This document shows, one piece after another, positions 1-6,405 of a DNA stretch of 6,405 bases. The position numbers and the translations under genes were made by a program. The DNA lies in the IMG/VR virus record IMGVR_UViG_3300018479_000131. One strand, written 5' to 3'. The stretch is from a virus. Taxonomy: Duplodnaviria > Heunggongvirae > Uroviricota > Caudoviricetes. The notes below the pieces were generated by a model. That model was given only the letters and a program-made list of their open reading frames with translations. It made no database searches and was not told the DNA's origin. How positions within the stretch are numbered: position 1 is the first letter of the stretch; every line of letters begins with the position of its first letter.

Positions 1-20
1 ACACGACGCTCTTCCGATCT
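1..20. other. Illumina adapter remnant (non-biological), probably marking a read or contig end
   Basis: Bases 1-20 read ACACGACGCTCTTCCGATCT, which is the 3' end of the Illumina TruSeq universal adapter / read-1 primer site as I know it. Phage-like sequence begins immediately after. Confidence 0.85.
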
Positions 21-87
21 GAGCAGGATCATTACCGGCAAAAATACGTACTTCCGCACGCTGTTCAGTGATTGTTTTCGTTACCAT
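21..87 (-). CDS. Head decoration protein (lambda gpD-like), N-terminal fragment only; the rest runs off the window and into the adapter
   Basis: Reverse complement of 87..21 translates as MVTKTITEQRAEVRIFAGNDPA. An AGGAGG Shine-Dalgarno lies upstream on the minus strand (revcomp of about 93-104), though the spacing of about 12 nt is long. It sits directly downstream of the gpC-like stop, where lambda has D, and the NDPA motif resembles the N-terminus of lambda gpD as recalled. Only 22 codons are visible. Confidence 0.5.
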
Positions 88-123
88 ATTGTAAAAACCT
101 CCTGTTGATAGTCAGCACTGACT

Positions 124-726
124 TCATGGCATGGCCATGAGCATTTTCACGTCCGCATCACCGTCTGCTGACGTCTGTGGCACGCCACCCTGTACCGCTG
201 CCGGTGAATGGTTCGCCATGAAATGTTCAAACATGGCGGTTGTGGATGCAGAGACCGGTTCTGCCTTACCTGCTCCCGCCGCCAGCACAGCCCGGGCGCT
301 CTCCACAGTCATTCCCGGGCAGGCAGCCAGCTGTTCAGCCTGCGCCTCAGCCCCTTTTGCCTCATCCAGTGCTATGATCTGATCACGGAGTGATGGTCCG
401 GCATCCGCCTGCGGTGAAGCAGCCAGGATCGGGCGGGCTTTTTCCACCGTCATCTCCGGCATCGCCGCCAGCGTTGCCGCCAGTTGTTCACGACCGTTCG
501 CTTCTTCACACGCCATAATGCGATCGGCTTCACTCTGCGTGGATGCCACCGGCTGCTGCGGTGCCGCCGCGGCCAGAATCGCCCGGGCCTGTTCAACGCT
601 CATACCCTGTTGTCCTGCCAGCATCGTGGCAAGCTGTTCACGTCCTTTCGCTTCCTGGCATGTCAGGATCCCCATCACTCGCTGGTTCTCCTGCGCGGCG
701 GCTTCCGTTGCAGTTAATTGCGGCAT
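124..726 (-). CDS. Candidate nested in-frame scaffold protein (Nu3-like) from internal initiation within the gpC gene; the start codon is uncertain
   Basis: The in-frame ATG at 726..724 (Met302 of the gpC-like ORF) is preceded on the minus strand by GAGGAGG about 6 nt upstream (revcomp of 727-740 is TCAGAGGAGGCACT). In lambda, Nu3 is made by in-frame internal initiation inside C. Met231 (939..937) and Met241 (909..907) lie nearer the position of the lambda Nu3 start by alignment but have weaker ribosome-binding sites. Confidence 0.3.
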   Translation of the reverse strand: MPQLTATEAAAQENQRVMGILTCQEAKGREQLATMLAGQQGMSVEQARAILAAAAPQQPVASTQSEADRIMACEEANGREQLAATLAAMPEMTVEKARPILAASPQADAGPSLRDQIIALDEAKGAEAQAEQLAACPGMTVESARAVLAAGAGKAEPVSASTTAMFEHFMANHSPAAVQGGVPQTSADGDADVKMLMAMP

Positions 727-1629
727 AGTGCCTCCTCTGACATTACTGTTCAGCGCCGTGGCCATCACACTGATGGCATCCGACGCATTGATTAATTCAT
801 CCGCCAGCCCGGCCTCAATGCCGGACTGACCTTCAAAAACGGCAGCCTCTGTTCCCGTGACGGCATCAACAGACAGACCGGTATACATCGCCACTTTTTC
901 GGCAAACATCCGGCGCGCCGCATCAATCCGCTGCTGCATGTCCTGGCGAACCTCTGCCGGCAACGCTTCAAACTGATTGCCATCCACCTTGTGCGCCCCT
1001 GAGTAAATCAGCGTGATATCCACACCGGCCTGCGCCAGATGACCGGCATAGCTGACATGGCTCATCATCACGCCAATGGAGCCGATACGGGATGTCTGGG
1101 TAACCAGCCGTCGGGAGCAGGCCGACGCCAGCAGCATGGCTGCAGAACAGGCCGTGTCATTGCACAGTGCCCAGACCGGCTTCTGCTGACGGAGGCGGTA
1201 AATCATGTCAGCGCAGTCAAACGCGCCGGCGGCCTGCCCGCCCGGACTGTCAATGTCCAGCAGTACGCCCCGCACCTGGCTATCCGCCATTGCCTGCTGA
1301 AGACAGGCGACAATGCCGTCATATCCTGTCATTCCGGAAAATGGCCGCATACCACCCAGCCGGTGCACCAGCGTGCCGGTCACCGGCAGTACAGCAATAC
1401 CGTTCACCACCCGGTAAACACGGGCCGGTCGTTTACCTCCGGCCATATACTCGTCCGTTTCAGCCAGCATTCCGGGAGCATCAAGCTGTACCTGTTGTTG
1501 TGGTACCGAAAGACTTGCTGCCCCCATCTCGCGCCCGAGCGCGCAAAAGAAAACCCGCGCATAGGCGGGCTCCAGAAGCAGCGGTTCATTGAATGCTGCG
1601 GCAATAATGTGTGAAAGATTACGTCTCAC
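124..1629 (-). CDS. C: Prohead protease / capsid assembly protein (lambda gpC-like, S49/ClpP-like serine peptidase) with a C-terminal scaffold (Nu3-like) domain
   Basis: 501-aa ORF from the track. The N-terminal ~300 aa align by eye with lambda gpC (e.g. AFNEPLLLEPAYARVFFCAL, NGIAVLPVTGTLV, GMTGYDGI, PGGQAAGAFDCAD, KPVWALCNDTACSAA, SRRLVTQT, GSIGVMM, ITLIYSGAHKVDGN, YTGLSVDAV). A Cys-Ser-Ala motif sits where lambda gpC has its catalytic serine. The C-terminal part is a repeated scaffold-type motif. Confidence 0.93.
   Translation of the reverse strand: MRRNLSHIIAAAFNEPLLLEPAYARVFFCALGREMGAASLSVPQQQVQLDAPGMLAETDEYMAGGKRPARVYRVVNGIAVLPVTGTLVHRLGGMRPFSGMTGYDGIVACLQQAMADSQVRGVLLDIDSPGGQAAGAFDCADMIYRLRQQKPVWALCNDTACSAAMLLASACSRRLVTQTSRIGSIGVMMSHVSYAGHLAQAGVDITLIYSGAHKVDGNQFEALPAEVRQDMQQRIDAARRMFAEKVAMYTGLSVDAVTGTEAAVFEGQSGIEAGLADELINASDAISVMATALNSNVRGGTMPQLTATEAAAQENQRVMGILTCQEAKGREQLATMLAGQQGMSVEQARAILAAAAPQQPVASTQSEADRIMACEEANGREQLAATLAAMPEMTVEKARPILAASPQADAGPSLRDQIIALDEAKGAEAQAEQLAACPGMTVESARAVLAAGAGKAEPVSASTTAMFEHFMANHSPAAVQGGVPQTSADGDADVKMLMAMP
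250..680. repeat. Three tandem, diverged coding repeats (periods about 141 and 150 bp) encoding a triplicated ~47-50 aa scaffold-domain motif within the gpC/Nu3-like gene
   Basis: DNA anchors recur at 281-312 (GCCAGCACAGCCCGGGCG...CAGTCAT), 422-453 (GCCAGGATCGGGCGGGC...CCGTCAT) and 572-603 (GCCAGAATCGCCCGGGC...CGCTCAT). Matching protein repeats are ILTCQEAKGREQLATMLAGQQGMSVEQARAILAAA, IMACEEANGREQLAATLAAMPEMTVEKARPILAAS and IIALDEAKGAEAQAEQLAACPGMTVESARAVLAAG. Confidence 0.85.
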
Positions 1630-3211
1630 GTGGTGTTGTCTCCTCTTCCGGCCTGCGACTCTCCGCTATCTGCTGCTGATACGCCTGCGCTATCCACACC
1701 GGACGTGAGAGTCCGGCTTTTTCCCGCTCTGCAGATTCCCTGACCTGCTGGCGGAAAATGTCCTGATAATCCTCGCCCATCAGCGCCAGCTCTTTCTCAT
1801 ACGTGCTCAGTCCGGCCTCAATGCGCATCACTGATTCCTGGACTTCCTTGAGCCCGTCAATGGCCATTCTTCCGGCACCAATCCACTCTGCCCGTGACCA
1901 GGCTGATCGCGCCTGATAAAAATCAAAACGTGCCCGTGGCGGACGAATAATCCCCCGAAGAAGTGCCTCTTCCAGCCAGCAGGAAAACATCTGCGTGGCC
2001 AGCCGGGCCGCAATAAATTTTCGCCGCCCCATAAAATAGCGCCACGACTCATTGGCGGAGGCGCGGGCACTTGAGTAACTGACCTTCGAGTAGTCACGGG
2101 ACAACTGTTCGTAGGAAACGCCAAGACCGGCGGCGATATACCGCAGCAGCGCCTGTTCAAGCGCAGAAAATCCATTGTCTGAATCCTGCGCGGTCTGCAG
2201 TTTCAGATCATCCCCGGGGAAAAGGTGCGGAATTTTGACACCGCCCAGCGTCACGTGATTCGTGTCATACCAGTTGGAGAACTTCTCCAGAATATTAATA
2301 AGCGGATTATCCTTCTGCCCCTGCGGCGCACCGGCGATATATTCAAAGGCCTTTTCGGTATCAAGTTCACTTTCGATTGTGGCTGCATACATGGCCTTCA
2401 CAATGGCCGACTGAAGCTGTGTTACCTGCAGGGAATCGAGCATCTTCAGCCGCTCCATGACGCTGTAAAACTGATTAGCCCCACGGGTCTGCCCGTCCTC
2501 CACCGGCTCGAAAATATGCAGCATGGCCGGACGCCCGGTGGGAAGTTCACGCGGGATCCGTTCCCATCCTCCACTACCAGAGAACGGAAAATCATCCTCA
2601 CAGATGTGGTACGCAACGGCACGGCCATATCGATCGACCTCCACACCGGCCCGCAGAAAACGGTTCCCCATACCGTGTCCTGGCGTGTCCACCCGTTTCG
2701 GACTCACGGCTTTAAAACGCGTACGGAATAACTGCGTGGTTTCCGTATCCCAGACCGGCTGCACAAATATTTCGCCGTTAAACGCATGAACGCCCACACC
2801 TTCACGGATAAATTCCGTGAAGGTGCGTTTTCCTTCCACGTCGATCTCGCCAAACATCCCTTCGGCGTATTCCGACCAGGCCGCCTCCACCTCATCGACA
2901 AAGCTTTTTGCTGCAGTCTCCCGCATCCCCAGCCAGCGCCAGTTCGGACGGTAGCTGATCAGAAACATATGCCCGACAATGTGATCTTTATGCAGGGCCA
3001 CCGCATTAGCCGCTATTCCGTTATTGCGCACCAGATCATCTGCCCGGGCATTCCCCAGACGCAACGCGGGCAGCAGGGCCGCATCGGCACTCTGCGCCGG
3101 TGGCAACCACTCCGCCATTTGCCCGCCAAATCCTGCGCCGCCCCCGTTGTAGCTGAGACTCTCACGAAGCGGAACGCCGTTCACATCAATCAGGACAGGC
3201 GTTAGTTTCAT
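1619..3211 (-). CDS. B: Portal protein (lambda gpB-like)
   Basis: 530-aa ORF. Motifs shared with lambda gpB as recalled include GGGAGFGGQ, DAALLP, GNARADDLVRNNG, HAFNGEIFVQ, WDT, LFRTRFKAVSPKR, EPVEDGQTRGAN, FYSVME, KMLDSLQ, TQLQSAIVKAMYAATIESELDT, LLRYIAAGLGVSYEQLSRDY, YSSARASANESW, FMGRRKF, WSRAEWIGAGRMAIDGLKEVQE and IEAGLSTYEKE. Its start overlaps the gpW stop by 4 nt (ATGA), and its 3' end overlaps the gpC start by 11 nt. Confidence 0.95.
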   Translation of the reverse strand: MKLTPVLIDVNGVPLRESLSYNGGGAGFGGQMAEWLPPAQSADAALLPALRLGNARADDLVRNNGIAANAVALHKDHIVGHMFLISYRPNWRWLGMRETAAKSFVDEVEAAWSEYAEGMFGEIDVEGKRTFTEFIREGVGVHAFNGEIFVQPVWDTETTQLFRTRFKAVSPKRVDTPGHGMGNRFLRAGVEVDRYGRAVAYHICEDDFPFSGSGGWERIPRELPTGRPAMLHIFEPVEDGQTRGANQFYSVMERLKMLDSLQVTQLQSAIVKAMYAATIESELDTEKAFEYIAGAPQGQKDNPLINILEKFSNWYDTNHVTLGGVKIPHLFPGDDLKLQTAQDSDNGFSALEQALLRYIAAGLGVSYEQLSRDYSKVSYSSARASANESWRYFMGRRKFIAARLATQMFSCWLEEALLRGIIRPPRARFDFYQARSAWSRAEWIGAGRMAIDGLKEVQESVMRIEAGLSTYEKELALMGEDYQDIFRQQVRESAEREKAGLSRPVWIAQAYQQQIAESRRPEEETTPRET

Positions 3212-3414
3212 AACCTCACTCCCAGCGGACGACGGCGACGTCGGGTTGTCCCCAGTACCGACTCCGCATCATTGATCGCCCGGTTAAGCTCATCCAGAGA
3301 AGCCGCCGTATATTCAATTCTGCGACCATCTTTCTGGACAGACACCACCCGTTTACCGGTTAATAAATCAAGGCGCGCCTGACGCAGCGCCTGCAGTTCA
3401 GCGACTGTAACCAT
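3208..3414 (-). CDS. W: Head-tail joining / head completion protein (lambda gpW-like)
   Basis: 68 aa, the same length as lambda gpW. Its sequence [51 protein letters not shown]...RRRRP parallels lambda W (TGKRVATVQKDGRRVEFTA...RRRGP) as recalled. A GGAGGA Shine-Dalgarno lies upstream, and the gene sits between the terminase large subunit and portal genes. Confidence 0.9.
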   Translation of the reverse strand: MVTVAELQALRQARLDLLTGKRVVSVQKDGRRIEYTAASLDELNRAINDAESVLGTTRRRRRPLGVRL

Positions 3415-5326
3415 TCACTCCTCCGGACAGCTTCGCTGCCAGTTCTTTAAGGGTTGGCCGGGTCGTCTCTTCTTCCCGGGATTTTGCCAGTACAGCCAGA
3501 TCAAGCTGCCAGCGCTGCACGGACACACGTAATGCCGCGTAGGCATACACCAGGCAGTCCAGCGCTTCGTTACGCCGCTTTTTGTTATCCCACAGCAGAC
3601 GCATCTTTCCTTTTTCCCACTTCTCCACAAGCTCTTCCGCAACCAGTTGCTGCGCCTCTGTCTGCGAAAAAATCTCCGGATCATCAGGAAAACGGATGGC
3701 ATACGACGTGGCTTCATCCGCAGGCGTGGGATCGGCTTTCATACGGGCATAGAGAATCTCTTTTGCGGTGTCCGTCCCCACTTCACACAGATACACGCCC
3801 CGCTGATTGCGGGTTTTTGGCATGGTGATCACCGGCTTGCCATAGACAGATGCGCCTTTTACCGGCAGCACCCGGAAAACACCGTGTTTTTTTGACCTCT
3901 GATAAACGATTTCGCCATCGATCCCCCCGATGTCCCAGCAGACACGGGAAATGGTCATTTCGGTTCCGTCTGCATGACGGTATTTTTTGTTGATCGCCGC
4001 ATCCACACGTAACAGCGTCTCTTCCTCATCGGGACGCCCCATAATGATGATTTTATCCACCAGAAAGGCTTCCTCTCCCGGAGCCCATCCCCAGACATAC
4101 ATCTCAAAACGGTTTCGCTGCGAGTCAATGCCCGCCGTCAGATAAACCACCCGGGCAGGCACTGCCGCCGTGTAACGCACAACCTTATCCATCAGTACCT
4201 GGTGATCGAGTTTTTCGCCCACGGCCTCTTCCCAGGTCTCGCCCAGCGTGGTGTTCACAAAGGTTTTCAGGCCGTTGGGATCTTTCAGTGCATCCAGCCA
4301 GTCATAGACAATCTGTACCCAGGTGGTGAACGGACTGTACGCCGTCCAGATATGGAACGTGATGGAGCGCGGCGGCGGAATTTCATTACCCGCAGCGCTG
4401 AAAAACATCAGACCGTCACGGGTCCACATGCCCGTGTTTTCACAAATCCACCGCCCGTTGCTCTGGTCCAGTTCAGACTGATGGATCACGCAGCCATGAT
4501 GTTCACAGAGGTAGAAAACACTTTCGGGACTGTCCTTCTCCCATTTAAGCCCAAAAGGCGTGGACTCATCGCCAAATTTCAGATACTGCTCCTCCCCACA
4601 GTGCGGGCAGGGCACATAAAAACGCATGAAATGCGCCGACTCGTTGGCCGCTTTTTCGATCTGGCAGGAGCCTTTTATTTTAGGCGTCGAGCCGCGAATG
4701 GATTTTGGCCATACAGAGCCCTCAATACGCTTATCCCCCAGCAGGGTTGGCGAGCCCTCTTTTTCAACATCCGGCTCGAACGAGGAAAGTTCGTCATAGC
4801 AGACCACATCCACGGATTTTTCACGGTAGTTTTTGGCGGCAGCACCACCCAGGCACCAAAAACCCACACGGGAAGTGAATCTTTTTAATGTCAGCGTGTT
4901 ATCCCGGTGCTTACGTCCCAGCCAGGGGGAAAGAATTTTCAGACAGGGAACATCCCGTAATGTTGACTCCACATGAGACTTCATAAAATCTTCAGCGGCA
5001 GAATCCGTAGGCTGAAACAGAAGACTGTTACGGTTTTTATGCTCAATAAAGTAACCAATAACGCCCATCAGCATTTTGGTGTAACCGACTCGAGCTGATT
5101 TTATAAGATTAATCGTGCGGATCCGGTCATTACCCATGCAGTTCATTATTGCCACCTGAAATGGCAACGTCTTCCACCGCCCAGCAAGATAAGAGGACTC
5201 CGGGGGCAAATAATAATTTTGATCGGCCCATTCAACGGTGGTTACAGGCAGTGGGCGTAAAAGCCCACGAAGTGCCACTCCACAAACAACAGCAAAGTTA
5301 TTTAGCTGCTTCTCTGAGGTATTCAT
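3398..5326 (-). CDS. A: Terminase large subunit (lambda gpA-like)
   Basis: 642 aa against 641 in lambda gpA. Long colinear matches by eye include [192 protein letters not shown] and [13 protein letters not shown]. Confidence 0.96.
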
Positions 5327-5846
5327 CCAGCATCTCCGGTAACTTCTCTGCCGTTGATGCGCATCGGTTTGCCGCCTTTGCTATATCGGTTTTCAGGAAA
5401 TCAAGCATAGCGGGCGTCAGTGCCGAAAACTGTCTCTGCATGGACAATGGAATGGAGTCAAGAATGGCAGAGATCTCCTGTGCCAGTCTTCCCAGAGCAA
5501 AAAGGCAAAACCCTGTATCAATGACCTGCCCACTGTCGCGGGCATTTTTCAGTTCCTGTGCATCTGCCTGTGCCTTCGTCAGTCGGTAACGTTCGTAATC
5601 AATGGTGCCGGGCTGAAGGTCTGATTCGCTGGCAGCCCTCAAATCCTCGACCTCTTTACGGAGTTTTTCGTTTTCAATATCAGCTTCGCGCTGCGCATAC
5701 CACTGAATGGCAGCAGTTGTATCAAAAACTGATTCAGTCCCTTTCCCTCCACCAGAAACTAGTGGTAACCCCTGACTCTGCCAGGCGGTGATGGTCCTGA
5801 CATCAACGCCAAAAATATCGGCCAGTTTTTTCTTATTGACGTTCAT
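5298..5846 (-). CDS. nu1: Terminase small subunit (lambda Nu1-like)
   Basis: 182 aa against 181 in lambda Nu1. It has an N-terminal helix-turn-helix-like segment ([24 protein letters not shown]) and a GGGKGTES motif (nt 5730-5753, minus strand), and is colinear with lambda Nu1 as recalled ([52 protein letters not shown]). It overlaps the gpA-like start by 29 nt and lies immediately downstream of cos. Confidence 0.95.
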
Positions 5847-5865
5847 ACACTCATCCGGAAACCAG

Positions 5866-5918
5866 AAAGGATCTGAAAATGGCGTTTTCGGACAAAAACA
5901 GCCTTTGTCAGATCCTTT
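5866..5918. promoter_or_regulatory. Perfect 11-bp inverted repeat with a 31-bp spacer inside cosB; candidate paired binding sites (R-site-like) for the small terminase subunit
   Basis: AAAGGATCTGA at 5866-5876 and TCAGATCCTTT at 5908-5918 are exact reverse complements. The element lies 20-70 bp upstream of the Nu1 start, where lambda carries the inverted R2/R1-type elements. Confidence 0.55.
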
Positions 5919-5941
5919 TATATTTTTAATATTCTATTGAT

Positions 5942-5954
5942 AATCAATCAGTTA
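5942..5954. promoter_or_regulatory. IHF binding-site consensus match (candidate I1-like site of cosB)
   Basis: AATCAATCAGTTA matches the IHF consensus WATCAANNNNTTR exactly. It is embedded in an AT-rich tract between the R3-like element and the inverted repeat, as the IHF site I1 is in lambda cosB. Confidence 0.5.
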
Positions 5955-6015
5955 AAAAGAAGAAGAACGGATCTACTTTTTCCCGAAAAATTTTCATAAA
6001 TAGTGAAAACGCGCG

Positions 6016-6027
6016 AGGTCGCCGCCC
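6016..6027. other. cosN: the 12-bp lambda-type cohesive-end sequence (terminase nicking site)
   Basis: 6016-6027 reads AGGTCGCCGCCC, the exact reverse complement of the lambda cohesive end GGGCGGCGACCT, and is flanked on both sides by near-lambda-identical sequence. Confidence 0.9.
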
Positions 6028-6058
6028 CGTAACCTGTCGGATCGCCGGAAAGGACCCG
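6028..6058. promoter_or_regulatory. cosQ-containing segment (right-end side of cos)
   Basis: CGTAACCTGTCGGATCGCCGGAAAGGACCCG is the reverse complement of the last ~31 bp of the lambda genome right end (…CGGGTCCTTTCCGGTGATCCGACAGGTTACG as recalled), with a single mismatch. Confidence 0.8.
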
Positions 6059-6062
6059 AAAA

Positions 6063-6079
6063 ATGATAATAATTATCAT
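6063..6079. promoter_or_regulatory. AT-rich palindrome ATGATAAT-A-ATTATCAT; candidate operator in the intergenic region upstream of the plus-strand small gene
   Basis: 8-bp arms are exact reverse complements around a single central base. A related palindrome ATAAT-CA-ATTAT lies at 6122-6133, and GCATC-containing direct repeats lie at 6077-6083 and 6097-6103. Confidence 0.35.
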
Positions 6080-6226
6080 CTACATATCACAACGTGCATC
6101 TACGCCATCAAACCACGTCAAATAATCAATTATGACGCAGGTATCGTATTAATTGATCTGCATCAACTTAACGTAAAAACAACTTCAGACAATACAAATC
6201 AGCAACACTGAATACGGGGCAACCTC

Positions 6227-6405
6227 ATGTCAACTAAGAACAGAACCCGCAGAACAACAACCCGCAACATCCGCTTTCCTAACCAAATGATTGAACAAAT
6301 TAACATCGCTCTTGAGCAAAAAGGGTCTGGGAATTTCTCAGCCTGGGTCATTGAAGCCTGCCGTCGGAGACTAACGTCAGAAAAGAGAGCATATACATCA
6401 ATCCA
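6227..6405 (+). CDS. Small basic protein, 3'-truncated at the window end; resembles the DUF3950 YlcI/YnfO family of lambdoid prophages; possible ribbon-helix-helix DNA-binding fold
   Basis: ATG at 6227 opens a frame with no stop to the window end, translating as MSTKNRTRRTTTRNIRFPNQMIEQINIALEQKGSGNFSAWVIEACRRRLTSEKRAYTSI. The six-frame track omits it because it has no stop. The pattern is basic N-terminus, short beta-like strand (NIRFP), helix, Gly turn, helix. In E. coli K-12 prophages, ylcI and ynfO lie next to Nu1 homologues (noh genes) as I recall. The ribosome-binding site is weak (GGGG about 8 nt upstream). Confidence 0.55.
   Translation, partial: MSTKNRTRRTTTRNIRFPNQMIEQINIALEQKGSGNFSAWVIEACRRRLTSEKRAYTSI

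What the first reader, a model, noticed from the sequence alone, without database searches (positions are those of the whole stretch)
1..20. Sequencing adapter fused to phage sequence at the window start
The first 20 bases are the terminal 20 nt of the Illumina TruSeq universal adapter, not biology. This implies the source contig starts at an untrimmed read end. The gpD-like gene is artificially truncated, and any ORF call extending into 1-20 is invalid. Contig breaks at this position in lambdoid prophages often reflect repeats shared between co-resident prophages.
Basis: partly seen in the sequence, partly recalled or inferred. Interest (0 to 1): 0.4.

Follow-up and report, generated by a model that had tools for sequence, protein, structure and literature searches.

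The report
Leftover sequencing adapter at contig end
The first 20 bases of the window are leftover Illumina library adapter stuck onto the end of an ordinary E. coli prophage contig, so this is an assembly artefact to trim and not a biological feature.

Summary
Window 1-20 (ACACGACGCTCTTCCGATCT) is exactly the last 20 nt of the published TruSeq Universal adapter. The chance of this 20-mer at a fixed position is about 2e-12.

All listed E. coli and phage matches, and all 14 aligned native loci, begin matching at base 20. Native DNA reads GCTGCTGCCTGTGGCGGTAT at 1-20. The T at position 20 is shared by chance.

From base 21 to 6405 the window is identical to an E. coli draft contig (GCA_012909405.2), except for base 25. 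That base is A in the window. It is C in all 12 loci read there, and no complete genome gives a perfect match. This looks like a read error 5 nt from the junction.

The minus-strand head-decoration gene (phage 21 SHP / lambda gpD family) keeps 22 native codons. Seven adapter-coded codons follow and are false.

In IMG/VR, 122 of 124 occurrences of the 20-mer sit at a contig end pointing inward, as it does here.

The right end (6405) coincides to the base with the ends of six independent draft contigs. So the window is probably a whole contig, broken on the right at a prophage repeat. The repeat explanation for the left break is plausible but untested.

Nothing here is novel.

The parts
1..20 (+). 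Residue of an Illumina TruSeq-type adapter: the 3'-terminal 20 nt of the P5 / Read-1-primer arm. Read on the minus strand it is AGATCGGAAGAGCGTCGTGT, the start of the Read-2 read-through string.
   Evidence: Exact 20/20 match to adapter positions 39-58. The adapter string is printed in PMC12345228, and its reverse complement is listed as 'adapter 2' in PMC7303419. No native relative matches bases 1-19.
20..21 (.). Adapter/insert junction. T20 is common to the adapter and the native sequence, so the native fragment begins at 20 or 21. It begins at 21 if the adapter's 3' T is intact.
   Evidence: Alignment to native loci. All listed BLAST alignments that reach the left end start at query base 20.
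25..25 (.). Single-base discrepancy: A in the window, C in all natives read. It is probably a read error carried in with the adapter-bearing read. On the minus strand it is a silent CCG>CCT change.
   Evidence: It is the only difference from L012 across window 21-6405. All 12 native loci read there have C. The best of 1,759 complete-genome records is 41/42 over window 21-62.
21..87 (-). 5' end of the head decoration gene (phage 21 SHP / lambda gpD family, Pfam HDPD). It is cut off by the contig end and keeps 22 native codons, MVTKTITEQRAEVRIFAGNDPA.
   Evidence: Translation of the window against the full 115-aa WP_000256840.1. Homologues carry Pfam PF02924.
6227..6405 (+). YlcI/YnfO (DUF3950) family gene, cut 16 nt before its stop codon by the right end of the window. 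This is the other contig end.
   Evidence: The exact 59-aa partial product is recorded at NCBI as 'partial' on 34 contigs. Six independent draft contigs end at the identical base, and two more end 2 nt earlier. L012 and L003 continue natively past this point.

Best explanation
Bases 1-20 are synthetic library-adapter DNA left on the end of an assembled contig. They are not part of the prophage.

Most likely history. An Illumina ligation-type (TruSeq-style) library contained a fragment whose end lay at window base 21. That fragment was shorter than the read length. Its Read 2, running on the window's minus strand, therefore read out of the insert into the P5-side adapter (...CCTGCTC|AGATCGGAAGAGCGTCGTGT). 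The read was not adapter-trimmed, or the residue was too short to be caught. The assembler used it to extend the contig end, bringing in 20 nt of adapter and probably a substitution error at base 25.

What is shown: the identity of the 20-mer; the loss of homology exactly at its boundary; the end-of-contig geometry; the unique base at 25; and the truncation of the head-decoration gene.

What is inferred: that the source read was a Read-2 read-through; that support at the tip is one or a few reads; and that the window start is the true contig start.

The rest of the window is an ordinary phage-21-like lambdoid prophage packaging and head module of E. coli. On the minus strand it runs Nu1, terminase A, W, portal, C protease/scaffold and the start of the decoration gene. 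cosN lies at 6016-6027.
For: - Exact 20/20 identity to the 3' end of the TruSeq Universal adapter. Chance probability is about 1.7e-12, and 0 of 200 shuffles matched.
- All listed matches from 1,873 E. coli records start at base 20, as do the 10 listed phage matches and all 14 aligned loci. Native DNA differs at 12 of the 20 positions.
- Window 21-6405 equals L012 except at base 25. I calculate the chance that the only mismatch in 6,385 bases falls within 5 nt of the junction at about 8e-4. No complete genome gives a perfect match across window 21-62, and all 12 loci read at base 25 have C.
- The reverse complement of the 20-mer is the start of the string used as 'adapter 2', the Read-2 trimming sequence (778 papers hold it).
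- In IMG/VR contigs, 122 of 124 occurrences lie at a contig end with the same inward orientation, and 100 of 124 lie within 38 nt of the end.
- The right end of the window matches recurrent contig ends to the base, which indicates that the window is a complete contig.
Against: - There are no reads, assembly graph or source record. The junction 40-mer was not found in the viral, genome or metagenome contig collections, and the chimeric 29-aa product is not in the protein collection. So it is not shown directly that the window start is a contig start, or how many reads support it.
- Only 20 nt of adapter are visible, so the exact kit cannot be named.
- Base 25 could in principle be a private silent SNP rather than an error.
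Confidence: 0.96

Rival explanations
1. Internal adapter-mediated chimera. The window is a slice of a longer contig. The adapter continues to the left of base 1 and joins the prophage fragment to unrelated DNA.
For: Nothing left of base 1 can be seen. 33 of the 124 IMG/VR occurrences have non-adapter bases between the adapter and the contig end, and 3 of 124 lie more than 200 nt from it.
Against: The window's other end coincides to the base with the ends of six independent draft contigs, and the length (6405) is not a round cut, so the window looks like a whole contig. 121 of the 124 IMG/VR occurrences are within 200 nt of an end.
Confidence: 0.03
2. The artefact is the same, but it arose from a chimeric library molecule or adapter concatemer that placed adapter inside a read, not from Read-2 read-through of a short insert.
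For: The assembled sequence alone cannot separate the two routes. Both give adapter 3' end followed by insert.
Against: From general knowledge of Illumina libraries, read-through is by far the commoner source of adapter in reads. The minus-strand reading matches the Read-2 read-through string exactly from its first base. A probable low-quality-tail error lies 5 nt before the junction.
Confidence: 0.08
3. The adapter marks a genuine physical DNA end: a phage genome terminus, a packaging cut or an in vivo break at base 21.
For: Adapters do ligate to natural ends. One related prophage (L006) carries a D-E deletion whose junction lies about 25 nt to the left.
Against: The cohesive-end site of this phage type (AGGTCGCCGCCC, the complement of what I recall as lambda's GGGCGGCGACCT) is at 6016-6027, about 6 kb away. 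Base 21 lies inside a conserved coding sequence that is continuous in the 12 fetched native loci read across it and annotated as a full-length decoration gene in the two checked. Sheared fragments end at arbitrary positions.
Confidence: 0.01
4. The 20-mer is native sequence that resembles the adapter by chance, or a real insertion in this strain.
For: None.
Against: P is about 1.7e-12. Native relatives, including one identical at every other base but one, carry a different 20 nt there. The replacement destroys the decoration-protein reading frame's sense.
Confidence: 0.001

Closest known systems
Terminal adapter contamination of draft assemblies (Illumina TruSeq-type adapter, Read-1-primer arm)
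   Same: The sequence is exact. It sits at the sequence end with its 3' end pointing inward, as in 122 of 124 IMG/VR cases. Homology to native DNA breaks at its boundary.
   Different: Nothing material. Only 20 of the 58 nt are present. From memory, that is short enough to fall below strict vector/adapter screening thresholds.
Phage 21 head module (genes 1, 2, 3, portal, protease/scaffold, SHP), as found in lambdoid E. coli prophages
   Same: 96% nucleotide identity to phage 21 (OL657228.1, M81255.1) over window 20-5242, with the same gene order. The first 22 residues of the decoration protein are identical to the 115-aa WP_000256840.1.
   Different: The small-terminase and cosB segment (about 5243-5976) has no megablast match to phage 21 and is a different allele. 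The decoration gene is cut off by the contig end.
Repeat-induced contig breaks between co-resident lambdoid prophages
   Same: The right end matches this pattern. Six independent contigs end at the same base. Two of them come from one assembly, are 98.5% identical to each other, and share an identical final 77 nt.
   Different: For the left end, which is the finding itself, no recurrent break was shown. L003 and L012 assemble through it.

Membership tests
Illumina TruSeq-type ligation adapter residue | Exact identity to the 3' terminus of the published adapter sequence | tested here: met
   20/20 match to positions 39-58 of the 58-mer. The string is confirmed in PMC12345228.
Illumina TruSeq-type ligation adapter residue | Lies at a sequence end with the adapter's 3' end facing the insert | tested here: met
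   It occupies window 1-20 on the + strand. 122 of 124 IMG/VR occurrences have the same geometry. That the window start is the contig start is inferred from the right end being a contig end.
Illumina TruSeq-type ligation adapter residue | Similarity to native relatives stops exactly at the adapter boundary | tested here: met
   All listed alignments that reach the left end start at query base 20. Native DNA is 8/20 identical across 1-20.
Illumina TruSeq-type ligation adapter residue | Specifically the 'TruSeq Universal' oligo, rather than another adapter sharing the same arm | tested here: inconclusive
   The 20 nt also match the 33-nt Read-1 sequencing primer string at its positions 14-33. 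From memory, several kits share that arm. Nextera is excluded, with only 8-9 nt chance matches.
Illumina TruSeq-type ligation adapter residue | Supported only by read-through or untrimmed reads in the raw data | not testable with these tools
   No reads are available, and the source record was not found.
Lambdoid head decoration protein (gpD/SHP, Pfam PF02924) | Sequence identity to family members and position directly downstream of the C protease/scaffold gene | tested here: met
   The 22 N-terminal residues are identical to WP_000256840.1. Synteny is as.
Lambdoid head decoration protein (gpD/SHP, Pfam PF02924) | Complete domain encoded | tested here: not met
   Only 22 of 115 codons are native. 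The next 7 are adapter-coded.
Repeat-induced contig break (co-resident prophages) | The same break point recurs in independent assemblies | tested here: inconclusive
   The right end (6405) meets this. For the left end (21) there is no evidence of recurrence, and L003 and L012 run through it.
Repeat-induced contig break (co-resident prophages) | A second copy of the flanking sequence in the source genome | not testable with these tools
   The source genome is unknown. In general, 1,868 complete genomes hold 2,916 copies of window 1-400, up to 5 per genome.

The most novel reading that the evidence does not exclude
The adapter marks a real, recurrent physical DNA end or rearrangement hotspot early in the decoration gene. 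One hint is the D-E deletion in L006, whose junction lies about 25 nt away. On this reading it would not be an arbitrary shearing end.
Probability: 0.01. Interest if true: 0.15.

Novelty: not a real feature. Interest (0 to 1): 0.04.

Why it matters
The value here is data hygiene only.

- Bases 1-20 should be masked or trimmed.
- Base 25 should not be scored as a SNP.
- The 29-codon minus-strand ORF should be treated as a 22-codon fragment of a 115-aa decoration protein.
- Any feature call touching either window end should be read as a contig-end truncation.

The case also shows that short (about 20 nt) adapter residues survive in public contigs. In a scan they can be recognised by their end position and inward orientation.

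Tried and rejected
- I tried to locate the source contig. The exact 40-nt junction gave 0 hits in viral contigs, genome contigs and metagenome contigs. The exact 29-aa chimeric product is not in the 15-billion-protein collection.
- A look-up of the C protein returned only long contigs: 300 blocks hold it, and only the longest were read.
- Adapter at the other end is rejected. The window is native to its last base.
- Nextera, P5 and P7 sequences are rejected, with only 8-9 nt chance matches.
- Rfam found no RNA family, and Tandem Repeats Finder found no DNA tandem repeats.
- A natural phage terminus is rejected, because cosN lies at 6016-6027.
- I could not test whether the left break is repeat-driven. 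That needs the source assembly graph.

Full report
**Observation**

The window begins ACACGACGCTCTTCCGATCT. Exact comparison shows this to be positions 39-58, the 3'-terminal 20 nt, of the 58-nt TruSeq Universal adapter. It is equally positions 14-33 of the 33-nt Read-1 sequencing-primer string.

Every adapter match outside 1-20 is only 8-9 nt, which is chance-sized; this includes Nextera and P7. The only longer ones (12-13 nt) lie inside 1-20 itself. The 20-mer occurs once in the window, and no match with up to 3 mismatches appeared in 200 shuffles. From base composition its probability is 1.7e-12 at a fixed position and 2.2e-8 anywhere in the window.

**Where native sequence starts**

- A search of window 1-400 against 5,426 complete E. 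coli genomes found 1,873 records, and every listed alignment starts at query base 20.
- For the whole window, 12 of the 15 listed E. coli matches start at base 20 and three start at 78. All 10 listed phage matches start at base 20, as do all 14 loci aligned locally.
- Native DNA at the equivalent of 1-20 is GCTGCTGCCTGTGGCGGTAT, which is 8/20 identical to the window.
- T20 is common to both, so BLAST starts at 20. The junction is therefore 19/20 or 20/21.

**The rest of the window**

Window 21-6405 is identical to an E. coli draft contig (L012, GCA_012909405.2 AATMOO020000027.1) at every base but one. It differs from L003 at two bases.

The single difference from L012 is base 25, which is A in the window. 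All 12 native loci read there have C. The best of 1,759 complete-genome records (2,686 places) reaches only 41/42 over window 21-62. By my arithmetic, a lone discrepancy falling 5 nt from the adapter junction has a chance of about 5/6385. It is best read as a sequencing error carried in by the same adapter-bearing read, though a private silent SNP cannot be excluded.

**Gene content**

All genes named here lie on the minus strand:

| Window coordinates | Gene |
|---|---|
| 5298-5846 | Small terminase Nu1 |
| 3398-5326 | Large terminase |
| 3208-3414 | W |
| 1619-3211 | Portal |
| 124-1629 | S49 protease/scaffold |
| from 87 downward | Head decoration gene (start only) |

These assignments rest, RefSeq annotation and Pfam marks. 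The block is 96% identical to phage 21 over 20-5242.

The decoration ORF reads MVTKTITEQRAEVRIFAGNDPA followed by QIGRASC. The native 115-aa protein continues HTATGSS.... So 22 codons are real and 7 are adapter-coded.

**Mechanism**

On the minus strand the end reads ...CCTGCTC|AGATCGGAAGAGCGTCGTGT. The latter string is the start of AGATCGGAAGAGCGTCGTGTAGGGAAAGAGTGT. That sequence is listed as 'adapter 2' in PMC7303419 and appears in 778 papers.

From established knowledge of Illumina paired-end chemistry, this is what Read 2 shows when the insert is shorter than the read. The most likely history is therefore a short fragment ending at base 21, an untrimmed Read-2 read-through, and an assembler that extended the contig end with it. 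This step is inferred and was not observed.

**Independent context**

- 122 of them lie at an end with the adapter's 3' end pointing into the contig.
- 100 lie within 38 nt of the end.
- In 91, every base out to the end is adapter.

The window shows the same geometry.

**Is the window a whole contig?**

The right end cuts a YlcI/YnfO (DUF3950) gene 16 nt before its stop. The exact 59-aa partial product is on record at NCBI as 'partial' on 34 contigs. Six independent draft contigs (L134, L135, L136, L139, L141, L142) end at the identical base, and two more end 2 nt earlier.

Two of these contigs belong to one assembly (GCA_015190505.1). They are 98.5% identical to each other over 6,756 nt and share an identical final 77 nt. 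That is the signature of a break on entering a repeat shared by co-resident prophages.

So the right end is a recurrent contig end and the window is most likely an entire contig. This supports reading base 1 as a contig start.

Copies of this module are common: 2,916 places in 1,868 genomes for window 1-400, and up to 12 places per genome for the whole window. In 89 of the 300 collection blocks holding the exact C protein, its longest contig is only 5-10 kb.

For the left end itself, however, I found no recurrent break. The near-identical prophages in L003 and L012 were assembled through it. The remark is plausible but unproven here.

**Rivals**

- Natural phage terminus: excluded, because cosN (AGGTCGCCGCCC) lies at 6016-6027.
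- Chance or native origin: excluded by the probability and by the native relatives.
- Internal chimera: cannot be excluded without the source record, but the right-end evidence makes it unlikely.

**Verdict**

This is a real observation, correctly interpreted, of a well-known artefact. It has no biological novelty.

Noticed in passing
window 25: This is the only base in 21-6405 that differs from the near-identical contig L012 (A versus C). All 12 native loci read there have C, and no complete genome gives a perfect match over window 21-62. It lies 5 nt from the adapter junction, so it is probably a read error and not a SNP.
   Followed up: yes
window 6227-6405 (right end): The window ends 16 nt before the stop of a YlcI/YnfO (DUF3950) gene. 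Six independent E. coli draft contigs end at exactly the same base and two more end 2 nt earlier. The 59-aa partial product is on 34 contigs at NCBI. This is a recurrent assembly break point.
   Followed up: yes
L134 and L136 (both GCA_015190505.1): Two co-resident prophage contigs in one assembly are 98.5% identical over 6,756 nt. Both stop at the same base as the window's right end, and their last 77 nt are identical. This illustrates a repeat-entry break.
   Followed up: partly
window 6016-6027: AGGTCGCCGCCC is the reverse complement of what I recall as the lambda 12-nt cohesive end GGGCGGCGACCT. So cosN of the prophage lies inside the window, upstream of Nu1.
   Followed up: partly
window about 5243-5976: There is a mosaic boundary. 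Phage 21 and several prophages match 20-5242 at about 96% but have no megablast match across the small-terminase and cosB segment. They resume at about 5977 with only 84% identity. The Nu1/cosB module is therefore a different allele from phage 21's.
   Followed up: no
window about 78-87; hits H22-H24: In three complete genomes similarity to the window starts at base 78 instead of 20. This suggests a different decoration-gene allele downstream of the same C gene, with a mosaic joint at the start of the decoration gene.
   Followed up: no
L006 about 11610-11802 (GCA_014469715.1): This prophage has the identical C protein but lacks the decoration and major capsid genes. Its sequence departs from the other natives about 25 nt to the left of the window's adapter junction, sharing only 'atccc' beyond that point. 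The closeness to the window's break is probably coincidental.
   Followed up: no
window about 250-655, minus strand (C protein residues 326-461): There are three protein-level repeats of about 40-50 aa (xxEAKGREQLAxxLAxxxGMSVExARxILAA) in the C-terminal, scaffold-like part of the S49 protease/scaffold protein. No DNA-level tandem repeat was detected.
   Followed up: partly
L133 and L140, equivalent of window 6404: A C-to-T change creates a TAA stop, so the 59-aa YlcI/YnfO product is complete in those records instead of the 64-aa form. This variable site lies 1 nt from the recurrent contig end.
   Followed up: no

What the first reader, a model, noticed from the sequence alone, without database searches (positions are those of the whole stretch)
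250..680. Triplicated scaffold-domain repeat in the gpC/Nu3-like gene
The C-terminal third of the protease/scaffold ORF contains three diverged tandem copies of a ~47-50 aa motif (consensus roughly I-x-A-x-EAxGREQLA-x-LA-x-x-P-x-MTVExAR-x-LAA). Lambda gpC/Nu3, as I recall it, has a single copy (IMGILNCEEAHGREEQARVLAETPGMTVKTARRILAAAPQ). The expansion accounts for most of the size difference (501 aa against 439). The copies are diverged, so this is an old duplication and not an assembly artefact. It may alter scaffold valency or coat-protein binding, and it is a substrate for recombinational length variation.
Basis: partly seen in the sequence, partly recalled or inferred. Interest (0 to 1): 0.5.

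Follow-up and report, generated by a model that had tools for sequence, protein, structure and literature searches.

The report
Known triple repeat in phage-21 scaffold
The head protease/scaffold gene of this phage-21-like prophage carries three old, diverged copies of a roughly 40-residue three-helix module that lambda has once; the repeat is real, but it was annotated in phage 21 decades ago ("Tri boxes") and sits in about a third of complete E. coli genomes.

Summary
The 501-aa ORF at 124-1629 (minus strand) is the C/Nu3-type head protease/scaffold. It is 99% identical to phage 21 gp5. Residues 317-455 hold three tandem copies of a roughly 40-aa unit. The units score z = 12-16 above composition-preserving shuffles. 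Each matches the same single interval of lambda C (355/364-397/401), and lambda has only that one copy.

It is not new. GenBank M81255.1 (phage 21 head operon) already annotates "Tri1 box", "Tri box" and "Tri3 box" (function unknown), which map onto window 556-659, 409-519 and 265-378.

The three-copy gene is in 1864 of 5426 complete E. coli genomes. A four-copy relative is in 105, and the lambda-type one-copy gene is in 3195. Rare in-frame variants lack all or part of unit 2. Among 149 diverse representatives of the family, about 100 have one unit and one has three.

The likely role, inferred and not shown, is a protein-interaction module of the scaffold that is multivalent in 21-type phages. 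Interest is low.

The parts
124..1629 (-). gp5: lambda C-like head maturation protease/scaffold fusion, 501 aa, GTG start, overlapping the end of the portal gene
   Evidence: ORF. It has 5 aa and 11 nt differences from phage 21 gp5 of M81255.1. PHROG 53 'head maturation protease' scores E = 1e-228.
751..1194 (-). Peptidase S49 (SppA-like) domain, residues 146-293
   Evidence: Pfam PF01343 scores 121.6 bits against a cut-off of 24.9. S162 and K214 are invariant in the five-phage alignment.
124..726 (-). Nested in-frame scaffold gene gp6 (lambda Nu3 analogue), 200 aa, starting at M302 of gp5
   Evidence: The start ATG is at 726-724 and AGGAGG lies at 731-736. The same nested CDS and RBS are annotated in M81255.1 and OL657228.1.
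556..681 (-). Unit R1 (Tri1 box), residues 317-358. This is the orthologue of lambda's single unit, and its first helix is extended at the N-terminal side.
   Evidence: HMM domain. The GenBank Tri1 box maps to window 556-659. R1 clusters with the lambda unit in the unit tree.
409..531 (-). Unit R2 (Tri box, the second), residues 367-407. It is the derived unit type, one residue shorter.
   Evidence: HMM domain. The GenBank Tri box maps to window 409-519. It is 82% identical to Gifsy-1 unit 2. It is the unit lost or truncated in natural variants.
265..384 (-). Unit R3 (Tri3 box), residues 416-455. It is the derived unit type and has GAE in place of GRE.
   Evidence: HMM domain. The GenBank Tri3 box maps to window 265-378.
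127..264 (-). C-terminal tail shared by protease and scaffold, residues 456-501. It has a short amphipathic helix (AMFEHFMANHSP, window 208-249), an acidic stretch and the terminal LMAMP.
   Evidence: AF2 predicts a helix at 160-173 of gp6. An L-D-x-x-M-like motif about 10-20 aa after the last unit, followed by an acidic stretch, recurs in most of the 102 unit-bearing proteins examined, which include the window's gp5 and lambda C.

Best explanation
**What it is.** These are the 'Tri boxes' of the phage-21-type head protease/scaffold gene. The gene makes two products in one reading frame. One is the full-length S49 protease gp5 (lambda C analogue). The other is the nested 200-aa scaffold gp6 (lambda Nu3 analogue). 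Both end in the same C-terminal region.

**Architecture.** In the lambda lineage, and in most relatives, that region holds one roughly 40-residue module followed by a conserved tail. In the 21/Gifsy lineage the module was duplicated in frame long ago. The result is one lambda-like unit (R1) followed by two copies of a derived unit that is one residue shorter (R2, R3). A sister lineage in E. coli prophages has three such extra copies, four units in all.

**Predicted structure.** Each unit is predicted to fold on its own into a small three-helix bundle. The units are joined by flexible Pro/Ala/Gln-rich linkers, like beads on a string.

**Most likely mechanism (inferred, not shown).** The unit is a protein-protein interaction module used inside the procapsid, with candidate partners coat protein, portal or other scaffold or protease molecules. 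A 21-type scaffold or protease would then offer three binding modules per chain where lambda offers one.

**Selection and turnover.** All three copies are kept under purifying selection. The tandem array occasionally gains or loses units by unequal recombination.
For: **Identity**
- The protein is 99% identical to phage 21 gp5.
- M81255.1 annotates Tri1, Tri and Tri3 boxes that map exactly onto the three units.
- The nested gene with AGGAGG and ATG is present.

**Single copy elsewhere**
- Lambda has one unit.
- About 100 of 149 representatives at 50% identity have exactly one unit, and only P0093 has three.

**Age and selection**
- The three units are orthologous position by position in relatives of E. 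coli and Salmonella down to 44% identity, Gifsy-1 included.
- Only 30-43% of identical amino acids share a codon.
- Core positions are invariant across 35 units.

**Order of events**
- R1 units cluster with lambda's unit. R2 and R3 form a separate type.
- The multi-copy scaffolds travel with one clade of coat proteins, 82-84% identical to each other and about 60% identical to lambda E.

**Fold**
- The single-unit model has pLDDT 85 and pTM 0.61, with helices at 2-12, 21-28 and 35-44.
- In the whole gp6 model each unit has pLDDT 71-83, the linkers are below 63, and pTM is 0.27. So no fixed arrangement between units is predicted.

**Length variation**
- A four-copy gene occurs in 105 complete genomes, with units 2-4 82-92% identical to each other.
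- P0022 is an R1/R2 hybrid. P0008, P0011, P0016, P0019 and NZ_AP022003.1 carry in-frame deletions in R2.

**Interaction role, from the literature on lambda**
- Nu3 interacts with itself, with C and with E, and is needed for incorporation of portal B (PMC3224144).
Against: - No experiment or structure ties this unit to any partner. The GenBank note itself says 'function unknown; putative'.
- No PDB sequence relative exists.
- In other scaffolds the coat-binding element is the extreme C-terminus. Here a conserved tail follows the units in every relative. The units could therefore be spacers or self-association modules and not coat binders.
- Natural in-frame loss of unit 2 suggests that three copies are not strictly required, though those prophages may be defective.
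- The AF2 alignments were shallow (19 and 35 rows) and of limited taxonomic spread.
Confidence: 0.85

Rival explanations
1. The apparent repeat is a by-product of Ala/Gln/Glu-rich low-complexity composition in a disordered scaffold tail, and not true internal homology.
For: - The region is Ala-rich.
- Lambda Nu3 has been described as intrinsically disordered (title of Medina et al. 2011, seen in the reference list).
- The DNA repeat finders detect nothing.
Against: - Shuffles that keep composition never reach the observed scores, z = 12-16.
- All three units align in register to the same lambda interval with E = 1e-9 to 1e-15.
- The pattern of invariant positions is shared: I..., EA.G.E, A..LA, M, A...L.A.
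- The units are predicted to be folded, with pLDDT 85.
Confidence: 0.01
2. The triplication is an assembly or sequencing artefact, or a private recent duplication of this one genome.
For: Tandem repeats are a common source of assembly error.
Against: - The copies are only 51-57% identical in protein and 57-66% identical in DNA.
- The same structure is in the reference phage 21 record, in 19 other phage records and in 1864 complete E. coli genomes.
- Gifsy-1 of Salmonella has orthologous units.
Confidence: 0.01
3. The units are mainly spacers or self-association (oligomerisation) modules. They would set the length or the oligomeric state of the scaffold, while the conserved C-terminal tail does the coat binding.
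For: - A tail with an L-D-x-x-M-like helix and an acidic stretch follows the last unit in all unit-bearing relatives examined. Its median length is 53 aa.
- From general knowledge, the scaffolds of P22, phi29, SPP1, 80alpha and P2 bind coat through their extreme C-termini.
- Lambda Nu3 self-associates.
- Unit 2 can be lost in frame.
Against: - A pure spacer would not need strongly conserved surface motifs (EAKGRE, PGMT) in every copy.
Confidence: 0.3
4. The repeated DNA has a nucleic-acid-level role, such as regulator binding sites or RNA structure, and the protein repeat is secondary.
For: OL657228.1 annotates two 'CII binding site' pattern matches (TTGYN6TTGY) inside the scaffold gene.
Against: - Conservation is at the amino-acid level, with synonymous sites scrambled.
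- No in-register DNA repeat family is found.
- The annotated sites are bare pattern matches and do not recur once per unit.
Confidence: 0.02

Closest known systems
Phage 21 gp5/gp6 with the Tri1, Tri and Tri3 boxes (GenBank M81255.1; complete genome OL657228.1)
   Same: The gene is essentially the same: 99% protein identity and 11 nt differences in 1506. It has the same nested scaffold gene and RBS, and the same three boxes at the same positions.
   Different: There are five amino-acid substitutions, two of them in units 2 and 3 (A373V, I419M). The neighbouring small terminase gene is of a different type.
Lambda gpC / gpNu3 (J02459.1 4418-5737 and 5132-5737)
   Same: - The protein has the same architecture: S49 protease, a linker, the unit, then a tail, with a nested scaffold gene.
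- Identity is 54% over the region aligned by BLASTP.
- Lambda's unit is the orthologue of R1.

   Different: Lambda has one unit where this gene has three. It has a linker about 36-43 aa longer before the unit, and 439 aa against 501.
Gifsy-1 STM2605 (NC_010392.1) and representative P0093
   Same: Both have three units in the same order and with orthologous positions. Gifsy-1 unit 2 is 82% identical to the window's R2.
   Different: They are 59-67% identical overall, their hosts are Salmonella and other enterics, and their C-terminal tails differ.
Four-unit S49 protease/scaffold of E. coli prophages (for example WP_096934546.1, strain STEC309)
   Same: It belongs to the same head-gene lineage (coat protein 82.5% identical to that of phage 21). 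It has one R1-type unit followed by derived units.
   Different: It has three derived units that are 82-92% identical to each other, which points to recent expansion or homogenisation. It was not found in any isolated phage record. It is in 105 complete genomes.
Tandem three-helix-bundle binding domains such as staphylococcal protein A, and UBA/CUE-type domains (structural analogy only)
P22-type scaffolding protein C-terminal helix-turn-helix coat-binding domain (functional analogy, from general knowledge)
   Same: It is a small helical element near the C-terminus of a scaffold that mediates contact with the procapsid.

Membership tests
Phage 21-type gp5/gp6 (C/Nu3 analogue with Tri boxes) | Near-identity to the phage 21 gp5 sequence | tested here: met
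   There are 5 aa differences in 501 and 11 nt differences in 1506. tblastn gives 98.8% identity.
Phage 21-type gp5/gp6 (C/Nu3 analogue with Tri boxes) | Three annotated Tri boxes in the scaffold part | tested here: met
   The repeat_region features of M81255.1 at 5542-5645, 5682-5792 and 5823-5936 map to window 556-659, 409-519 and 265-378. These coincide with the HMM-defined units.
Phage 21-type gp5/gp6 (C/Nu3 analogue with Tri boxes) | Nested in-frame scaffold gene with its own ribosome-binding site | tested here: met
   AGGAGG lies at 731-736 and the ATG at 726-724. The same CDS is annotated in both phage 21 records. Expression was not tested.
Phage 21-type gp5/gp6 (C/Nu3 analogue with Tri boxes) | Lambda-type head gene order: small terminase, large terminase, W, portal, C/Nu3, then D and E | tested here: met
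   The window is collinear with M81255.1 over window 20-5242 at 96.0% identity. The D (shp) and E genes lie beyond the window's left end.
Peptidase S49 (SppA-like) head maturation protease | Match to the family model above the curated threshold | tested here: met
   PF01343 scores 121.6 bits against a cut-off of 24.9, over residues 146-293.
Peptidase S49 (SppA-like) head maturation protease | Conserved catalytic serine, and lysine of the Ser-Lys dyad | tested here: inconclusive
   S162 and K214 are invariant in the alignment of the window, phage 21, Gifsy-1, STEC309 and lambda proteins. Which residues are catalytic rests on general knowledge of S49 and gpC, not on a test here.
Helix-hairpin-helix motif (Pfam PF00633) | Match to the model at or above the gathering score | tested here: not met
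   The best score is 17.5 bits (E = 0.0036), on unit 3 only, against a cut-off of 24. Units 1 and 2 do not match.
P22-type scaffold helix-turn-helix coat-binding domain | Structural match of the unit to a solved scaffold coat-binding domain | tested here: not met
Scaffold module that binds coat, portal or scaffold (functional class) | Demonstrated physical interaction of the unit with a procapsid component | not testable with these tools
   Only whole-protein lambda Nu3 interactions are reported: Nu3-Nu3, Nu3-C, Nu3-E and Nu3-B (PMC3224144).

The most novel reading that the evidence does not exclude
The roughly 40-residue three-helix unit may be the element that docks protease and scaffold onto the inner surface of the coat lattice or onto the portal. 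It is uncurated in Pfam and NCBIfam, yet it is present once in about two thirds of the nearest 149 gpC-like representatives. If so, its copy number (1 in lambda, 3 in 21/Gifsy, 4 in a prophage lineage, with natural 2-copy and truncated variants) would tune scaffold valency, and with it the scaffold:coat stoichiometry or the nucleation rate. That would make this natural allelic series a ready-made system for testing how scaffold valency controls procapsid assembly.
Probability: 0.3. Interest if true: 0.4.

Novelty: already known. Interest (0 to 1): 0.15.

Why it matters
As a discovery it matters little. The triplication is annotated in the reference phage 21 head-operon record, and the gene is one of the commonest prophage genes in E. 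coli.

What remains open is the function of the unit. The record itself says 'function unknown', and no solved structure or curated family covers it. The lambda scaffold is still poorly understood structurally.

The survey here adds three things that could make the valency question experimentally approachable:
- a predicted independent three-helix fold for the unit;
- one ancestral copy in most relatives;
- a natural series of 1, 2, 3 and 4 copies.

None of these was unexpected.

Tried and rejected
- **DNA repeat finders.** Tandem Repeats Finder and the repeat finder on 124-1629 (one search failed on the strand argument) find no in-register DNA repeat. The copies are too diverged, so the repeat had to be shown at the protein level.
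- **BLASTP self-comparison.** Comparing whole proteins with themselves printed no off-diagonal HSPs, probably because of HSP culling. It was replaced by unit-against-protein BLASTP.
- **The search for homologous proteins with the scaffold part.** It returned mostly contig-end fragments. These were useful for variants but unsuitable for a copy-number census. The census was done on the representative search and on complete E. coli genomes.
- **Foldseek of the whole gp6 model against the PDB.** Nothing below E = 3, as expected for a beads-on-a-string model with pTM 0.27.
- **PDB sequence search.** No relatives.
- **Pfam and NCBIfam on the scaffold part.** Only sub-threshold HhH and DUF hits, rejected as family assignments.
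- **Literature.** No held paper mentions the Tri boxes or the phage 21 head-gene paper. The Medina et al. papers on gpC and gpNu3 are not held. Searches on Nu3 structure gave nothing specific. A CBASS/prohead-protease preprint was checked and is not relevant.
- **Explanations rejected.** Assembly artefact, compositional artefact and a DNA-level function (see the rival explanations).

Full report
**What is in the window**

All long ORFs lie on the minus strand and form a lambda-type head operon:
- small terminase, 5298-5846
- large terminase, 3398-5326
- W-like, 3208-3414
- portal, 1619-3211
- a 501-aa ORF, 124-1629

The 501-aa ORF has a Peptidase_S49 domain at residues 146-293 (PF01343, 121.6 bits against a cut-off of 24.9). 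It matches PHROG 53 'head maturation protease' end to end (E = 1e-228). It differs from phage 21 gp5 (M81255.1) by 5 amino acids and 11 nucleotides. The window is collinear with that record over 20-5242 at 96.0% identity.

As in lambda C/Nu3, a second product is nested in frame. An ATG at 726-724 is preceded by AGGAGG at 731-736. It opens a 200-aa scaffold gene that both phage 21 records annotate as gp6 or scaffolding protein.

**The observation**

Residues 314-465 contain three tandem units:
- R1: ...RVMGILTCQEAKGREQLATMLAGQQGMSVEQARAILAAA...
- R2: ...DRIMACEEANGREQLAATLAAMPEMTVEKARPILAAS...
- R3: ...DQIIALDEAKGAEAQAEQLAACPGMTVESARAVLAAG...

The HMM cores are 317-358, 367-407 and 416-455, which is window 556-681, 409-531 and 265-384.

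The similarity is far beyond composition:
- Local BLOSUM62 scores of 90-101 compare with 25-27 +/- 5 in 1000 shuffles, z = 12-16.
- Each unit hits the same single interval of lambda C, with E = 2e-15, 1.3e-12 and 2.7e-9.
- A unit HMM rebuilt mainly from single-copy relatives still scores all three at 42-61 bits.

At the DNA level the copies are only 57-66% identical in codon register. Only 30-43% of identical residues use the same codon. This is why Tandem Repeats Finder and the repeat finder see nothing.

So the repeat is real, old, and maintained by selection on the protein.

**Comparison with lambda**

It has one unit, at 360-399, and no second match.

The global alignment shows that the two extra units add about 99 aa. 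Lambda has a linker about 36-43 aa longer in front of its unit. The net difference is therefore 62 aa.

**It is already known**

The phage 21 head-operon record M81255.1 carries three repeat_region features inside gene 6. Mapped to the window they are 556-659, 409-519 and 265-378, which are the three units. From memory, that record belongs to Smith and Feiss, Gene 1993. I could not retrieve the paper.

The same three-copy protein occurs in 20 phage records at 80% or more coverage, among them phage 21, ev017, 4A7, 1W, 3W, D2, the PhiR series and Gifsy-1.

**How common, and how variable**

Counts in 5426 complete E. coli genomes:

| Scaffold gene type | Genomes with at least 80% coverage |
|---|---|
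| Lambda type, 1 unit | 3195 |
| Phage 21 type, 3 units | 1864 |
| 4-unit relative | 105 |

- The four-unit gene is, for example, WP_096934546.1 (538 aa). Its units 2-4 are 82-92% identical to each other. It was not found in any isolated phage record.
- Among the 149 nearest representatives at 50% identity (31,201 family members in all), about 100 have exactly one unit. Only P0093 (59% identical, Gifsy-like) has three. The rest are fragments or lack the unit.
- Close relatives include length variants that look like products of unequal or illegitimate recombination within the array. P0022 is an in-register R1/R2 hybrid with two units. P0019 and P0016 lack R2. P0008, P0011 and an intact 482-aa ORF in NZ_AP022003.1 carry a 19-aa in-frame deletion in R2.
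- Such variants are rare. Only 6 of 1870 positive genomes fall below 80% coverage.

**History**

In a tree of units, all R1 units group with lambda's single unit. R2 and R3 units form a second type that is one residue shorter (D-x-I-[ML]-A-x-x-EAKGRE...). The window's R2 is 82% identical to Gifsy-1 R2. Alignment of 19 relatives down to 44% identity keeps R1, R2 and R3 in orthologous columns.

The multi-copy scaffolds travel with one clade of coat proteins. These are 82-84% identical to each other and about 60% identical to lambda E.

The expansion therefore happened once, early in the 21/Gifsy head lineage, after its split from the lambda lineage. There was further and more recent expansion or homogenisation in the four-unit lineage.

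**Structure**

AlphaFold2 on gp6 (19-row alignment) gives:
- pLDDT 68 and pTM 0.27 overall;
- each unit at 71-83, and the linkers below 63;
- a further helix at 160-173 in the tail.

A single unit (35-row alignment) gives pLDDT 85 and pTM 0.61, with helices at 2-12, 21-28 and 35-44.

The prediction is three independent small three-helix bundles on flexible linkers.

**Mechanism**

What is shown:
- The units lie in the region shared by the protease and the scaffold.
- They are under purifying selection in all copies.
- Core hydrophobic positions and the EA-x-G-x-E turn are invariant or nearly so.
- In every relative the last unit is followed by a tail that carries an L-D-x-x-M-like helix and an acidic stretch.

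What is inferred: the unit is a protein-interaction module used in procapsid assembly, and 21-type phages present it three times per chain. For lambda, Nu3 is reported to interact with itself, with C and with E, and to be needed for portal incorporation (PMC3224144). No domain mapping was available.

The main live rival is that the units are spacers or self-association modules and the tail is the coat binder (about 0.3). Artefact, composition and DNA-level explanations are excluded by the data above.

**Verdict**

The feature is already annotated in the reference phage and is ubiquitous in E. coli prophages. Its function is still unknown. The natural copy-number series and the predicted fold are modest additions. 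Interest is low.

Noticed in passing
window 5243-5846 (small terminase 5298-5846 and the first 17 codons of the large terminase): Homology to phage 21 DNA stops at window 5242. The small terminase is only 65% identical to phage 21 gp1 and 61% to lambda Nu1. The portal, W-like and C-like proteins are 98-99% identical to their phage 21 counterparts, and the large terminase is 93.6% identical from residue 18 onward. This is a mosaic junction that swaps the small subunit together with the N-terminus of the large subunit, which suggests a third packaging (cosB) specificity.
   Followed up: partly
window 5950-6405: The DNA upstream of the small terminase gene matches 'hypothetical protein' regions of various lambda-like and Stx phages at 94-99% identity. 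No single phage record covers 80% of window 5243-6405. The window therefore runs through the cos region into the opposite genome end. That fits a prophage or a circularised genome, and again it is mosaic.
   Followed up: partly
L005 1588-3204 (E. coli STEC309, NZ_CP041435.1; WP_096934546.1): This is a four-unit version of the same protease/scaffold (538 aa). Its units 2-4 are 82-92% identical to each other. It is present in 105 of 5426 complete E. coli genomes and in no isolated phage record.
   Followed up: yes
L007 298-1746 (E. coli WP3-W18-ESBL-08, NZ_AP022003.1); proteins P0008, P0011, P0016, P0019, P0022: These are natural in-frame length variants of the repeat array. They include a 19-aa deletion removing the end of helix 2 and all of helix 3 of unit 2 in an intact 482-aa ORF, complete loss of unit 2, and an in-register R1/R2 hybrid. 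In every variant the deletion falls in unit 2 or spans the R1/R2 junction. Whether those prophages are functional is unknown.
   Followed up: partly
window 265-681, and representatives P0095-P0240: The roughly 40-aa unit is present once in about 100 of the 149 nearest family representatives. No Pfam or NCBIfam model covers it. Only PHROG profiles (8399, 1999, 17040) match it.
   Followed up: partly
L003 2409-2422 and 2643-2656 (OL657228.1), corresponding to the scaffold gene in the window: The complete phage 21 record annotates two 'transcription factor CII' binding sites (TTGYN6TTGY pattern matches) on the opposite strand inside the scaffold gene. They look like bare pattern matches and were not examined.
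   Followed up: no
P0098 (844 aa); PHROG 21 profile (1362 positions): In some family members the S49 protease plus unit lies far from the N-terminus of a much longer protein. In P0098 the protease is at 411-727 and the unit at 765-804. A 'portal protein' PHROG profile also aligns to the protease and unit regions. This suggests portal-protease-scaffold fusions or gene-calling run-ons.
   Followed up: no

Follow-up and report, generated by a model that had tools for sequence, protein, structure and literature searches.

A conserved Shine-Dalgarno motif and ATG at the start of the nested scaffold gene in a phage 21-type head operon

Introduction

The nested protease/scaffold genes of lambdoid phages are textbook material. 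In lambda the pair is C/Nu3, and both the RefSeq and GenBank records of the phage begin nu3 at nucleotide 5132, for a product of 201 aa. Nu3 is presumably treated in UniProt as an alternative-initiation isoform of gpC without its first 308 residues. Ziegelhoffer et al. are said to have subjected purified lambda gpNu3 to N-terminal sequencing in 1992, with the start placed at 5342 (~13.4 kDa, 131 aa). Our search of the literature found no statement of an experimentally determined N-terminus for lambda gpNu3 or for phage 21 gp6.

In phage 21 the corresponding genes are numbered 5 and 6. The record M81255.1 ('Bacteriophage 21 head gene operon') shows gene 6 nested in gene 5 (501 aa) as a CDS at 5475-6077, and includes a ribosome-binding site at 5464-5468 that is labelled 'putative'. 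The complete phage 21 genome (OL657228.1) carries the same nested CDS under the name 'scaffolding protein'.

Two more distant systems invite comparison. In the herpesviruses, a C-terminus shared with the scaffold brings the protease into the procapsid, where free scaffold is in excess. The nested arrangement of UL26 and UL26.5 (assemblin protease and in-frame scaffold) has been noted in PMC4498786. It follows the same logic of a C-terminus common to protease and scaffold as the gene pair analyzed here. The short herpesvirus product, however, has an internal promoter and an mRNA of its own, whereas the phage gene would be served by a ribosome-binding site within a polycistronic message, and the assemblin fold is unrelated to the S49/ClpP-like protease of this phage. 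The holin-antiholin pair S105/S107 of lambda likewise comprises two in-frame products of one gene formed by alternative initiation (PMC3224144). Its starts are two codons apart and give antagonistic isoforms; in the present case, by contrast, 301 codons separate the two starts, and the short form is devoid of the whole enzymatic domain.

The DNA analyzed here (hereafter the window) is a stretch of 6,405 nucleotides from a caudoviricete virus record of IMG/VR (IMGVR_UViG_3300018479_000131). A preliminary description of its sequence had drawn attention to a GAGGAGG motif ahead of an in-frame methionine codon, Met302, within a gpC-like gene, and had proposed that initiation at this codon would give a scaffold-only protein of 200 aa; it further suggested that the nested start may differ from that of lambda, or that two nested products may be formed. 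The site is in fact the start of gene 6 of phage 21, annotated in GenBank at the exact position. The proposed start was thus correct but already known, and since the phage 21 records place the start of gene 6 at the same bases, the finding is not new. The comparison with relatives, described below, bears on how the start is specified and on where it lies in the rest of the family.

Results and Discussion

The head operon and its gene pair

The long ORFs of the window are all encoded on the minus strand and together make up a head operon of the lambda type. The gene order (terminase small, terminase large, W, portal, gene 5/6, shp/D) is the same as that of the lambda head operon (Nu1-A-W-B-C/Nu3-D), and the nested gene accordingly occupies the Nu3-type position. 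A megablast search, in which the first 1700 nt of the window served as query, matched 27 phage records. The top matches were PhiR57_1 and ev017 (99.0-99.1%), and phage 21 (M81255.1, OL657228.1) matched at 98.9%. The 98.9% identity to the phage 21 head operon extends over 1681 nt, and a 101-nt segment that includes the site shows no difference at all. Outside this segment the window deviates from phage 21 at ~1% of positions, and it is slightly closer to PhiR57_1 and ev017. The coordinates of the features discussed in this section and in the following ones are collected in Table 1.

Table 1. Features of the head operon, of gene 5 and of the nested gene 6 in the window.
Feature	Position	Strand	Basis
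Small terminase gene	5846-5298	-	ORF
Large terminase gene	5326-3398	-	ORF
W-like gene	3414-3208	-	ORF
Portal gene	3211-1619	-	ORF
Ribosome-binding site GAGGAG of gene 5	1639..1644	-	Annotated in M81255.1; -9.1 kcal/mol
Gene 5, gpC-like head maturation protease/scaffold fusion, 501 aa	124..1629	-	ORF and GenBank annotation
S49 peptidase domain (gp5 residues 146-293)	751..1194	-	Pfam PF01343, E=3.7e-35
Shine-Dalgarno GAGGAGG of nested gene 6 (core AGGAGG, 731-736)	731..737	-	Sequence, energy, annotation
ATG start of nested gene 6 (Met302 of gp5)	724..726	-	Sequence and annotated CDS start
Gene 6, nested in gene 5; 200-aa scaffolding protein, lambda Nu3 homologue	124..726	-	GenBank AAA32344.1, UMO75421.1
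Tri1 box, repeat 1/3 inside gene 6	556..659	-	repeat_region in M81255.1
Tri box, repeat 2/3 inside gene 6	409..519	-	repeat_region in M81255.1
Tri3 box, repeat 3/3 inside gene 6	265..378	-	repeat_region in M81255.1
Decoration-protein gene (shp/D)	downstream of gene 5/6; start only inside window	-	ORF

Gene 5 begins with a GTG that overlaps the stop codon of the portal gene (GTGAGACGTAA). Its product, gp5, shares 58% identity with lambda gpC; the match to PF01343 scores 121.6 bits against a gathering cut-off of 24.9, and PHROG 53 ('head maturation protease') matches the product with an E-value of 1e-228. Met302 falls 9 residues past the end of the S49 domain, so that the internal start is located downstream of the protease domain. 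No Pfam family covers the last 200 residues of gp5.

The ATG at 726-724 shares its frame with the 501-aa ORF (1629..124), and 603 nt, or 200 aa, are read from it to the stop. The gene 6 product is in frame with gp5 and has the same C-terminus. Its homology to Nu3 is reflected in its alignment with the C-terminal part of lambda C/Nu3 and in the matches to PHROG 8399 ('head scaffolding protein'), found over three stretches at E=7e-35, and PHROG 8940 (201 positions; E=2e-30), while a sequence search of the PDB with the 200-aa product gave no match at E <= 1. When the positions of M81255.1 are converted (window = 2001 - locus position), its putative ribosome-binding site corresponds to 737-733 of the window; the site annotated in OL657228.1 lies at 736-732. 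In phage 21, the coding sequence of gene 6, the ribosome-binding site ahead of it and all three Tri boxes coincide with the window base for base. Both of these records therefore contain, at the same bases, the scaffold-only product of 200 aa that had been proposed from the sequence, and the three repeats noted in it are the Tri1, Tri and Tri3 boxes of M81255.1.

The proposed initiation signal at Met302

Read on the minus strand, the site has the sequence ...aatgtcaGAGGAGGcactATGccgcaa..., in which GAGGAGG is encoded within the gene 5 codons Arg298-Gly299-Gly300 (aGA GGA GGc). The gap to the ATG amounts to 4 nt after GAGGAGG, 5 nt after the GGAG core and 7 nt after the GAGG register. The motif and the in-frame ATG at 726-724 are hence as first described, but the distance of about 6 nt given for the full motif has to be corrected to 4 nt. 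The internal start is preceded by a Shine-Dalgarno sequence at functional spacing, as would be expected of a Nu3-type gene.

The strength of the motif was assessed as the energy of the duplex formed between the 3' end of 16S rRNA (ACCUCCUUA) and positions -20..-4 of each in-frame ATG, GTG or TTG. The value for Met302, -12.0 kcal/mol, was the best among the 46 in-frame start codons of gene 5, and the motif is indeed the strongest of the gene, as had been supposed. It surpasses the gene's own GTG start (-9.1 kcal/mol), Met231 (-6.5 kcal/mol, with AGAGG upstream) and Met241 (-3.1 kcal/mol); the pair GTG318/ATG319, with AGGAG upstream, reached -7.4 kcal/mol. The Met302 signal also ranks first among the window's seven gene starts, ahead of the decoration gene (-11.0 kcal/mol) and the W-like gene (-9.5 kcal/mol).

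The occurrence of such a motif in a single window is nevertheless within chance. The expected number of GAGGAGG motifs per window is 0.78, and at least one was present in 107 of 200 shuffled versions; GGAGG-N3-9-ATG was observed 4 times versus 1.98 expected. The significance of the motif comes wholly from the comparison with relatives. The local mRNA is likewise not unusually open: in sliding-window partition-function folding, the unpaired probability of the Shine-Dalgarno sequence and ATG falls at the gene's 50th percentile, which favors neither reading, and the fold of the 111 nt around the site has a z-score of -0.6. Within positions 1-1700, no internal promoter or terminator that would give gene 6 a transcript of its own was found above chance level, and no RNA family of Rfam matched anywhere in the window.

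Conservation of the nested start among homologues

A total of 160 related loci were fetched, their gpC-like genes were extracted and the encoded proteins were aligned. The non-redundant set comprised 54 homologues, less than 90% identical to one another and 36-100% identical to gp5. In the column of Met302, an ATG is present in 50 of the 54 homologues (53 of 54 if a shift of up to two residues is allowed), and the mean anti-Shine-Dalgarno energy is -7.7 kcal/mol. The columns further upstream are quite different in this regard: an ATG occurs in 2 of 54 homologues at Met231 (mean -3.8 kcal/mol), in 6 of 54 at the lambda 5132 column, which is Ile235 here (-2.3 kcal/mol), and in 23 of 54 at Met241 (-2.0 kcal/mol). 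At the remaining Met positions of either gp5 or lambda gpC, the presence of an ATG varies and the mean energies range from +2.2 to -3.9 kcal/mol. GGAG precedes the conserved ATG by 5-11 nt in 45 of 53 homologues and by exactly 5 nt in 35, and in 30 of 53 sequences the motif at Met302 is the top-ranked internal Shine-Dalgarno sequence of the whole gene.

Synonymous-site conservation upstream of Met302, which the preliminary description had put forward as a check, is pronounced. All 44 in-frame occurrences of GGAG encode their glycine by GGA, a codon that accounts for only 11.5% of the 2001 remaining glycine codons in these genes. The homologues are phylogenetically related, but synonymous sites have reached saturation at a protein identity of 36-60%, and the retention of GGA is for this reason attributed to selection that acts on the RNA sequence. 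The residue after the motif glycine varies (Gly in 15, Ala in 13, Val in 6 and Glu in 1), and yet the first base of its codon is invariably G; a variable second residue, a retained G and an invariable GGA together argue for selection on the RNA and not on the peptide. In line with this, the third-position A at -7 is present in 72% of the sequences and carries 0.74 bits, as opposed to 0.47 bits or less for the other third positions in the interval -30..+15. The aligned sequences thus indicate that the Shine-Dalgarno motif and the ATG are under nucleotide-level selection across the family, and the fixed distance between motif and ATG argues for translation initiation over, for example, a pause site.

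Taking all of the evidence together, we estimate at roughly 90% the probability that GAGGAGG-4 nt-ATG (737-724) is the translation initiation region of gene 6, the nested Nu3-type scaffold gene. Other explanations of the motif were weighed against the same data. The GGAGG might be kept as a translational pause, a Gly-Gly linker or a cleavage site, next to an ATG that is merely a conserved methionine. Its location at a domain boundary, where a flexible Gly-Gly or a folding pause is plausible, would suit such a role, as would the frequency of Gly-Gly in enterobacterial members. A requirement for the peptide is, however, difficult to reconcile with a second residue that changes (G15/A13/V6/E1) while its nucleotide G is kept, and with a first glycine encoded by GGA in every case (44/44), and a pause leaves unexplained the ATG that follows 5 nt away in 35 homologues and 5-11 nt away in 45. 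We consider this explanation extremely unlikely.

Free scaffold could alternatively arise mainly by proteolytic cleavage in the linker of gp5, with little internal initiation. Self-processing of protease-scaffold fusions is known in other phages (e.g., gpO of P2), and gp5 is itself a protease fused to a scaffold domain. Such a route fails to account for the family-wide conservation of the Shine-Dalgarno motif and ATG at the nucleotide level, and every scaffold copy would have to be supplied from the GTG start of gene 5, with its weaker Shine-Dalgarno sequence. We therefore give proteolysis scarcely any weight as the main source.

The number of nested products was considered as well. No other aligned Met column pairs conservation with a Shine-Dalgarno motif, and no second conserved nested start was detected among the homologues, which speaks against the earlier suggestion of two nested products. 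There is a slim chance that more than one nested product is made (a minor longer form from Met231 or Met241, or a shorter one from GTG318/ATG319), or that the Shine-Dalgarno sequence tunes the elongation of gp5 and hence the ratio of protease to scaffold.

The nested start in lambda and in lambda-type records

In lambda, the methionine at nucleotide 5342 aligns with Met302 and is preceded by the same arrangement of AGGAGG, 4 nt and ATG (AGGAGGgcgaATG). The context at 5342 reads S-G-G-R-M (...LSGGRMTKE...), encoded by tcAGGAGGgcgaATG, and the GGRM sequence given for lambda in the preliminary description is accurate. Gly-Gly is common among the enterobacterial members. Both phages have an in-frame internal start just past the protease domain, and the scaffold motif ENxR[VI]MGIL.C.EA.GRE...GM[ST]V..AR.IL is homologous between them. 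The products differ in length and in repeat content: the one described here has 200 aa and three copies of the repeat, whereas the lambda product from 5342 has 131 aa and a single copy, and also carries a 36-residue insertion after the start. The 131 positions of PHROG 8399 cover the whole of the lambda product that starts at 5342, and gene calls on 165 contigs yield this exact 131-aa lambda sequence. Since the ATG of the Met302 column is conserved and lambda has the identical arrangement, the nested start of this phage is the same as the conserved one of the family, and the proposal that it differs from lambda's is not borne out.

The annotated nu3 starts of lambda-type phages present a different picture. 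The 5132 start of the lambda records was copied (201 aa) into those of HK630 and phage 434, and its methionine aligns to Ile235 of gp5, between Met231 and Met241; the earlier assignment of these two residues to the region of the lambda nu3 start is consequently sound with respect to the databases. The 5132 start codon itself is absent from the present phage. In the phage 434 record (OL657226.1), the CDS at 5131 (CPT_434_06) bears a note that begins 'real Nu3 start ...', and the record of lambda imm21 (OM418625.1) uses a different nu3 start, the equivalent of 5023, for a product of 233 aa. For the same DNA, the lambda-type records thus contain at least two different nu3 starts, neither of which, judged from the alignment, is the conserved one. 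By the same comparison, the RefSeq start of lambda nu3 (5132) is not the conserved start of the family.

These annotations form the principal ground for a scaffold that would begin upstream, near Met231 or Met241, with Met302 either unused or the source of a minor second product. The agreement of the lambda, HK630 and phage 434 records on a 201-aa nu3 from 5132, together with the modest AGAGG ahead of Met231, would favor such a start. On the other hand, the lambda 5132 methionine is replaced by isoleucine here, the upstream columns rarely or inconsistently encode ATG in the family (6, 2 and 23 of 54, as given above), and their mean Shine-Dalgarno energies (-2.0 to -3.8 kcal/mol) are no better than those of the gene's other Met columns. 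The upstream candidates all sit within the S49 domain (146-293), and the lambda-type records on which the proposal depends are mutually inconsistent; that of phage 434 itself carries the 'real Nu3 start' note. An upstream start is accordingly rated as very improbable.

A model for the production of protease and scaffold

If the site at Met302 functions as proposed, ribosomes would initiate independently at 726-724 on the long, late polycistronic mRNA, inside the frame of gene 5, and the product would be a 200-aa scaffold with the same sequence as the last 200 residues of gp5. A single frame would then yield two proteins: a low-abundance protease with a scaffold tail, initiated at a GTG that has a weaker Shine-Dalgarno sequence and is coupled to the portal stop, and an abundant free scaffold, initiated at an ATG that has the strongest Shine-Dalgarno sequence in this segment of the operon. 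As expected, the scaffold has the better of the two initiation signals, which is consistent with many scaffold copies per protease copy, and the Shine-Dalgarno energy of gene 6 (-12.0 kcal/mol) is similar to the value for the high-copy decoration gene (-11.0 kcal/mol). We infer both actual initiation in phage 21 and the stoichiometry of protease and scaffold. By analogy with the C/Nu3 biology of lambda, as known from the literature, the shared C-terminal domain would presumably allow protease and scaffold to enter the procapsid by co-assembly, and both would later be removed from it.

Annotation of the nested gene

The discovery value of the site is small, and its residual value lies in annotation. 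The alignment suggests a rule by which the nested start can be placed across the gpC family: an ATG in the Met302 column (50/54), an in-frame GGA codon (44/44) and GGAG 5 nt upstream. Among the matches listed, 15 RefSeq records of E. coli annotate only an 'S49 family peptidase' at this locus and leave the nested scaffold gene unannotated. The head module is present in 1870 of 5426 complete E. coli genomes.

Distribution and annotation of the protease/scaffold module

The protease/scaffold module (window 124-1000) was present at ≥90% identity in 1870 of 5426 complete E. coli genomes, at up to 5 copies per genome. Among the matches listed (15 records, H88-H102), the sole RefSeq annotation over the module was "S49 family peptidase", and the nested scaffold gene (gene 6) was without RefSeq annotation in these 15 E. 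coli records.

Nested start annotations and scaffold repeats in lambda-type phages

The lambda-type records compared were those of lambda (L003, NC_001416 4300-6200), phage 434 (L164), lambda imm21 (L165) and HK630 (L166). Among records of identical lambda-type DNA, the nu3 start was annotated differently, being placed either at 5132 (201 aa) or at the equivalent of 5023 (233 aa), and the family-conserved AGGAGG-ATG at lambda 5342 corresponds to neither. The note attached to the phage 434 record begins with the words "real Nu3 start ...".

The scaffold motif occurs three times in gene 6 (window 265-659, minus strand), and M81255.1 names these copies the Tri1, Tri and Tri3 boxes. Lambda, in contrast, carries a single copy of the motif, together with a 36-residue insertion directly after the nested start. 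At the other end of the gpC-like protease/scaffold gene (gene 5), its GTG start overlaps the end of the portal gene (cacGTGAGACGTAA; window 1619-1629, minus strand), an arrangement typical of translational coupling, which would here be predicted between the portal and protease genes.

The lambda-type C-gene site was also found in genome contig matches from unrelated assemblies (L014, L016-L022, L024, L037, L038, L040, L041, L050 and L057), including those of Neobacillus, Chromatium, Kitasatospora, Shewanella, Pseudomonas, Oceanobacillus, Leeuwenhoekiella, Akkermansia and Amycolatopsis. Several of these contigs have names that give a coverage of ∼1x or less. The lambda-type sequences in this set of assemblies appear to be contaminating or spiked-in lambda DNA, not genuine prophages.

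Sequence features around the nested start

A short hypervariable patch lies immediately upstream of the gene 6 Shine-Dalgarno core. Two alleles occur among close relatives, which have either ...NSNVR-GG (aacagtaatgtcaGAGGAGG) or ...NTHDT-GG (aacacacatgatacAGGAGG), and the AGGAGG core and gene 6 ATG are unchanged in both. In one related locus that is 99% identical overall (L094), 9 of the 11 differences from the window fall inside the 33 nt of the patch. A short tract of mosaicism or gene conversion in the linker between protease and scaffold could account for it.

Matches to the CII-binding consensus, TTGYN6TTGY, numbered five in the window versus 1.16 expected; at least five were obtained in just 1 of 200 shuffles. 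The match at 708-721, a perfect TTGCAGTTAATTGC, is antisense to gene 6 codons 3-7 and was not conserved in the more distant homologues in the alignment of related loci. In OL657228.1, this candidate site and the one at 474-487 carry the label of a "transcription factor CII" binding site, assigned from a pattern match.

Coordinates of the variable patch and of the CII-consensus matches
Feature	Window	Gene 5 (nt)	Strand	Basis
Hypervariable patch	737-769	860-892	-	comparison of close relatives
TTGYN6TTGY	474-487		+	pattern match
TTGYN6TTGY	708-721		+	pattern match
TTGYN6TTGY	5282-5295		-	pattern match
TTGYN6TTGY	6179-6192		-	pattern match
TTGYN6TTGY	6254-6267		-	pattern match

What the first reader, a model, noticed from the sequence alone, without database searches (positions are those of the whole stretch)
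5847..6060. Complete lambda-type cos site with near-identical cosQ-cosN core but a diverged cosB
The 12-bp cohesive end and about 30 bp on either side match lambda almost base for base. The Nu1-proximal half of cosB (5850-5980) differs and carries its own 11-bp inverted repeat. In lambdoid phages cosN and cosQ are interchangeable, whereas packaging specificity is set by the match between cosB R-sites and the Nu1 helix-turn-helix (as in lambda versus phage 21). This element may therefore have a distinct packaging specificity while producing lambda-compatible cohesive ends. A complete cos next to intact terminase genes also suggests the element is packaging-competent rather than a decayed remnant.
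Basis: partly seen in the sequence, partly recalled or inferred. Interest (0 to 1): 0.45.

Follow-up and report, generated by a model that had tools for sequence, protein, structure and literature searches.

The report
Lambda-type cos with Gifsy-1-class cosB
This is an ordinary, complete lambda-type DNA-packaging site of an E. coli prophage whose terminase-binding half, and the matching DNA-binding domain of the small terminase, belong to the Salmonella Gifsy-1 type rather than the lambda or phage 21 type.

Summary
On the minus strand, window 6027-6016 is the lambda cohesive end GGGCGGCGACCT (12/12). The 30 bp on the cosQ side match lambda 29/30 and the 30 bp on the cosB side 27/30. cosQ (GGGTCCT) lies at 6057-6051.

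cosB keeps lambda's layout almost base for base: R3, a perfect IHF consensus (I1), an inverted R2, then R1. All three R boxes carry the core AGATCC instead of lambda GTTTCC or phage 21 TGTCGG.

The Nu1 recognition helix is RTITAWQS, against lambda RTIQNWQE and phage 21 RTIERWQS. It differs at residues 20 and 24, and R3 differs at bp 56. These are positions that published genetics ties to lambda/21 discrimination.

Salmonella phage Gifsy-1 has the same R core and nearly the same helix. Its cosB layout is already noted in the literature, and its DNA-binding domain is in the PDB (7LXS).

Across 84 surveyed loci, helix class and R-box core pair without exception. cosB plus Nu1 codons 1-48 moves as a cassette.

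This cosB type occurs in 652 of 5426 complete E. coli genomes. A specificity distinct from lambda and 21 is well supported by inference but untested. Low novelty.

The parts
6051..6057 (-). cosQ (GGGTCCT on the minus strand), the packaging-termination subsite, at -30..-24 from the nick
   Evidence: The sequence and position are identical to the cosQ annotated in the phage 434 and 21 records. It is invariant in all 16 distinct class members aligned.
6011..6032 (-). cosN nicking site; the 12-nt 5' cohesive end GGGCGGCGACCT is 6027..6016
   Evidence: 12/12 identical to lambda, 434, 21 and PhiR5_1. The flanking CG dinucleotides are conserved.
5978..6010 (-). I2 spacer (bp 18-50), the AT-rich segment between cosN and R3
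   Evidence: Bases 13-49 are 84% identical to lambda, 89% to 21 and 95% to PhiR5_1. The I2 extent is taken from PMC4856287.
5963..5978 (-). R3 box (bp 50-65), core AGATCC at bp 54-59 = window 5969-5974; predicted primary TerS site
   Evidence: The core sits in the same register as lambda's GTTTCC at bp 54-59. The box is 13/14 invariant across five divergent lineages. It contains GATC.
5942..5954 (+). I1, predicted IHF site AATCAATCAGTTA (perfect WATCAANNNNTTR), bp 74-86
   Evidence: It is the only exact match in the window. Chance expectation is 0.14, and 27 of 200 shuffles gave at least one match. It has the same coordinates and strand as the I1 annotated in 434 and 21.
5905..5920 (+). R2 box, inverted relative to R3 and R1, core AGATCC at 5910-5915 on the + strand
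   Evidence: The core is at bp 113-118, against lambda's 114-119. AAAGGATCT is present in all five divergent lineages.
5864..5879 (-). R1 box, core AGATCC at bp 154-159 = window 5869-5874
   Evidence: Lambda's core is at bp 156-161. AGATCCTTTC is invariant across five lineages. Together with R2 it forms the 23-nt inverted repeat.
5298..5846 (-). Small terminase subunit (Nu1/TerS homologue, 182 aa). The DNA-binding winged helix-turn-helix is about codons 1-55. The recognition helix, residues 17-24 RTITAWQS, is window 5798-5775.
   Evidence: Pfam Phage_Nu1 E = 5e-84. PDB matches are 7LXS, 1J9I and 6HN7. The translation was checked.
3398..5326 (-). Large terminase subunit (gpA homologue, 642 aa), the enzyme that nicks cosN
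   Evidence: Pfam GpA_ATPase and GpA_nuclease match over nearly their full length. It is 66% identical to lambda gpA over 639 aa, with KSARVGY, AGIDSQ and RRNEALDC conserved.

Best explanation
Window 5847-6060 is the cohesive-end site of a lambda-like E. coli prophage. It reads leftwards, on the minus strand.

**Mechanism, by homology with lambda (inferred).**
1. Dimers of the small terminase subunit bind the R boxes through the recognition helix RTITAWQS of their winged helix-turn-helix domain.
2. IHF bound at I1 bends the DNA so that R3 and the inverted R2 face one dimer.
3. The subunit bound at R3 positions the large subunit about 47 bp away on cosN.
4. The large subunit makes two nicks 12 nt apart, leaving the lambda-identical end GGGCGGCGACCT.
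5. cosQ, 24-30 bp upstream of the nick, acts when packaging terminates at the next cos.

**What differs from lambda and 21.** Only the recognition code differs. All three R boxes have the core AGATCC, and the helix carries T20, A21 and S24. This is the code of Salmonella phage Gifsy-1.

**Modularity.** cosB plus Nu1 codons 1-48 (about bp 53 to window ~5700) is a recombination cassette. Here it sits between a 434-like right end and a PhiR5_1-like TerS C-terminal region.

**Shown versus inferred.** The sequence anatomy, the homology, the co-occurrence of helix and R box, and the mosaic boundaries are shown. Binding, the bend, the nick positions and the specificity are inferred.
For: - **Anatomy.** cosN is 12/12 identical to lambda and cosQ is identical. 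R cores lie at bp 54-59, 113-118 (inverted) and 154-159, against lambda's 54-59, 114-119 and 156-161. A perfect IHF consensus occupies the same bp 74-86 as the I1 annotated in 434 and 21.
- **Genes.** Nu1, gpA, W, portal and S49 protease are all full length.
- **Recognition code.** Helix and R cores were compared with lambda, 434, 21, N15, PhiR5_1 and Gifsy-1. Gifsy-1 has CAGATCC in R3, R2 and R1 and the helix RTVTAWQS.
- **Survey of 84 loci.**
  - All 22 with RT(I/V)TAWQS have AGATCC boxes. Of these, 21 have two forward and one inverted; one deletion variant has a single box.
  - All 20 lambda-helix loci have GTTTCC.
  - All 36 loci with a 21-type helix have TGTCGG.
  - All 6 with RTIDRWQT have ATGTC(A/G).
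  - AGATCC boxes occur only in the first of these classes.
- **Footprint across five diverged lineages.** R3 is 13/14 invariant, R1 10/14, and R2's AAAGGATCT is present in all five. The spacers are only 12/42 and 5/33 invariant.
- **Cassette behaviour.**
  - The window's Nu1 residues 1-50 are 100% identical in 19 loci; in 17 of them residues 51-182 are only 58-61% identical.
  - PhiR5_1-type loci are 99% identical in residues 51-182 but 70% in 1-50, and they carry other R boxes.
  - Against PhiR5_1 there are 55 mismatches in nt 1-144, then 2 in nt 145-549.
- **Literature.** Specificity resides in the helix and R boxes, with residues 20 and 24 and bp 56 and 59 critical (PMC4669245). [quoted passage not shown]
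Against: - No experiment bears on this element or, in the papers I could read, on Gifsy-1's specificity.
- The R boxes share TCC(G/T)TTCT with lambda, including bp 58 and 59. N15 terminase packages lambda DNA despite very different R boxes. Partial or one-way cross-recognition with lambda is therefore possible.
- Helix and R boxes lie within 250 bp of each other, so their co-occurrence is partly plain linkage.
- The window's R3 has T at bp 53, where most E. coli members have C. T or G at that position does occur in L120, L121 and SerU.
- No isolated coliphage among the 50,697 phage records carries this cosB. Production of virions by the E. coli lineage is therefore not documented here.
Confidence: 0.78

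Rival explanations
1. The site is a working cos, but its specificity is not really separate. The R boxes are near enough to lambda's that lambda-type and this terminase cross-package each other's DNA, at least in one direction, as N15 terminase does with lambda DNA.
For: The 12-nt R consensus differs from lambda's at only three adjacent positions: CAGATCCKTTCT against CGTTTCCKTTCT. bp 58 and 59, both important in lambda, are unchanged. The wing residues GGGKG and K35 are conserved. N15 provides a precedent for asymmetric sharing (PMC4669245).
Against: The three changed positions include bp 56, the contact of lambda Glu24, and residue 24 is Ser here. Residues 20 and 21 also differ. All three R boxes changed in concert, and the code is held across E. 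coli, Salmonella and more distant lineages. That pattern suggests selection for a specific match.
Confidence: 0.2
2. The site is a relic in a defective prophage. The sequence looks complete but no longer supports packaging, for example because of the R3 bp-53 change or defects outside the window.
For: The window shows only five head genes. The closest complete-genome relative, E. coli 1303, has IS elements and pseudogenes in its prophage. No isolated phage carries this cosB. A sister prophage has lost I1 and R2 by deletion.
Against: All five genes are full length with conserved catalytic motifs. cosN and cosQ are identical to those of working phages. R cores are intact. T or G at bp 53 occurs naturally in other members. 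The cosB type is kept in 652 of 5426 E. coli genomes, mostly at 80-95% identity.
Confidence: 0.15
3. The inverted repeat at 5866-5918 acts mainly as a hairpin, either an RNA stem-loop or terminator upstream of Nu1 or a DNA cruciform, and not as two protein-binding sites.
For: It folds at -25.4 kcal/mol with z = -5.1. Lambda's homologous segment does the same, at -34.4 kcal/mol and z = -5.8. The pairing extends through the spacer between the boxes in seven of the nine lineages folded, with different sequences. On the + strand a T-rich run follows the stem.
Against: The consensus scan calls no terminator there, and Rfam finds nothing. On the Nu1 sense strand no U-run follows the stem in the window. 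In lambda the same two arms are established TerS sites. A third, unpaired copy (R3) with the same core lies 100 bp away at the lambda R3 position. The two roles are not mutually exclusive.
Confidence: 0.07

Closest known systems
cos of Salmonella phage Gifsy-1 (NC_010392) and its small terminase (DNA-binding domain in PDB 7LXS)
   Same: The R-box core is the same, CAGATCC(G/T)TTC, at R3, inverted R2 and R1, with near-identical spacing (cores at bp 54-59, 114-119 and 155-160). The recognition helix is nearly the same, RTVTAWQS against RTITAWQS. The DNA-binding domain is 86% identical over residues 1-50.
   Different: - Gifsy-1's cohesive end differs from lambda's at bp 8, 9 and 11 (GGGCGGCAGCGT), whereas the window's is lambda-identical.
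- The spacers differ, and the I1 region of Gifsy-1 is not a perfect IHF consensus.
- The cosQ flank differs.
- The TerS C-terminal region is only 60% identical.
- The host is different.
cos of phage lambda and phage 434
   Same: cosN and cosQ are identical. The right flank is 90% (lambda) and 98% (434) identical. The order and spacing of I2-R3-I1-R2-R1 are the same, R3 is in the same register, and the R-box 3' half (G/T)TTCT is shared.
   Different: The R core is AGATCC rather than GTTTCC at bp 54-56 in all three boxes. Helix residues 20, 21 and 24 are T, A, S rather than Q, N, E. The Nu1 start is 9 bp closer to cosN (bp 182 against 191).
cos of phage 21
   Same: cosN and cosQ are identical and the architecture is the same. 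Ser24 is shared, and the DNA-binding domain is somewhat closer overall, with 75% identity over 61 aa.
   Different: Phage 21 R boxes are C(A/G)TGTCGG with G at bp 56 and 59. Its helix has E20 and R21.
cos of phage N15 ('simple' cosB)
   Same: It has a lambda-like 12-nt end and a TerS of the same family. It is the documented case of a third packaging specificity.
   Different: N15 has a single R3 (GAGGTTGTTGTT), no I1, R2 or R1, and a 39%-identical TerS. The window has the complex three-box cosB.

Membership tests
lambda-like cos (as defined by Feiss and co-workers: 12-nt 5' cohesive ends related to lambda's, with cosQ, cosN and cosB) | A 12-base cohesive-end sequence with strong identity to lambda's, flanked by the conserved CG dinucleotides | tested here: met
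   12/12 identity at window 6027-6016 and conserved flanks. That these bases really become single-stranded ends is not testable with these tools.
lambda-like cos | The 7-bp cosQ about 30 bp upstream of the nick | tested here: met
   GGGTCCT at -30..-24, window 6057-6051, as annotated in 434 and 21.
lambda-like cos, complex cosB | Three R boxes in the order R3-I1-R2-R1, with R2 inverted and an IHF site between R3 and R2 | tested here: met
   Cores at bp 54-59 (forward), 113-118 (reverse) and 154-159 (forward), with WATCAANNNNTTR at bp 74-86.
lambda-like cos | Adjacent genes for a Nu1-type small subunit and a gpA-type large subunit | tested here: met
   Pfam Phage_Nu1 E = 5e-84; GpA_ATPase E = 8e-55; GpA_nuclease E = 7.5e-71; 66% identity to lambda gpA.
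lambda packaging-specificity class (lambda, 434, phi80) | R boxes CGTTTCC with T at bp 56, and TerS helix with Q20 and E24 | tested here: not met
   The window has A at bp 56 and T20/S24. None of the 20 lambda-helix loci has AGATCC boxes.
phage 21 packaging-specificity class | R boxes C(A/G)TGTCGG with G at bp 56 and 59, and TerS helix with E20 and S24 | tested here: not met
   The window has A56, C59 and T20. S24 is shared.
Gifsy-1-type cosB/TerS pair | R boxes with core AGATCC and TerS helix RT(I/V)TAWQS | tested here: met
   Both are present in the window, Gifsy-1 and 20 further loci.
Gifsy-1-type cosB/TerS pair | A packaging specificity functionally distinct from lambda, 21 and N15 | not testable with these tools
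   No experimental report was found in the held literature. Only the deposited structure 7LXS and sequence-level remarks exist.

The most novel reading that the evidence does not exclude
The AGATCC-type cosB/TerS pair is a fourth packaging specificity of lambda-like phages that has never been tested experimentally. It is widespread in E. coli and Salmonella prophages.

Every one of its R boxes embeds a Dam site (GATC), which the R cores of the lambda, 21 and PhiR5_1 classes lack. TerS binding, and so the start of packaging, could therefore depend on the methylation state of cos, as cleavage of the phage P1 pac site does. The small helix residues Thr20 and Ala21 would leave room for, or contact, the N6-methyl groups.
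Probability: 0.15. Interest if true: 0.55.

Novelty: new member of a known kind. Interest (0 to 1): 0.25.

Why it matters
**For annotation.** The site fixes the genome ends of this prophage family, and no feature is annotated under the cosB match in any of the 40 E. coli records listed. It also predicts which co-resident lambdoid prophages could package each other's DNA. All would make ends that anneal with lambda's, but initiation would be private to the AGATCC class.

**For the field.** The survey gives a clean natural example of cosB and the TerS DNA-binding domain moving together as a ~275-bp cassette. It shows at least five helix/R-box codes among lambda-like terminases, whereas only three specificities are documented experimentally.

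None of this changes the accepted model of lambda packaging.

Tried and rejected
- **Rfam scan of the whole window.** No family matched.
- **Promoter and terminator scan of 5750-6405.** No terminator was called at the inverted repeat, only weak promoter-like matches in AT-rich DNA.
- **Isolated phages with this cosB.** None was found among 50,697 records. Only the SerU-LTIIb prophage fragment (74% identity, decayed cosN) and a 49-bp I2 match to PhiR5_1 turned up. IdasGreatGrand looked close by protein identity but has the 21-type helix and boxes.
- **Papers I could not read.** I tried three: Sippy et al. 2015 on contacts and clashes, Vahanian et al. 2017 on the natural history of cosN, and Feiss et al. 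2015 in Virology on N15. None is held. No paper citing 7LXS describes the Gifsy-1 domain.
- **The R3/R1-fusion 'simple cosB'.** I checked whether it is common. It occurs on a single IMG/VR contig.
- **CAGATCC alone as a chance test.** It is uninformative: 2 matches against 0.9 expected. The longer box and the positional match carry the evidence.
- **PICI cos.** I considered whether the window could be a phage-inducible island cos with a foreign cosB. I rejected this because the site is followed by a full set of terminase, portal and protease genes.

Full report
**What is in the window**

The minus strand carries the left end of a lambda-like genome. Pfam assigns these genes:

| Window | Product |
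|---|---|
| 5846-5298 | Nu1 small terminase (E = 5e-84) |
| 5326-3398 | gpA large terminase (ATPase and nuclease domains, near full length) |
| 3414-3208 | gpW |
| 3211-1619 | lambda-family portal |
| 1629-124 | S49 prohead protease |

On the plus strand from 6227 there is a DUF3950 (YlcI/YnfO) gene, as at the right end of 434-like phages. The large subunit is 66% identical to lambda gpA over 639 residues, with its conserved motifs intact. The whole window is 98% identical to prophages in bovine E. coli strains.

**Checking the observation**

I set base 1 at window 6027 and read the minus strand.

- The first 12 bases are GGGCGGCGACCT, identical to lambda, 434 and 21.
- The 30 bases before the nick match lambda 29/30, and bases 13-42 match 27/30.
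- Over 83 bases on the cosQ side the window is 98% identical to phage 434.
- cosQ, GGGTCCT, sits at -30..-24 (window 6057-6051), as annotated in the 434 and 21 records.
- Similarity to lambda-type phages ends near bp 45-78.
- The reported 11-bp inverted repeat exists, at 5866-5876 and 5908-5918. It extends to 23-nt arms.

One correction is needed: the cosN-proximal R3 box also differs from lambda, not only the Nu1-proximal half.

**Anatomy of cosB**

The hexamer AGATCC occurs three times. The positions almost coincide with lambda's GTTTCC cores.

| Box | Core, this element (bp) | Core, lambda (bp) | Core, window | 18-nt context, this element | 18-nt context, lambda |
|---|---|---|---|---|---|
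| R3 | 54-59, forward | 54-59 | 5969-5974 | AAGTAGATCCGTTCTTCT | AGGCGTTTCCGTTCTTCT |
| R2 | 113-118, inverted | 114-119 | 5910-5915 | TGTCAGATCCTTTTATAT | TGTCGTTTCCTTTCTTTT |
| R1 | 154-159, forward | 156-161 | 5869-5874 | TTTCAGATCCTTTCTGGT | TGTCGTTTCCTTTCTCTG |

- Between R3 and R2, at bp 74-86 (window 5942-5954, bottom strand), lies AATCAATCAGTTA. It is a perfect match to the IHF consensus and the only one in the window. It occupies the coordinates annotated as I1 in 434 and 21.
- The code differs from lambda's at three adjacent base pairs, 54-56 (GTT to AGA). It differs from phage 21's C(A/G)TGTCGG at more positions.

**The protein side**

The window's Nu1 matches solved DNA-binding domains of lambda (1J9I, 7LW0, 6HN7), phage 21 (7LWR) and Gifsy-1 (7LXS). 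Residues 17-24, the recognition helix according to PMC9026076, compare as follows:

| Phage | Helix, residues 17-24 |
|---|---|
| This element | RTITAWQS |
| Lambda | RTIQNWQE |
| Phage 21 | RTIERWQS |
| PhiR5_1 | RTIDRWQT |
| Gifsy-1 | RTVTAWQS |

Published genetics places lambda/21 discrimination at TerS residues 20 and 24 and at R3 bp 56 and 59, with Glu24 of lambda contacting the T:A pair at bp 56 (PMC4669245). The window has Thr20 and Ser24, with A at bp 56 and C at bp 59. That combination is neither lambda's nor 21's.

**Relatives**

- Gifsy-1 has CAGATCC cores at R3, inverted R2 and R1 with the same spacing, and 86% identity over Nu1 residues 1-50.
- I collected 134 loci encoding Nu1 relatives from genome and viral collections. 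I scored the 84 that had a usable upstream region.
  - All 22 loci with RT(I/V)TAWQS carry AGATCC boxes. Of these, 21 have two forward and one inverted, and one has a deletion.
  - All 20 lambda-helix loci carry GTTTCC.
  - All 36 loci with a 21-type helix carry TGTCGG.
  - All 6 RTIDRWQT loci carry ATGTC(A/G).
  - AGATCC boxes occur only in the first of these classes.
- I aligned five diverged members: the window, another E. coli prophage, Gifsy-1, SerU-LTIIb and the distant locus L120.
  - R3 is 13/14 invariant and R1 10/14. R2's AAAGGATCT is present in all five.
  - The spacers keep only 12/42 and 5/33 columns.
- The T at bp 53 of the window's R3 is unusual among E. coli members. T or G at that position occurs in L120, L121 and SerU. 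The constrained core is therefore AGATCC(G/T)TTCT.

**A recombination cassette**

- The window's Nu1 residues 1-50 are 100% identical in 19 loci. In 17 of them residues 51-182 are only 58-61% identical.
- PhiR5_1-type loci are 99% identical in residues 51-182 but 70% in 1-50, and they carry different R boxes.
- At nucleotide level, PhiR5_1 shows 55 mismatches in Nu1 nt 1-144 and 2 in nt 145-549. Locus L078 shows none in nt 1-156 and diverges from about nt 306.
- Upstream, the window and PhiR5_1 are 95% identical through bp 13-49 and diverge from R3 on.

The exchanged unit therefore runs from about bp 53 to Nu1 codon 48. That is cosB plus the DNA-binding domain, the two parts that must match. 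This goes beyond simple linkage, because the flanks on both sides have been reassorted while the pair stayed together.

**How common, and how well known**

- The cosB segment 5847-5990 is found in 652 of 5426 complete E. coli genomes, including O157:H7 strains at about 81% identity. No feature is annotated under the match in any of the 40 records listed.
- Among 50,697 phage records, only the SerU-LTIIb prophage fragment resembles it at DNA level over most of its length (88% of the query at 74% identity), plus a 49-bp match to PhiR5_1. Gifsy-1 resembles it only at motif level.
[quoted passage not shown] It also aligns Gifsy-1's left end with an underlined R3 (PMC4856287).
- The experimentally documented specificities are lambda (shared by 434 and phi80), 21 and N15 (PMC4669245). 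I found no test of Gifsy-1's.

**Mechanism and rivals**

The best explanation is a working lambda-type cos. Its initiation step uses the Gifsy-1-type TerS:R-box code, and its nicking and termination signals are lambda's. I put this at about 0.78.

- **Main rival (0.2): incomplete separation of specificity.** Nine of the twelve consensus positions are shared with lambda, and N15 terminase packages lambda DNA.
- **Relic in a defective prophage (0.15).** The window alone cannot exclude it.
- **Hairpin role for the R2/R1 dyad (0.07).** The segment folds well, with z = -5.1 against -5.8 for lambda's homologue. No terminator is called there, and a hairpin role does not exclude protein binding.

**Verdict**

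The site is an ordinary member of a known kind. It is a lambda-like cos of the Gifsy-1 cosB type, in a mosaic E. coli prophage.

The most novel reading still open is that this class is a fourth, untested specificity whose R boxes all contain Dam sites. That would make initiation sensitive to methylation.

Noticed in passing
L096 1316-1503 (same contig as L147 10631-10659; IMGVR_UViG_2529293040_000025): One prophage of the same class has a 'simple' cosB. R3 and R1 are fused (…AAAATCAGATCCTTTCTGG…), and the ~100 bp holding I1 and R2 are deleted. This is the unequal R3/R1 crossover that Feiss and co-workers proposed for the origin of N15's single-R cosB. The junction occurs on only one IMG/VR contig.
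   Followed up: partly
window 5869-5874, 5910-5915, 5969-5974 (and 6039-6042): Every R box of this class contains GATC, the Dam methylase site. The R cores of the lambda, 21 and PhiR5_1 classes contain none. GATC is kept in all three boxes of every complete cosB of this class examined, including Gifsy-1, SerU-LTIIb, L120 and L121. Whether methylation affects TerS binding is unknown.
   Followed up: partly
window 5866-5918; L003 110-166: The R2/R1 dyad does not stop at the boxes. The spacer between them is itself self-complementary, forming an inner stem of A/T runs closed by G:C pairs. This holds in lambda, 434, 21, the window, Gifsy-1, SerU and PhiR5_1, with different sequences in each, but not clearly in L120 or L072. 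On the window's + strand a T-rich run (5919-5932) follows the stem.
   Followed up: partly
L005 1316-1506 and L067-L071: PhiR5_1-type prophages form a further helix/R-box pairing. The helix is RTIDRWQT and the boxes are CATGTCAG, GATGTCGT and CATGTCGT. This is a variant of the phage 21 code, attached to a TerS C-terminal region 99% identical to the window's.
   Followed up: partly
loci, e.g. L084-L095: Cohesive-end variants GGGCGGAAGGCG and GGGCGGCAGCGG occur in both 21-class and lambda-class loci. All changes are in bases 7-12. This agrees with the published remark that the right half of cosN varies.
   Followed up: no
L017-L020, L022-L025, L033, L043-L045, L048-L051, L054-L056, L058: Lambda-type Nu1 sequences sit on very short contigs, or on roughly 48-kb contigs, in assemblies of unrelated organisms. 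Examples are Kitasatospora, Chromatium, Paenibacillus, Psychrobacter, Bradyrhizobium and Limosilactobacillus. This looks like lambda DNA contamination of those assemblies.
   Followed up: no
L146 19970-20012 (E. coli 1303): This relative has a 100%-identical cosB but an unrelated right flank. Its cosQ GGGTCCT lies one base closer to the nick (CCTTCC instead of CCTTTCC). An IS3 lies about 0.5 kb upstream.
   Followed up: partly
window 5859-5864: A single lambda-type core, GTTTCC, lies just after R1 (…CTGGTTTCCGGATG…). It also occurs in Gifsy-1 and some other members of the class. It is probably chance or a remnant.
   Followed up: no

Follow-up and report, generated by a model that had tools for sequence, protein, structure and literature searches.

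An Escherichia coli prophage cosB of the Gifsy-1 packaging-specificity class, in which an inverted repeat upstream of Nu1 very probably corresponds to terminase sites R2 and R1

The model for phage lambda cosB holds that a bend introduced by IHF lets a dimer of the small terminase subunit (TerS, or Nu1) dock on sites R3 and R2, and not on R2 and R1, with R3 being the critical site (PMC4669245, PMC9026076, PMC4856287). As described in two reports (PMC4669245, PMC9026076), the lambda/21 genetics of Feiss and colleagues assigns the specificity contacts to TerS residues 20 and 24 and to base pairs 56 and 59, and includes a contact between Glu24 and bp 56. The phage 21 record (M81255), which we converted such that bp 1 is record position 167, annotates R1-R4 and I0-I2, placing R3 at bp 50-65, I1 at bp 72-86, R2 at bp 107-122 and R1 at bp 150-165. 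Phage N15 is functional with R3 alone, and a deletion between R3 and R1 has been proposed as the route by which its cosB originated (PMC4669245). For the Salmonella phage Gifsy-1 (NC_010392), published reviews give cosB as R3-I1-R2-R1, and a 2016 paper aligns its R3, underlined in a figure. We found no binding, bending or packaging experiments on Gifsy-1 cosB in the literature searched, and no experimental packaging-specificity data for the Gifsy-1 class in those papers.

The DNA analysed here, referred to as the window, is a stretch of 6,405 nucleotides. Sequence comparison identifies it as the left end, in reverse complement, of a prophage of E. coli that resembles lambda, and a prophage in E. 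coli RM8082 (L005) is 99.5% identical to it. According to the open reading frame (ORF) list and Pfam matches, the minus strand carries a lambda-type operon for head formation and packaging:

124-1629, minus strand: S49 peptidase/C-like gene (ORF list, Pfam)
1619-3211, minus strand: portal gene
3208-3414, minus strand: W-like gene
3398-5326, minus strand: gene for the gpA-type large terminase subunit (Pfam GpA_ATPase 8e-55, GpA_nuclease 7.5e-71)
5298-5846, minus strand: Nu1/TerS gene, 182 aa (Pfam Phage_Nu1, E=5e-84)
5775-5798, minus strand: TerS recognition helix RTITAWQS, residues 17-24 (alignment with lambda, 21 and Gifsy-1)

A Nu1-family small terminase gene, whose product has a winged helix-turn-helix (wHTH) domain at its N-terminus, thus adjoins the cos region, with the gene for a gpA-type large subunit next to it. 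Lambda TerS belongs to the same Pfam family, and the solved structures nearest to the TerS of the window in a PDB search are those of lambda gpNu1, 6hn7 (7e-43) and 1j9i (1e-25).

In phage orientation, where coordinate n corresponds to window position 6028 - n and bp 1 lies at 6027, the predicted layout of the region is cosQ - cosN - I2 - R3 - I1 - R2 - R1 - Nu1, with the following elements:

6051-6057, minus strand: cosQ region, GGGTCCT, inside the invariant block GGGTCCTTTCCGG (6045-6057)
6016-6027 (phage bp 1-12), minus strand: cosN cohesive end GGGCGGCGACCT, identical at 12 of 12 positions to lambda/DE3 and phage 21
5979-6010 (about phage bp 18-49), minus strand: I2, the AT-rich cosN-cosB spacer, which aligns with I2 of lambda and 21
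5963-5978 (bp 50-65), minus strand: R3, the third predicted TerS site, AAGTAGATCCGTTCTT, at the position of R3 in lambda and 21
5942-5954 (bp 74-86), plus strand (phage bottom strand): I1, IHF core consensus AATCAATCAGTTA, the only exact match in the window
5906-5921 (bp 107-122), plus strand: R2, predicted inverted copy, TGTCAGATCCTTTTAT, oriented opposite to R1 and R3 (likewise in lambda and 21)
5863-5878 (bp 150-165), minus strand: R1, the predicted TerS site nearest Nu1, TTTCAGATCCTTTCTG, at the position of the annotated R1 of phage 21 and of lambda R1

The Nu1 ATG follows at phage bp 182. Read on the minus strand from 6060 downward, the sequence GGGTCCTTTCCGG...TTACG followed directly by GGGCGGCGACCTCGC is that of the lambda cosQ block and cohesive end, and the DE3 record annotates its cos site on a stretch equal to the cohesive end of the window. 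A 12-nt 5' cohesive end akin to that of lambda therefore lies beside cosB. From the lambda literature we take cosQ to comprise the 7 bp GGGTCCT. The cosQ block is the same in seven compared cos regions whatever their R core, with phage 21 one base off (GGGTCCTTTCCGT). Because this R-like block remains constant across R-core types, it does not covary with the recognition helix of TerS, unlike R1-R3. Published work gives I2 an extent of about bp 18-50 (PMC4856287).

The original prediction pointed to a perfect 11-bp inverted repeat directly upstream of the Nu1 start and to an AT-rich tract with an exact IHF consensus, and a sequence check agrees on each point. The arms AAAGGATCTGA (5866-5876) and TCAGATCCTTT (5908-5918) enclose a 31-bp spacer (5877-5907), 19 bp separate the end of the repeat from the ATG (ORF 5298-5846, minus strand), and the exact match to WATCAANNNNTTR occupies 5942-5954 on the plus strand. 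A repeat finder returns the same pair of arms, extended to 23 nt with 83% complementarity. Statistics alone do not make either feature compelling. Perfect inverted repeats of at least 11 bp with a spacer of at most 50 bp arise in 8% of whole-window dinucleotide shuffles, and one or more IHF-consensus matches in 27 of 200 shuffles (13.5%), with 0.14 exact matches to WATCAANNNNTTR expected by chance in the 6405-bp window and one observed. Moreover, no perfect short-range inverted repeat in the window is longer than an unrelated one of 12 bp with a 5-nt loop in the portal gene (2797-2825; CACCTTCACGGA / TCCGTGAAGGTG).

These frequencies would allow the repeat and the IHF match to be chance features of an AT-rich intergenic region. 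However, shuffles of the 381-bp intergenic region itself yield such a repeat in only 0.75% of cases, positions and cores are conserved in divergent relatives, three copies of the element are present, and their sequence covaries with the recognition helix, as described below. The conservation of cosB and the covariation of helix and R core effectively refute a chance origin, which we regard as vanishingly improbable. The 9-mer AGATCC[GT]TT occurs three times in the window, always within 5866-5974 (minus strand at 5974 and 5874, plus strand at 5910). It is this context of three 9-mer copies and conserved positions, and not the statistics, that marks the repeat and the IHF match as non-random.

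Each arm of the repeat is contained in a predicted R element, the left arm in R1 and the right arm in R2. In phage coordinates the 9-mer is direct in R3 (bp 54-62) and in R1 (bp 154-162), and inverted in R2 (bp 110-118). R3, with core AGATCCGTTCTT, is a direct repeat of R1 at a distance of exactly 100 bp (5864-5874 and 5964-5974 according to the repeat finder), and R2 is inverted with respect to both. At the sequence level, I1 is an exact consensus match at the same place and on the same strand as the annotated I1 of phage 21, and its core is flanked 5' by an AT-rich tract (5919-5941), a feature of strong IHF sites. Since the positions of R3, I1, R2 and R1 agree to within 1-2 bp with those of the phage 21 and lambda sites, the inverted repeat should correspond to R2/R1 and the IHF match to I1. 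Together with the lambda-identical cohesive end, the placement of R3, I1, R2 and R1 bears out the earlier proposal that this region is the cosB of a lambda-type cos site. We therefore consider it very likely that the inverted repeat represents R2 and R1 in a complex cosB of the lambda type, belonging to the Gifsy-1 packaging-specificity class. Two inverted sites had been counted originally; both arms are indeed R elements, but the third copy, R3 at 5963-5978, had been overlooked. The R elements also reach outward past the perfect repeat (CCTTTCT), and the functional core is presumably shorter than 11 bp because the innermost two arm bases (TGA/TCA) vary among relatives.

Comparison with lambda reveals an identical cosN and cosQ block and the same positions for R3 (bp 50-65), R2 and R1. 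The differences are concentrated in the specificity determinants, with AGA in place of the lambda GTT at bp 54-56, and T, A and S at helix residues 20, 21 and 24 in place of the Q, N and E of the lambda helix RTIQNWQE. The half-site is thus distinct from the CGTTTCC of lambda, as had been noted, and has AGATCC as its core. By analogy with lambda and 21, these differences in core and helix lead us to predict a packaging specificity different from that of lambda. In phage 21, the sites R3, I1, R2 and R1 lie within 1-3 bp of those in the window, and Ser24 of the helix is common to both. Nonetheless, phage 21 has the core (G/A)TGTCGG and the helix RTIERWQS, and bp 59 of the window is C, as in lambda, and not G. 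As in the simple cosB of N15, the wHTH domain of TerS would read R3 at a fixed distance from cosN, but the window keeps a full tripartite cosB with I1 where N15 has a single R3.

The closest correspondence is with Gifsy-1. AGATCC is present in R3 (CCAGATCCGTTCTTCTT), R2 (GAAAGGATCTGC) and R1 (GCAGATCCTTTCC) of Gifsy-1 just as in all three R elements of the window, the order and spacing of R3-I1-R2-R1 are the same, and the recognition helices are nearly identical (RTVTAWQS in Gifsy-1, RTITAWQS in the window), both conforming to RT(I/V)TAWQS. The suggestion that the half-site defines a new recognition element therefore fails, as core and helix are already present in this Salmonella phage and the reviews already list R3-I1-R2-R1 for it. 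The window is best described as an E. coli member of the Gifsy-1 class that had already been noted. The two loci differ in other respects. Their hosts are E. coli and Salmonella, respectively. The cohesive end of the window is that of lambda, whereas Gifsy-1 differs at bp 8, 9 and 11. The spacers and the rest of TerS are ~30% diverged, and the C-terminal part of TerS and the large subunit (TerL) come from a lineage other than that of Gifsy-1, resembling PhiR5_1. Finally, the exact IHF match at bp 74-86 contrasts with a best match in Gifsy-1 that has two mismatches and lies at bp 88-100.

A comparison of the arms with the recognition helix of Nu1 across relatives had been proposed as a check, and it uncovers clear covariation. 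A search with an alignment of six Nu1 proteins yielded 27 genome loci and 80 viral contigs, and 102 loci provided a Nu1 start together with the region upstream of it. In the ~85 loci whose cos is complete, the identity of helix residues 20, 21 and 24 goes without exception with that of the R core at bp 54-59:

Helix RTIQNWQ(E/D), R core (G/A)TTTCC: 30 loci
Helix RT(I/V)TAWQS, R core AGATCC: 20 loci
Helix RTIERWQ(S/T/M), R core (G/A)TGTCG: 24 loci
Helix RTIDRWQT, R core ATGTC(A/G): 5 loci

Across the three main classes all three R sites change in concert, and R2 is more degenerate (e.g. TGTGACG) in the small RTIDRWQT and RTIERWQT groups. The residues (20, 21 and 24) and base pairs (54-56 and 59) that vary are those identified by lambda/21 specificity genetics. 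Given this covariation, the arms very probably are recognition elements for the small terminase, in line with the original prediction. With at least four classes of helix and R core and zero mismatched combinations, the loci constitute a natural data set for the lambda/21 specificity system.

Further indications that the DNA-binding domain of TerS reads the R sites come from a natural exchange of the two together:

5703-5975: exchangeable specificity cassette of 273 bp, comprising the TerS DNA-binding domain (aa 1-48), R1, R2, I1 and the R3 core

Aligned with phage PhiR5_1 (L002), which has an IDRWQT helix and ATGTC-type R sites, the window exhibits three mismatches in 5200-5693 and two in 5976-6033, and mismatches are dense across 5703-5975. 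The edges of this mosaic are sharp, with ~100% identity outside the block and 54-70% inside. The block is bounded by TerS residue 48 and the R3 specificity bases, and it contains nothing beyond the components listed. Near-identical flanks around a divergent block indicate that the two packaging operons differ by a co-inherited module of domain plus sites, swapped between terminase operons that are otherwise nearly identical. We regard this exchange as strong, albeit indirect, evidence that the domain recognizes the R sites.

Lack of conservation of the arms among close relatives would have spoken against such a role, but the arm cores proved to be conserved. The TAWQS helix is present in 24 of the 102 loci, and these 24 yield 19 different sequences of cosB. 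Among them are Gifsy-1, a Providencia contig, and two contigs (L081 and L084) in which cosN and the spacers are very different from those of the window. Across the 19 sequences the spacers have diverged, yet the R cores are essentially constant. R1 is invariant as AGATCCTTTC in all 18 that retain it, with diverging flanks. R2 is invariant as AAAGGATCT in the class except in the Providencia contig (L024), where a G-to-T change gives AAAGGAAGT, and in one locus that has no R2 (L065). R3 is invariant as AGATCCGTTCTTCTT but for one T substitution (L068/L072) and an R3-R1 fusion in L065.

In the cosB of L065 (IMGVR_UViG_2529293040_000025), a clean deletion of 100 bp has joined R3 to R1 (...AAAATCAGATCCTTTCTGGTTCCC...), and the ATG lies at bp 82. 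The deletion corresponds to window positions 5874-5974 and removes both I1 and R2; the TerS helix is as in the window. This naturally occurring "simple cosB" fits the unequal crossover between R3 and R1 proposed by Feiss for the origin of N15 cosB.

The IHF site is also positionally conserved. Within the R3-R2 interval, the bottom-strand position that best fits WATCAANNNNTTR is bp 74-86 for nearly all helix classes, and a single mismatch (AAACAA) is usual there. Exceptions are the common lambda type (bp 79-91), Gifsy-1 and a few single loci. In E. coli members of the class the match is exact, and occurs in four variants that differ only in N positions. IHF dependence may nonetheless vary within the class, because the match in Gifsy-1 has two mismatches and is shifted. 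By way of the IHF-H' crystal structure, we estimate that an IHF bend would be centred at approximately bp 87-88, just 5' of WATCAA. This is close to the midpoint of the R3 and R2 cores at bp 86.

If the findings for lambda and phage 21 can be extrapolated to this locus, R3, R2 and R1 would have the following roles. The wHTH domain of TerS would read each R element (core AGATCC[G/T]TT) in the major groove. IHF bound at I1 (5942-5954) would fold the DNA into a U-turn in which R3 and R2 face each other, and one TerS dimer would dock on both. The docked TerS would anchor the large subunit for nicking at cosN, ~50 bp away, and R1 would have an accessory function, engaging another TerS domain within the oligomeric holoenzyme. 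Binding, bend and bridged pair of sites would in this case all be as deduced for lambda and 21, and no new mechanism is revealed.

It had been proposed instead that a TerS dimer contacts the two arms in an IHF-bent cosB. One component of this proposal is consistent with our data, in that I1 occupies the position of its phage 21 counterpart. The other needs correcting, since the IHF match falls in the R2-R3 interval and thus not within the repeat, and the bridged pair of sites in the literature is R3-R2. A dimer bridging R2 and R1, with the two arms as the recognition element, is not without attraction. The arms are perfect, symmetric and conserved, their centres are ~42 bp (four helical turns) apart, the spacer between them has short A and T runs and an inner dyad, and TerS is dimeric (PMC9026076). 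However, there is no IHF consensus between the arms. In the published model and genetics, the dimer sits on R3 and R2, and R3 is the critical site. Two natural cases also argue against it: L065 has a single fused R3/R1 copy and no R2, and N15 functions with R3 alone. We therefore consider it very unlikely that the dimer bridges the two arms, and favor docking on R3 and R2.

The repeat might also be mainly a nucleic-acid structure, such as a stem-loop in the late mRNA just upstream of Nu1, with effects on mRNA stability, processing or pausing, or a cruciform in supercoiled DNA, with protein binding being secondary. The R2-R1 segment of the window indeed folds as a long hairpin (-24.1 kcal/mol, z ~ -4.7), the same segment in lambda and 21 reaches -33 to -36 kcal/mol, and compensatory changes are found across classes in 8 of 10 outer-stem pairs. 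Yet compensatory change in the arms is equally expected from two inverted copies of one protein site. R3 cannot join the hairpin and nonetheless changes in step with the arms, which favors protein sites over RNA structure. A scan found no terminator-like site in 5860-5920, and RNAalifold on 14 representatives recovered only the outer R2/R1 stem, with inner stems unaligned and hence no conserved inner stem. Within the spacer, folding reveals a central element:

5881-5903, plus-strand reading: inner dyad of the R2-R1 spacer, GGCGTTTT-CGGACA-AAAACAGCC

By itself the spacer folds with -7.7 kcal/mol (P ~0.03-0.04 relative to shuffles). For the spacers of 13 clusters of lambda-like cosB sequences, the combined Fisher P is 2e-5, compared to 0.13 for the I1 control region (dinucleotide shuffles). 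A central dyad is present in the R2-R1 spacers of most lambda-like cosBs (L001-L095), and its sequence differs by lineage. This dyad may have a structural role or may be the relic of an ancestral palindrome. Overall, a primarily structural function of the repeat appears improbable, although a hairpin could coexist, as an extra function, with the protein sites that we favor. The ribosome-binding region of Nu1 would lie outside such a hairpin because R1 ends 19 nt before the ATG. As for known RNA families, the only Rfam matches were two to microRNA precursors, at 19-20 bits and far below gathering scores above 80, and these reflect hairpin shape. In the AT-rich I1 region, five weak sigma-70-like matches were found where 1.6 are expected.

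A property that sets the R sites of the window apart from those of lambda and 21, which lack GATC, is that all three are Dam sites, because AGATCC, the R core of this class, contains GATC (5870-5873, 5911-5914 and 5970-5973). In R3, the adenine open to methylation is bp 56, a specificity position. Cleavage of phage P1 pac depends on Dam methylation. By analogy, TerS binding, and hence the initiation of packaging, might depend on the Dam methylation state of cosB in the Gifsy-1 class, which would make this a methylation-gated cos site; we consider this unlikely but conceivable. The lambda/21 genetics describes bp 56 as the contact of TerS residue 24 (PMC4669245). A search for literature linking Dam methylation with cos or terminase returned nothing relevant, and a Salmonella Dam paper concerns int/xis of ST64B and not cosB.

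Of 5426 complete E. coli genomes, 223 carry the cassette of DNA-binding domain and cosB with an identity of at least 95%, such that the present assignment annotates the packaging signal of a prophage family carried by ~4% of them. Among isolated phages in the phage collection, the cassette has no match at the megablast level. Megablast matches to lambda-like phages begin only at 5950-5983, on the cosN side, and the nearest phages by blastn are PhiR5_1, which has a different cassette, SerU-LTIIb and Gifsy-1. Correlations between helix and R core could be used to predict which helper phages mobilise which cos-bearing elements, and to engineer orthogonal pairs of cos and terminase.

Lambda-type Nu1/cosB sequences were also found on mostly very short genome contigs (L014-L017, L019, L022 and L027-L029) from assemblies labelled Kitasatospora, Chromatium, Paenibacillus, Pseudomonas, Bradyrhizobium, Ancylomarina, Algoriphagus and Tardiphaga. 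The recognition helix is identical in these contigs wherever the N-terminus is present, and contamination with lambda DNA is the most likely source.

The RM8082 prophage (L005) carries a gene for an "enterotoxin A family protein" (11361-12152) just upstream of its holin and lysozyme genes, and SerU-LTIIb (type II heat-labile enterotoxin), a partial phage, likewise has a match to the Nu1 region. On these grounds, the window may derive from a lineage of LT-II-type toxin-converting prophages. Beyond the cos site, an ORF at 6227-6405 on the plus strand runs off the end of the window and encodes a DUF3950 protein of the YlcI/YnfO family (Pfam 1.6e-20), with Nu1 on the other strand and transcription of the ORF leading away from cos. 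At the other end, the C-terminal half of the S49 peptidase/C-like protein (124-1629) contains approximately three tandem 35-residue repeats (EAKGREQLATMLAGQQGMSVEQARAILAAA and variants).
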